Source: a virus
Length of the DNA stretch: 42,409 nucleotides
Virus genome (UHGV): UHGV-0357081
Strand: one strand, 5' to 3'
In this document: piece by piece, positions 1 to 42,409 of the stretch
Layout of the letters: every line of letters starts with the position of its first letter
How positions within the stretch are numbered: the first letter of the stretch is position 1
Translations under genes and position numbers: made by a program
The notes under the pieces: generated by a model
What the model was told of the DNA's origin: nothing
The model's database searches: none
The model's input: the letters and a program-made list of their open reading frames with translations, nothing else

Positions 1-168
1 CACCATGTAGATACTATCGGCATGGGTAATGACCGGAGGAAAGTTGATGATTCGGATTATCGCAAAATATGTCTATGCCGGAAGCACCATACAGAAGCGC
101 ATAACATAGGGATGATAGATTTTGAGAGCAAATATAAAGTATATGGAATCAAATTTGAGGAGAATTAG
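1..168 (+). CDS. C-terminal part of HNH-motif protein (continues from 41948..42409 if the genome is circular)
   Basis: Frame 1 is open from base 1 to TAG at 166-168. It translates to HHVDTIGMGNDRRKVDDSDYRKICLCRKHHTEAHNIG..., matching the HH...N...C..C.HH...H part of an HNH fold. Confidence 0.5.
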   Translation, partial: HHVDTIGMGNDRRKVDDSDYRKICLCRKHHTEAHNIGMIDFESKYKVYGIKFEEN

Positions 169-654
169 ATGGAAAAGTATTACATAGTAACGACTGACAG
201 TCCAATTTATAAAGAGTACATAGATTATAAGGCCATGTCAGAAAAGGTAAATACTGCGTTTACGGAGTTCGCAAAAGAGCAAGGTTTTGAAACTCATGAA
301 TATTATCAATCAGCAGAGAGGTTGTACATTTGTCCAACGGGTGGCGATATTGATAAGTTTGGAAAGTATTTTAAGAAGGATACACCGGGCTTGTTTAAGA
401 AAAATTCTTTACCTGCAAAAGCATGGGTTAATAAATGCAAGGCGCTAGGGTTGAAATCACCGCACAAACCTATTTTATCATTTGAATTTAGGGTATTTGG
501 TCGGACAAGCAGCAGAATGTTTATGATAAACAATGTATTGTATGCAAGTTTTAAAGCAGATTGTGATTTTGACAACCTAGCAGGATTTAAAGAGTTAACG
601 GCAAGCGAATTTTTTAAGGTTATCGAGGAATACGAAGAATCTTTGAAAAAGTAA
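169..654 (+). CDS. hypothetical phage early protein
   Basis: 161-aa ORF; ATG immediately follows the upstream stop and GAGGAG lies upstream. No recognisable motif. Confidence 0.5.
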   Translation: MEKYYIVTTDSPIYKEYIDYKAMSEKVNTAFTEFAKEQGFETHEYYQSAERLYICPTGGDIDKFGKYFKKDTPGLFKKNSLPAKAWVNKCKALGLKSPHKPILSFEFRVFGRTSSRMFMINNVLYASFKADCDFDNLAGFKELTASEFFKVIEEYEESLKK

Positions 655-748
655 ACTGAAATCAGTATCAATGCCAATAGGCTGATACATACAACAGAAA
701 TTAGTACTGGTCAGATTGCTAATATGTCACGATATACTTTCTGACCCT

Positions 749-792
749 GGGCCGGGACCTATCAAACCTCCTTTACCCGGCCCGAAAGGAGG
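749..792 (+). promoter_or_regulatory. alternative hairpins able to sequester the RBS of the 799 gene
   Basis: GGGCCGGG (749-756) pairs with CCCGGCCC (776-783). The enclosed CCTCCTTT (767-774) is the exact complement of the RBS AAAGGAGG (785-792), so the two pairings are mutually exclusive. Confidence 0.35.
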
Positions 793-798
793 GATTAT

Positions 799-1173
799 TT
801 GAAGAATAAAAGAACTGTTAGCGAAGAAGTTCAGGCAAGGGTATATAATGCGCTTCTTGTAGGAAAAGAGAATGCATTGAACCGAGATGAACTGGTATCC
901 AAGATAGGTGAATCGGATAGAGATATACGAACCGCCATTGAGATATTAAGGCACGATAAAGTGATTCTTACATTGCCAACAGGGAAAGGTTACTATATAC
1001 CCCGTGACGATGCACAGGGACGACAAGAAACAGAGAAATGGCTTGTCAGCCAGAATAATAGGACTAAGAGCATAAAGGCAGCAGAACGTGGAGCACAGCT
1101 GTTTATAAGCCGGAATAAGAAAAAAGATAAAGGTATTCCTGGTCAGATTAGTATGTTTGGAGCCGGGTTATGA
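799..1173 (+). CDS. hypothetical protein (TTG start)
   Basis: 124-aa ORF with strong RBS AAAGGAGGG 5 nt upstream of TTG. Its end overlaps the next gene by 4 nt. Confidence 0.45.
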   Translation: MKNKRTVSEEVQARVYNALLVGKENALNRDELVSKIGESDRDIRTAIEILRHDKVILTLPTGKGYYIPRDDAQGRQETEKWLVSQNNRTKSIKAAERGAQLFISRNKKKDKGIPGQISMFGAGL

Positions 1174-1829
1174 GAGATAGTGTTGTATTTTATCGCAGCT
1201 TCTGGGCAGCCATTAAGCAGCTGCCGGAAAAAGAAAGATTGGAATCTCTTACAGCAATCTTAGAATATGGACTTGATGAAATAGAGCCTAAATCAGCAGG
1301 TGTTGCATCAGCAATGTTTTTAATGGCAAAACCACAAATTGATGCGAATAATCGTAGATACCAAAACGGAACCAAGGGTGGTAGGCCAGTAACCAAAACA
1401 GAACCAAACAATAACCTAGAATCCAATTATAATAAACCAAGTGATAACCAAACCATAACCAAAGCAAAACCTAAGGAAAAGGATAATGTAAAGGAAAAGG
1501 ATAATGTAAATGATAATAATAAAAAAACATTTACTCCACCTTCGGTGTCGGATGTGTTTGATTATTGCAATTTGAATGGATATGGTATTGACCCAGAGAG
1601 TTTCGTTGATTTTTATGCATCTAAGGGATGGATGGTTGGGAAAAACAAAATGAAGGACTGGAAAGCCTCGGTAAGAACATGGGCTAGAAGCCAGCGGCAG
1701 GAATTGACCGCCAAAGGCAGTAAAAACCAGTTTCACAATTTTGACCAACGAGACACCGATTATGATGCATTGATGCTAAAACAGGTACAGGACTGGGTAG
1801 GGGAGAAACAGGATGAAGGAAATACATAA
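1170..1829 (+). CDS. phage replication protein (DnaD-like / replisome-organizer family, conserved phage C-terminal domain)
   Basis: N-terminal FYRSFWAAIKQLPEKERL motif and C-terminal FDYCNLNGYGIDPESFVDFYASKGWMVGKNKMKDWKASVRTW, both typical of Firmicutes phage replication-initiation proteins. Contains an 18-bp perfect tandem duplication at 1473-1508 (KEKDNV twice). Confidence 0.5.
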   Translation: MRDSVVFYRSFWAAIKQLPEKERLESLTAILEYGLDEIEPKSAGVASAMFLMAKPQIDANNRRYQNGTKGGRPVTKTEPNNNLESNYNKPSDNQTITKAKPKEKDNVKEKDNVNDNNKKTFTPPSVSDVFDYCNLNGYGIDPESFVDFYASKGWMVGKNKMKDWKASVRTWARSQRQELTAKGSKNQFHNFDQRDTDYDALMLKQVQDWVGEKQDEGNT

Positions 1830-2073
1830 AAAAATACTGATGTTTGCAAAGCGATATATGCTGGAGCATGATTATCCACCCACAACCAGAGAAATAGGAG
1901 AGGGGGTTGGATATACGTCAAGCTCTACGATTTGGGGATATTTACGTGATATGAGGGATATTGGTTTGATTAATTACACAGAAGAATGCCCTAGAACTAT
2001 AACAATTCCAGGGATGCATTATACGGATACGCAAGATAACATCACAGAAAGGGGAAAGCAAAATGCCGGATAA
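1813..2073 (+). CDS. LexA-like winged-helix DNA-binding protein (no peptidase domain)
   Basis: HDYPPTTREIGEGVGYTSSSTIWGYLRDMRDIGLI resembles the LexA N-terminal DNA-binding domain. At 86 aa it lacks the S24 peptidase part. Confidence 0.5.
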   Translation: MKEIHKKILMFAKRYMLEHDYPPTTREIGEGVGYTSSSTIWGYLRDMRDIGLINYTEECPRTITIPGMHYTDTQDNITERGKQNAG

Positions 2074-2278
2074 CAAAATAAAGAGCCAATATTTGGAAAA
2101 TTCAGAGCGTCAGAGAATGGCGGCTATCAAGGATATGGAGCGCAATCCATCCCCTATGACAAAAGCATTTTTAAGACCAGCTTATGATGGGACGGAGGCG
2201 TGTCCAATTTACTGTAGACGGCCTAGTAAGGCAAACACGTATTTAGCGGAGGGAAAAGCATGGGACATAATTGGTTGA
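2063..2278 (+). CDS. hypothetical protein
   Basis: 71-aa ORF in the same-strand operon; start overlaps the upstream stop. Confidence 0.35.
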   Translation: MPDNKIKSQYLENSERQRMAAIKDMERNPSPMTKAFLRPAYDGTEACPIYCRRPSKANTYLAEGKAWDIIG

Positions 2279-2460
2279 GCAAAGGTGATCCGGTATATTA
2301 TAAGTGCGCCATTATGGGATTACTGGAAGAGGCGCGAGAGAATGGTTTAGACATATCGCTTGGAAAAGACGGCACGAAAACCAAGTTGTATTTTAAAAGC
2401 AGAAACCCAGAAGAATGTGCCGAAGCAGTGATATTTAGCACGGATTTTGAAAAGGAGTAA
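2260..2460 (+). CDS. hypothetical protein
   Basis: 66-aa ORF with overlapping start/stop coupling to the upstream gene. Confidence 0.35.
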   Translation: MGHNWLSKGDPVYYKCAIMGLLEEARENGLDISLGKDGTKTKLYFKSRNPEECAEAVIFSTDFEKE

Positions 2461-2463
2461 ACC

Positions 2464-3261
2464 ATGAAATGTGTACTGAAATATCCAGGAGCAAAGAACC
2501 GCATTGCTGACTGGATATGCGGATATATACCACCGCATGAAGTGTACCTGGAGCCATACTTTGGAAGCGGGGCCGTGTTTTTTAACAAAACTCCGGCCAG
2601 AATCGAAACAGTGAATGACCTGGATGGGAATGTAGTCAACTATTTTAGAGTTATCCGGGAGAGGCCACAGGAGTTGATGACCCAGCTGGAGATGACGCCC
2701 TATAGTAGGGATGAATATTATGGTTCCCGTGAAAATTTAGATAAGGATACGGATATAGAAAAGGCAAGAAAGTTTGCGGTAAGGTGTTGGATGGGGTATG
2801 GGGCCAGTAACTCCTATTTCAGCGGATTCAGGAGTAGCCAACAAACCAGAAGCCCTTATACCACAAAAGAATGGAGAAATTTGCCGGAGAGATTATTGGC
2901 AGCTGGGGAACGTTTAAAGAATGCGCAGATTGAGAATCTGCCAGCAATAGAACTGATTAGACGGTATGATACGCCGGATGTATTTATGTATGTTGACCCT
3001 CCTTACTTACATGGGACACGGAAAAATTATCTTTACCGGTATGAGATGGAAGACGATGAACATATTGAACTGTTGAAACTGCTTGTGGAGCATCCGGGAA
3101 AGGTACTGCTATCTGGCTATGACAATGACCTGTATAACCAGATACTTATAGGATGGAGGAAGGTTAGCAAGAAGACACAGGCAGAGGCTGGGATACCCAG
3201 GGTTGAAACTTTGTGGATGAATTATGAGATAGGTCAGGTAGAGTTACCGTTGGGCCTGTAA
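2464..3261 (+). CDS. dam: DNA N6-adenine methyltransferase, Dam (D12 class) family
   Basis: N-terminal KYPGAKNRIADWI..YLEPYFGSGAVFF (AdoMet-binding motif) and catalytic DPPY motif (VDPPYLHG). Confidence 0.85.
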   Translation: MKCVLKYPGAKNRIADWICGYIPPHEVYLEPYFGSGAVFFNKTPARIETVNDLDGNVVNYFRVIRERPQELMTQLEMTPYSRDEYYGSRENLDKDTDIEKARKFAVRCWMGYGASNSYFSGFRSSQQTRSPYTTKEWRNLPERLLAAGERLKNAQIENLPAIELIRRYDTPDVFMYVDPPYLHGTRKNYLYRYEMEDDEHIELLKLLVEHPGKVLLSGYDNDLYNQILIGWRKVSKKTQAEAGIPRVETLWMNYEIGQVELPLGL

Positions 3262-3283
3262 ATCGTTATAAAGAAGGTGCGAA

Positions 3284-3499
3284 ATGAATCTTAGTCCCAC
3301 AATGATGCAGGTTACAGAACAAATGGAATTGCACGGTGAACTGATAAGATATCCTGGAGGATTTTGGTCTTGGCGAGACGTCGAAATCAAACGCGAGATT
3401 CCTGTATGGTATTGTGACGTGAAAACTCTTAGAGCACTGGGAAAAAGAGGTATTGTCAATCTTGATGAAACCAAGAAAATTTGTAAGCTAAATCGATAG
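3284..3499 (+). CDS. hypothetical protein
   Basis: 71-aa ORF with RBS AAGGTG upstream. Confidence 0.4.
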   Translation: MNLSPTMMQVTEQMELHGELIRYPGGFWSWRDVEIKREIPVWYCDVKTLRALGKRGIVNLDETKKICKLNR

Positions 3500-3731
3500 C
3501 TGGCACATCGGCTATACGGTGCAAGGACGAACGAGGGACCTTGTAAAAAAATCTCTGGAGCAAAAACCAGATAGACAATAAAAAAGAGGGTGAGCTGATA
3601 ACGCGCCGAGAAAGCAACGGGAGCGCCATGCCAAAGTTGGACGGCAGCCGGGGCCGTTGATTGGGCCAAAGCCAAAGCTGGAAGCCAGTACCGGCAATTA
3701 TTCAAAAATCGTTATTTGAAGGAGAAACAAG

Positions 3732-3890
3732 ATGAAATTAATTGAACTTATGTGTAGTTGTACAAACGAAAGCAGTGATTATATTATTGATTGCTGTTGC
3801 CCATCTGATTATGGGACAAATTACGAAAAGTACGAAAAATGCGAAGGAAAAACATGTAAAGAATGCTGGGAGCAGGAAGTAGAATATTAA
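3732..3890 (+). CDS. small Cys-rich protein (52 aa)
   Basis: GGAGAAACAAG-ATG RBS. CSC..DCCCP..C..C..C pattern suggests a metal-binding mini-protein. Below the ORF-track length cutoff. Confidence 0.3.
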   Translation: MKLIELMCSCTNESSDYIIDCCCPSDYGTNYEKYEKCEGKTCKECWEQEVEY

Positions 3891-3968
3891 GATTTAGGCA
3901 TCTGGGGATACATAGCAGACTGCAACCGGTAGGCCTGCTCCCCCAGTGTAAGCCCTATAGAATATAGG

Positions 3969-4223
3969 ATGTGTAAAGTGAAGAAAGGCGTATTGATTAT
4001 AGACCTTCCTGAGAATTGCAGAGATTGTCCATATTTTTCATACAACTGTAAACTGACCAACAAAAAATGCAATTGGTATAACGAAGATGGAAGACATGAG
4101 GATTGTCCATTAGTGTCCCTTCCGGAACCAATGGAGGTTTGCGGGAAATATACGCAGCCTGGGCCAGTACCGTCATATCGCATTGGTTGGAATGATTGTT
4201 TAAAGGCAATAACAAAAAATTAG
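3969..4223 (+). CDS. Cys-rich hypothetical protein
   Basis: 84-aa ORF with CRDCPYF..C..C...C pattern (zinc-ribbon-like). Confidence 0.4.
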   Translation: MCKVKKGVLIIDLPENCRDCPYFSYNCKLTNKKCNWYNEDGRHEDCPLVSLPEPMEVCGKYTQPGPVPSYRIGWNDCLKAITKN

Positions 4224-4254
4224 GATTTTCGGTATTACTGGAGAAAGGGATATT

Positions 4255-4599
4255 ATGAGACTGATTGATGCAGATAAGATTGATTTTAATGAAGTTTTTA
4301 AGGGGCAATCGGATTTTGCGAGAGATACACGGGAGGCAGCACAGTCGTTGATTGATGGACAGCCGGAGATTAGTAGATGGATTCCGGTGGAGGAGCGGCT
4401 GCCAGAACGTGAAGAATGGATAGGCATCAAAGGCAAGGAACATTATCTTCGCAGAATGGAAATTGCTGTAGACAGTGACACTATTGAATATTTTCTTGTT
4501 TTTTATGATGGATATAAATGGTTTGATAAATTTGGACGTACCTATGCGGGTATTAAAGCGTGGAAAATCCATGAGCCATTTATTCCACCTAAATGCTAA
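4255..4599 (+). CDS. DUF551-like phage protein
   Basis: W..PV.E.LP... then ...AWK...P..PP at the C-terminus, resembling the DUF551 phage domain. RBS GGAGAAAGGG upstream. Confidence 0.4.
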   Translation: MRLIDADKIDFNEVFKGQSDFARDTREAAQSLIDGQPEISRWIPVEERLPEREEWIGIKGKEHYLRRMEIAVDSDTIEYFLVFYDGYKWFDKFGRTYAGIKAWKIHEPFIPPKC

Positions 4600-4823
4600 T
4601 TTTTAATGGAGGTAATATGGTTCTGGAAGTATATGATAAAGAGACAAATAAAACAGTCGATGTGAAAAAAGACAGCTATTTTAAAGATTATGGTGTTGTG
4701 ATTGGACTGGATGGACATATGATGCTCACGCAGTATGGAGATATAGTTTGTAGTGTTGACGAGAGGTATTATGGAGTAAGGGTAGTAAGCCGCAATTTAG
4801 AATTTAACGGAGGTGTAAAGTAA
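4593..4823 (+). CDS. hypothetical protein
   Basis: 76-aa ORF with GGAGG RBS. Confidence 0.4.
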   Translation: MLIFNGGNMVLEVYDKETNKTVDVKKDSYFKDYGVVIGLDGHMMLTQYGDIVCSVDERYYGVRVVSRNLEFNGGVK

Positions 4824-5045
4824 ATGGTTACTGTATTTTGCCAGGGCAGGGATATCGGCGGAAATGTGACATTTTGGAAAGAAGGAAAATCTTATTTTTA
4901 TCAATCGGAAGGCATTGGAAATCCGACAAAATGCAGTAAGAAACTATATGATGATGCAGTTGTAGAATACAAGAAACAAAAACGGCAAATAAAGATTTTC
5001 CGACCCAAAAAAGTAAATAGAGGAACACATATATGCACAGAATAA
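4824..5045 (+). CDS. hypothetical protein
   Basis: 73-aa ORF; ATG directly after the upstream stop. Confidence 0.35.
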   Translation: MVTVFCQGRDIGGNVTFWKEGKSYFYQSEGIGNPTKCSKKLYDDAVVEYKKQKRQIKIFRPKKVNRGTHICTE

Positions 5046-5157
5046 AAACTGAGCGGTGGTCAACCGCCAAGATAAATCCACCGCTCCCGTAAATACGTCT
5101 GAGTATATTATATCTCACTCAGACGTGAAAATCAATACGAATGAGGAGGATATAATT

Positions 5158-6204
5158 ATGAGTACACAGACAATTAAAGCTGAAATAATCAACAATGTAC
5201 TGGTAGCAATGTCCTTATATATCATGGAGCAACAGACTCTTACCATTCTGCAAAATGTAATGCAGCAGGAATTGGTAAGAGTAAATATGGAGGAAATAAC
5301 TACTCTTCCGGCAGAAAGAAAAGATGATATAAGCCAGCGGAATCAGTACATAATACAATTGTTCCTGATTAAAAAACGCGATTTGGCAAAAGGAACTAAA
5401 CAAAACTATCTTAATGCCATACGAAGATTGCTGACAGAGATAAGCACAAAATCACTGGACCAGATGGATACCACTGATATTGATTGGTATTTATCGCGGT
5501 ATGAAATTAGAAATGTATCTGCCGGGGGAAAGAAAAACCAGCCTAGTACCTATAATAACGAGCGCAGATTTCTGTCAGCATTCTTCGCATGGATGCGCCT
5601 TGAAAAGCTTATTACAGATAATCCGGTAGAGTCTATACCAGCTAAAAAAGTACCCATTAAACCAATTGATTACTACAGCCCAGAAGAATCTGCAAGGTTA
5701 AGGGATGCGTGCAAAAATATCCGTGAGAGAGCCTTACTGGAAGTGCTTCGAAGTACTGGGGCCAGGATAGGAGAGATTGCGGAAATAACGCTTGACCAGA
5801 TAGATATGAGGAGTGGAGACATATGGATACAGGGAGAGAAAGGCGGAAGATACCGTACAATCTATCTGGATGATGATGCGCGGCATTATTATGGACTGTA
5901 TTTGGACAGCAGGAAAGATGATTGCCTGTATATGTTCCCACGCTCCAGAAAGCCGTATGGAAAAATGACCACTTGTGGATTCCGGGCAATATTGAAAACC
6001 ATAAAAAAGAGGGCCGGATTAACATGCCGGGTATATCCGCATAAGTCACGCAAGACGCTGGGAATGAATTTGAAAAACAGAGGGGTTGATATTGGGACCA
6101 TACAGGAGATTATGGGACATGCAGACCCGGGAGTGACGGCCCGGTATTATGCGCAGTCAAATCCCCGCACCCTTCGGTCGATAAGGGAAAGGGTTAATGT
6201 GTAA
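5158..6204 (+). CDS. tyrosine site-specific recombinase (XerC/XerD/phage-integrase family), second recombinase of the genome
   Basis: Start chosen at ATG 5158 after RBS GAGGAGGA. Catalytic-domain signatures are RSTGARIGEI (Arg), HKSRKT (His-x-x-Arg) and GHADPGVTARYYAQ (His and Tyr). Confidence 0.8.
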   Translation: MSTQTIKAEIINNVLVAMSLYIMEQQTLTILQNVMQQELVRVNMEEITTLPAERKDDISQRNQYIIQLFLIKKRDLAKGTKQNYLNAIRRLLTEISTKSLDQMDTTDIDWYLSRYEIRNVSAGGKKNQPSTYNNERRFLSAFFAWMRLEKLITDNPVESIPAKKVPIKPIDYYSPEESARLRDACKNIRERALLEVLRSTGARIGEIAEITLDQIDMRSGDIWIQGEKGGRYRTIYLDDDARHYYGLYLDSRKDDCLYMFPRSRKPYGKMTTCGFRAILKTIKKRAGLTCRVYPHKSRKTLGMNLKNRGVDIGTIQEIMGHADPGVTARYYAQSNPRTLRSIRERVNV

Positions 6205-6215
6205 GAAGGAGGGAC

Positions 6216-6518
6216 ATGAGGACTAGGGACAAGAACTATAGTGACTATGGCATTACCGATGATGAAGCCAAGCGCATAAAAGAATACTGCCAGACCGCCA
6301 GCGTAGAAGATAAGCTTACATTGTTCCAGTGCGCCATATCCTCCGCTCCTGGCCTGGAGGTGGAGATATACGAAAGCCTTGTAGGTAATATCGGATATGA
6401 CAAGCTGAGTAAGAGGAAGAACATACCAATTAAACGAGATGATTTTTATGGGTACCAAAGAAAAACGCTCGATGAATACAGGCGGTTAATGACATTGTTT
6501 GGGAGGTGGAAAGGATAG
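6216..6518 (+). CDS. hypothetical protein
   Basis: 100-aa ORF with RBS AAGGAGGG upstream. Confidence 0.4.
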   Translation: MRTRDKNYSDYGITDDEAKRIKEYCQTASVEDKLTLFQCAISSAPGLEVEIYESLVGNIGYDKLSKRKNIPIKRDDFYGYQRKTLDEYRRLMTLFGRWKG

Positions 6519-6904
6519 CCATGCCAATTGGAGAAAACATTAAGAAATATCGAAAAAGAAAAGGATTGACACAAAAGGAATTGGGTGCAGCTTTAGGATT
6601 AGCAGAAATTACAATTAGGCAATATGAAAATAATATGCGCAAGCCCAAATATGAAATACTTTTTTCTATTGCAGATGTGCTAAACGTATCTATTGCTGAC
6701 TTAATGAGTATTGATACCGGGAAACAGATAAAAGAAGCAAGAGTAAAAGCAAAATTAACGCAAGAAAAATTGGCGCAAAAAGCAGGAATTTCCGTCTTTA
6801 CCTTACAGAAATATGAATCAGGCGACCGAAATCCAAAGATAGAATCATTACAAAAAATAGCAAATGCTTTAGGTATACCAATTACTAGATTTAAAAATAT
6901 GTAA
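6506..6904 (+). CDS. tandem-HTH XRE-family transcriptional regulator
   Basis: Two consecutive Cro/C1-type HTH units (KKYRKRKGLTQKELGAALGL...IRQYE and EARVKAKLTQEKLAQKAGIS...LQKYESG). An alternative start lies at ATG 6521. Confidence 0.7.
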   Translation: MERIAMPIGENIKKYRKRKGLTQKELGAALGLAEITIRQYENNMRKPKYEILFSIADVLNVSIADLMSIDTGKQIKEARVKAKLTQEKLAQKAGISVFTLQKYESGDRNPKIESLQKIANALGIPITRFKNM

Positions 6905-6906
6905 AA

Positions 6907-7170
6907 ATGGAGGGACGGTTTGATTATCCTACTTATGGTAAAATTAGTATAGGACTATTATATCGCATGGGGAAAAACATGATTATTAATCTATTGAAGG
7001 AATGCTGTGAAAACTGCATTCACATTGACGCAAAAGCCGAAAACATAGTTACATCATATAGAAATATGCTGGAATCTAATGTGGTAAAATCTACGACTGC
7101 AACTATTTGGTGTGCACACATGGAAGTATGCAAAGAATACCGTGAGGCAGAAAGCAAAGATGAATCTTAG
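6907..7170 (+). CDS. hypothetical Cys-containing protein
   Basis: 87-aa ORF with CCENC..C...C pattern. Confidence 0.35.
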   Translation: MEGRFDYPTYGKISIGLLYRMGKNMIINLLKECCENCIHIDAKAENIVTSYRNMLESNVVKSTTATIWCAHMEVCKEYREAESKDES

Positions 7171-7177
7171 TTCAATC

Positions 7178-7423
7178 ATGAAAAAGCTCCAGCGTGCCAT
7201 ATTGCAGACCAGACTTATAATCAAGATATCCACCAATCAATTCTATAGCGAGGAACAGGGGCGCATGATAACGATATGGATATTAAGCACCCCTGTGCTA
7301 CAGCAGGATAAGCATGGAGGGTGGAAAATCAGGGATTATGAGATACTGCGGAGTGCATCGGGGATTGAGGTTGTAAAGTGCTTGCAGGAGATATGGGAGG
7401 CGGTGAAGGGATGGGAAAAATAA
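7178..7423 (+). CDS. hypothetical protein
   Basis: ORF 7112..7423 trimmed to the first ATG after the upstream stop. Weak RBS. Confidence 0.25.
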   Translation: MKKLQRAILQTRLIIKISTNQFYSEEQGRMITIWILSTPVLQQDKHGGWKIRDYEILRSASGIEVVKCLQEIWEAVKGWEK

Positions 7424-7569
7424 TAAAAACTAATTTTGATAAAATATGTTCCGATATAGAATCAGCTGCCGATATAATTATGAATATTGGAGAAAGTGCA
7501 TCTGTCGCATGGACAAAAGAACAATTAATTGAATGGCTTGAAAGCGATATAGAACAGGATGGCGATTAA
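7378..7569 (+). CDS. hypothetical acidic protein
   Basis: 63-aa ORF just upstream of terS. Confidence 0.3.
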   Translation: MLAGDMGGGEGMGKIIKTNFDKICSDIESAADIIMNIGESASVAWTKEQLIEWLESDIEQDGD

Positions 7570-7968
7570 GTGGAGCTTACACCGAAGCAGAAAGCGTTTG
7601 CAGATTATTACATAGAGTGCGGGAATGCGGCAGAAGCTGCGAGAAAGGCTGGTTACAGCTTACGGACAGCAGACGCAATAGGGCGTGAAAACTTACGGAA
7701 GCCTACGGTTTCTGCATATATCTCCGAGCGACAGAAACAGATTGATGATTGCCGCATAGCTGATGCCGCTGAAATACTGCAATACCTTACGTCTGTAATG
7801 CGCGGAGAAGTAAAAGACCAATTCGGACTTGATGCTCCGCTGGCAGAGAGAACTAAAGCGGCGGTGGAACTGGCAAAGCGTAAGATAGATACAGATAAAA
7901 GGCAGGAGGGCGGCGGGATTACTATTGTCAACAACATACCAAGACCAGACAACAATAAATCTGACTGA
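7570..7968 (+). CDS. terS: terminase small subunit
   Basis: LTPKQKAFADYYIECGNAAEAARKAGYS is the N-terminal HTH signature of the Terminase_2 small-subunit family. GTG start. Sits immediately upstream of terL. Confidence 0.7.
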   Translation: MELTPKQKAFADYYIECGNAAEAARKAGYSLRTADAIGRENLRKPTVSAYISERQKQIDDCRIADAAEILQYLTSVMRGEVKDQFGLDAPLAERTKAAVELAKRKIDTDKRQEGGGITIVNNIPRPDNNKSD

Positions 7969-9184
7969 TGTAATCGCTCCTTCCTTCTATGGCGTTCACT
8001 GGGATATCCTGGACAACAATCATACATATTATGACCTTTACGGTGGGCGCGGTTCCACAAAGTCCTCTTTCATATCCGTTGAAATCATACTGGGAATGAT
8101 GGATGACCCAGAGGCCAATGCGGTAGTGTTTCGTAAGTACGCCGTAACCATCGGAGAATCAGTATTTGAACAGATACAGTGGGCGATAGACGCATTAGGA
8201 GTAACAGATTTATGGGAATCCCGTACAAGCCCATACAGATTCGTTTATAAGCCAACAGGACAAAAGATAATATTCCGTGGACTTGATAAGGCAAAGAAAA
8301 CAAAGTCAATTAAAGCCAGTAAGGGATACTTTAAATATTTATGGTTCGAGGAACTGGACGAATTTGCAGGGCCGGAGGAAATACGAACTGTTGAGCAGTC
8401 AGTGTTACGTGGCGGCAGCAAGTTTGTTGTATTCAAATCCTTTAACCCACCCATCAGTCAAAGCAACTGGGCTAATCAGTATGTAAATACGCCGGATGAT
8501 AGCGCATACAGGCATAAAAGCGATTACCGTTCCGTACCGGCAGAGTGGTTAGGAGAAATGTTTATTGAGCGTGCCGAACATCTTAAATCTACCAATGAGC
8601 GGGCATATAACCATGAGTATTTAGGATTACCTGTTGGGCTTGGTACAAATATATTTGACATGCTGGATATACGGACCATTACAGATGATGAAATCAAGGG
8701 ATACCAAAGCATTTACCAAGGACAGGACTGGGGCTGGTTCCCGGACCCCAAAGCCTTTATCCGGGCCGCTTACATACCAAACAAAGAATTGGTTGTGCTG
8801 CTTGACGAAATGGGGGGCTGTAAAATCCGTAATAGTAAGATGGCGGAGGATATACAGACGGCTGGGTACGATGATTATACAATCTATTGCGGTGTGGATG
8901 AAGAAGAAAGCATTATAGACTTCCGTGACGCTGGTTTACCGGCCCGTAGAGCCATTGTAACACCGGGTAGTAGGAAATATACCTTTGAGTGGTTGCAGTG
9001 CCGTACAATCGTTATAGACCCGGCACGTACACCGCGAGCATACAAAGAAATCATAGAATATGAGCATGAGGTTGACAGCAACGGTGAGGTGATATCGGAT
9101 TACCCAGATGGAAACGACCACTGGATTGATGCACTCCGATATGCCACAAGTCCATTATCAATGAAAAGGGGGAACAGCGCATAA
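7925..9184 (+). CDS. terL: terminase large subunit (PBSX/XtmB-like)
   Basis: Walker A GGRGSTKS near the N-terminus; ~420 aa; acidic nuclease-region motifs at the C-terminus. TTG start with AGGAGGG RBS, overlapping the terS end. Confidence 0.85.
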   Translation: MSTTYQDQTTINLTDVIAPSFYGVHWDILDNNHTYYDLYGGRGSTKSSFISVEIILGMMDDPEANAVVFRKYAVTIGESVFEQIQWAIDALGVTDLWESRTSPYRFVYKPTGQKIIFRGLDKAKKTKSIKASKGYFKYLWFEELDEFAGPEEIRTVEQSVLRGGSKFVVFKSFNPPISQSNWANQYVNTPDDSAYRHKSDYRSVPAEWLGEMFIERAEHLKSTNERAYNHEYLGLPVGLGTNIFDMLDIRTITDDEIKGYQSIYQGQDWGWFPDPKAFIRAAYIPNKELVVLLDEMGGCKIRNSKMAEDIQTAGYDDYTIYCGVDEEESIIDFRDAGLPARRAIVTPGSRKYTFEWLQCRTIVIDPARTPRAYKEIIEYEHEVDSNGEVISDYPDGNDHWIDALRYATSPLSMKRGNSA

Positions 9185-9393
9185 TGAATGTATTAGAACA
9201 TTTTATTTTGTCTGTCTATAAAATTGAAGATATCACAGATGAATATGAAAAAAAGTTCGGAAAACCATCTAAGGAAAAACTACTGAAAGTTTTTCTGGAG
9301 TATGATTGCTATGGACAGAAAGACAAAACGGAATTGGTATTTAGGGAAACAGAATGGAATACGGCAAAGGAAAATGGGTATTTCTTGGCATAA
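9184..9393 (+). CDS. hypothetical protein
   Basis: 69-aa ORF between terL and the portal gene. Confidence 0.4.
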   Translation: MNVLEHFILSVYKIEDITDEYEKKFGKPSKEKLLKVFLEYDCYGQKDKTELVFRETEWNTAKENGYFLA

Positions 9394-9402
9394 GGTGACT
9401 AA

Positions 9403-10836
9403 ATGGGACTAATAACATGGGCTAAAAAGGTGATAGGAATGATATTCAAGCGACAGGCAGAAGAAGATTTTAACGTTGAATCAGTGGTATCCCCGGAGAT
9501 GGAAAGCAAGATTACAGAGTGCGCCAATATCTACCGGGGTACTCCCTATTGGGTAAATGCTGACGATAACGTTAAGACAATCAACTTTGCAAAGGCTATA
9601 TGCTCAGAGACGGCCCGGCTTGCTACTTTGGCAATCGGAATACAGATTGACGGGAGCGCGCGAGCGACATGGCTCCAGGAACAGATTGATAAGATATATT
9701 TCCAGATTAGACATTGGGTAGAATATGGTATGGCCTACGGCACAATCATACTTAAGCCAAACGGTAAGGGACTGGACATATTCACACCCATGGATTTTAT
9801 CATTACAGACTGCGACAATGAAGGTATATACGGAATCGTATTCAAGGATAGCTACAGCGAAAATGATAAGTATTATACCCGGTTTGAGTATCATCGGTTT
9901 GTCGAAGTCAAAGATGGAGAGAACACCTATTACCCATATTACATATCCAATAGAGCTTATGTGTCTCACTCTGCAAAAAGCGTGGGGGAACCGATAGCAT
10001 TAAACAGGACTAAGTGGTCCGACTTGCTTCCAGAGACTCCACCTATACTTAAAGCAAACAATGAGAAAATAGATGGTCCCATGTTTGGCATACTACGCAC
10101 TCCACAGGCTAATAATTTGGATATTTCATCACCTTTAGGATTGCCAATATATGCCGAGGCCATAGAAGAATTAAAGGACCTTGATATAGCATACAGCCGA
10201 AACGTGGGTGAAATATTTGACAGTGAGAAGATTATATTGGCAGACGACCAGCTGATGTTTGGAAGCGGTACAAACATTAAAGGCCGTTATGCTGGCATGA
10301 GCAATGAAAAGCTTCCTCATTATGTTAAAAATGTATTTGGAAATGGAACAGAGTCTTTCTATCAGGAGATTGTTCCATCGTTGAATACTGATATTAGAAT
10401 TACCGGAATAAACAACCTACTCTCATTTGTGGGATTTAAGTGTGGATATTCCAATGGGTATTTTGTGCTTGATGAAAAAACAGGAATGGTCACAGCCACA
10501 CAGGTAGAGGCTGACGACAGGAGAACCATACAGCTAATCAAGGATGTGCGCGACAAACTGGAAAGTTGTCTTGACGGGGCAATATATGCGCTCAATGTAT
10601 ATGCTGACCTGTACGGACTGGCACCAGCCGGAAACTACGAAATAACATATGATTTTGGGGACATTACATACAACCGTGAAGAGGACCGGGCAAGATGGTG
10701 GCAGTATGTTGTGCAGGGGAAGGTACCACCCTGGATGTATTTCCAGAAGTTTGAGGGATTATCTGAAGAAGATGCAAAAGCTATGGTAAAGGAAGCACAG
10801 CCGAAGGATGGACCTAGGATGTTTGAGGAGGAATAA
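9403..10836 (+). CDS. portal protein (SPP1 gp6-like)
   Basis: 477-aa protein immediately after the terminase, with size and order typical of SPP1-family portals. Confidence 0.75.
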   Translation: MGLITWAKKVIGMIFKRQAEEDFNVESVVSPEMESKITECANIYRGTPYWVNADDNVKTINFAKAICSETARLATLAIGIQIDGSARATWLQEQIDKIYFQIRHWVEYGMAYGTIILKPNGKGLDIFTPMDFIITDCDNEGIYGIVFKDSYSENDKYYTRFEYHRFVEVKDGENTYYPYYISNRAYVSHSAKSVGEPIALNRTKWSDLLPETPPILKANNEKIDGPMFGILRTPQANNLDISSPLGLPIYAEAIEELKDLDIAYSRNVGEIFDSEKIILADDQLMFGSGTNIKGRYAGMSNEKLPHYVKNVFGNGTESFYQEIVPSLNTDIRITGINNLLSFVGFKCGYSNGYFVLDEKTGMVTATQVEADDRRTIQLIKDVRDKLESCLDGAIYALNVYADLYGLAPAGNYEITYDFGDITYNREEDRARWWQYVVQGKVPPWMYFQKFEGLSEEDAKAMVKEAQPKDGPRMFEEE

Positions 10837-10942
10837 ATTGAGAAGCTTATTAATTTGGATAGTATTCAATATACCACTTGGTCCATTTGCCCCGAAAGTA
10901 TTTGAATGGTCGATTAGACATAAGGGAAAGAAGGAAGAGTAA

Positions 10943-12175
10943 ATGTTAAGCCCTGATTACCTTGCAAGAATCGCAGAAGGAAGCGAAGAAATAGCCTCAC
11001 AGCTTCATACATACATTATCCGTCAGATAATAGACCGCATGATGATACGCATAGGCCGCGGCGATGATTACCTGCTCACCTCCTCTGACCGATGGCGAAT
11101 ACAGATATTGCAGGATGCAGGATATCTGCTGGAGGACATAACGGCAGAGTTATCCAAAATCACTAAGCGACAGGAAAAAGAAATCAAAGCGGCTATGGAG
11201 GAGGCGGGAATCAAGGCTTTGAAATATGACGATAAGATATACCAAGCTGCCGGACTGTCCCCTATGCCGCTGACGCAATCCCCGGCGCTTATCCGGCTGA
11301 TGGAACGGAATTATCGGGCAACGCTGGGGGAATGGAAAAACTACACTAGGACAACGGCGCAATCTGCTCAAAGATTATTTATTAATGAGTGCGATATGGC
11401 CTATAACAAAGTTATGAGTGGAGCAACATCTTACACACAAGCAGTTAAAGAGGCCGTAGAAAATGTGACCAGTGGGGGTATTACTCTTATTCAATACAGA
11501 AGCAAAAATACTGGAGACATAAGAAATGACACGATAGAAACAGCTACGGCGCGGGCTGTGCGGACAGGTATATCACAGGCAACAGCACAGATAACATTGA
11601 AGCGCATGGAAGAAATGAAATGGGAAGTCGTGCTTGTGTCTGCACATGTAGGCGCAAGAAATATTGGAGGAATACCAGAGAATCATGAACTTTGGCAAGG
11701 AAAATTCTACAGCCTCCCACAATATGGACATAGATTTCCGGATTTCTACTATTCTACAGGGTATGGAGATATTACCGGGCTATGTGGAGTAAATTGCAGG
11801 CATAGTTTTGGCCCAAGTGATGGAGAAAATAATCCGTATGACCCAATAGACACAGAGGAAAATCGAAATCAGTACGAAAAGGAGCAACGCCAGCGAACGC
11901 TTGAACGCCGCATCCGCAAGACCAAGCGCGAGGTTATGGGCCTGCAAGAGGCCGTAGAGAAATGCCAGGACAAGGCGGCAAAGTTTGAGCTACAGCAGGC
12001 GCTTGACCAAAAGTCCTATCTGCTTCAGCGACAGAATGGGGTATACAGCGAGTTTTGTAAGGAGAATAACCTTAGAACTCAGTCAGAGAGATTACAGATT
12101 GCCCGCTGGAGCCGTGAACAGGCTGCAAAGGCCAGAGGGGCTGCAAGGCGGTATCAAAATGCGAAAGGGGAATGA
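10943..12175 (+). CDS. head morphogenesis / minor head protein (SPP1 gp7 / Mu F-like)
   Basis: Position after the portal. Conserved GARNIGGIPENHELWQGKFYSL...GLCGVNCRHSF segment characteristic of Phage_Mu_F/gp7 domains. Charged C-terminal coiled tail. Confidence 0.7.
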   Translation: MLSPDYLARIAEGSEEIASQLHTYIIRQIIDRMMIRIGRGDDYLLTSSDRWRIQILQDAGYLLEDITAELSKITKRQEKEIKAAMEEAGIKALKYDDKIYQAAGLSPMPLTQSPALIRLMERNYRATLGEWKNYTRTTAQSAQRLFINECDMAYNKVMSGATSYTQAVKEAVENVTSGGITLIQYRSKNTGDIRNDTIETATARAVRTGISQATAQITLKRMEEMKWEVVLVSAHVGARNIGGIPENHELWQGKFYSLPQYGHRFPDFYYSTGYGDITGLCGVNCRHSFGPSDGENNPYDPIDTEENRNQYEKEQRQRTLERRIRKTKREVMGLQEAVEKCQDKAAKFELQQALDQKSYLLQRQNGVYSEFCKENNLRTQSERLQIARWSREQAAKARGAARRYQNAKGE

Positions 12176-12561
12176 ATTTGAATAGATGGAAACCATATAA
12201 CCCTAACCCAGTCCGTAATCAGCGTGTAGGCGACTGTGCCATACGTGCAATTTGCAAAGCAACCGGACAGGATTGGGAAACCGCCTTTGCTGGCGTTATG
12301 GTGGTGGCGTGCGAGAAATCAGATATGCCGTCAGCTAACAGCGTGTGGGGGACATATCTCAGGCGCAACGGGTTTCGGAGAAACATTATACCAGACGAAT
12401 ATCCAGAAGATTATACCGTGGAAGAATTTTCGGCAGACCACCAAAACGGAGTGTTTGTTCTTGGGCTTGATGGTCATGTGGTAACGGTTGTGGACGGATT
12501 TTACTGGGACACATGGGACAGCGGTCAAGAAATACCAATATACTACTGGGAAAGGCGATAA
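12172..12561 (+). CDS. C39-like (papain-fold) cysteine peptidase domain protein
   Basis: NQRVGDCAIRAI (Gln...Cys nucleophile context) followed by GHVVTVVDGFYWDTWD (His then Asp), arranged as in Peptidase_C39_2-type domains. Confidence 0.35.
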   Translation: MNLNRWKPYNPNPVRNQRVGDCAIRAICKATGQDWETAFAGVMVVACEKSDMPSANSVWGTYLRRNGFRRNIIPDEYPEDYTVEEFSADHQNGVFVLGLDGHVVTVVDGFYWDTWDSGQEIPIYYWERR

Positions 12562-12564
12562 CTT

Positions 12565-12858
12565 ATGGAAACATTAAACTCTATTATGGTTGTATGCGGT
12601 TGGCTTATTACTCTTGGAGGAGCAGGAACCGTAATATATAAATTGTTTCACCCGGCATTTAAGCTAAAAAACAGAGTGGATAAATTAGAAATAAATGTGG
12701 AAAAGGATTATAAATCTATCCAAGAAATAAGAGATATGCAATCTCTTTTATGCCAGGGAATGATAGCATTAATTGATAATCGTATAACCGGTAACAACAT
12801 AGAGGGTTTAAAAAAAACCAAAGAAGCTATGATAAAGCATTTGTCAGAGGGTATTTAA
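12565..12858 (+). CDS. small membrane-anchored coiled-coil protein
   Basis: N-terminal TM helix (VVCGWLITLGGAGTVIY) then a charged helical region. Confidence 0.35.
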   Translation: METLNSIMVVCGWLITLGGAGTVIYKLFHPAFKLKNRVDKLEINVEKDYKSIQEIRDMQSLLCQGMIALIDNRITGNNIEGLKKTKEAMIKHLSEGI

Positions 12859-12869
12859 GGAGCGTTGCT

Positions 12870-13070
12870 TTGAAGGTATATGACTTTACAGTGCCAGAAC
12901 TAAATTATTTTCGTACATATTGTAACTTTACGGATGAAGAACGGGCGCTGTTTGAGTACCGGGCTAAAAATTATCCTTTGGAATATTGCGCTGAACTAAT
13001 GAATGTAAGTGTATCCACAGCCAAGAGATTGAGCCGAAAAGTCAACAATAAAATAATTAGAGTATGCTGA
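12870..13070 (+). CDS. small sigma-70 region-4-like HTH protein (candidate late-gene regulator)
   Basis: C-terminal EYCAELMNVSVSTAKRLSRKV resembles the sigma region 4 / ArpU-RinA-type HTH. Confidence 0.3.
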   Translation: MKVYDFTVPELNYFRTYCNFTDEERALFEYRAKNYPLEYCAELMNVSVSTAKRLSRKVNNKIIRVC

Positions 13071-13162
13071 TACTTGCATGATACTTTTATAAGTCTTTGA
13101 CGAACTGTCAGAGGCTTATTTTTTATGGGATAATTGGATTATAAAAGAACGGAGGGGATTTA

Positions 13163-13633
13163 ATGCCGCAACCATTTATCAATCCAAACTATCTGAATAC
13201 ATATCCAAACGCATACCCATATCAACCACAGATGCAACCACCTATGGACCGATTGCAGCAGCTACAGGCACCATACCAGATGCCGCAACAGACGCAGGTT
13301 CCACAGGTCCCGCAGACCAACCAGGGAATATTATGGGTGCAGGGTGAGGCCGGGGCAAAGTCGTATTTAGTAGCGCCCAGCACATCCATATTGCTGATGG
13401 ACAGCGAAAATGAGTATTTTTATATTAAGACAACCGATGCAGCAGGGATGCCAACACTCCGCACTTTTGAATATAAAGAGATTGTAAATGGTCAGAAGAA
13501 GGAAATTGCACCGACTGAAAATCTGGATGAAAAGTATGTTACCAGAAACGAGTATCAGGATTTAAAGGCAAAATATGATGAATTATATGGCCTTTTAGAA
13601 TCCAGCACAGCGCCAAGCGGAAAGGGGAAATAA
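13163..13633 (+). CDS. Q/P-rich hypothetical protein
   Basis: N-terminal 60 aa is low-complexity P/Q/Y-rich, followed by a globular region. Good RBS GGAGGGG. Confidence 0.35.
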   Translation: MPQPFINPNYLNTYPNAYPYQPQMQPPMDRLQQLQAPYQMPQQTQVPQVPQTNQGILWVQGEAGAKSYLVAPSTSILLMDSENEYFYIKTTDAAGMPTLRTFEYKEIVNGQKKEIAPTENLDEKYVTRNEYQDLKAKYDELYGLLESSTAPSGKGK

Positions 13634-13636
13634 TAT

Positions 13637-13885
13637 ATGAATCCATTATTTAGCATGTTGGGCGGCGGCTCACCAATGGGCGGCATGATGCCTGGAATGG
13701 GCGGGGGAAACAACCCAATGCAGATGATTCAGAAGTTTATGGAATTTAAGAACAACTTCAAAGGGAATCCCCAGGAAGAAGTGCAGAAGATGCTACAGTC
13801 TGGGCAGATAACTCAGCAGCAGTTAGACCAGGCACAACAGATGGCCCAGCAGTTTCAGCAGATGCTTGGGGGCATGAAAAAATAG
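13637..13885 (+). CDS. G/M/Q-rich low-complexity small protein
   Basis: GGGSPMGGMMPGMGGGNNPMQM... then a Q-rich helix. RBS AAGGGGAAA. Confidence 0.35.
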   Translation: MNPLFSMLGGGSPMGGMMPGMGGGNNPMQMIQKFMEFKNNFKGNPQEEVQKMLQSGQITQQQLDQAQQMAQQFQQMLGGMKK

Positions 13886-13939
13886 TACACAAATCAATGC
13901 GCATGATTTTGTAAATAAATTTTAAAGGAGTAAATATTT

Positions 13940-14641
13940 ATGGAAAGTGGTTACTCTTTAGCGGACATTGCAGCCGCTACAGGAAACAATAACAGAAATG
14001 GTGACGGTATGTGGGGCGACTGGATTTGGATTATCGTTCTCTTTCTATTTGCTGGTGGAGGCTGGGGCAATGGCTTTGGCGGAAACGGTGTAAATGGCGC
14101 AGGACTCCAGGGTCTTGCAACCAGAGCAGATATCAATGAGGGCTTTGCTTTGAATGGTATAGAAAACGGAATTAGAGGTATCCAGCAGGGTATCTGTGAC
14201 AGCACATACGCACTGAACAACACTATTACTAGCGGATTCAATGGTGTTGACCGGAGCTTATGCCAGATGGGCTATCAGCTCCAGGATTGCTGCTGCCAGA
14301 CACAGCGCGCAATTGACGGCGTAAACTACAATCTGGCTACACAGTCATGTGATACCAGAAATACCATTCAGACTGCAACCAGAGATATTCTGGACAATAA
14401 CAATAGCAACACAAGAGCTATTCTTGACTTCTTAACCCAAGATAAGATTTCCACTTTACAGGCAGAGAATCAGACACTTAGGTTCCAGGCAAGTCAGACT
14501 TCCCAGAATGGTTTTATTGATGCGGTTGGTAACTCAATCGTTGCCCAGCTTCGTCAGCCGCAGCCTGTACCGGCTTATACAGTACCGGCGCCATATCCAT
14601 ATGCATCTAATTGTGGGTGCAATGCTGGATGCGGATGCTAA
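13940..14641 (+). CDS. Gly-rich membrane protein with YjcZ-like N-terminus and Cys-rich C-terminus
   Basis: GMWGDWIWIIVLFLFAGGGWGNGFGGNG resembles YjcZ-family sporulation peptides. Internal CCC motif and C-terminal CGCNAGCGC. RBS AAAGGAG. Confidence 0.35.
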   Translation: MESGYSLADIAAATGNNNRNGDGMWGDWIWIIVLFLFAGGGWGNGFGGNGVNGAGLQGLATRADINEGFALNGIENGIRGIQQGICDSTYALNNTITSGFNGVDRSLCQMGYQLQDCCCQTQRAIDGVNYNLATQSCDTRNTIQTATRDILDNNNSNTRAILDFLTQDKISTLQAENQTLRFQASQTSQNGFIDAVGNSIVAQLRQPQPVPAYTVPAPYPYASNCGCNAGCGC

Positions 14642-14847
14642 CTCGAAACGAACAGTTTTACGATAATCTTGCTTTATATGCAGCAGCATTACAAATGATT
14701 GATGTGTTTTTGCTTTTGGGAGAAGCTTCTAATAATGATATTATGGAGGCGCTTCAACAGCAAAATAAAGAATACATGGAAAAGGTTATCTACCAAAACA
14801 ACCGCATATTGCGTATCTTGTCCGAAAAGGACATGTCTACTGAATAG
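14611..14847 (+). CDS. hypothetical protein (start uncertain)
   Basis: 78-aa ORF overlapping the upstream gene. An internal ATG at 14696 is an alternative start. Confidence 0.2.
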   Translation: MWVQCWMRMLTRNEQFYDNLALYAAALQMIDVFLLLGEASNNDIMEALQQQNKEYMEKVIYQNNRILRILSEKDMSTE

Positions 14848-14912
14848 TAGTATTACACACATGGAGGGGTAGGCACAGGCTTGCCCTTCTGTGCATATAA
14901 GGAGGAATTATT

Positions 14913-15311
14913 ATGGCAGATTTTGTAACTGCTGGCACACAGACCGTTGAAGTCAATGCAAGTGTTTTGTTTGCAGCAAATCGGATATATTCTTGCAATT
15001 GTCCAAATATAAGACATGAGCCGCTTTCTGGGAGAGTAGTTTTACTTCCTGGCCTGTACCGTGTAGGATTTAACGGAAACTTTTCCGCAGCTGCGGCAGG
15101 AGATGTAATTTTTGAAATACAGCAGGACGGCGAAGGCATTCCCGGTGCAAGAATCCAGAACACAGTTGCCGCTGGCGCAACAATCAATGGTTCCGCAACT
15201 GTAGAAGTACGAGTATGCAAACCATGTTGCGCTACACTGTCGGTGAAAAACGTTGGAACCGCAGCGGCGACAGTATCAGACGCTAACCTTGTAGTTAGCA
15301 GAATAGGTTAA
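14913..15311 (+). CDS. BclA C-terminal-domain-like (C1q/TNF-like) beta-rich protein
   Basis: Strong RBS AAGGAGGAATTATT-ATG. GLYRVGFNGNFS...GATINGSATVEV...DANLVVSRIG resembles the collagen-less exosporium BclA C-terminal domain family. Confidence 0.35.
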   Translation: MADFVTAGTQTVEVNASVLFAANRIYSCNCPNIRHEPLSGRVVLLPGLYRVGFNGNFSAAAAGDVIFEIQQDGEGIPGARIQNTVAAGATINGSATVEVRVCKPCCATLSVKNVGTAAATVSDANLVVSRIG

Positions 15312-15323
15312 GGAGGTAAGGCT

Positions 15324-15863
15324 ATGAGTTATAAATTAATGCAAAAAATCCACGAAGAGCTGGACAATATTGCGGAGAAGGGCCTGAACACCAGCAACCT
15401 TGAAAACGCATACAAACTGATTGACATGTGGAAAGACATGGAGAATGTGGAGTACTGGAAGTGCAAAGAAGAGTACTACAATCAGGTAATGGATGAAATG
15501 GACGGCGGAGAATACAGCGAAGCGCGCCGCAAGCGCGACAGCATGGGACGTTATAGCCGTGCTGACGGAATGTCGCAGGACTATGATAATGACAGCTCAT
15601 ATCGCGGCACACGTGGAAAGCATTACGTCAGAGGTCATTACAGTCGCGCCACTGGACCGGCCTATGATGACTACATGAACCAGAAGCAGAGCTACAGAAA
15701 CGGCGGAAAAGATGAAGATTGTAAGCGGCGTATGCTTGCAGCCTTGGAAGAGCATATGGACGCTTTAGCAAATGAAATCGGGGAAATGAGTGCCGATGCC
15801 GAATGCAGAGAGGAAAGGGAGGTCATGAAGCGCTATATAGACAAACTGCGCAACATGATGTAA
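15324..15863 (+). CDS. hypothetical charged protein
   Basis: RBS AAGGAGGTAAGGCT-ATG. 179 aa, R/D/Y-rich. Followed by a terminator. Confidence 0.45.
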   Translation: MSYKLMQKIHEELDNIAEKGLNTSNLENAYKLIDMWKDMENVEYWKCKEEYYNQVMDEMDGGEYSEARRKRDSMGRYSRADGMSQDYDNDSSYRGTRGKHYVRGHYSRATGPAYDDYMNQKQSYRNGGKDEDCKRRMLAALEEHMDALANEIGEMSADAECREEREVMKRYIDKLRNMM

Positions 15864-15868
15864 TACAA

Positions 15869-15897
15869 AAGGCAGGATTAATTTCCTGCCTTTTTAT
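15869..15897. terminator. bidirectional rho-independent terminator
   Basis: GGCAGGATTAATTTCCTGCC perfect hairpin flanked by an A-run and TTTTTAT, between convergent genes. Confidence 0.7.
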
Positions 15898-16855
15898 GAT
15901 GAATTTGTACAGGACGTGTCAAAGCATCTATAATGTTCCACCCGCTATATATGCGACTATGTACTCTTGCATAAGAAGCATTGTATTCTCTACACCATTC
16001 CGCAAGAGATTTCGTTGTTCCGTCTATTTCAAACATCAAATTTCTGTTTGTATTATTGTTCTGCTCAATAATTGTAGCCCATCTACAATTTGAAGGTTCA
16101 TAATTTTTTGAACTATCTATCCTATCAATGGATAAGTTATCTGAATACCCGTTTTCTAAAGCCCATTTTTTGAAGTTATTGTAATCTTTCCATTCGTCAC
16201 ATACAGAAATCCCTTTTCCACCATATAAATAGTACGAATCATGTTTTACACTGCTACAGCGAAACAACATATCGCTCCATATTCTATAAATCCTGGTTTT
16301 GGTATCTCCATGAGTTTTATTTCTTTGTATTATGGACTCTCTGCTATAACATCCACACGATTTAGTATGCCCGGTTGTCAAATCTTGTTGATGAACAATA
16401 CTTATATTCCCACAATCACATTTACATTCCCATAAAGTTTGATTTCCCTTGCTTTTTCCGGCATATCGAATAGCGACCAATCTTCCAAATCGCTTTCCTG
16501 AAATGTCCTCTACTCTTGATTTTCGGCAATCGGGGCATGACTTGTTGTATTTGGATTTTAAAGTATTATCACTGGTAACAAATATTTTCCCGCAATCGCA
16601 TTGGCATTCATATTGCGTATATGATTTTGTTTTCGGAAGCTTTCGCAGTACAGTTAATTTTCCGATTTTCTTACCTATAAAATCATCTTTATTGGCACAT
16701 CCGCAAGATTTTGTTTTTCCGTTACGCAAATTTCCGGTATAGATTTTTCGTGTCGTTCCGCAATCGCAACGGCATAGATAATACAAATTTCCCAGATATT
16801 CCAACACCGTCCACATTCCAAACTTTTGACCTGTTAAATCAATTCTTTTTGTCAT
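15878..16855 (-). CDS. HNH/AP2 homing-endonuclease-like protein with three N-terminal Cys-rich repeats
   Basis: Three repeats of G.[KR]FG.L.V......W.C.CDCG......L..G.T.SCGC, then RIYRIWSDMLFRC...DRIDSSKNYEPSNCRWAT (HNH_3/AP2-type). Start set at the internal ATG preceded by AGAAAGGGG. Confidence 0.65.
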   Translation of the reverse strand: MTKRIDLTGQKFGMWTVLEYLGNLYYLCRCDCGTTRKIYTGNLRNGKTKSCGCANKDDFIGKKIGKLTVLRKLPKTKSYTQYECQCDCGKIFVTSDNTLKSKYNKSCPDCRKSRVEDISGKRFGRLVAIRYAGKSKGNQTLWECKCDCGNISIVHQQDLTTGHTKSCGCYSRESIIQRNKTHGDTKTRIYRIWSDMLFRCSSVKHDSYYLYGGKGISVCDEWKDYNNFKKWALENGYSDNLSIDRIDSSKNYEPSNCRWATIIEQNNNTNRNLMFEIDGTTKSLAEWCREYNASYARVHSRIYSGWNIIDALTRPVQIHHKKAGN

Positions 16856-16880
16856 TAAGTAACCCCTTTCTATATTCAAT

Positions 16881-16909
16881 ATTATATCATAAGAACGAGA
16901 AACAATCAA
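16881..16909 (-). promoter_or_regulatory. sigma-70-like promoter for the HNH gene
   Basis: Minus-strand TTGATT-17-TATAAT with extended TG. Plus-strand equivalents are AATCAA at 16904-16909 and ATTATA at 16881-16886. Confidence 0.4.
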
Positions 16910-16922
16910 TTAGTACATAGTT

Positions 16923-16996
16923 AAAATGTGGGGATACGAAGAGTAAAATAATCTGGTATAATGAGAGGGGATATCTAACCTTACAAAATGTGGGGA
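16923..16996 (+). promoter_or_regulatory. candidate late promoter flanked by AAAATGTGGGGA direct repeats
   Basis: Extended -10 TGgTATAAT at 16954-16962 with no good -35. The 12-mer AAAATGTGGGGA occurs at 16923-16934 (abutting the -35 position) and 16985-16996. Confidence 0.35.
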
Positions 16997-17055
16997 CGAT
17001 TATTTTTTTCTAATACGGTAAAATAGGAGTAGGAATAAGCAGAAAGGGTGAAAAC

Positions 17056-17241
17056 ATGGTAAAAGACAGTTGGGTGTACTGCCCTATATGTAACAATAAA
17101 ACTCGGACTAAAATACGACCAGATACGGTTGCGAAAAACCTTCCCGTATTTTGCCCTGTATGCAAGAATACATCCATAATGAATATTGCAAAAGGAAAAG
17201 CAAGTGATTTAGATAAAAGTGGTTTATCACCTGCAACATAA
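17056..17241 (+). CDS. small zinc-ribbon protein
   Basis: CPICN...17 aa...CPVCKN (two CxxC). RBS AGGAGTAGGAATAAG upstream. Confidence 0.45.
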   Translation: MVKDSWVYCPICNNKTRTKIRPDTVAKNLPVFCPVCKNTSIMNIAKGKASDLDKSGLSPAT

Positions 17242-17264
17242 CTTTAGAGCCAGACGCCAGACGC

Positions 17265-17309
17265 AGAGCCAAACAGATGCAAGAGTTTGTTTGGCTCTTT
17301 CTTTATATT
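17265..17309 (+). terminator. rho-independent terminator preceded by a conserved 26-nt box
   Basis: AGAGCCAAACA ... TGTTTGGCTCT stem followed by TTCTTTATATT. Preceded by TAGAGCCAGACGCCAGACGCAGAGCC (17245-17270). Confidence 0.5.
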
Positions 17310-17502
17310 GACCTCCCTCCTATAGCACATGTCCTTAAAAGAAACAGGTTCTAGCGCATAGCGTGAACAGCCTGGAGGTTGAAAAGCGGATGCAATTTCC
17401 GGCATGTGCGTTTTTGGACAAGTCAAGTCCTACAAAATGGCAACCGTTGGTGGACGGTTACACACCTACAAATAACCTAATAACGGAAAAGGAGAATCAT
17501 CA

Positions 17503-18126
17503 ATGAAAACCGAAGAATTAAAAGCACAGGGATTGACAGAGGAACAGATATCTTTTGTCATGGCTGAAAATGGGAAAGACCTCAAAAAGTTGCAGAAAGA
17601 AAACGACAATCTGAGCGCGGACCGGGATACCTGGAAAGAAAAAGCAGAAGCAGCAGAAGCAACGCTGAAAGGCTTTGAAGGGGTTGACCTGGAGACGATG
17701 CAGAGGGAAATATCTGACTGGAAACAGAAAGCTACGGAAGCCGAGAAAAAAGCCCAGGAGCAGCTTTACGCGCGTGACTTTTCGGACGCTCTGAAAACGG
17801 AATTTGAGGGTATTAAGTTTTCCAGCGAAGCGGCTAAACGTGCAATTATGGCAGAAGTAAAAGAGGCCGGTTTAAAACTGAAAGATGGTAAAATTCTGGG
17901 GCTGAATGACCTTTTGTCTCAAATGAAAGAAAAAGATGCTTCGGCTTTTGTTGATGATGCACAGCAGCAGGTACAGCAGAACATGGCGAGGTTTACCGCA
18001 CCAGTAGGTAAGCAGAATACGCCAGGAACTATGACACGAAAGGATATTGAAGCGATTAAAGACCCGTCTGAGCGCCAGTCTGCAATCGCCAGTAACCTAC
18101 ATTTATTCGGTAAAGGAGAACAGTAA
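17503..18126 (+). CDS. scaffolding protein
   Basis: 207-aa highly charged helical A/E/K-rich protein immediately upstream of the major capsid gene. RBS AAAGGAGAA. Confidence 0.55.
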   Translation: MKTEELKAQGLTEEQISFVMAENGKDLKKLQKENDNLSADRDTWKEKAEAAEATLKGFEGVDLETMQREISDWKQKATEAEKKAQEQLYARDFSDALKTEFEGIKFSSEAAKRAIMAEVKEAGLKLKDGKILGLNDLLSQMKEKDASAFVDDAQQQVQQNMARFTAPVGKQNTPGTMTRKDIEAIKDPSERQSAIASNLHLFGKGEQ

Positions 18127-19298
18127 TGGCAGCAAAAGCCAATTTAATTACAAGTGCAGACATACAGGTTACGGCTCGCGAAATTGATTTTGTAACACGC
18201 TTTGAAAGGAACTGGCAGCACCTCCGGGATATCCTGGGGATTATGCGTCCTATTAAGAAAACACCGGGCGCGGTGTTGAAAAGCAAATACGCAGAAGGAA
18301 CTTTACAGAGCGGTGCTGTAGGCGAAGGAGAGGAAATCCCTTACAGCAAATTCACAGTAAAGGAAAAGACGTATGCGGAAATGACCATTGAGAAGTATGC
18401 AAAGGCCGTTTCCATTGAAGCAATTAAAGACCACGGCTATGAAAATGCCGTTCAGATGACAGACGATGAATTTTTGTTCCAGCTTCAATCGGATGTAACA
18501 GAACGATTTTATACATATCTGAATACCGGCACGCTTACCGGAACAGAAACCACCTTCCAGATGGCCCTTGCTATGGCAAAAGGAATGGTAGAAAACAAAT
18601 TCAAACAGATGCACCGGAATGTTACAGGTGTGGTTGGGTTCGTGAATATACTGGATGTTTACCAGTATCTAGGTGCCGCTGAAATCACCGTGCAGAATCA
18701 GTTTGGTTTCCAGTATCTTAAGGATTTCATGGGATTCAATACAATCTTCCTGCTGTCCGATTCGGAAATTGCAAGAGGAAAGGTAATAGCTACACCAGTG
18801 GAAAACATTGTAATGTACTATGTTGACCCAAATGAGAGCGATTTTGCACGGGCGGGTCTGGTATATACCACTGGAGCCGGGGAGACAAACCTTATCGGAT
18901 TCCATACTCAGGGGAACTACAATACAGCTGTTTCCGAAGCATTTGCAATCATGGGTTTGACCTTGTTTGCAGAATATATTGACGGAATAGCGGTTGTTGA
19001 TGTTACTGATAATCCCGTTCTTGGAACACTGACGGTAACTTCTTCGGCCGGAAGTACATCGGGAAACACAAAATTAACCGTTGAACCTCCCCTCGAAACA
19101 GGACACATGTACAAGTACAAAGTGGCAGCTGATTCCGCTCCAGAAGTGAAATATGGTCAGAATGTAAAGACGTGGACAGCATGGGACGGTAAAACTGATA
19201 TCAAGGCAACGACCGGGAATCATATCACAGTAGTTGAGTGTGACAATACATATAAGGCGTTGAAATCTGGAAATGACGATGTAACGTCTCGCTCTTAA
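18126..19298 (+). CDS. major capsid protein with C-terminal Ig-like domain
   Basis: 390 aa, placed after the scaffold. The C-terminal ~90 aa (TLTVTSSAGSTSGNTKLTVEPP...KYKVAA...) looks like a Big_2-type Ig decoration domain. Confidence 0.7.
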   Translation: MAAKANLITSADIQVTAREIDFVTRFERNWQHLRDILGIMRPIKKTPGAVLKSKYAEGTLQSGAVGEGEEIPYSKFTVKEKTYAEMTIEKYAKAVSIEAIKDHGYENAVQMTDDEFLFQLQSDVTERFYTYLNTGTLTGTETTFQMALAMAKGMVENKFKQMHRNVTGVVGFVNILDVYQYLGAAEITVQNQFGFQYLKDFMGFNTIFLLSDSEIARGKVIATPVENIVMYYVDPNESDFARAGLVYTTGAGETNLIGFHTQGNYNTAVSEAFAIMGLTLFAEYIDGIAVVDVTDNPVLGTLTVTSSAGSTSGNTKLTVEPPLETGHMYKYKVAADSAPEVKYGQNVKTWTAWDGKTDIKATTGNHITVVECDNTYKALKSGNDDVTSRS

Positions 19299-19315
19299 AG
19301 AAAGGAGAATCCGGC

Positions 19316-19864
19316 ATGGCATATGCAGACTATGAGTTTTACACAACAAAATACTATGGCAGCGACATACCGGATTCCCAATCATTTGATAAGCAGGCAG
19401 AACGGGCAAGCGACTTTCTTGACACTATAACATTTGAACGATTGGTTGACGGCCTCCCAGACAATGAACGAGCGCAAACTAAAATCAAGAAAGCCGTATG
19501 TGCCGTATCTGATAAACTGTATGGTTTGGAACTGGCAGAAAAACAGGCGCTATCTGCCGCCGCTGGAAGTGATTCTAAGACAGATATCAATGGAAAATCT
19601 TCTGGAATTATTGTTTCTCGTAATTCCGGTTCCGAATCAATCAGCTATGCATCCCCGTCTGAAATAGCTAACGGAGCTAAAGCCTGGAGTACTGTATACT
19701 CTGCGGCAGGGGATGAACAGGCAACCAATAAACTCCTGTATGATGCTGCAAAGGTATATCTGATGGGAGTAAGAGATGATAGTGGCGTTCCATTGCTGTG
19801 CGCCGGAATGGGTAGATATGGAATTAAAAGACACCGTACAGATGATGAACAGTGCAGATTATAA
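19316..19864 (+). CDS. putative head-tail connector/adaptor protein
   Basis: Gene order: first gene after the major capsid. RBS AAGGAGAATCCGGC-ATG. Confidence 0.4.
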   Translation: MAYADYEFYTTKYYGSDIPDSQSFDKQAERASDFLDTITFERLVDGLPDNERAQTKIKKAVCAVSDKLYGLELAEKQALSAAAGSDSKTDINGKSSGIIVSRNSGSESISYASPSEIANGAKAWSTVYSAAGDEQATNKLLYDAAKVYLMGVRDDSGVPLLCAGMGRYGIKRHRTDDEQCRL

Positions 19865-20075
19865 GGACAGGTTTGAGGCTGAATATTACCAGATTGTCAT
19901 TCGGTACGAAAAGCTGAAAGCAATGCTGGAAAAGTGGGATAAAGGAGAACTGAATTTTACGCCCACCTGCCCGAGAAGAACATATAATATTCAGATTGCC
20001 GCAATGACTGACTATATTGCCGTTTTGGAGGCAAGAGCAGTCATGGAAGGTGTTGATTTGGAGGAAACAGAGTAA
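19818..20075 (+). CDS. hypothetical protein
   Basis: Internal ATG of ORF 19776..20075 chosen; overlaps the previous gene. Confidence 0.3.
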   Translation: MELKDTVQMMNSADYKDRFEAEYYQIVIRYEKLKAMLEKWDKGELNFTPTCPRRTYNIQIAAMTDYIAVLEARAVMEGVDLEETE

Positions 20076-20338
20076 TGGAAATCACAACATTGGGAACATG
20101 TGTAGCTATTGTGACTCTGAGCTATGTGGTTGGTCTTGGATGCAAAGCGGCAAAGAAGATACCGGACGAATGGATTCCGGTCATTATGGCTGTAGTGGGT
20201 GGCGCTTTGGGCGCGCTTGGAATGGGAACCATACCAGATTTCCCGGCAACTGACTATATCACGGCTGTAGCGGTAGGCGCTGTGTCTGGTCTGGCGGCTA
20301 CGGGGGTTAACCAGATGTATAAGCAGATGAATAAATAA
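20075..20338 (+). CDS. small 3-TM membrane protein (holin-like candidate)
   Basis: Three hydrophobic segments and a charged C-terminus (NQMYKQMNK), about 87 aa. Confidence 0.35.
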   Translation: MEITTLGTCVAIVTLSYVVGLGCKAAKKIPDEWIPVIMAVVGGALGALGMGTIPDFPATDYITAVAVGAVSGLAATGVNQMYKQMNK

Positions 20339-20353
20339 CGGAGGGGATACCTT

Positions 20354-20821
20354 ATGTACAATGCCACGGTGACTGTTTTTAACTATTATGAATCATCCAC
20401 AACTGGCATTGGTATTTGGTATCCCCATGTATTATCTGGTGTTGACCTTAATACTGACAAAGGCGCAATACTAAAAAAGTATGGGCCAGACAGCACGGAT
20501 AATGCCGAATTACACATAATCTACGAGTTACAAGACGGTAAACAGATAATCCGTGATGCTGATGGCAAAGTATTGCCCTGGCTCCCTCCGAAGGAGTGGA
20601 GGAGACAGGTAAATGATTTGTTGGACGATACCATTACATTCGATTTTTCAGACGATTGCTTTTTTTGGGAAGGAGTATGGGATAGTGGTCCGGTAAATGA
20701 TGAAGATTATCGTGACGGTTTTTATGCCTATATGAACAACCGGTATGACTTTGTATATTTGGTATCCTCTGTTGGAGGTCCATACTCTGTGATTCCTCAC
20801 TTTGAGATATTGGGGAAATAA
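20354..20821 (+). CDS. minor capsid / head-tail joining protein
   Basis: First of three consecutive ~155-170-aa genes before the major tail gene. RBS GGAGGGG. Confidence 0.4.
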   Translation: MYNATVTVFNYYESSTTGIGIWYPHVLSGVDLNTDKGAILKKYGPDSTDNAELHIIYELQDGKQIIRDADGKVLPWLPPKEWRRQVNDLLDDTITFDFSDDCFFWEGVWDSGPVNDEDYRDGFYAYMNNRYDFVYLVSSVGGPYSVIPHFEILGK

Positions 20822-20822
20822 T

Positions 20823-21314
20823 ATGGCGAGCAAAACAACACATTTTAAAGGCTTTTCCGTTGTTGATGGAGAGATAAAGATTACGCTCAAATTATCCCGA
20901 TTTGATAAACAATTCCAGCGTGCGCAGTATGAGCTTGATGGAAATGTCATGAATAGTATGGTTCCTTTTATGCCTATGGTTACAGGCGATTTTGTGGATG
21001 TTACCAGAGCCGCAAGCGCCACAATACAAGGAATTGGAAAAGTGTATGCTGCCTATGGAATTACTAGTTGGTTTTTATATCTGGGCAAAACTATGGTTAG
21101 CCCAGTGACAGGCAGTACATGGGCAAAAAAAGGTGAAAAGAAAGTGCTGGTTAGCCAGTATAGCGGAAAAACCAAAGCAAAAGAGGATTTACAATATACC
21201 AAAACAGCGCATCCTAAGGCACAAGCTAAATGGTTTGACGCAGCCAAAAAAGCAGATGGTAAAGAGTGGATAAAGCAAGTAAAGAAAACGGCTGGAGGTG
21301 GAAAGCGTGGATGA
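20823..21314 (+). CDS. minor capsid / head-tail joining protein
   Basis: ATG 2 nt after the upstream stop. Lys-rich C-terminal tail. Confidence 0.4.
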   Translation: MASKTTHFKGFSVVDGEIKITLKLSRFDKQFQRAQYELDGNVMNSMVPFMPMVTGDFVDVTRAASATIQGIGKVYAAYGITSWFLYLGKTMVSPVTGSTWAKKGEKKVLVSQYSGKTKAKEDLQYTKTAHPKAQAKWFDAAKKADGKEWIKQVKKTAGGGKRG

Positions 21315-21813
21315 TGAACGAAAACCAATAGGAAAAGACGCAAGCGGATATGATGTGCTGACAATCGCTGTAAAGGCCTTGCTTAATCAATTCCCCGGTT
21401 TGTATGAAAATGAAACCGTTAAGTTTGAAGAATTGGGCGAGGATAGTGGGATTGCATTTTCGGCAGATAATGGAGCCTTAATCTTTTCTGAGACTGAGGA
21501 TGTACTGGGTGGAGTGCGCCAGACCTGCCAGTATCCCTTCTATATTATATACCGTACATCATCCACAAAAGAGCGGCAGAAAATGAGTATACAGGAATTT
21601 CTTGATACATTTGGAAAGTGGTTATGCCGGGAGCCGGTTGTGATTAATGGGAGTGAGCAACGATTATCAAAATATCCCACATTATCCCAGGGAAGAAAGA
21701 TAACCAAAGTTACCCGTGATAACTCATATGGCCTGGAACCGCAGGAAAGTGGTGTGCAGGACTGGATACTTCCAGTGTCAATAGAATATAAATATGATTT
21801 TGAAAGATGGTAG
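21298..21813 (+). CDS. minor capsid / tail-completion-like protein
   Basis: Overlaps the upstream gene; followed by a terminator. Confidence 0.4.
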   Translation: MESVDDERKPIGKDASGYDVLTIAVKALLNQFPGLYENETVKFEELGEDSGIAFSADNGALIFSETEDVLGGVRQTCQYPFYIIYRTSSTKERQKMSIQEFLDTFGKWLCREPVVINGSEQRLSKYPTLSQGRKITKVTRDNSYGLEPQESGVQDWILPVSIEYKYDFERW

Positions 21814-21831
21814 AGCCAGACGCTAAGACGC

Positions 21832-21862
21832 AGAGCCTTGTGTGATGGCTCTATTTTTGTTT
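21832..21862 (+). terminator. rho-independent terminator preceded by the same conserved box as at 17245
   Basis: AGAGCC...GGCTCT hairpin then ATTTTTGTTT. Preceded by TAGAGCCAGACGCTAAGACGCAGAGCC (21811-21837). Confidence 0.5.
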
Positions 21863-21877
21863 GAAAGGAGAAAAGCA

Positions 21878-22414
21878 GTGGCAACGTGGACTTATGCCGA
21901 TGGAGAGGCAAAAAGAAAAGACTTTATGGTCTTTTGGATAACTGATGGAAGCACCACAAATATCACAAAAGATAAACTTGAAATTATTGGAAAAGGCGTT
22001 GAGGATATGCCGATTTCGATGAATCCAGAGACGGAAGAAAGCCAGGATGTGCTTGGAAATAATAACTATGATATCACCGGATATGCGGAAAGCATGACAG
22101 TGGACCCGACTAATGTATCAGGCGAAAGTAAATATGCTCAAAAGATAGATACGCTTATGGAAGAAAGGGCAACTCTGTCAGATTTGCGGCTGAAATATCT
22201 TTGTGTAAAGCGATACAAAACCGACAGCACGGGAAAGATGCGTGCATGGGTGCAAGAGGGGGTTGTTGAGTTGGGAGACTTTGCAGGAGGACTGAAAGGT
22301 GTTTCCGCAGCTCATACAGTGCATTATGTAGGTGATAGGACTCTTGGCGCTGTAGACCCTACAACAATGGCTTTTACGGCTGATGGGGCAAGTCCTGCTT
22401 CGTTGTCCGAATAA
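21878..22414 (+). CDS. major tail protein (GTG start)
   Basis: Start moved to GTG 21878 (RBS AAGGAG 7 nt upstream) to avoid the terminator hairpin. ~178 aa, placed upstream of the chaperone pair and tape-measure gene. Confidence 0.5.
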   Translation: MATWTYADGEAKRKDFMVFWITDGSTTNITKDKLEIIGKGVEDMPISMNPETEESQDVLGNNNYDITGYAESMTVDPTNVSGESKYAQKIDTLMEERATLSDLRLKYLCVKRYKTDSTGKMRAWVQEGVVELGDFAGGLKGVSAAHTVHYVGDRTLGAVDPTTMAFTADGASPASLSE

Positions 22415-22425
22415 GGAGATTAATC

Positions 22426-22896
22426 ATGCCTAATATTCCAATAAATATTGAAAGTCCGGTTAAATACTACGATTTTACTGACCAGCATGGAGATGTGTTG
22501 GCAACTTTTAAATTTGTTCCAACAGACCTTGACATATTCGAGCGGCAGCAGAATGTGTATAGAGCATTCGAGGATATGTGGATGGAATTAAAAGAAACTC
22601 TTGATAGTAAAAAAAAGGAAGAACTTTCCCTAGAGACAATCAACAGATACGCAAAGTCTCTGCAAGATAAGTTTGATTATCTGTTTAATGCCGATACTTC
22701 CGGTTTTTTCAAAATCGCCAGTCCATTTACCCCTATGGAAAATGGCGACCCCTGGGCGCTGGTAATACTTGAAAGTGTCCAAAAAATCATAGAGCAGGAA
22801 ACCGGTAAGAATTTTACGGAAATGGAAAGTAAGGCCGGAAAATATACACAACCGTATAATGCCGGTCCGGGAAAATACCCATTTCCCGTAAAATGA
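22426..22896 (+). CDS. tail assembly chaperone
   Basis: 156-aa acidic protein between the major tail and tape-measure genes. RBS AAGGAGATTAATC-ATG. Confidence 0.45.
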   Translation: MPNIPINIESPVKYYDFTDQHGDVLATFKFVPTDLDIFERQQNVYRAFEDMWMELKETLDSKKKEELSLETINRYAKSLQDKFDYLFNADTSGFFKIASPFTPMENGDPWALVILESVQKIIEQETGKNFTEMESKAGKYTQPYNAGPGKYPFPVK

Positions 22897-23450
22897 GCGC
22901 AGCGTGGTCCCTCCCATATTCTCTCTCTGTTAATGGAATAGACTATGAAATTCGTGAGGACTTCCGGGCAATATTAGATATTTTATCAGCCTTTGCAGAT
23001 GAAGAATTATCTGACCCAGAGAAAACACAAGCAATGCTTGAAATTCTTTACTGGCCCGTTATCCCGCCTCCGCACGATTTAACAGAAGCGGCAGAAAAAG
23101 CATTATGGTTTATCGACTGTGGTGTGGTGCATGAAGATACTCCATCACCGCGTGTAATTGACTGGGAACAGGACGCAGGAATTATTTTCCCAGCGGTTAA
23201 CAGGATTGCAGGGTTTGAAACACGCGGATGCCAGATAATCCATTGGTGGACTTTCTACGGATGGTTCATGGAAATTGGGGACGGATTGTTTTCTCAGGTC
23301 CTTTCTATCCGGCAGAAACTGTCAAAAGGGAAGCGCTTAGAAAAGTGGGAGCAGGAGTTTTTACAGAACAATAAAAAGCTATGTGAACTTGAAAAATCCA
23401 CTGACAAATCTAAAGAAGAATTTGATTATTTTGCAGAGTTGCTAAAGTGA
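22893..23450 (+). CDS. tail assembly protein (phage Gp15-like)
   Basis: Gene immediately upstream of the tape-measure gene, ATGA-overlapped with the chaperone. Confidence 0.45.
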   Translation: MSAAWSLPYSLSVNGIDYEIREDFRAILDILSAFADEELSDPEKTQAMLEILYWPVIPPPHDLTEAAEKALWFIDCGVVHEDTPSPRVIDWEQDAGIIFPAVNRIAGFETRGCQIIHWWTFYGWFMEIGDGLFSQVLSIRQKLSKGKRLEKWEQEFLQNNKKLCELEKSTDKSKEEFDYFAELLK

Positions 23451-23451
23451 G

Positions 23452-25908
23452 GTGATATCTTTGCAACCTGATGGAACTGTATTAATAGATACTAAAATCA
23501 ATACGGATGGTGCAAAAACAGGCAGCGAAGATATCAAAAGGACGCTATCCGGCACAATGGATTATATAAAATTGCTACCTCAGGCTTTTAAGGATATTCC
23601 AGGCATTATGAAACATACATTTTCATCTGCTTCTAAATCCATACAAAGTCTTACACCAAGTGTACGCAATTTGCAAGATGAAGTGGACCGGTATAAAGAT
23701 GCATTGTATTACGCTGAAAAGGCTGGTTATGGACTTGGCGATGCGCCATATGACAAGGCATTAGCAGGATTGCAACGGGCTAAAAAAGCAATGCAGGATT
23801 ACAAAAAAAAGCTGCTCGGTGTTGATAATGAGCAAAAGAAGGCAAGCAAAAGTGGAAGTAAGCTCAATAAATCATTAAAAGGTACTGAGAAAGCATCCCG
23901 AGGTGCACGAATGGGATTGGGCCGAATGCTTGCAACATCTATCTTATTTAGCACTGTATTCCGTGCCATTTCCGCAGTAACGGGCGGATTAAAAGAAGGT
24001 ATGGATAATCTGGCCCAGTATTCAGATGATACCAATAAAGCATTATCCATGCTAATGTCCAGTATGACCCAGCTTAAAAACTCCTTTGGCACAGCCTTTT
24101 CCCCGTTGGTTGAGTACGCAGCTCCAGCCCTGGCACAGTTCATCAATTTGTTATCCCAGGCCGTCACCTGGACGGCGCAACTGCTGGCGGCATTAACTGG
24201 AAAGGATACATTTGTCAAGGCGGTTAAAGTTCAGCAGGATTATGCGGATAGTCTGGATAAGACCAAAGACGAAACCAAGGATGCAGCCAAAGAAACAGAA
24301 AAGGCATTAGCACCATTTGACAAGCTGATACAGATAACAACAGGAAAGAAAAAAAGCGAAGAAAAGAACGAGCTTAAACCAGAGGATATGTTTACCACGG
24401 AAGAAGTATCCAATGATATTAAGCTACAGGCAGAGGCTATAAAGGATACGCTCGGGAAACTGTTCGACCCGCTTAAGGAATCGTGGCTTGAAAATGGCCC
24501 ACAGGTAATGAGTTCGTTGCAAAACACATTCTCTGCTATTAAGCAGCTTGCAAGTGATGTAGGCGCATCGTTTATGCAGGTGTGGAATGTAGAGGGATAT
24601 GGGAAAGCAATCACGGATGATTTACTAATTACTTTTGCAAATCTGGTTGATACAGTTGGTAATCTAGTTACAAACTTTGATAAGGCGTGGGTATCTGGCG
24701 ATACTGGCACAAACATTTTAAGGCACCTTGGGGATATTATTCTTGAAATAACAGGATTTTTCCGTCAAGCATCAGAAAGTTTAAAAGAATGGTCTGCGGA
24801 TTTGGATTTTTCACCTTTGCTGGAAAGCTTTGACAGGGCTTTGATTGCTGTAAAACCTATTGTATCAGATGTTGGAAACTTACTATTATGGTTTCTTAAC
24901 AATGTACTACTTCCTATTGCAAAATGGGGAATAGAGCAAGCATTACCAAAAATATTTGATTTAATTGCATCAGCGTTGAAAGCAGTACATAGTGTGGTTG
25001 AAGCACTTAAGCCATTAGGTCTGTGGCTCTGGGAAGAATTTTTAAAACCATTAGGCGAGTGGACGGGAGCAGTTATTATAGCCGCATTGGAAAAAGTTGT
25101 AGAATGGCTTACTAGATTTTCGGATTGGGTAAGTCAAAACCAGACATTGGTGGAAAATATTACACTTGCAGTACTGGCATTTTTTGCAGCGTGGAAGTTT
25201 TCAGAATTTGTATTGGGAATAGGACAATTAATAAGCAATCTTGGAGGCTTTTTAGCAATTGGAGAACGTGTTATTTCACTTTTAGCAAGAACCGTATCAA
25301 ATATAAATCCCCTTGTCCTTGCTATATCAGGCATAATATCGCTGATTGCTGTGTTGGCCAAGAACTGGAACAACATGTCTCCAACAGAAAAAGTTATAGC
25401 AAGTATTCTTGCAGCGGCTTCGGCAGTTGGAATTCTTGCAGTCGCTTTAGGAGCATTAGCTGGTGGTGTAGGCGCTGGTGTTGTAGCTGCTTCATTAGCT
25501 GCTGGAATAGCTGCTGCTACAATAGCAATTAATGCTGGTAAGCGTGCTGCATCTGCCGGATATTCTGGTGGGTATGGAGGAAGAAGTGCCTACCCCATGT
25601 CTGCCTATGCAGCAGTCCCCTATAAAATGCCAATGCTTGCAACCGGTACAGTAGTACCACCGCGGGCAGGAATGTTTGCTGCTATCTTGGGAGATAACAA
25701 CCGTGAAACAGAAGTTGTGTCTCCGCTATCAACTATGAAGCAAGCACTTAAGGAAGCGCTGGCAGAAAGCAATATATCTGGTGGAAACCAGATTGCTAAA
25801 GCGGAGCTAATACTTGATGGTACAAGATTTGGTCAGCTTGTAGTCAAATTTGGAAACAACGAAAAGAACCGTGTGGGTGTAAGAATGGTCACGGAGGGTA
25901 GCGTATAA
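23452..25908 (+). CDS. tail tape measure protein
   Basis: 818 aa; long helical segments plus Gly/Ala-rich hydrophobic segments near the C-terminus. Largest structural gene. GTG/TTG start after GAGGTG. Confidence 0.8.
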   Translation: MISLQPDGTVLIDTKINTDGAKTGSEDIKRTLSGTMDYIKLLPQAFKDIPGIMKHTFSSASKSIQSLTPSVRNLQDEVDRYKDALYYAEKAGYGLGDAPYDKALAGLQRAKKAMQDYKKKLLGVDNEQKKASKSGSKLNKSLKGTEKASRGARMGLGRMLATSILFSTVFRAISAVTGGLKEGMDNLAQYSDDTNKALSMLMSSMTQLKNSFGTAFSPLVEYAAPALAQFINLLSQAVTWTAQLLAALTGKDTFVKAVKVQQDYADSLDKTKDETKDAAKETEKALAPFDKLIQITTGKKKSEEKNELKPEDMFTTEEVSNDIKLQAEAIKDTLGKLFDPLKESWLENGPQVMSSLQNTFSAIKQLASDVGASFMQVWNVEGYGKAITDDLLITFANLVDTVGNLVTNFDKAWVSGDTGTNILRHLGDIILEITGFFRQASESLKEWSADLDFSPLLESFDRALIAVKPIVSDVGNLLLWFLNNVLLPIAKWGIEQALPKIFDLIASALKAVHSVVEALKPLGLWLWEEFLKPLGEWTGAVIIAALEKVVEWLTRFSDWVSQNQTLVENITLAVLAFFAAWKFSEFVLGIGQLISNLGGFLAIGERVISLLARTVSNINPLVLAISGIISLIAVLAKNWNNMSPTEKVIASILAAASAVGILAVALGALAGGVGAGVVAASLAAGIAAATIAINAGKRAASAGYSGGYGGRSAYPMSAYAAVPYKMPMLATGTVVPPRAGMFAAILGDNNRETEVVSPLSTMKQALKEALAESNISGGNQIAKAELILDGTRFGQLVVKFGNNEKNRVGVRMVTEGSV

Positions 25909-26318
25909 TGGCTCAGAATGGGAACGGAGTATTTACCATAGACGGAGTTAATCTCCGCCTATGGGTAAAATCCTTAAAGCGAAATTTTTCGGTCGCAGAT
26001 AGTGAAAATTCTGGACGTTTGCAGTCTTATAGGATGCACCGTGATATTATCGGTACATTTTATAATTATACGCTTGATATTGATGCAGAAAGAAGTAACC
26101 CAGCTGACTATGATACATTTTATGAAATTATCTCCGCTCCGGTCGAGTCTCATAATATGGTATTTCCATATGGTCAAGTTACCAAAGAGTTTGAAGCATA
26201 CATAACGAGCGGGGATGATGATTTAAAAATCAACAAGAACGGAAAAGAAGGTGAGCGTAACCATTGGACCGGGTTATCCATTACCTTTACCGCTATGGAG
26301 CCGCAGAGGAGGCCGTGA
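25908..26318 (+). CDS. tail component (distal-tail-like, small)
   Basis: ATGGCTCAG overlaps the tape-measure stop (TAATG). 136 aa. Confidence 0.4.
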   Translation: MAQNGNGVFTIDGVNLRLWVKSLKRNFSVADSENSGRLQSYRMHRDIIGTFYNYTLDIDAERSNPADYDTFYEIISAPVESHNMVFPYGQVTKEFEAYITSGDDDLKINKNGKEGERNHWTGLSITFTAMEPQRRP

Positions 26319-26319
26319 T

Positions 26320-28113
26320 GTGTTTTTAAAGCAATCCATATTATCTGATGCAGAACAGAATACTGAGGGATTAAAGATTGTTTATGATGACTTGGCCCCT
26401 TATGCCAAAGAAAATAGTACAGCATCCATTACAAGACCTGGATTAAGACCGAGAATAGGACTTCGTCCAGGCCCTGGTTTACATCCGCGTGGGACGATAA
26501 CAGAGCAAGAATTCCCGGAATTAAAGCGGGATGATATTTCTTATCCCGGATACGCTCTATGCTTTCCACGGTTTTCTTTATTAAATGGAAAGTATATTAA
26601 TTTTCCAGATAATCCGCTTCCTTACGGATACATAAGCCCGGAAGTATCAAATGAGCAAGGATTGTTTGGGTATATTAAGCAGAGCCAGGGGCTTAAACCT
26701 CAAATGGGTTTGCATCCAGGAATGTTTTTATACCCGAAATCAACAACTGAAACGTTGATTGAATCCCCCATGTTAACAGTGACATTTAATCAGAAATTTA
26801 CTAGTGTAGGGTTGCTTTTTACTTTTAATATGATGTCGGGCGATTATTGCACCAGAATGAGAATTAAGTGGTACTCGGATAATAGCCTATTGTCAGATAT
26901 GGAGTTTTACCCGGATTCAGTGCGATATTTTTGTAATAATTATGTGAGAGGATATAATAAGCTGGAAATCACATTTTTACAGACATCAAAACCCATCAGG
27001 CCGGTATTTGTCACCAGAATAGATTATGGAATATACAGAGACTTTCTGGACAACGAATTGCTGGAAAGAAACTGTTTGCAAGAAATCAATGCCATATCAG
27101 AAAGCATAAGTATCAACACTTTGAATTTTACGGTCAGAACAACATCTAATATACCGTTTGATTTGCAAAAAAAGCAGAAGCTTACACTGTATTTTAATGG
27201 AGAGTTGATAGGGAATTTTTATCTAAAAAACGGCGCAAGAAAAAACAAAACAGATTACCATATGGACGCGCATGATGCAGTGGGTGTATTGGATGGTAAT
27301 GAGTTCGCTGGAGGAATATATACAGGCCAGCCGGTTTCTGAAGTATTAGAAAAAATATTTGAGAATGAAGATTTTAATTATTTATTGGATGAATCATTTT
27401 CAGATATTCCGCTTTATGGATACATACCGTATACCACAAAGAGAAACGCATTAGTATACATATGCTTTGCTATTGGAGCTATTGCAGATACAAGCAATTA
27501 TGATGGAATTGTTATATATCCACAGGAGAATGCTTTGAGTGGTGAATTCTTGCCGGATGAAGTGTTTTCCGGTGTTACATTAGAGCATTCTGATATTGTT
27601 ACTGGAATCAGGCTGACAGTACATACTTATAAAAAATCTAATGAAGCGCAAGAATTATATAATGATACTTTAAATGGAACAGCAGAGATTATTTTTAGCG
27701 AGCCTTATCACAGTCTGGACATAGCTGGTGGAATCATTGGTCAGCACGGGGATAACTATGCCTATATAACTGGAACTGGTGGAAATGTAACACTGACTGG
27801 TAAGAGATACAACCATCTCACCACATCAATCCTTAAAGAAAATCCAGATATTGTATTTAATAAAAACATCCGTGAAGTAACAGACGCAACATTGGTTTAT
27901 AGTGGTAATGCGCAGCAAGTGCTTGACCGCGTATATGCATATTATCAGCGAGCAGAAAATGTGGTGGGGGATGTTCTTATTGGAACAAAAAAATTAGGAC
28001 AGAAAGTCAAGATTGATACAGATTACGATGGATACCGCACAGGCATTATTGAGAGCTACAATTATAGCTTTTCTCCCAACGAAATTAAGGCAGAGGTAAA
28101 AATACATGAGTAA
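26320..28113 (+). CDS. tail tip / baseplate structural protein
   Basis: GTG 26320 with RBS AGAGGAGG 8 nt upstream. ~598 aa. Repeated GLRPRIGLRPGPGLHPRG and GLKPQMGLHPG motifs. Confidence 0.45.
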   Translation: MFLKQSILSDAEQNTEGLKIVYDDLAPYAKENSTASITRPGLRPRIGLRPGPGLHPRGTITEQEFPELKRDDISYPGYALCFPRFSLLNGKYINFPDNPLPYGYISPEVSNEQGLFGYIKQSQGLKPQMGLHPGMFLYPKSTTETLIESPMLTVTFNQKFTSVGLLFTFNMMSGDYCTRMRIKWYSDNSLLSDMEFYPDSVRYFCNNYVRGYNKLEITFLQTSKPIRPVFVTRIDYGIYRDFLDNELLERNCLQEINAISESISINTLNFTVRTTSNIPFDLQKKQKLTLYFNGELIGNFYLKNGARKNKTDYHMDAHDAVGVLDGNEFAGGIYTGQPVSEVLEKIFENEDFNYLLDESFSDIPLYGYIPYTTKRNALVYICFAIGAIADTSNYDGIVIYPQENALSGEFLPDEVFSGVTLEHSDIVTGIRLTVHTYKKSNEAQELYNDTLNGTAEIIFSEPYHSLDIAGGIIGQHGDNYAYITGTGGNVTLTGKRYNHLTTSILKENPDIVFNKNIREVTDATLVYSGNAQQVLDRVYAYYQRAENVVGDVLIGTKKLGQKVKIDTDYDGYRTGIIESYNYSFSPNEIKAEVKIHE

Positions 28114-28543
28114 GTATTTAGAATCCCTTATTTTTGACCGTACGCAGTCAGACATAATAGAATTAACCGACAAGGCTTACATTGATTACAAAGACCTAAA
28201 CCGTGTCGAACAGGCAATCAAATGGGTATCTTATGTCCTTAATCAGTACGGATATAGAAATACGATTGTATCTAAGACATGGAAACCGCAGGACCATAGG
28301 ACGGATTACGAAATGGACCGTCTGAAAAAAAATATAGTTGCAATAAGGAATGCATACTATACAGACAGCAACACCCCGCTAACCCCTGATAAGATAACAT
28401 ACACATCAGTTTATCAGGCCAACGCCATAGAAAGAATCATTTATGATTTGGGGAATCTGATTGTAAAATCCTGTCCAGGTCCAAACCATCTTGCATTCAC
28501 ACTTGGAAGGAAAACATTAGGAAACAGGAGTATAAGCCTATGA
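28106..28543 (+). CDS. tail-associated hypothetical protein
   Basis: ATGA-overlap with the upstream gene. Confidence 0.35.
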   Translation: MSKYLESLIFDRTQSDIIELTDKAYIDYKDLNRVEQAIKWVSYVLNQYGYRNTIVSKTWKPQDHRTDYEMDRLKKNIVAIRNAYYTDSNTPLTPDKITYTSVYQANAIERIIYDLGNLIVKSCPGPNHLAFTLGRKTLGNRSISL

Positions 28544-29007
28544 GTTTGAAAACTGATTATAAAAATGATAAATTTTCTGGAATGCGTAAATACAAAATTG
28601 AAACTGATTCTGAAACCGGACTATCTACATTGGATGATAAAACCGAATATGTGGAGGTAGGGGACATATTCTCTGCTGATGATATCAATAATACAAATAA
28701 GGCCATTAACAAGATAGAAGGAACAGTTAATGATATGATTGGGGCAATCAGGCTCGATTTCCCTAAAACTGGGTGGAGCACCCAGGCACCATATAAACAG
28801 ACTGTAAACAATGCGGGTATAAATGATACGGATGTCCCAGTGCCAATGTTCGAGTATCCTGTCATTAATTCGGAACAGCAACAGAAAGACGTGGACAGAA
28901 GCGTGGGGTATATCACCGACATAACAACGAATAATGGATCAGTGACCATTACATGTAATTATAGGAAACCAACAGCAGATTTCATACTTGTATTGAAAGG
29001 AATATGA
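28540..29007 (+). CDS. tail-associated hypothetical protein
   Basis: Overlapping start/stop coupling with neighbours. Confidence 0.35.
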   Translation: MSLKTDYKNDKFSGMRKYKIETDSETGLSTLDDKTEYVEVGDIFSADDINNTNKAINKIEGTVNDMIGAIRLDFPKTGWSTQAPYKQTVNNAGINDTDVPVPMFEYPVINSEQQQKDVDRSVGYITDITTNNGSVTITCNYRKPTADFILVLKGI

Positions 29008-29429
29008 CAATGAGAATCGGATTACCGTTTAAAGGAAGTGGGGTTGATGTGACCGGCCTAACCGCTACATCACCAAGAGTCAGAAAAGGAAAAACATTTT
29101 ATGGAGCTGGGACTGATAATGAACAGTCTGGGACAATGCAAGATGTTGAATCGATTAATAAAAAGATGGACGTAAATGAAACATATAATATTACGCCTGG
29201 ATACCATGATGGAAATGATACATTCTTCCAAAACCTTGAAACATACAGAGGTGGATTTGTTGACCCTGGTCCTGGTAAACAGGTGATTGAAACAAAAGGA
29301 AAATACGTAATGTATGATATTATTGTATTGGAAGTAAGCGGATTGCGACCGGAAGTGATAAAATATGGCGTGACTGTTGGTGAAGGTGAAGGGGCGGTAA
29401 CTGGTACATGGCAGGGTTTTGTAAGTTAG
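29004..29429 (+). CDS. tail fibre-like protein (short paralogue)
   Basis: Shares G.G.[DE][NK][EQ]Q[ST]GT[ML].D ... PGY[HY].GG ... QN[IL]ET[FY] ... GKY motifs with the next gene. Confidence 0.4.
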   Translation: MTMRIGLPFKGSGVDVTGLTATSPRVRKGKTFYGAGTDNEQSGTMQDVESINKKMDVNETYNITPGYHDGNDTFFQNLETYRGGFVDPGPGKQVIETKGKYVMYDIIVLEVSGLRPEVIKYGVTVGEGEGAVTGTWQGFVS

Positions 29430-29446
29430 TGGAATGGATGGTGTAT

Positions 29447-30349
29447 ATGGCGAAGTTGGCGTTACATAAATTTGGTAGTCAAGCGAATCTGGATGACTTA
29501 ACAGCAATGCCAGAGGATGTATTGGAAGGTAATATATTCCTTGGGAAAGGAAGCGAGGAGAAACAGACCGGAACACTTCCAGACAAAAAATCCCCAACAA
29601 TTATATTGCCGGCAAACGGGGAAATAAAACTTGAACCTGGATATTATTCAGGTGGGAAAATCACCCAGAACATTGAAACATTTAATGCACAGACAATCGG
29701 TCCTGGAGCAAAACAAATCACGGTCAAGACTGCTGGAAAATACGGGAATGGTGATATCACTATTAATCCGGTTAAAAACCTAACCCCTTCGGTCATTAAG
29801 AAAGGTGAATATGTTGCAGGCGTAGGTCCTGGACTGTGGGAAGGATATGTAAATGAGGACCCATATACCCCATATCTATTCGGGACATTTTATGGCTCAC
29901 AGGGTATTACATATTTTAGGTATACAACATATAGACAAGGTACTGGTACGGTAAAACTGTCAAAGGACCACATAGAAGCAAGTGCAGGTTCAGGAGAAAC
30001 AGTCGCATTTGTTTTTGACCTACCCATCAACCTTACAAATGTAAAATCGGTTACGGTCCAAATGTCTGGAACCGGAAAGGTTTGCAAGGTTATGGTATGC
30101 CGGAATAGGGTGGAAAACTATATTGAGGAAGCATATCAGTCCGGTTCAAGCGTGCAATATAGATATAATCCGAATCTAGGTGACATATTACTTGATGGGT
30201 CAATTGGAAGAAGTAGCTCTTCCGGCGCTGAATGGGAGCAAGAAAAAACATTTACCTTAAGCGGAATAACTGGCAATGCCTACCTGTATATTGGAGCTTC
30301 TGGGGCTGCGTTTGACTACAATTTATATTTGGCTAGATTTAATCTGTAA
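29447..30349 (+). CDS. tail fibre-like protein (long paralogue)
   Basis: ATG 29447 (MAKLALHKFG). Paralogous N-terminal half to 29004..29429. The C-terminal tip (...SGITGNAYLYIGASGAAFDYNLYLARFNL) resembles the inverted ORF at 30863..31168. Confidence 0.45.
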   Translation: MAKLALHKFGSQANLDDLTAMPEDVLEGNIFLGKGSEEKQTGTLPDKKSPTIILPANGEIKLEPGYYSGGKITQNIETFNAQTIGPGAKQITVKTAGKYGNGDITINPVKNLTPSVIKKGEYVAGVGPGLWEGYVNEDPYTPYLFGTFYGSQGITYFRYTTYRQGTGTVKLSKDHIEASAGSGETVAFVFDLPINLTNVKSVTVQMSGTGKVCKVMVCRNRVENYIEEAYQSGSSVQYRYNPNLGDILLDGSIGRSSSSGAEWEQEKTFTLSGITGNAYLYIGASGAAFDYNLYLARFNL

Positions 30350-30358
30350 GGAGGTTAC

Positions 30359-30862
30359 ATGAATAACATAGAAAATATCCAAGAATATATACCTACTGTG
30401 TATGTTAATGACTCTGAGCCGGATTTGGATGAGACAAACTTAAACAAAACAGAACAGGCAATAAAACGGGTAACTGATGCAGCCAATAAAGCAATTGATG
30501 CATTAAAGCAACTGGACCGGGAGAAGTTAGCGTTATCTGCTATATCTAACGTATTATCTGATGCTACAGATAAGGTTCCATCATTGGCTTTAGCTAATAC
30601 AATGCAGCTCGCGATTAATGACTTAAATAGCAATTTATCAGATAAAACGAATACCAGTGATTTTAATAATTTGAAAAACTCAATTGTTATGGTTAATGTC
30701 ACTGGATTTGCAATTGGAATTGACGGTAATAATGTTATAATCCAGTGGCTGACCGGAGAGAATAGAGAATTTGGCTATGCACTCAATATTGGAACCACAG
30801 ATGGCACAATGCAGTTTTTCTACCGTGAGAATGGTACGTGGAAACCCTCATGGAACAAATAA
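30359..30862 (+). CDS. hypothetical tail-fibre-region protein
   Basis: RBS AAGGAGGTTAC-ATG. Its stop abuts the stop of the convergent minus-strand ORF. Confidence 0.4.
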   Translation: MNNIENIQEYIPTVYVNDSEPDLDETNLNKTEQAIKRVTDAANKAIDALKQLDREKLALSAISNVLSDATDKVPSLALANTMQLAINDLNSNLSDKTNTSDFNNLKNSIVMVNVTGFAIGIDGNNVIIQWLTGENREFGYALNIGTTDGTMQFFYRENGTWKPSWNK

Positions 30863-31168
30863 TCATTGTACTGAATAGATAATCTCGAAATAAAAAATGC
30901 TATTTCCTGTAGCACCAGAATCTATAGTTATATTCCCGGATCCAGGTGTAGTCTTAAAAACACCATAACCGGTTGTGCCATGAATCAAATAGGCTCCGTT
31001 GTATGCGGCTGCCGGAAGTCCGGAAAACAATAGGGTATTATCTATTGTGGTATTGGTCTTTAAGGTAATCTGTGCGTTTATAACACATTGTCTGCCAATT
31101 TTGTAGTAGCTTACTCCTCCAGTGGCCCAATCAGAATTGACTGTACCAACACCATTTGCAAATACCAA
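30863..31168 (-). CDS. inverted fibre-tip-like ORF lacking a proper start (possible alternative C-terminal cassette)
   Basis: Open frame with no ATG and no RBS (TTG only). Its stop is directly adjacent to the stop of 30359..30862. ...GNITIDSGATGNSIFYFEIIYSVQ resembles the C-terminal tip of 29447..30349. Confidence 0.3.
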   Translation of the reverse strand: MVFANGVGTVNSDWATGGVSYYKIGRQCVINAQITLKTNTTIDNTLLFSGLPAAAYNGAYLIHGTTGYGVFKTTPGSGNITIDSGATGNSIFYFEIIYSVQ

Positions 31169-31212
31169 ATTGCTATTTTGCTATATAAAAACATACCCAT
31201 GAAAGGAGTAAA

Positions 31213-31626
31213 ATGAACCAATTAAAACTATTAAACAACACAAAATACGACTTAATTACAAACGGGGTGGAAGAATCAGGCGATTACCTAACCCTGTCGT
31301 TTCTTCCCGTCCTAGATAGTTTTGAAACGGTAGAATCCGAATTTAATCCGACAAATACAGAAAAAATTTACATACTTGGTTTGGACGGTCAGCCGATGGA
31401 AGTAAAAACCGGATTTACTCAGCTGGTTGAGATGCGCAAGAAAATGGATTATGTCATTTCATCTGAAACAGTAAATACCGGAACCGAGGAAGAGCCGAAT
31501 TATGAAACCAATGAAGTGAAGGATAGCATTATGGTTGTTAAACTTCGTAGGCCAGATATCCGGGATACAGTGCGGACATTGCAAGATACAGTGGATGCAA
31601 TAATTTTAAATCAGCTGGAGGTGTAA
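31213..31626 (+). CDS. hypothetical protein
   Basis: RBS GAAAGGAGTAAA-ATG. 137-aa acidic protein. Confidence 0.4.
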   Translation: MNQLKLLNNTKYDLITNGVEESGDYLTLSFLPVLDSFETVESEFNPTNTEKIYILGLDGQPMEVKTGFTQLVEMRKKMDYVISSETVNTGTEEEPNYETNEVKDSIMVVKLRRPDIRDTVRTLQDTVDAIILNQLEV

Positions 31627-31627
31627 C

Positions 31628-31753
31628 ATGTATACAACGTTAAAAAGGTTATATAACAATGGAAAAGGGCCATTAACCGTTGATGAGCTTAACCGGGCTG
31701 TATTACTTGGATGGATTACAGAGCAGCAGAAAAACAGTATAATTGGAGGATGA
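31628..31753 (+). CDS. XkdX-like small protein
   Basis: 41 aa, ending ...LTVDELNRAVLLGWITEQQKNSIIGG, resembling the XkdX family found just upstream of lysis genes in PBSX-like prophages. Confidence 0.5.
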   Translation: MYTTLKRLYNNGKGPLTVDELNRAVLLGWITEQQKNSIIGG

Positions 31754-31755
31754 TT

Positions 31756-32496
31756 ATGAGAGATATCACATTGTGTCATCCACGCTTACAGCTTTTAGCA
31801 GGTCAGTTAGTGGATGAATGTAATAAACAGGGATTAAAAATTAAGATAGGCGAAACATTGCGAACTGTGGCAGAACAGGATGCGTTATATGCTCAGGGCA
31901 GGACTAAACCGGGGAACATTGTAACTAATGCTCCAGGCAGTAGCTACAGCTCATATCATCAGTGGGGTACTGCCTTTGATATCTTCCGCAATGACGGAGC
32001 TGGAGCTTATAATGAAATTGGTGGATTTTTTAACCGTGTAGGTGCTATCGGTGTATCTTTGGGACTTGAATGGGGTGGAAATTGGAAGTCTCCTGTGGAC
32101 AAGCCACATTTCCAATTGCCGGATTGGGGAAGTAGCACATCTGGAATCAAGAAACTATATCGCACCCCGGATGAATTTATGAAAACCTGGGTGACAGAGG
32201 GACGCACTGGCTGGATTAAGGATAATAACGGCTGGTGGTACCGCAGACCAGATGGAACTTACCCGGCTAATAAGTGGTGTGTCATAAATCACCATTGGTA
32301 TCTGTTTAACAAAGACGGATATGCTTGCACCAGCTGGCACCGCTGGAATGGAAGTGCATGTGACCCGGATGATGGTTCGGGGGATTGGTATTACTTTGAC
32401 CCTACACCAAACGGTCCATTGGAGGGGGCGTGCTGGCATAGCCAGGACAATGGGGCACTGGATGTCTGGTACATAGAGGATTCTAATTCAATATAA
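31756..32496 (+). CDS. endolysin: M15 (VanY/CwlK-like) peptidase domain plus cell-wall-binding repeats
   Basis: N-terminal LCHPRL...ETLRTVAEQDALYAQGRTKPGNIVTNAPGSSYHQWGTAFD (L-Ala-D-Glu / D,D-peptidase M15 signature) and C-terminal GWIKDNNGWWYRRPDGTY...HWYLFNKDGY repeats (CW_binding_1-like). Confidence 0.85.
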   Translation: MRDITLCHPRLQLLAGQLVDECNKQGLKIKIGETLRTVAEQDALYAQGRTKPGNIVTNAPGSSYSSYHQWGTAFDIFRNDGAGAYNEIGGFFNRVGAIGVSLGLEWGGNWKSPVDKPHFQLPDWGSSTSGIKKLYRTPDEFMKTWVTEGRTGWIKDNNGWWYRRPDGTYPANKWCVINHHWYLFNKDGYACTSWHRWNGSACDPDDGSGDWYYFDPTPNGPLEGACWHSQDNGALDVWYIEDSNSI

Positions 32497-32534
32497 AAGC
32501 GCCAGAACTTGACTCTGACGCTTATATAAATAAA

Positions 32535-32770
32535 GTACCATCTTCGGAAATATGCAACACGAAATGCAACACGGAGCCTACAAACCGCATAAAACCGTTG
32601 TATTTTACGGGTCCGATTCCCGTCAGCAGCTTTTTCTTAAAACCTTGTAGATACGTAGAAAACAACGTATTTGCAAGGTTTTTTCATGTTTTTGGATAGC
32701 ACTTCCTCCGTGACAGACGGAGGAAATAATTATAATATTTAGGATATATGCAACACGATGCAACACGAAA
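32535..32770. other. candidate attP: arm-type repeat clusters flanking a core-like dyad
   Basis: TGCAACACG[AG] occurs four times in two tandem pairs (32553-32574 and 32749-32768). Perfect 8-7-8 dyad TTCCTCCG-TGACAGA-CGGAGGAA at 32703-32725. T-arm-like hairpin ACGGG-TCCGATT-CCCGT at 32607-32623. Confidence 0.4.
32639..32690 (+). terminator. late-operon terminator (two-tier hairpin plus T-runs)
   Basis: AACCTTG...CAAGGTT stem with an inner ATACGT/ACGTAT stem, followed by TTTTTCATGTTTTT. Confidence 0.4.
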
Positions 32771-32784
32771 AATATGCTATTCTA

Positions 32785-33855
32785 TCACATGATGAACTTT
32801 TCAAAGTGTTTATTGATTTTTTTATTTTGCCGGACAGATTCCAGGTCAATCACATTCCTGTATACAGTTTTCATGATATTGTCACTGGCCCATCCTCCTC
32901 GCTGCAATATATATTGGTCTGGTACACCTATGGCGTGCATAATGGATGCAGCATAATGCCGGAGGTCGTGAAAGCGGAAATGCGGTACATCAATCTTTTT
33001 AAGCACCCGCCCAAATCTATGTGTGATATAATCCGGGTTCATGTCAACTAATTTTCCTTTCTTTCCAGATATCCGGTCAATTACAAATGCCGGCATTTCT
33101 ACGTCCCGTGTGCTGTCATCCGTCTTTGGCTGTTTGATATACCATTGATTGTCTGGCCCCTTAACCATATTGTCTCTTACATGGATAATACGACCCTCTA
33201 TATTTTTATCCGTAAGGGCGCTTATCTCTCCACGTCTGAGTGGCCCAAACGCAGCCAGTAACACGGCTATCTCTAAATCTGTACCTTTGATGGCGTCTAA
33301 CAACTTTTTGATATCATTGTCATTGGGGCAGTACAAATCTGGGCGCTTTTTCTGCGGAAGCTTTACCTTTAAGGTTAAATCCGGCGCAAACATTTCCAAG
33401 GATGCGGATAACAGGCCATAGGCATTTCTAACTGTCTTTGGAGACAGTTGTTTCCCTGCCAAATCACTTACCCATATCTGTACAGATGGATTAGATAGCT
33501 CTGAGAGCCGTTTACGCCCAAATACGCAGTCAAAATACTGCCTTTGCATACCAACATACCCTCTAAGCGTAGAAGGGCTTAAAACGCCTTTTTTAACGTT
33601 TAAATAACGTTCAATAGCTTGGCTCACTGTTATATCTTCGTCCTCGTCCTCTTCCGGTACATTGTATTGCTCTATGGGCTTATCCTTCATATCTAATTTC
33701 CATCTAGCAGCCATTTCTTGTGCGATTTTACGTGATGGAGCAACAAAACTTTTGTAATGTCGTTTACCTTTTTCATCCGTATATAAGTATAATTGTACAC
33801 GGATATTTTTGGATGGCAGTTCTCCTTTTTTCTTTTTCGGGGCTTTCTTTGTCAT
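32785..33855 (-). CDS. int: phage integrase (tyrosine recombinase)
   Basis: Start at ATG 33855 (MTKKAPKKKK) after GAAGGAGGA. Arm-binding-like N-terminus, then a catalytic domain with ...FHDLRHYAASIMHAIGVP...LQRGGWASDNIMKTVYRNV (His and Tyr). Located between the lysin and the repressor module. Confidence 0.9.
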   Translation of the reverse strand: MTKKAPKKKKGELPSKNIRVQLYLYTDEKGKRHYKSFVAPSRKIAQEMAARWKLDMKDKPIEQYNVPEEDEDEDITVSQAIERYLNVKKGVLSPSTLRGYVGMQRQYFDCVFGRKRLSELSNPSVQIWVSDLAGKQLSPKTVRNAYGLLSASLEMFAPDLTLKVKLPQKKRPDLYCPNDNDIKKLLDAIKGTDLEIAVLLAAFGPLRRGEISALTDKNIEGRIIHVRDNMVKGPDNQWYIKQPKTDDSTRDVEMPAFVIDRISGKKGKLVDMNPDYITHRFGRVLKKIDVPHFRFHDLRHYAASIMHAIGVPDQYILQRGGWASDNIMKTVYRNVIDLESVRQNKKINKHFEKFIM

Positions 33856-33919
33856 TTCTCTTTCCTCCTTCAATTGATTTCCCTAAAATGGGTATAAAAA
33901 ATACAGCTCCGCAAATATC

Positions 33920-33948
33920 TTGCAAAGCCGCCCCGAAGATGGTACAAT
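33920..33948 (+). promoter_or_regulatory. near-consensus sigma-70 promoter (TTGCAA-17-TACAAT), facing away from int
   Basis: -35 TTGCAA at 33920-33925, 17-nt spacer, -10 TACAAT at 33943-33948. It overlaps the int-flanking 13-mer CCGAAGATGGTAC. No plus-strand CDS lies downstream. Confidence 0.35.
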
Positions 33949-34023
33949 ATAGGTGCGAATTATAATGCATATCTTCGGGTATGTGGGCCGGTTCCTGTTG
34001 GCGCAGGGGCCGGTTTTGTTTTA

Positions 34024-34551
34024 TTATATACCTTGAAACATCTGTTGTACTTGGTCTAATGCATTGTTCATTTCTGCTACAGCATTTTTATATGCCATAT
34101 ATCTCCAATAAATAATTAAAGCATAAATGGATATAACCATCACTGTAAAAATTATTCTGTCAGCCAAAGAACGTTTTTTATAACACCATAGTAATGCAAT
34201 TCCAAAGGGAGCAAAACAAAAAAATGTGAGCAATCCTATAAAGATATTTTTTTTATAAAATGGGTCTTGATTAGAATCATGTTCTATGATGTCTAAATTA
34301 GGACATTTTTCTTGAATATAATCAATTGCTCGCTGCATTGGCTCATTACTTTTTTTGGAAAATGTAAAGCGTTTCATTTTTCCATATTGGAGGTAGAAAT
34401 CTATGTATCCACCTTCTGTGGCAGAACGAAATTCATATTCGATTTTTGATATATCATCATATTTTATTTTAGTTTTATTTCCAATAATATTGATAATATT
34501 TATTTCTTTTTTACCAACATAAAGTTTTCCCCAATCACCTTTTATACTCAT
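34024..34551 (-). CDS. membrane protein with N-terminal PH-like domain (candidate superinfection-exclusion or lysogenic-conversion gene)
   Basis: N-terminal ~90 aa beta-rich, resembling bacterial PH/GRAM-like domains, then two TM helices (IFIGLLTFFCFAPFGIALLW and IIFTVMVISIYALIIYW). Located between int and immA. Confidence 0.4.
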   Translation of the reverse strand: MSIKGDWGKLYVGKKEINIINIIGNKTKIKYDDISKIEYEFRSATEGGYIDFYLQYGKMKRFTFSKKSNEPMQRAIDYIQEKCPNLDIIEHDSNQDPFYKKNIFIGLLTFFCFAPFGIALLWCYKKRSLADRIIFTVMVISIYALIIYWRYMAYKNAVAEMNNALDQVQQMFQGI

Positions 34552-34614
34552 AAAAAACCACCAGCCTTGTTATTGATGTTTTATATAATGATATTGGATT
34601 GTATACATAAGCTA

Positions 34615-35064
34615 TCACCATTCTTTAAAATCAAAGAGCTTTTCTTTGTATCCTGTTAGACTAGCAAGCTGTTCTTTGTTTAATCCTGGATTTTCAATGA
34701 TAATTTTATCTGATATTAATAGCTCAGCAGCAAATATATTGGCCTCTTTCTCAGGTTTAGCAAGATTAAATAAAGTACCACCAAAAAACATGCATTCACT
34801 TCCTTTATGTAATATTCCATGACCAACTTCGTGAGCTAAGACTATATCAATGTATTTTTTATCTGTTATTCTCGAATTAATACATATGCATGGTACTCCT
34901 TCATACTCGATGTAGTAACCTGAATATTTCCCCAAGTCATTCTTTTGTATAATCATGTCTAAATAGTCTGCAATTTCAAATGGATTTCTGGTATTGTATT
35001 TTTCGACCAGTTTCAAAACGGTATCTTTAATAATCTCCAAATTGCTACTCTCCAAAGCCATCAT
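34615..35064 (-). CDS. immA: ImmA/IrrE-family metallopeptidase
   Basis: HEXXH zinc motif in VLAHEVGHGILH; ~150 aa. Overlaps the upstream repressor gene, as in ImmR/ImmA pairs. Confidence 0.8.
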   Translation of the reverse strand: MMALESSNLEIIKDTVLKLVEKYNTRNPFEIADYLDMIIQKNDLGKYSGYYIEYEGVPCICINSRITDKKYIDIVLAHEVGHGILHKGSECMFFGGTLFNLAKPEKEANIFAAELLISDKIIIENPGLNKEQLASLTGYKEKLFDFKEW

Positions 35065-35467
35065 GCTTTTTTTTGATAATAGCTGCCCTGCAAAGTGATA
35101 ATAGCGAGTCTCTTAATAATTTGTCCTCATCTTCATCCCCTGAATAATCCTCTCCATTAAACCTCAGGACAACTGTTTCTTTGTTCCTTATGCGGTCCAT
35201 AATTTTGTCAACATCAGTAATAACATTAAGCTCTTCTGATTCAGAAAGAGTGGGCTTCTTTGCTTCTGGGGATTCCTCCTTCCCATTCATTAAGTAATCA
35301 ACAGTTACTCCAAAGAAATCAGCAAGTTTTTGCAATCTCTCCGGTGTAGGAGTGCTGTTTTTCCATTTAGAAACAGAACCATTAGAAAAACCCAGCTCCT
35401 TTTCTAGTTTTCCTTGCGAAAGCCCAGTGGATTTTCTTAAGCTTTCAATCCGCTCATATACGGTCAT
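35045..35467 (-). CDS. CI-like repressor (XRE-family HTH)
   Basis: Start at ATG 35467 (MTVYERIESLRKSTGLSQGKLEKELGFSNGSVSKW) with RBS AGAAAGGAGT. HTH_XRE N-terminus plus a C-terminal domain. Divergent from cro. Confidence 0.8.
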   Translation of the reverse strand: MTVYERIESLRKSTGLSQGKLEKELGFSNGSVSKWKNSTPTPERLQKLADFFGVTVDYLMNGKEESPEAKKPTLSESEELNVITDVDKIMDRIRNKETVVLRFNGEDYSGDEDEDKLLRDSLLSLCRAAIIKKKHDGFGE

Positions 35468-35487
35468 ATAACTCCTTTCTAATCCAC

Positions 35488-35560
35488 AGAAAAAATTCTG
35501 CAAAAAAAGCTTGACAATTAGAAAGAGTTCTGTATAATAGAGATATAGATACAGAAAACT
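35488..35560 (+). promoter_or_regulatory. lysogeny-switch region: P(cro) with extended -10 and CAGAA/TTCTG operator-like half-sites
   Basis: TTGACA at 35511-35516, 16-nt spacer, TG-TATAAT at 35531-35538. Palindrome CAGAAAAAATTCTG at 35488-35501 and TTCTG...CAGAA flanking the -10. Confidence 0.55.
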
Positions 35561-35686
35561 TTCGGTAAAACTTAACGGGTACAGATATTTTTCTAATAAA
35601 TTGTGTGGTAACTTTATATTAGAATACTTTCTATGTTTTGTCAAGAGTTTTGCTGAACATTTTCTAAAAGAAGAGAGGGTGATAAA

Positions 35687-35869
35687 TTGATTTATGACAA
35701 AATTAAAGAAATATGCGAAGAAAGAGGTTTGAGTGTTAGGTCAATTGAAATCGAAGCTGGATTAAAGAATGGAGCTATTAGCAAATGGAATGATTCAAGC
35801 CCAACTGTAAAAAGCCTTAAAGCGGTTGCGGATGTTTTAAAAGTCAAAGTGGACAAGCTTATTTCTTAG
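35687..35869 (+). CDS. cro: Cro-like HTH regulator (TTG start)
   Basis: 60 aa with LSVRSIEIEAGLKNGAISKW (XRE HTH). RBS AGAGAGGGTGA before TTG. Confidence 0.7.
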   Translation: MIYDKIKEICEERGLSVRSIEIEAGLKNGAISKWNDSSPTVKSLKAVADVLKVKVDKLIS

Positions 35870-35885
35870 AGTAGGAGGTGAGGTC

Positions 35886-36311
35886 ATGAAAGCTGCATGG
35901 AATATTAATGGAATTTTTAAAGCAGATGCCGAAAAAGTTTCGGATGAATTATCAGCAATTAAGTGTACACCATCCAATGTAGTAGAACATGCCAGGAATC
36001 CAAAAACAGAATTACATAAATGTTTTGAATGGAATGATTCTATAGCAGGGGAAAAATACAGAGAACATCAGGCACAACAAGTAATACGTAATCTTGTAAT
36101 CATTAAAGAAGAAACCGAAGAAAAAACACCCATAAGGTTATTTTACAATACCGGAGATAGGACAGGAGAATATAAGCCCGTACAACTGGTAATGAGGAAA
36201 GAAGATGAATATAAGAATTTGTTAAATAAAGCACAGGAAGAATTAAGGGCATTCAAAAAGAAATATAGCTATTTGACTGAGTTAGAAGAAATTCTTTCCT
36301 TAATTAGCTAA
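35886..36311 (+). CDS. hypothetical early protein
   Basis: RBS GGAGGTGAGGTC-ATG. 141 aa. Confidence 0.45.
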   Translation: MKAAWNINGIFKADAEKVSDELSAIKCTPSNVVEHARNPKTELHKCFEWNDSIAGEKYREHQAQQVIRNLVIIKEETEEKTPIRLFYNTGDRTGEYKPVQLVMRKEDEYKNLLNKAQEELRAFKKKYSYLTELEEILSLIS

Positions 36312-36325
36312 TAGTAATAATTGGC

Positions 36326-36585
36326 CTGCTGAATTGACAATATATTGTTTTGTCATCAGCAGCAAAAGAAAATACAGAACATTGCAGAATAAAACATAAG
36401 ATAACAATATATTGCCAATTCAGCAGACCAACAAGCATTATAATTTTTCTGACCGTATACATATTGGAATTAACCAATAAAAAATTAGAACGATGCAATA
36501 CAGCAAAATAAATAACATCTCAGAATATCAAATTACAATACAGAATATTAAATATTGGATTTAATTCCAATATTTATGCGGTCAG
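36326..36585. repeat. nested inverted-repeat element (two long dyads, CAGAAT/AATACAG motifs)
   Basis: IR1 has 24-bp arms at 36326-36349 and 36403-36426 with one mismatch and a 53-bp spacer. IR2 has 25-bp arms at 36449-36473 and 36561-36585 with two mismatches and an 87-bp spacer. AATACAG occurs three times and CAGAAT three times. Confidence 0.7.
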
Positions 36586-36599
36586 ATATAGGAGGAGAC

Positions 36600-37277
36600 A
36601 TGAACAAAAAGGAAGAAAGTATTATAACCTTAGAGCCTATTAAAAAGTGCAAAGTTAAGATAGCTTTAGTAGGAGATTCTGACTTGATTTTAAACAAGAA
36701 ATCAAGGTCATATGAAGAATTGGAAATATTTAAGCAATCACATCCGAAGGGAACAAAAATTCCTAAGGAGTTGCAGCAACCTTATAACCTTTTTGAGAAA
36801 TTAATCACTTCGATTACATGGGAAAATAAAATTCCGGTGTATGATGATTATTCCATGTACACAAAAGAAATGTGGGAAGAATTAATTTATTCAAACCGTC
36901 CGTGTATTTTATCAAAAGCATTTAAGGATTCTTTTATGGAAGCGTTTATTTCTTTAGGCTATAAAGAAGCCACAAGTAGGAATGGTACAGACTTTAAACG
37001 TTCTGTCAATATTTCCAATTGGAAGAATCCAGTGGATATTACATCAGCTACATTCAGTCAGCATTTGACTCCAAACACAGGAATCACAAAAACCAATGTT
37101 ATTGCTCAATATAATGTTTTTTCTGGATGGAAATGTGAAATTGAAATATCCCACATTGATTATATATTCGCAACAGATACAGTACTTGAAATTATAAACA
37201 ATGCTGGTGAGTTTATTGGAATAGGAACACGCAGAGCAGAGGGATTTGGCAGATATCATGTTGAATCAATAAATTAA
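36600..37277 (+). CDS. hypothetical protein with C-terminal Cas6/RAMP-type glycine-rich loop
   Basis: ATG 36600 after GGAGGAG. C-terminal GIGTRRAEGFG fits the GhGxxxxxGhG motif of Cas6/RAMP endoribonucleases and lies near the C-terminus as in Cas6. HPKGTK lies in the N-terminal third. Confidence 0.3.
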   Translation: MNKKEESIITLEPIKKCKVKIALVGDSDLILNKKSRSYEELEIFKQSHPKGTKIPKELQQPYNLFEKLITSITWENKIPVYDDYSMYTKEMWEELIYSNRPCILSKAFKDSFMEAFISLGYKEATSRNGTDFKRSVNISNWKNPVDITSATFSQHLTPNTGITKTNVIAQYNVFSGWKCEIEISHIDYIFATDTVLEIINNAGEFIGIGTRRAEGFGRYHVESIN

Positions 37278-37397
37278 ATGCCCCGGCGGTGCTACGAACA
37301 CCAACCGGAGCCGTAACCACATTACCACAATTAATGCGGATACAGGAATATTTTACCATTTTCTCCTGTATTACGCAAGCACAGGAGGAAAATATTT

Positions 37398-37676
37398 ATG
37401 AACATTGAAAACCAGAAGGACAAGCAAACATGGGAAGGGCTGGAACAGTATTTTGCTGTAGAGGTAATAGAGCAAGCCAAGAAAAGCAGTAACCGATGGT
37501 TTCATGCGTGGGTTATCACTTTTGTTATTGGATTAGCTGCATTTATAGGCACTAATGCTTATTGGATACACATATTCCAGTCTTATGATTATATAACCCA
37601 GGATGGCACCGGACTGAACAACATCAACACAGGAACACAAGGAGATTTAGAGAATGGGACAGAAAGCCAGGATTAA
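37398..37676 (+). CDS. small membrane protein
   Basis: One TM helix (WVITFVIGLAAFIGTNAYWIHIF). RBS AGGAGGAAAATATTT-ATG. Confidence 0.4.
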   Translation: MNIENQKDKQTWEGLEQYFAVEVIEQAKKSSNRWFHAWVITFVIGLAAFIGTNAYWIHIFQSYDYITQDGTGLNNINTGTQGDLENGTESQD

Positions 37677-37725
37677 GAAGAACGGCAAGAGCCGTGGGAT
37701 TAAGAGAAAGAGAAGGAGATAAACA

Positions 37726-37827
37726 ATGTACATTAATCCGTTTGTAGCAGGAGTCATTTGCACTATTTTAGGAGAGATGTTAGCTGTTATAGCAGTTGCG
37801 GTTTATCAATATTTAAAAAGGAGGAAG
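37726..37827 (+). CDS. tiny hydrophobic peptide (33 aa)
   Basis: MYINPFVAGVICTILGEMLAVIAVAVYQYLKRRK. RBS GAAGGAG upstream. Confidence 0.25.
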
Positions 37828-37836
37828 TAGGTAGTT

Positions 37837-37989
37837 ATGATGCAATGCGAAAAATGCGAATATGTATGCGACACACCGTTAGGAAGCTATTGTACATTAA
37901 CAAATGAGCCGCTGGAAACAACATCTTGTCACTACAATGATTTACCTGAATATGATGCGGCTGAAGTGATTATGTTTAGCAGAGATTAG
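37837..37989 (+). CDS. small Cys-rich protein (50 aa)
   Basis: CEKCEYVC....C......C pattern. RBS AAGGAGGAAGTAGGTAGTT-ATG. Confidence 0.3.
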   Translation: MMQCEKCEYVCDTPLGSYCTLTNEPLETTSCHYNDLPEYDAAEVIMFSRD

Positions 37990-38018
37990 TACGCAAAATT
38001 TAAGGTTTTGGAGGTTAT

Positions 38019-38192
38019 ATGAAAAAACAGAAGGTAGTAAGAACATATCCGAACAATTACACGAATCCGATGACTGCTCTTAGGGACGCCTTAGGCGAAG
38101 GCTGGATAGTAGTTATGTGTAACCAGACATATTTAGAAAATAATAGCACTTGTCTGGAATATATTCTGGAAAAGGATATTCCAGAGAATTAA
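38019..38192 (+). CDS. hypothetical small protein (57 aa)
   Basis: RBS GGAGGTTAT-ATG. Confidence 0.3.
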   Translation: MKKQKVVRTYPNNYTNPMTALRDALGEGWIVVMCNQTYLENNSTCLEYILEKDIPEN

Positions 38193-38216
38193 GATGTAGT
38201 AAAAGAAAGGAATCCT

Positions 38217-38411
38217 ATGAAAGAACAAAAATTATATGTGTGTGAATGTTGTGGAACACAATATAAAGAAAAATCAAAAGCATTAGATTGCGAGAAATCT
38301 CATGCAAAAAATCCAGCAATTAAAGATACAAGATACCATGCGCACTCAGCTTTTCCAGATAGGGTTGAAATAACGTTTGAGGGCGGAAAGCGTATTTGGT
38401 ATAAACGATAG
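38217..38411 (+). CDS. small zinc-ribbon-like protein
   Basis: CECCGT...C..H pattern. RBS AAGGAATCCT-ATG. Confidence 0.4.
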   Translation: MKEQKLYVCECCGTQYKEKSKALDCEKSHAKNPAIKDTRYHAHSAFPDRVEITFEGGKRIWYKR

Positions 38412-38463
38412 AAAACTGAGATAAGCAATATTAACATTTACCAAACCAGAAAGAAGGGTATCT

Positions 38464-38742
38464 ATGAGCGTAGAAGTAAGAGCGGCGGCAACTATACTGT
38501 CGCAAATAAGAGGGGCAAGAGGCATTACCATGGTGGCGATTGATGTAATCCAGGCAGAGGCAGCAGTAAAGGCATTGAAAAAGCAAATTGCCACAGCGCC
38601 AAGTAATGTAAAGAGTATTAAGTTCACAGGAAGTATCAGGGAGCAATTAAAAAACGGAATTTGCCCTTGTTGTAATAATTCAGTTGACACAGATGATGAT
38701 TATAAAGTCTGTTCTGAATGTGGGCAAAAGTTAGACTGGTAA
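38464..38742 (+). CDS. hypothetical protein with C-terminal zinc ribbon
   Basis: CPCC....12 aa....CSECG at the C-terminus. Confidence 0.45.
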   Translation: MSVEVRAAATILSQIRGARGITMVAIDVIQAEAAVKALKKQIATAPSNVKSIKFTGSIREQLKNGICPCCNNSVDTDDDYKVCSECGQKLDW

Positions 38743-38956
38743 AATTAGCATTTGAGAAATAAAAAAGAGCCTTGCGGCTCTGCCCGACGTTTTCGCTGGC
38801 CTGTGCACCGGCCTGGAACTTAATCCGAGGGTGAGGAATTGCAACCACACAAGGGTCTACTGACGGCTTTGCGTTCCCTGTTATTTAATATCATTATAAC
38901 AGATTTGTTTACAAAATCAATAAGAAAATTAGCGATATTGTGCAGAAAGGATAATC

Positions 38957-39121
38957 ATGAATGGATTAATTGGTATGTGGCTTATGTTTTCCGCAGTCAT
39001 CTTCGGATGCATTTGTCTATTCGGGATGGATTTTACATTCAAACAAAAGATTTGGGCGATGGTGCATTTTGAAATGTTTATAACTGCACTTTTAGCAGGA
39101 GCGTACTTTTTGAGTAAGTGA
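38957..39121 (+). CDS. small 2-TM membrane protein (54 aa)
   Basis: RBS AGAAAGGATAATC-ATG. Preferred over the overlapping 38839..39072 ORF, which has no RBS. Confidence 0.3.
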   Translation: MNGLIGMWLMFSAVIFGCICLFGMDFTFKQKIWAMVHFEMFITALLAGAYFLSK

Positions 39122-39162
39122 TGGGGAAACCGAATATTAGCATTTAGGAGGTACAAAGCAGA

Positions 39163-39351
39163 ATGAAAGCGTTTCAGTGCAGCCGGTGTGTGCAGTTACA
39201 GCAGGATGATTTATCAGATAAGGTTTTCTGCCCTTTTGCTCAGCCGGTGCCTAGATATCGTGATAAATCAGACAGGGAGTTGTGCTTGGCGGCATTTAAG
39301 TCGTTGCCGCCAGAACGACAATGGCATGAGCGATTCGGATGGGAAAATTAA
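39163..39351 (+). CDS. small Cys-containing protein
   Basis: RBS TAGGAGGTACAAAGCAGA-ATG. C..C ... C pattern. Confidence 0.35.
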   Translation: MKAFQCSRCVQLQQDDLSDKVFCPFAQPVPRYRDKSDRELCLAAFKSLPPERQWHERFGWEN

Positions 39352-39383
39352 CATTTCCGGGAGAATCGGAGGAAGGAAGCAAG

Positions 39384-39518
39384 ATGGCAGATATTAGGAT
39401 TGAACATGGGCATGGTATCATCTACGAATGCCCGGAGTGTGGGCATGATGTTGAACTGGGGCAGAATTATTGCCAGGATTGCGGAGAGCCGCTTGAGTGG
39501 AAAGAGGACTATGAGTAA
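39384..39518 (+). CDS. zinc-ribbon mini-protein (44 aa)
   Basis: CPECGH....11 aa....CQDCGE. RBS GGAGGAAGGAAGCAAG-ATG. Confidence 0.35.
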   Translation: MADIRIEHGHGIIYECPECGHDVELGQNYCQDCGEPLEWKEDYE

Positions 39519-39551
39519 CCAATAATAGGATTTGAGAAAGGACTGTAGCGA

Positions 39552-39794
39552 ATGGAAATTGAAAAGGCAATAGAAATTGTTAGCAGAAAAACAACAATCC
39601 CTAATGAGGGTGAAAGTTTTTCTGATATCGAAGAAGCATATAAAATCGCCATAGTATCTATGCAAAAGGATGTCTATAAGAGATGTGCGTATGATAAGGG
39701 ATTTTATCCATGCCCTAATTGCGGCACATCAACTACGGAAGATTGTGCGAATACAGGACGTTGCAGCACATGTGGACAGGCGATAATACACTAA
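39552..39794 (+). CDS. hypothetical protein with C-terminal zinc ribbon
   Basis: CPNCG...C....C..CG at the C-terminus. Confidence 0.45.
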   Translation: MEIEKAIEIVSRKTTIPNEGESFSDIEEAYKIAIVSMQKDVYKRCAYDKGFYPCPNCGTSTTEDCANTGRCSTCGQAIIH

Positions 39795-39819
39795 ACTGAG
39801 ATTTCCGGGGAGGAGAATA

Positions 39820-39912
39820 TGGAATTTTTAAGTGAACATTGGGTTCTTATTTATGGGATGTTTATGTATGGTATGGGACTGCTAACTGGCTCTATCAAAA
39901 AGAAACGTTAAT
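39820..39912 (+). CDS. tiny hydrophobic peptide (30 aa)
   Basis: GGGGAGGAGAAT-ATG. MEFLSEHWVLIYGMFMYGMGLLTGSIKKKR. Confidence 0.2.
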
Positions 39913-39936
39913 TAAAAAGTTAAGGAGGAAGTAGGA

Positions 39937-40164
39937 GTGAAAGCTAAGAAGCCGTCAGAATGGCAGAAGGACAATATTCGTATACTGATAGAAGAAGCCA
40001 AGATAAGAAACAACTTTGATGATAATGAGCTGGCCTTATATTTGGGGTTTTGTACAAGCTCGTTTAGAGAGCGTAAAGCCAACCCTGAAAAACTGACAAT
40101 AGAAAAATTACAGATACTTCTGCAATTGACCGGGAAGGAGATGAAATTTGTTGAAACAGCTTGA
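39937..40164 (+). CDS. hypothetical protein
   Basis: RBS AAGGAGGAAGTAGGA-GTG/ATG region. 75 aa. Confidence 0.45.
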   Translation: MKAKKPSEWQKDNIRILIEEAKIRNNFDDNELALYLGFCTSSFRERKANPEKLTIEKLQILLQLTGKEMKFVETA

Positions 40165-40441
40165 ATACATACCTGTTGGCAAAACACACTTAAGCCCACG
40201 GCAGAAAGACCGTATGATTATTCGTGGCTTAACCGCTGTGGTGATGGTCTTAAGCGGATTGTTGGTGATATGTCTGGCGGTGATATTATGAGCCGCCGCC
40301 GGAATGGAACCAACCGGGCCGGGGCAATGGTGAATGCCAGCCGGTACACCGGATATGGTAAGCCAATAAAAAAGGTCGTCAGCCTGGCAGGGATAAACGA
40401 CCGAATACAAAAAACAACTCAATCTGATTATATCAGAGATT

Positions 40442-40630
40442 ATGGAGGTTTGCAAGATGGAAGACAAGTATAAGATACTATATCACTATCTTTGGACGCG
40501 TTTTAGAAAAGAGACTGCACAAAAGGCCATAGATGCAGCTAGTACTGAGGTGAAAGAGCATTATGACCAAATATTAGAGGATATGGCTGTGATGGAGGCA
40601 GAAGTTATTTTGGAGGAATATTGTGAATAA
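40442..40630 (+). CDS. hypothetical protein
   Basis: RBS TGGAGGTTTGCAAG-ATG. Confidence 0.45.
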   Translation: MEVCKMEDKYKILYHYLWTRFRKETAQKAIDAASTEVKEHYDQILEDMAVMEAEVILEEYCE

Positions 40631-40811
40631 CAGTCAATGTGATTCTTGCGGATGTTTCCTTGACCCGGAACATTGGAAGGAATGTGACAAATGCCATAAG
40701 AGGGAACTTAAGCGAGTGAAAAATGTAGAAAGAATGCAGGAGTCTATCAAATCAGAGGGTCAGAATTACACTTTATATTCAGATGGAGGACAAGTAGATG
40801 AACTTATATGA
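40623..40811 (+). CDS. small Cys-rich protein
   Basis: CDSCGC....H..C..C. GTG start overlapping the upstream gene. Confidence 0.35.
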   Translation: MNNSQCDSCGCFLDPEHWKECDKCHKRELKRVKNVERMQESIKSEGQNYTLYSDGGQVDELI

Positions 40812-41259
40812 AATTGATACAGAAATATTGGGTTGCGTTGACATGGAAACAGGGGAAATCATAGACGATGGACGTCTGGACCGACTCCAGATGGAAAAGG
40901 AAAAGAAGATTGAGAATATAGCTTGCTGGTACAAAAATCTCAAAGCGGAGGAGGGTGCCATTGATTCTGAAATTAAAAATCTTAATGCAAGAAAAGTAGC
41001 CGCAGGTAATCAGGCCGAACGGCTTAAGGAATACTTATCTGGATATCTTGACGGTGAGAAGTTCAAAACGGCGAGAATTTCAATATCTTACCGTAAATCA
41101 GAATCGGTTGTGATTGAGGATACATCTAATATCCCTACAGAATACCTTGTTACCAAGGAGCCGGAACCGAGCAAAACCAAAATTAAAGAAGCCATAAAAG
41201 GAGGTCTTACAGTTCCAGGGGCGCATATTGAACAGAAACAGAATATACAGATTAAGTAG
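40798..41259 (+). CDS. Gp157-like phage protein
   Basis: 153 aa, N-terminal MNLYEIDTEI...DRL..L and helical coiled region, located just upstream of a single-strand annealing protein as in Siphovirus Gp157 modules. Confidence 0.5.
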   Translation: MNLYEIDTEILGCVDMETGEIIDDGRLDRLQMEKEKKIENIACWYKNLKAEEGAIDSEIKNLNARKVAAGNQAERLKEYLSGYLDGEKFKTARISISYRKSESVVIEDTSNIPTEYLVTKEPEPSKTKIKEAIKGGLTVPGAHIEQKQNIQIK

Positions 41260-41268
41260 GTGTTGTGT

Positions 41269-41943
41269 ATGGAAAATCTTGACTTATACCAAAAGGTCCG
41301 TTCTGTCCCAGATAGCGCCAAGAAAACCATTAAGGGAGGCCGTACAAGTGGTATGACCGATATCAACCCCATGTGGCGCATAAAAGTCCTTACTGAGCAG
41401 TTCGGGCCATGTGGGATAGGATGGTATTACATACCTACACGAAAGTGGTTAGAAACATCGGGCAATGAGATAGCAGCTTTTGTGGATATCGAATTATACA
41501 TAAAGGTTGACGGGGAGTGGTCTAAACCAATTCCCGGAAACGGCGGCAGCATGTTTGCATCAAAAGAGAAATCCGGCATATACGTTTCGGATGAATGCTA
41601 TAAAATGGCAACTACAGATGCTATATCGGTAGCGTGTAAGCAGCTTGGGATTGGCGCGGATGTTTATTGGGATTCAGATAGAACTAAATATAACAAGCAG
41701 AATAATCCAGATTTGATTAATGAATCTGATATCAATGAAATATTCCTGGAACTGAAACGGACAGGAATAGGGATTAAGAATGTGCTATCAAAGTATGGAC
41801 TGACTGATATCCATGATATGACTAATTCCCAGGCAAATGAAACAATTAAAAAACTGAAAGAGAATCCAAATAAAGAGTTAGTTATGCAGCCACCGAATGA
41901 TATGCAGGACAATGAACTACCATGGAATGACCCAAAGAGGTGA
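41269..41943 (+). CDS. Rad52/Sak-like single-strand annealing protein
   Basis: ...INPMWRIKVLTEQFGPCGIGWYYIP... (FG..GW core of the Rad52 N-terminal domain) and ...DAISVACKQLGIGADVYW. Confidence 0.55.
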   Translation: MENLDLYQKVRSVPDSAKKTIKGGRTSGMTDINPMWRIKVLTEQFGPCGIGWYYIPTRKWLETSGNEIAAFVDIELYIKVDGEWSKPIPGNGGSMFASKEKSGIYVSDECYKMATTDAISVACKQLGIGADVYWDSDRTKYNKQNNPDLINESDINEIFLELKRTGIGIKNVLSKYGLTDIHDMTNSQANETIKKLKENPNKELVMQPPNDMQDNELPWNDPKR

Positions 41944-41947
41944 TTAT

Positions 41948-42409
41948 ATGCATGAGTCAGCGAATATAACAGCATACAAGCTGGTTCCAGAGGGAACATA
42001 TTTGCAGATATTTATTCCTGGAAAGAATCTCACGGAACCGATTATTGAGAAGCACATGAATAGATGCAGCGTATGGCTTGACGATGGCAGACATATAAGC
42101 GCAGACCAGCGCCGAAAGATTTACGCCACAGTCAATGACATCTCCGCCTATTCTGGGAACGTGCCGGAGGTTGAGAAAGAATGGCTTAAGTATTTACATA
42201 TCAACCGGACCGGATGCGGATATTTTTCACTGTCTGATTGTTCTATGGATACTGCCAGGGAATTTATCAATACTATATTGGATTATGCGCTGGAACAGGG
42301 AATACCGTTGTTGGATTTCGCTCTTAACCGTACCGATGACATAGGGCATTACCTATATGCATGTTTAAAGCTACGGAAGTGTGCCATATGTGGCCGGGAT
42401 GGGGAGATA
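41948..42409 (+). CDS. N-terminal part of HNH-motif protein (open at window end; continues in frame at 1..168)
   Basis: RBS AGAGGTGATTAT-ATG. The ORF runs to the last base with a complete codon, ending ...KCAICGRDGEI. This is the C..C half of an HNH motif whose HH/N/H half is at the window start. Confidence 0.5.
   Translation, partial: MHESANITAYKLVPEGTYLQIFIPGKNLTEPIIEKHMNRCSVWLDDGRHISADQRRKIYATVNDISAYSGNVPEVEKEWLKYLHINRTGCGYFSLSDCSMDTAREFINTILDYALEQGIPLLDFALNRTDDIGHYLYACLKLRKCAICGRDGEI

Follow-up and report, generated by a model that had tools for sequence, protein, structure and literature searches.

The minus-strand open reading frame at 30863..31168 of the virus genome UHGV-0357081 is very probably a silent alternative C-terminal tip for the gene at 30359..30862, exchanged with the expressed tip by inversion of the segment that holds both. 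This gene would encode a receptor-binding protein (RBP) composed of a constant helical stem (amino acids 1-93) and a C-terminal tip. In the present state of the window, which is the whole analyzed stretch of 42,409 nucleotides, tip A would be in frame and expressed, and tip B would be stored inverted, without a start codon or promoter. Site-specific recombination between two copies of AAATAGCAATTT would flip a segment of 530 nt, so that the stem becomes fused to tip B and tip A falls silent. If the segment flips, a phage or lysogen population could therefore make particles with either of two receptor specificities. The parts of this putative switch are as follows.

30359..30637, plus strand: constant stem of the putative receptor-binding protein gene (aa 1-93, ending ...AINDLNSNL)
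30625..30636, plus strand: putative left crossover core AAATAGCAATTT, an exact 12-mer read (A)AT AGC AAT TT(a), N-S-N-L
30637..31166, strand not applicable: putative invertible segment, 530 nt long and bounded by the cores, with both tips inside, stop-to-stop
30638..30862, plus strand: tip A, probable expressed variable C-terminus (74 aa, SDKTNTSDF...GTWKPSWNK, plus TAA)
30863..31165, minus strand: tip B, probable silent alternative C-terminus (100 aa, VFANGVGTVNSDW...FEIIYSVQ, plus TGA)
31167..31178, minus strand: putative right crossover core AAATAGCAATTT, an exact 12-mer

Layout of the locus and its tip proteins

The two cores form an exact 12-bp inverted repeat (30625-30636 on the plus strand and 31167-31178 on the minus strand). 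These are the only exact copies in all 42,409 bases, against a chance expectation of about 0.005 copies (2 x 42409 / 4^12), and both strands read AAATAGCAATTT in frame as N-S-N-L. An earlier note on this DNA had stated that recombination sites were not evident, but it had overlooked this pair. It had also set aside a TTTGCAA repeat (30706-30722 / 31147-31163) as out of frame; this repeat is in frame on both strands (TTT GCA, F A). We rejected the repeat ATTTGCAA (30706 / 31147) as the junction, since database proteins place the real junction 22 codons upstream, at NSNL. The left core is the exact point where homology with relatives breaks or flips, and on the minus strand the right core is preceded by an in-frame TAG and a conserved outer flank, catgggtatgtttttatatagca. 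The left and right sites have no more than 10-13 conserved bp in common, with varying inner flanks; the conserved stretch is a near-palindrome whose centre, GC, is symmetric. The locus has a constant 5' part of the gene outside the segment and two convergent alternative 3' parts inside it, and the inverted repeats keep the frame. It is situated downstream of the tape measure and baseplate genes, next to a 137-aa protein of the structural module, a 41-aa open reading frame and an endolysin, and no recombinase gene lies within or beside the segment.

The description of the minus-strand frame in the earlier note was accurate. It comprises 101 codons, opens with TTG and has neither ATG nor ribosome-binding site, with an in-frame TAG five codons upstream of the TTG. 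Its stop (TCA on the plus strand, 30863-30865) abuts the TAA (30860-30862) of 30359..30862 with zero spacing. We found no Shine-Dalgarno-like sequence and no promoter-like site for it on the minus strand. The surrounding structural region is not uniformly plus-strand as had been stated, since it includes a minus-strand gene for an HNH endonuclease (15878..16909).

The full gene (stem and tip A) encodes 167 aa. AlphaFold2 models place helices of the stem at residues 25-67 and 76 to 92-93, and give tip A as a small five-strand beta domain (pLDDT 84-91 over residues 120-167), for which a fold search against the PDB returned no significant match. The model of tip B has a pLDDT above 90, and its best matches are the receptor-binding proteins of Listeria phage PSA and the lactococcal phages TP901-1 and p2; the top Foldseek matches of this head have a probability of 1.00 and TM up to 0.65, at an identity of 9-16% and an E-value of only about 1e-3. 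The fold predicted for tip B is that of a receptor-binding head such as those of TP901-1, p2 and PSA. Neither tip nor the stem matched any entry of Pfam, PHROGs or NCBIfam. The predicted fold of tip B, the unrelated fold of tip A and the position of the gene suggest indirectly that the tips may set the host range.

Both tips are found elsewhere in the other state. The natural 193-aa proteins P0001 and P0002, from loci L003 and L004, join tip B to a stem whose last residues are NSNL, and they are 83-84% identical to a constructed stem-tip B test fusion across its full length. Tip A is the silent, inverted copy in L003, L004, L012, L090, L098 and L280, and its nucleotides are 94-95% identical to a tip in phage PMBT24. 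Database proteins and IMG/VR loci also show the identical 93-aa stem joined to many different, unrelated C-terminal tips.

Flipped copies and competing readings

The earlier note had suggested looking in related phages for the segment in the opposite orientation, and there it was found, in L003 and L004. These are mirror loci, in which tip B is expressed and tip A is silent, start-less and stop-to-stop with it. Positions 30625-31178 of the window align to them in reverse orientation at 97.1-97.3% identity, with the flanks aligned directly at 82-91%. Near-isogenic flip isomers exist for another tip pair, namely L012 versus L281, L284 and L286. Their flanks are 98.3-100% identical (99.2-100% for L281 and L286), a 488-nt segment is 99.8% identical in reverse, and at each core the direct and reverse alignments have 13 nt in common. 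In these assemblies, both orientations thus occur in nature on an otherwise same genome (L012 versus L281 and L286). The exact flipped product in the L012/L281-type pair is on record in the protein collection as P0015. A further mirror pair is L001 versus L287 and L288, with a segment 99.8% identical and flanks 94-96% identical. In at least four independent mirror pairs the breakpoints lie precisely on the core. Similarly, homology of the window with an Enterocloster hominis prophage and with a prophage in a MAG breaks exactly at 30637 and 31167. For the window's own genotype, an exact look-up in a collection of 15 billion proteins did not find the flipped product, and searches of IMG/VR and of JGI metagenome contigs did not turn up the flipped left junction with the flank of this phage. 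The search for junction DNA gave one additional match, L289, which is oriented like the window.

This layout recurs in about 40 related loci and in PMBT24, a virulent phage of Enterocloster (100 kb). Among the loci there are at least four different stems and at least 12 types of tip, and the core ATAGCAATTT (10 bp, codons S-N-L) is found at the left junction in about 40 of them. In each locus the core is present just once in either orientation, with two cassettes, and the stops of the two tips are 0-10 nt apart in all loci but one. In L100 the same two-base variant, AATTCCAATTT, is present in both repeats, a co-variation of the two sites. The right site is decayed in L091 and L103 and mismatched in L102. 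The core DNA is kept across unrelated stems, including that of PMBT24, and the tip pairs are freely re-assorted among the loci. The annotators of PMBT24 listed the equivalent inverted frame as a CDS.

It is improbable that the inverted frame is a frozen relic, left from a past inversion or tip replacement, that no longer switches and is decaying. Such a relic would fit with the window's exact genotype being found in one orientation only in assemblies, with the decayed and mismatched right sites just mentioned, and with the loss of rec2, the candidate invertase described below, in some relatives. However, tip B is an intact frame of 100 codons, and all of the approximately 40 silent tips are intact open reading frames (41-183 aa), so that the minus-strand tip is conserved as an open frame, a point on which the earlier note had seen the distinction from a decaying remnant. 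The pN/pS ratio was 0.18 for expressed-expressed pairs, 0.17 for expressed-silent pairs and 0.19 for silent-silent pairs, and silent tips are thus under the same purifying selection as expressed tips. The near-isogenic flip isomers and the two perfect cores of the window also argue against a relic.

A reading no more probable than the relic is that there is no dedicated invertase, and that general exchange (RecA-type or by a phage recombinase) between co-infecting phages takes place at the NSNL junction and the right flank, with the inverted copy as a passenger in a mobile tip module. The segments are indeed more conserved than their flanks (97% versus 83-85%, and 99.8% versus 94-96%), and this conservation, together with the re-assortment of tip pairs, indicates that whole segments move between backbones. 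On the other hand, directly oriented flanks cannot yield an inversion, for which the inverted copies must recombine, and homologous recombination is not efficient over a repeat as short as 12 bp. The breakpoints on the core in the independent mirror pairs, the co-variation of both cores in L100 and the conservation of the core DNA across unrelated stems also speak for site-specific inversion rather than general exchange.

The earlier note had recognized an inverted tip of the Mu G-segment or shufflon kind, which the natural flipped copies support, but it had assigned the wrong partner. In its version the cassette was an alternative tip for the 300-aa fibre 29447..30349, with an inversion spanning 29447..31212. 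This is very improbable and is already refuted by the sequences compared. Its sole support was a loose motif likeness by eye; the best BLASTP E-value between the C-terminus of the minus-strand frame and this fibre is 0.89, which is not significant, and the supposedly shared pattern G[KR].C[KV][VI] is trivial. Moreover, no inverted repeat gives an in-frame link between 29447..30349 and the cassette, all relatives keep the 300/313-aa gene conserved and collinear whichever tip pair they carry, and the natural fusions join tip B to the stem of 30359..30862. The chance of an independent small antisense gene translated from the TTG is close to negligible: an open frame of 101 codons and the CDS annotation in PMBT24 would favour it, but there is no ribosome-binding site or promoter-like site, the TTG encodes the Leu of the conserved N-S-N-L, with the frame running upstream through N-S-N to a stop, and the same sequence occurs as the C-terminus of longer proteins.

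Candidate recombinases

The window encodes two tyrosine recombinases that are candidates for the inversion.

5158..6204, plus strand: rec2, Xer-like tyrosine recombinase and candidate invertase (Pfam Phage_integrase 8.7e-31, plus SAM_4)
32785..33873, minus strand: Int, prophage integrase and a less likely phage-encoded candidate (phrog_1 integrase 6.7e-51)

The inversion is probably catalyzed by a tyrosine recombinase, though the repeat of 10-13 bp is short for a complete site of such an enzyme. Serine recombinases were searched for in the window by tblastn with Gin, Hin and TnpR probes, and only short, chance-level matches were obtained (best E-value 0.025 over 37 residues). Rec2, which the earlier note had correctly pointed out as a second tyrosine recombinase, is located about 25 kb upstream of the segment. 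It matched the NCBIfam models XerA (1.2e-41) and XerD (5e-29), both below the model cut-offs, and more weakly those of tyrosine-type DNA invertases (3e-9); in the PDB it matched the XerC-like 4a8e (2e-21). Rec2 is present in 12 contigs that cover both its own region and the switch; one of these copies is frameshifted, and in another the match begins only at residue 55. Three close relatives with perfect site pairs lack rec2 and retain a dead 3' remnant of it. Phage phiCs5676-1 has a rec2 homologue at 54% identity, and only an 11-bp in-frame repeat was found in it as a possible analogous switch. PMBT24 has the same core, but its sole recombinase (XerD) is 23% identical to rec2 and we rejected it as an orthologue on this basis. 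This XerD had no homologue above 27% identity in the fibre-, terminase- and phage-genome loci checked, a set from which rec2-anchored loci were left out. Int adjoins the attP, at which homology with integrated prophages ends (32631-32643) and which has direct repeats on either side (32543-32562 and 32739-32758). The co-occurrence of Int with the switch is uninformative, because Int is found wherever a contig extends to its position.

Rec2 is the leading candidate for the invertase, an assignment that we make tentatively; otherwise the candidate would be a host (Enterocloster) enzyme acting in trans, or Int. It is a speculative and rather unlikely extension that the 10-bp ATAGCAATTT serves as a communal docking site, at which unrelated Enterocloster phages invert and trade tips with a recombinase supplied in trans by the host or a resident prophage. 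The phages that this extension takes in are temperate siphoviruses with at least four stems and the virulent PMBT24.

Comparison with known switches and significance

That Mu, P1 and other phages of enterobacteria invert their tail-fibre tips in a programmed way is textbook knowledge. To our knowledge, outside Proteobacteria such inversion is known only by inference, from a few actinobacterial prophages. What we describe is a putative host-range switch of a known kind, in a group of phages that is new for it. The serine-invertase switches (Mu G/Gin, P1 C/Cin, e14 P/Pin and p15B Min) combine crossover sites of some 26 bp, whose 2-bp core is asymmetric, with a Fis-bound enhancer and an adjacent serine recombinase of the Hin/Gin family. 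They share with our locus the constant 5' part outside the segment and the two convergent alternative 3' parts inside it. In contrast, the window has no detectable serine recombinase, no second gene of the U/U' type inside the segment, and a repeat of 12 bp against about 26-34 bp; its host is Gram-positive, and it is a siphovirus with a short RBP instead of a long fibre. The shufflon of plasmid R64, with the tyrosine recombinase Rci, 19-bp sfx sites, pilV, multiple segments and the adjacent rci, likewise swaps the C-terminus of an adhesin in frame at short conserved sites with one variable flank, and a tyrosine recombinase is probably at work in both. However, R64 is a plasmid pilus system, the locus here belongs to a phage with one segment and no adjacent recombinase, and the site lengths are unrelated. 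As for the protein, the RBPs of TP901-1 (ORF49/BppL), p2 and PSA (gp15) and that modelled here have a short stem or helical neck and a C-terminal beta-sandwich head of about 100 aa; we know of no case in which those RBPs are encoded with invertible alternative heads.

The closest precedents appear to be inversions in Bifidobacterium prophages, including those of the Rin type. The tRNA-Met-integrated prophages 689b-1 and Bb423phi2 carry a simple inversion locus, for which an invertase in trans was proposed and whose genes had no assignable function (Mavrich et al. 2018, PMC6109161). Common to them and our locus are a segment of about 500 bp with the 3' end of a structural gene and a small convergent gene, its inversion between relatives and the absence of a flanking recombinase. 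The breakpoint repeat is 8 bp there versus 12 bp here, the sequences being unrelated (CAGGGTTA), and the hosts are Actinobacteria and Clostridia, respectively. Here, in addition, the product is a putative RBP with a modelled TP901-1-like head, and there are about 40 loci, near-isogenic isomers, co-variation of sites and selection on silent copies. The Rin shufflon of Bifidobacterium and Eggerthella lenta prophages is presumed to use an armless Xer-like tyrosine recombinase (PMC6109161, PMC8778435). Rin and our locus share a constant N-terminus of the RBP with alternative C-terminal cassettes joined at a short in-frame repeat (11 bp in Rin), TP901-1-like heads, and a presumed Xer-like tyrosine recombinase, not a serine invertase. 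Rin has several (at least three) Rv cassettes and an adjacent rin gene, whereas here two cassettes lie on one segment, with the sole Xer-like gene at a distance of 25 kb and dispensable in some relatives. In the literature we found no description of such a switch in phages of Enterocloster or Lachnospiraceae, and the paper on PMBT24 does not mention inversion.

The same strategy is now seen in phages of abundant gut Clostridia (Enterocloster), the phage here being temperate. Its compact anatomy is easily recognized, and recurs in dozens of metagenomic phage genomes and one cultured virulent phage. Start-less inverted frames of this kind are neither genes to annotate nor junk to dismiss, and host-range prediction for these phages has two tips per genome to consider. 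The 12-bp in-frame site and its enzyme could serve the engineering of switchable or swappable RBPs for phages of gut Firmicutes. Finally, that tip pairs re-assort freely at a single conserved site is a hint of a wider system of cassette exchange. If the communal docking site were true, there would be an integron-like pool of host-range cassettes shared across a phage community, not a private two-state switch.

The invertible segment in the receptor-binding protein gene

The region 30625..31178 is a real, functional-looking invertible switch of receptor-binding tips. The features concerned are:

30359..30862, plus strand: receptor-binding protein (RBP) gene, 167 aa, constant stem followed by a variable tip
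30625-30636, plus strand: left core
31167-31178, minus strand: right core
Between the cores, plus strand: tip A, 74 aa, in frame, expressed
Between the cores, minus strand: tip B, 100 aa, inverted, silent
30863..31168, minus strand: ORF containing tip B, 101 codons, first codon TTG
15878..16909, minus strand: HNH endonuclease gene, 343 aa (phrog_374, 2e-102)

The minus-strand ORF has an in-frame TAG five codons 5' of the TTG, and neither an ATG nor a Shine-Dalgarno sequence was found in the sequence upstream, nor a promoter-like site on its strand. Its stop codon (TCA on the plus strand, 30863-30865) adjoins the TAA (30860-30862) of the convergent RBP gene with zero gap, just as the earlier note had described. 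The structural region was also said to be uniformly plus-strand, which is incorrect because the HNH gene lies on the minus strand amid the head genes, apparently as an insertion of the homing-endonuclease type. The claimed resemblance between the C-terminus of the ORF and the tip of the 300-aa protein 29447..30349 was not significant (BLASTP best E 0.89). The real partner is the gene 30359..30862, whose ...NSNL stem is fused to tip B in natural proteins.

Those proteins were found with a test fusion of stem and tip B, joined at the TTTGCAA repeat (30706-30722 and 31147-31163 in the repeat search) and used as query against the protein collection. This repeat had been considered out of frame, but on either strand its TTT GCA is read in codon register, as F A. 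Two natural 193-aa database proteins, P0001 and P0002, span the full query with 83-84% identity, and their junction lies 22 codons further upstream (...AINDLNSNL/VFENGVGTVNSDW...IIYSVQ), so the TTTGCAA repeat was rejected as the junction. Its longer form, ATTTGCAA.TGG..TTG (F-A-[IN]-G; 30706..30722 and 31147..31163), is a further inverted repeat that keeps the reading frame; it lies where the beta domains of the two tips begin, and none of the database proteins is joined there.

The TTG "start" is the Leu codon of an N-S-N-L junction, since the minus strand reads TAG-CAA-AAT-AGC-AAT-TTG (stop-Q-N-S-N-L), and the same junction occupies codons 90-93 of the RBP gene. Thus the recombination sites, once thought not evident, are an exact 12-bp inverted repeat, AAATAGCAATTT, coding N-S-N-L on both strands. 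It has only two exact copies in the window (about 0.005 expected by chance, by our own arithmetic) and bounds a 530-nt segment with the two cassettes tail to tail. A one-mismatch copy, AAATAGCATTTT, lies inside tip B at 30894..30905 (minus strand, right-site orientation, codons N-S-I); it is probably due to chance, though it could be a pseudo-site.

Flipped and re-assorted segments in related phages

The contigs L003 and L004 of related phages, which encode P0002 and P0001, respectively, express tip B, and right after its stop the opposite strand carries a start-less ...NSNL-SGKTNTSDFNNLK...GTWKPSWNK, which is tip A. The window's 30625-31178 aligns with them in reverse at 97.1-97.3% nucleotide identity, while the flanks align directly at only 82-91%. 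The core idea of the earlier note, an alternative tip stored inverted and start-less and swapped by inversion, was therefore right, and the opposite orientation that it proposed to look for in relatives exists in nature. Moreover, the IMG/VR contig L012 and the loci L281, L284 and L286, which stem from different data sets, have left flanks 99.7-100% and right flanks 98.3-100% identical (both 99.2-100% for L281 and L286 alone), and in the reverse orientation their 488-nt segment matches at 99.8%, with a 13-nt overlap (AAATAGCAATTTA) shared by the alignments at either end. The exact flipped product of L012 is present in the database as P0015. A third mirror pair is L001 versus L287 and L288 (segment reversed and 99.8% identical, flanks 94-96%), and a fourth is L096 versus L104 and L107. 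Two prophages with a backbone 96-99.6% identical to the window, L280 (Enterocloster hominis CLA-SR-H021) and L279 (from a MAG), lose homology precisely at 30637 and regain it precisely at 31167; L280 has tip A in the silent position and L279 a wholly different cassette pair. Anecdotally, one contig (L008, IMG/VR 3300045988_082260) ends at the exact outer edge of the right core and two others (L013 and L014) end 41 nt beyond the left junction, which fits assemblies broken by more than one orientation, or more than one tip, within a sample.

The layout was compared in about 40 loci. All sufficiently long loci have one forward core at the ...SNL junction, followed after 442-1041 nt by one reverse core, and two convergent cassettes whose stops are 0-10 nt apart except in one locus (51 nt). 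The loci combine at least a dozen tip types with at least four constant stems unrelated to one another, and many different pairings are seen; inner flanks are unconserved and move with their own cassette, and outer flanks are constant. The variant core AATTCCAATTT stands at both ends in L100, indicating co-variation; L102 has one mismatch in a core site, and the right sites of L103 and L091 have decayed. The segment is better conserved than its flanks (97.3% versus 83-85% for the window and L003; 99.8% versus 94-96% for L001 and L287) and tip pairs are freely re-assorted among loci; evidently a whole segment, or one cassette alone, passes from one phage backbone to another at the core sites.

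Were the minus-strand cassette a decaying relic, it should drift towards a pN/pS of 1 and gain stops. The silent copies show neither: every one of them is an intact frame (41-183 aa), as open in the relatives as in the window, and Nei-Gojobori pN/pS between homologous tips was 0.18 for expressed versus expressed (9 pairs), 0.17 for expressed versus silent (17 pairs) and 0.19 for silent versus silent (10 pairs). Judging from these comparisons, the silent cassettes must come to expression often enough for them to be maintained.

Another family of RBP stems (54-59% identical; junction ...LLTKLNGEM; diverse tips) is encoded at 10001 in six IMG/VR contigs (L016-L021), five of which stop within 0-340 nt of the junction or gene end. 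In L018 the gene directly downstream, on the other strand, encodes a tyrosine recombinase of the Xer type with 29% identity to rec2 (E 9e-31). This family may have a Rin-like arrangement that breaks assemblies.

Candidate invertases

The window, about 42 kb, represents a temperate siphovirus-type phage of Enterocloster and carries genes for terminase, portal, major head protein, tape measure, VanY-type endolysin, integrase and a cI-like repressor. No serine recombinase was found in it; there are two tyrosine recombinases, the integrase Int and rec2:

5158..6204, plus strand: rec2, armless Xer-like enzyme
32540..32760: probable attP, adjoining int

Homology with the prophages L107, L102, L280 and L286 stops at 32631-32643 in attP, on either side of which direct repeats with ATGCAACACGA (TATGCAACACGA-type; 32543-32562 and 32739-32758) resemble arm-type sites of an integrase, and 32639-32682 forms a hairpin.

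The invertase could be rec2, a candidate that we rate somewhat below an even chance. It is of the type proposed for Rin (PMC6109161) and the only recombinase of the window without an assigned role, and the related contig 077088 has a frameshifted rec2 together with a decayed right site. On the other hand, three close relatives (L198, L200 and L201; terminase 96-97% identical) have perfect site pairs, yet rec2 is absent from up to 6 kb upstream of their terminase, where another gene module is found instead (in L198 one that includes a PAPS-reductase-like gene). This loss is secondary, because L198 (IMG/VR 2534682205_000002) still has the 3' end of a rec2-like gene, no longer functional, at about 3856..3942 (..YPGVTERYYAQSTPHTIRSARE..). 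The cultured phage PMBT24 shares the core, but ORF122 ("XerD"), the one recombinase that it encodes, has 23% identity to rec2. We put the chance of an enzyme supplied in trans, by the host or otherwise, likewise just short of even; a host enzyme of this kind would account for one core in unrelated phages of one host genus. Int, a lambda-like integrase with its own attP, is unlikely to be the invertase.

Tip domains and known switches

In AlphaFold2 models the stem is long and helical; its confidence as a monomer is low, which would be normal for an oligomeric stalk. Tip B is confidently modelled as an all-beta domain (pLDDT above 90). In the PDB it best matches adenovirus fibre knobs and the RBPs of three phages, PSA of Listeria and TP901-1 and p2 of lactococci (probability 1.00, E about 1e-3; for the head, TM up to 0.65). 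Tip A forms a small beta domain unlike it, with five strands (pLDDT 84-91), for which the PDB fold search gave no significant match. The gene follows the tape measure and baseplate-like genes and precedes the endolysin; from tip fold and gene position, the tips would set host range. A 52-nt stretch of the stem (30428..30479) is 71% identical to 28184..28235 in the gene 28106..28543; the N-terminal motif that both encode, D..LN..EQAIK.V, may be what docks the two proteins onto the baseplate.

PMBT24 (OQ326496), a virulent 100-kb Enterocloster phage without integrase, has the same switch anatomy directly 3' of its tape-measure gene (L006 4696..5529 = OQ326496.2 36596..37429; core TATAGCAATTT at both ends). 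Its expressed tip is 94-95% identical to tip A in nucleotides and the annotation treats its silent tip as a regular hypothetical CDS (WDQ45526.1); the genome paper says nothing of an inversion switch. The Clostridium phage phiCs5676-1 (L005) has the closest rec2 homologue among cultured phages (CS5676_0062, 54% identity). An in-frame inverted repeat, AATAATTGAGA (I-I-E-K/T-N; L005 12801..12816 and 13912..13927), adjoined by an IS200-type transposase, joins, over an intervening RBP-like gene, the end of the minor tail gene CS5676_0014 and the convergent ORF CS5676_0016, and may form a putative switch of similar kind around another core.

Mu G/Gin, P1 C/Cin and p15B Min share the switch logic but use a serine invertase and long sites, both absent here. 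The closest precedents are in Bifidobacterium prophages: the Rin shufflon, also present in Eggerthella prophages, joins an RBP constant part to several Rv cassettes through an 11-bp rix with an adjacent Xer-like rin, and nearer still is the "second" system, a single segment of ~500 bp that is flipped at an 8-bp repeat and has no flanking recombinase (PMC6109161; see also PMC8778435 for Rin). We found no description of a comparable switch in Clostridia or Lachnospiraceae phages in the literature. With enzymes that are candidates only, the locus is notable as a compact switch in which one tiny in-frame site is used across unrelated phages and tips are freely re-assorted.

Follow-up and report, generated by a model that had tools for sequence, protein, structure and literature searches.

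The 42,409-nt UHGV virus genome UHGV-0357081 (hereafter, the window) encodes a small protein with a C-terminal glycine-rich loop directly downstream of two long inverted repeats, and the question is what such a protein does with the hairpins that the repeats would form as RNA. The data point, with a probability of about 0.8, to a VIPR-type (Viral Interference Programmable Repeat) RNA-guided recognition module at 35886-37277, carried by a temperate phage of gut Lachnospiraceae. The module comprises an accessory gene, two guide cassettes (36321-36431 and 36448-36586), and the vipr-like gene (Table 1). As a VIPR-type module, it is characterized by an AYA/NN repeat, not GGY/NN, and by stem-closed guide cassettes; its RNA strand, processing, and DNA silencing we infer. 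VIPR systems, of which seven types have been published, were reported in two 2026 preprints, type II being known from Escherichia phage SUSP1 and a P. fulva prophage, with the structure PDB 36pp (10.64898/2026.04.26.720920, 10.64898/2026.04.26.720927). Their hallmarks are flanking tandem pentanucleotide repeats of 9-16 units, in which three positions are conserved and two hypervariable, and expressed vrRNAs that, after processing to ~100 nt, are recovered together with purified Vipr, in an RNP that binds dsDNA and silences transcription.

Table 1. Coordinates in the window of the features of the putative VIPR-type module and its surroundings.
Feature	Position	Strand	Basis or remark
Promoter-like site, TTGACA-16 nt-TATAAT, upstream of the cro-like gene	35511..35538	+	12/12 consensus match only
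Accessory gene (candidate vap), conserved, 141 aa, winged-helix-like core	35886..36311	+	
Guide cassette 1, IR1 5' arm	36321..36356	+	inverted-repeat scan; compensatory changes among close relatives
Cassette 1 tract, 11 units	36359..36413	+	last units enter the 3' arm
Guide cassette 1, IR1 3' arm	36396..36431	+	inverted-repeat scan; compensatory changes among close relatives
Guide cassette 2, IR2 5' arm	36448..36473	+	holds the ACCG base motif common to many cassettes; compensatory changes
Cassette 2 tract, 13 five-base units	36490..36554	+	period-5 scan
Guide cassette 2, IR2 3' arm	36561..36586	+	end adjoins the vipr ribosome-binding site; compensatory changes
vipr-like gene, 225-aa single-RRM Cas7-like RAMP	36600..37277	+	profile, hhalign, AF2, Foldseek
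Predicted beta-hairpin thumb codons, residues 149-175	37044..37124	+	model secondary structure and alignments only
G-loop codons, G203-G217 (GEFIGIGTRRAEGFG)	37206..37250	+	invariant glycines; aligned to the SUSP1 G-loop GVGDWRP-RFG

The sequence-only reading had placed a 226-aa Cas6/RAMP-like protein at the vipr-like gene. The reading frame is open and real and is preceded by an AGGAGG ribosome-binding site, but it encodes 225 aa, with the C-terminal end ...NAGEFIGIGTRRAEGFGRYHVESIN. The GhGxxxxxGhG segment noticed there is the conserved RAMP G-loop: G203, G207, G209, and G217 were invariant and R212 was nearly invariant in 36 homologues (48-64% identity), so that the loop showed the conservation on which the reading had been staked beforehand. 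The HPKGTK motif lies in the N-terminal third, as described (residues 48-53), and H48, K50, and G51 were invariant or nearly so in the same 36 homologues, H48 being nearly invariant within QSHPKG. The duplicated RRM fold that had been anticipated was not found; the confident AF2 model (pLDDT 92) shows a single RRM core, with a thumb formed by a beta-hairpin and an inserted helical segment. The predicted thumb was aligned to the SUSP1 thumb region with R138, the counterpart of which in the window protein is Y171. When the model was compared with solved structures using Foldseek, the best matches were all Cas7-type backbone subunits (Csm3, Cmr4, and type VII Cas7), with E values from 9e-7 to 1e-4 and TM scores of ~0.5; the top match was 6xn3_F (E 8.8e-7, TM 0.53/0.57), and the matches listed were subunits of Csm, Cmr, and type VII effector complexes, with no Cas6 among them.

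Searches at the sequence level gave a consistent assignment. The family profile matched SUSP1 Vipr alone among 177,635 PDB sequences (E 2.2e-7), and hhalign aligned the two with 93.8% probability (E 1.7e-7) over 114 C-terminal columns, the N-terminal half being unaligned. A profile search of 1.84 billion proteins reached SUSP1-like Viprs at E ~1e-7, and those match SUSP1 Vipr at 1e-36. Pfam contained no family for either the vipr-like protein or the 141-aa protein, the NCBIfam and PADLOC models gave only sub-threshold G-loop matches to Csx10 and Cas5 models (E 0.001-0.01), and no relative of the vipr-like protein was found in the GenBank phage collection. NR contains proteins of the clade from Lachnospiraceae MAGs, for example NC548_57375 and IKN54_02370. 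Two long proteins with 7-8 apparent Vipr-like stretches each are Ig-like surface proteins and were therefore rejected as false positives for Vipr. The protein is a phage relative of the Cas7-like Vipr RAMP, not a Cas6 RNase; of the original assignment, the RAMP part was retained and the Cas6 part was abandoned.

Both inverted repeats reported upstream of the gene are real and longer than had been described, with arms of 36 nt (86% complementary) for IR1 and 26 nt (92% complementary) for IR2. The 288-nt spacer was predicted to fold far better than shuffled sequences on either strand (z -8.9 and -9.35), in line with the hairpins proposed earlier. The minus strand folds slightly better than the plus strand; since both fold well, the folding energy does not decide the functional strand. 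A period-5 scan of both strands of the whole 42-kb window, requiring 7 or more in-phase units and 17/21 or more matches to ACA, revealed exactly two tracts (36364-36413 and 36510-36549), one per inverted repeat, and no tract was obtained from 50 shuffles at the same threshold. On the plus strand, the cassette 1 tract reads GCAGC AAAAG AAAAT ACAGA ACATT GCAGA ATAAA ACATA AGATA ACAAT ATATT, and the cassette 2 tract reads ACGAT GCAAT ACAGC AAAAT AAATA ACATC TCAGA ATATC AAATT ACAAT ACAGA ATATT AAATA. The tracts thus delimited by the inverted repeats number about 9-13 units each, and their variable dinucleotides read, in guide sense, GC AG AT GA TT GA AA TA TA AT TT for guide 1 and AT AT GC AT TA TC GA TC TT AT GA TT TA for guide 2. 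The short motifs AATACAG and CAGAAT, already seen to recur, are fragments of this 5-nt periodicity. Motif-free autocorrelation of the two window loops peaked at lags 5, 10, and 15 (z 2.7, 2.2, and 2.7), and many relatives have tracts that are less degenerate than the two in the window. Neither strand of the window contains a GGY or GG period-5 tract. Tandem Repeats Finder detected no CRISPR-like array in the window, as had been stated, and nothing in the module region; Rfam at gathering thresholds likewise found nothing in the module region, and no hammerhead ribozymes (Rfam) were present in the window or in 7 related loci. The two upstream hairpins look like guide RNAs of the vipr-like protein.

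The co-occurrence of the protein with the inverted-repeat element, suggested as a check, was observed across 80 related phage loci, and the 244 stem-flanked cassettes fall into 54 sequence clusters. Counting the window as well, 293 distinct tracts were found, usually closed by a stem; every one of them runs in the direction of vipr and lies between same-strand genes, and the tract length has a median of 9 units and does not exceed 17. The unit is A-Y-A-N-N, with position frequencies of.85 for A,.64 for C and.21 for T, and.94 for A, followed by two near-uniform positions, and motif-free peaks at lags 5, 10, and 15 reached z 3-7.6. Among close relatives, the stems are conserved with compensatory changes and the loops are hypervariable; Vipr is 97-100% identical between phages, yet the cassette 1 tract differs in sequence and length, with the arms conserved. 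The 141-aa winged-helix-like gene lies upstream of vipr in 79 of the 80 loci. Stem mismatches read on the vipr-sense strand were G.T in 116 cases versus A.C in 24 (p 1e-15), and 43 clusters favour G.T versus 1. Mismatches of the G.U rather than the A.C kind argue for an RNA in the vipr sense. The hairpins do belong with the protein, as first supposed, but not as CRISPR-repeat-like cleavage substrates: the stems close pentanucleotide loops that behave as programmable guides.

Under the VIPR "NN, skip one" rule, guides taken from sister phages find matches in rival-phage coding sequences, with up to 22/22 bases. In the local-score test with a 1-nt skip, 11 of 230 non-redundant guides scored at least 16, five of them at least 20, and none of the shuffled-order controls scored at least 16. 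A skip of 0 gave 1 guide, a skip of 2 gave 0, and shifted registers gave no score of at least 20; skip-3 scores were disregarded because arrays retain some similarity to one another, which inflates these scores. Of the 11 best matches, 10 have their target in a long ORF, in frame and phased so that codon position 3 (wobble) is the one skipped, and in each of these 10 the coding strand carries the guide-sense sequence. Two matches grow past the units used for finding them, by 7/8 and 6/6 bases, and one guide matches rival alleles at 17/18 bases versus only 11/18 for the allele of its own phage. The targets are conserved motifs of early genes of rival phages, including those for ATPase-like and RecT-like proteins. 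This apparent code, skip-one and wobble-aligned, is recovered from sequence alone and independently of the original VIPR work.

Five pattern scans of IMG/VR with the two guides of the window itself yielded no target, with extensions at chance level only, and the best local score equalled the background. The exact 12-unit pattern of guide 2 had no match in IMG/VR; its two 8-unit seeds had 34 and 28 matches with chance-level extension, the best (22/24) being an out-of-frame match within a capsid-like ORF. For guide 1, seeds of 9 and 8 units had 2 and 75 matches, respectively, with extension at chance; one 9-unit match reached 23/26 NN on extension, out of frame in a methyltransferase gene.

From these results, the following mechanism may be proposed. 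The cassettes would be transcribed in the vipr sense within an early operon, and their long stems would single them out for cutting from the transcript, a step that a host double-strand RNase, for example RNase III, could plausibly perform. Given the homology with SUSP1 Vipr, protomers are expected to polymerise on the loop, one per 5-nt unit, each holding the conserved A-Y-A and exposing two variable bases. The exposed dinucleotides would read an NNxNNx... target in which every third base is skipped, a step supported by the family-level guide-target matches. Related phages in competition would be targeted within their coding sequences and with the skip falling on the wobble base, so that synonymous escape mutations would be of no help to the target. 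Binding is expected to silence transcription, by analogy with SUSP1 VIPR, for which this was experimentally shown.

The likeness to VIPR type II includes a small single-RRM RAMP with a G-loop and a thumb, homologous by sequence profile; a phage-encoded locus without a CRISPR array or cas genes; flanking non-coding tracts, co-directional with vipr, of 9-17 pentanucleotide units in which three positions are conserved and two hypervariable; a small accessory gene for a predicted DNA binder; and, at the family level, guides that match rival-phage coding sequence with one base skipped at the wobble position. Several differences were also found. The triplet is A-Y-A, not G-G-Y, and corresponds to none of the other variants of the discovery paper (NNNGG, YNNNG, and NNNNG), only its reverse complement U-R-U resembling YNNNG, which counts against the VIPR reading. 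In SUSP1 Vipr, H17, D177, W178, and R138 read G1 and G2, and R179 contacts Y3 (10.64898/2026.04.26.720927). The guanine-reading residues are replaced in the window protein by N32, T210, R211, and Y171, respectively, the pairing of H17 with N32 being a by-eye alignment; this replacement also counts against the VIPR reading, as does a sequence alignment to SUSP1 Vipr that spans the C-terminal half only. Each tract is closed by a 25-36 bp stem of its own 5' and 3' flanks, whereas the SUSP1 tracts are followed by a 3' pseudoknot tail. The cassettes are located mostly upstream, between the accessory gene and vipr, and the accessory protein is unrelated to SUSP1 vap1, no homology between the two having been found. 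All in-frame targets are on the coding strand, whereas SUSP1 targets occur on both strands. The earlier suggestion that the locus might be part of an undescribed system was right as to a non-CRISPR system and not as to its being undescribed, VIPR having appeared in the two preprints. Tentatively, and at somewhat short of an even chance, the clade may be a VIPR type with an undescribed code, in which an A-Y-A handle replaces GGY, stem-closed cassettes are probably cut by a host double-strand RNase, and only coding-sense sequences of rival phages are targeted.

With Csm3 and Cmr4, the Cas7 proteins of type III and VII CRISPR systems, the window protein shares the fold class, the G-loop, and the thumb, and they are its best structural matches; assembly on guide RNA into a helical filament of fixed periodicity would be a further likeness. 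Unlike those systems, the locus has neither a CRISPR array nor a Cas10, Cas5, or Cas11 partner; the protein has no match to theirs at the sequence level, the periodicity is 5 nt rather than 6 nt, and the guide is discontinuous rather than contiguous.

The strand and the role of the cassettes admit other explanations. It is unlikely that the same module functions from the opposite strand, with a U-R-U-N-N unit near the published YNNNG variant and an RNA that might pair with mRNA and not DNA. This option draws on the reverse complement N-N-U-R-U, which resembles GGY in that its second conserved position stays a purine (mostly G) and its third a pyrimidine, and on R212, which was aligned to SUSP1 R179, the residue that contacts Y3. 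With the guide-sense sequence on the coding strand in 10/10 in-frame targets, an antisense RNA would be complementary to the mRNA. The two IR1 mismatches of the window, A.C on the plus strand, turn into G.U on the minus strand, which also folds slightly better, and taken alone they favour that strand; in one locus (L016), one tract has the opposite orientation. However, on the opposite strand the stems would bear 116 A.C versus 24 G.U mismatches, with 43 clusters against 1, and 293/293 tracts are co-oriented with vipr and lie between same-strand genes. The SUSP1 repeats, the RNAs of which were sequenced, are on the vipr strand, as were the GGYNN tracts in the SUSP1 positive control. The reverse complement of a random conserved triplet fits xGY with a chance of ~1 in 8, and the GGY resemblance is therefore weak evidence.

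It is quite improbable that, as the sequence-only reading suggested, the protein is a Cas6-like endoribonuclease acting solo, with the hairpin RNAs encoded upstream of it as its cleavage substrates and with no guide function, although it has the RAMP fold with a C-terminal G-loop, a nearly invariant His48 in QSHPKG, long hairpins directly upstream, and a weak sub-threshold match to a Cas6 model (E 0.014). The glycine-rich loop near the C-terminus is common to all RAMPs and so does not discriminate for Cas6, with which the protein shares the superfamily and the association with hairpin-forming RNA. Cas6 has two RRMs and cleaves CRISPR repeats, with a catalytic histidine for metal-independent RNA cleavage, whereas the window protein has one RRM and resembles Cas7 and Vipr: its best structural matches are Cas7-type filament subunits, and among proteins of solved structure Vipr alone is related to it in sequence. 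Each hairpin is a stem of unique sequence around a guide tract, not a copy of one CRISPR repeat, and loops with hypervariable dinucleotides at a 5-nt period that match rival-phage genes by the skip-one rule are unlike a pure processing substrate. Vipr could take part in RNA processing. Less probable again, and barely credible, is an element acting as DNA. On this view, the winged-helix protein would bind an origin of replication, an iteron, or an operator array, and the inverted repeats would serve as binding sites for protein or form cruciforms. In its favour, the AT-rich spacer contains inverted repeats and short motifs that recur, it adjoins the lysogeny switch and recombination genes, and the adjacent conserved gene looks like one for a winged-helix DNA binder. 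Nevertheless, a DNA site would have no reason to favour G.T over A.C on one strand, and iterons are conserved as whole units, whereas 2 of the 5 positions here are near-random. Moreover, the variable dinucleotides find codon-phased matches in coding sequences elsewhere, and the protein encoded next to them is a homologue of an RNA-binding RAMP.

The description of VIPR dates only from 2026, and the experiments cover a few proteobacterial and heterologously expressed systems. The preferred VIPR-type reading would place the VIPR logic in temperate phages of human-gut Lachnospiraceae, with another triplet, another guide architecture, and an unrelated accessory protein. If the code is indeed an undescribed one, the interface between the VIPR protein and the handle would be evolvable, opening the way to orthogonal systems, and strand choice or guide acquisition would differ between VIPR types. 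A confirmed A-Y-A handle would provide an orthogonal programmable DNA-recognition module and a natural experiment on RAMP proteins co-evolving with RNA handles, and phage-phage conflict networks in gut viromes could be read directly from guide sequences.

The module lies among genes for an integrase, an ImmA-like protease, cI-like and cro-like proteins, Gam, and an exonuclease, which indicate the early region of a temperate phage. The promoter-like site is probably the early promoter of the operon carrying the module, which would be co-transcribed. The 141-aa accessory protein gave a sub-threshold match to a Cas10 model (E 0.004; model cut-off of 170 bits). The closest genome match was a contig binned to an uncultured Dorea sp., the species-representative genome collection having yielded only one locus, on an uncultured Dorea sp. 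contig.

The vipr ORF of the window is preceded by an AGGAGG site and encodes 225 aa, one fewer than counted in the sequence-only reading, with the C-terminus GIGTRRAEGFGRYHVESIN. Among 36 homologues (48–64% identity), G203, G207, G209, and G217 were invariant and R212 nearly so, while H48, K50, and G51 of the HPKGTK motif were invariant or nearly so. The glycine-rich loop placed near the C-terminus by that reading therefore stands, and the doubt that it might not be conserved falls away. No Pfam family was found for the protein, and PHROGs returned only a family of unknown function. When the single protein was compared with all PDB sequences, one weak match was obtained, "SUSP1 Vipr protein" of Escherichia phage SUSP1 (36pp_D, E 0.1), which remained the sole match of a 36-homologue profile at E 2.2e-7, in an alignment that spans 114 positions and takes in both thumb and G-loop. 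An hhalign comparison with full SUSP1 Vipr, recovered from the SUSP1 phage genome, gave 93.8% probability and E 1.7e-7. The AlphaFold model was confident (pLDDT 92.2), and its best solved-structure matches were all Cas7-type RAMP backbone subunits (Csm3, Cmr4, and type VII Cas7; E down to 8.8e-7). Together with the invariant G-loop glycines, these matches uphold the assignment to the RAMP proteins, whereas the Cas6 identity proposed with it is wrong.

Among predicted viral structures, the model matched an uncharacterised gut-virome protein (TM 0.80) and a siphovirus "Cas system-associated RAMP superfamily protein". When 1.84 billion representative proteins were searched with a profile, 631 relatives were recovered at E ≤1e-3, 61 of them at ≤1e-10; among the matches listed, at a library-wide E of about 1e-7, were proteins matching SUSP1 Vipr at 1e-36. 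The same search returned P0338 (1063 aa), which combines an N-terminal ResIII/DEAD helicase with a C-terminal Vipr-like domain (residues 932–1062, E 5.7e-8) and looks like a helicase-Vipr fusion from its domain matches. GenBank isolated phages encoded no relative of the protein, and the species-representative genome set contained one match only, 98% identical, on a 44-kb contig assigned by binning to an uncultured Dorea sp. Residues 25–28 (GDSD), directly after beta-strand 1, comprise an invariant G25 and a nearly invariant D28. The catalytic aspartate of Csm3 and Cmr4 lies roughly at this position; SUSP1 Vipr lacks an acidic residue at this site.

Features of the window (IR1 and IR2, inverted repeats upstream of vipr)
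Feature	Coordinates	Strand	Remarks
Integrase-family ORF	5056-6204	+	PHROG 1, E 3e-48
RAGATH-21 RNA	17324-17410	+	83.5 bits, E 1.3e-14
GP20-b cis-regulatory RNA	17416-17479	+	40.9 bits
ORF of apparent structural module	17503-18126		
Integrase	32785-33873	-	PHROG 1, E 7e-51
ImmA-like protease and cI-like repressor		-	
Sigma-70-like promoter	35511-35538		perfect consensus match
Accessory gene (candidate vap)	35886-36311	+	141 aa, winged-helix-like
IR1 arms	36321-36356 / 36396-36431		36 nt, 86% complementary
Tract in IR1	36364-36413	+	
IR2 arms	36448-36473 / 36561-36586		26 nt, 92% complementary
ACCG...CGGU motif	36453-36456 / 36578-36581		near stem base
Tract in IR2	36510-36549	+	
vipr	36600-37277	+	225 aa
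GDSD (residues 25-28)	36672-36683	+	
Spacer after vipr	37283-37395	+	structured, z -4
Membrane-protein gene	37398-37676		92 aa

Two 2026 preprints (10.64898/2026.04.26.720920, 10.64898/2026.04.26.720927) describe VIPR systems as phage-encoded, with Vipr a single-RRM RAMP and the vrRNAs made of 9–16 tandem YNNGG units (conserved GGY alternating with hypervariable NN) and, after them, a structured 3' tail. According to the same preprints, there is one Vipr protomer per unit, GGY is hidden, and NN pairs with DNA, every third target base being skipped; natural targets are mostly rival-phage coding sequences, in which the wobble position is the one skipped. The loci usually contain one accessory gene (vap), and seven types are distinguished, some with variant repeats (NNNGG, YNNNG, and NNNNG). 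In SUSP1 Vipr, both guanines are read by H17, D177, W178, and R138 (10.64898/2026.04.26.720927). These residues correspond to N32, T210, R211, and Y171 of the window protein, the N32 pairing coming from a by-eye N-terminal alignment, and R179 is retained as R212 in the profile and hhalign alignments. The replacement of the guanine-reading residues fits a changed handle.

Both inverted repeats previously noticed upstream of vipr were recovered, with arms longer than those first given, and the expected strong structure was found: both strands of the 288-nt spacer fold far better than their dinucleotide shuffles (z −8.9 and −9.35). No GGY periodicity was detected in the window. In 80 related viral loci, the upstream sequence showed a clear 5-nt periodicity, ACANN, on the vipr strand, in tracts bracketed by inverted repeats. 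The suggested link between hairpins and protein was correct. At a threshold of seven in-phase units and at least 17/21 matches to ACA, exactly two tracts were found in the window, both strands considered, one within each inverted repeat, and zero in shuffled window sequence. The 80 loci and the window contain 293 distinct tracts (median 9 units, maximum 17), 293/293 on the vipr strand, and minus-strand tracts were absent from 1.37 Mb of extended loci. The unit frequencies are A.85, C.64/T.21, and A.94, followed by two near-uniform positions, the first three being inflated, as ACA is the motif sought by the detector. When the spacers that separate the accessory gene from vipr were autocorrelated independently of any motif, peaks appeared at lags 5, 10, and 15 (z 3–7.6 in diverse loci; 2.7, 2.2, and 2.7, respectively, in the two loops of the window). 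In the SUSP1 positive control, the published arrangement was reproduced, with a single upstream and three downstream GGYNN tracts on the vipr strand, the final two being merged in the scan.

The inverted repeats probably form guide cassettes, and the locus belongs, with a probability of about 0.8, to the VIPR systems reported in 2026. Differences from the published systems lie in the repeat triplet (A-Y-A, compared with GGY in SUSP1), in the stem-closed cassettes, compared with a structured 3' tail, and in the accessory protein. In 79 of the 80 loci, a homologue of the accessory gene lay upstream of vipr in the same orientation, the remaining locus offering hardly any sequence there. The cI-like, cro-like, and 92-aa membrane protein neighbours were common to only 3–5 loci; therefore, the conserved unit consists of the accessory gene, cassette array, and vipr.

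Ungapped inverted repeats flank 244 tracts (median arm about 27 nt) in 54 sequence clusters, indicating that pairing is kept and sequence is not. Stem mismatches were counted in one representative per cluster, with a detector penalising G.T and A.C equally. On the vipr-sense strand, 116 G.T were observed versus 24 A.C (binomial p 1e-15), with 43 clusters favouring G.T and 1 favouring A.C. This excess is the expected product of selection on a vipr-sense RNA helix, which a DNA site would not give. The window alone is mixed, both IR1 mismatches being A.C on the plus strand and IR2 having U.G. In the window and five close relatives (Vipr 97–100% identical), the arms are conserved and the loops vary in sequence and length; 94.8% of cells pair, and both-sided changes were found in five pairs, compared with at most one when partners were slid (five reached in 3/500 shuffles).

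A functional RNA from the reverse-complement strand, with U-R-U-N-N units, was considered because it would resemble the published YNNNG variant; it is nevertheless improbable, given the G.U asymmetry of the stems, the co-orientation of all tracts with vipr, and the SUSP1 precedent of repeats on the vipr strand. One locus bears on the question of which strand is the RNA: L016 2507-3000 (IMGVR_UViG_3300032038_000066) is the sole related locus with period-5 tracts T-R-T-T-N on the vipr strand, the reverse of all other tracts, and either its array is inverted or its Vipr reads a U-rich unit. The ACCG...CGGU motif is common to many otherwise unrelated stems, including many L002-L021 cassettes. It often includes a U.G wobble, one group has a conserved G.G mismatch in it, and it may serve for recognition or processing.

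A set of 230 non-redundant guides (each tract plus or minus 4 units) was compared with 1.66 Mb of related phage DNA (both strands counted, arrays masked) using ungapped local scores of +1 per matching base and −2 per mismatch. With one base skipped and NN at unit positions 4–5, 11 guides scored at least 16, seven at least 18, and five at least 20, the best matching 22/22 bases. Shuffling the unit order left none at any of these scores (maximum 15), as did skipping two bases; without skipping, one guide reached 16 and none 18 or 20. The four shifted skip-one registers gave 10–14, 0–5, and 0 guides, respectively. In 10 of the 11 best matches, the target was a long ORF read on the coding strand and in frame, codon position 3 being the one skipped (chance about 1/6). 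Two matches discovered with 9 units extended into units unused for discovery at 7/8 and 6/6 bases (totals 24/26 and 23/24). One guide matched rival alleles of an ATPase-like gene at 17/18 bases and its own phage's allele at 11/18, the alleles differing partly by serine codon family switches. Guides of different phages address different alleles of one site (PIWIDDSESID and LPIFVDNSESVN), suggesting an allele-level arms race; a RecT-like gene is another recurrent target. From the scores, codon phasing, and allele data, the skip-one wobble-aligned code therefore holds in the clade, with NN at unit positions 4–5. Its in-frame targets are all coding-sense, whereas those of SUSP1 lie on both strands. 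The two guides of the window had no above-background match in the local set (best score 12, equal to the median), and five IMG/VR exact-pattern scans, which a target with a mismatch in each seed would escape, returned nothing or seeds with chance-level extension. A single short, conserved peptide motif in the ATPase-like early gene (IFVDNSESVN or IWIDDSESID) is the shared target of guides from several phages, as is the RecT-like gene (L032 236-1375, L124/L145 about 8030-8250, and L030 3940-4773).

The window is a temperate phage genome, in which the plus strand carries, in this order, a cro-like gene, the VIPR-type module, and, at a greater distance, Gam-like and exonuclease genes. The guide cassettes would be transcribed with the early operon, and the long stems would direct their excision, for which RNase III is an obvious candidate; Vipr would then coat the loop. 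Two integrase-family ORFs are present in this single 42-kb genome. After the vipr stop codon, a GC-rich hairpin (CCGGCGGUG...CACCAACCGG) differs in its loop in a close relative, and the ribosome-binding site of the membrane-protein gene would be occluded within a second hairpin (UCUCCUGU...ACAGGAGG). RAGATH-21 and, directly after it, GP20-b exceeded the Rfam gathering scores just upstream of ORF 17503-18126, in an apparent structural module.
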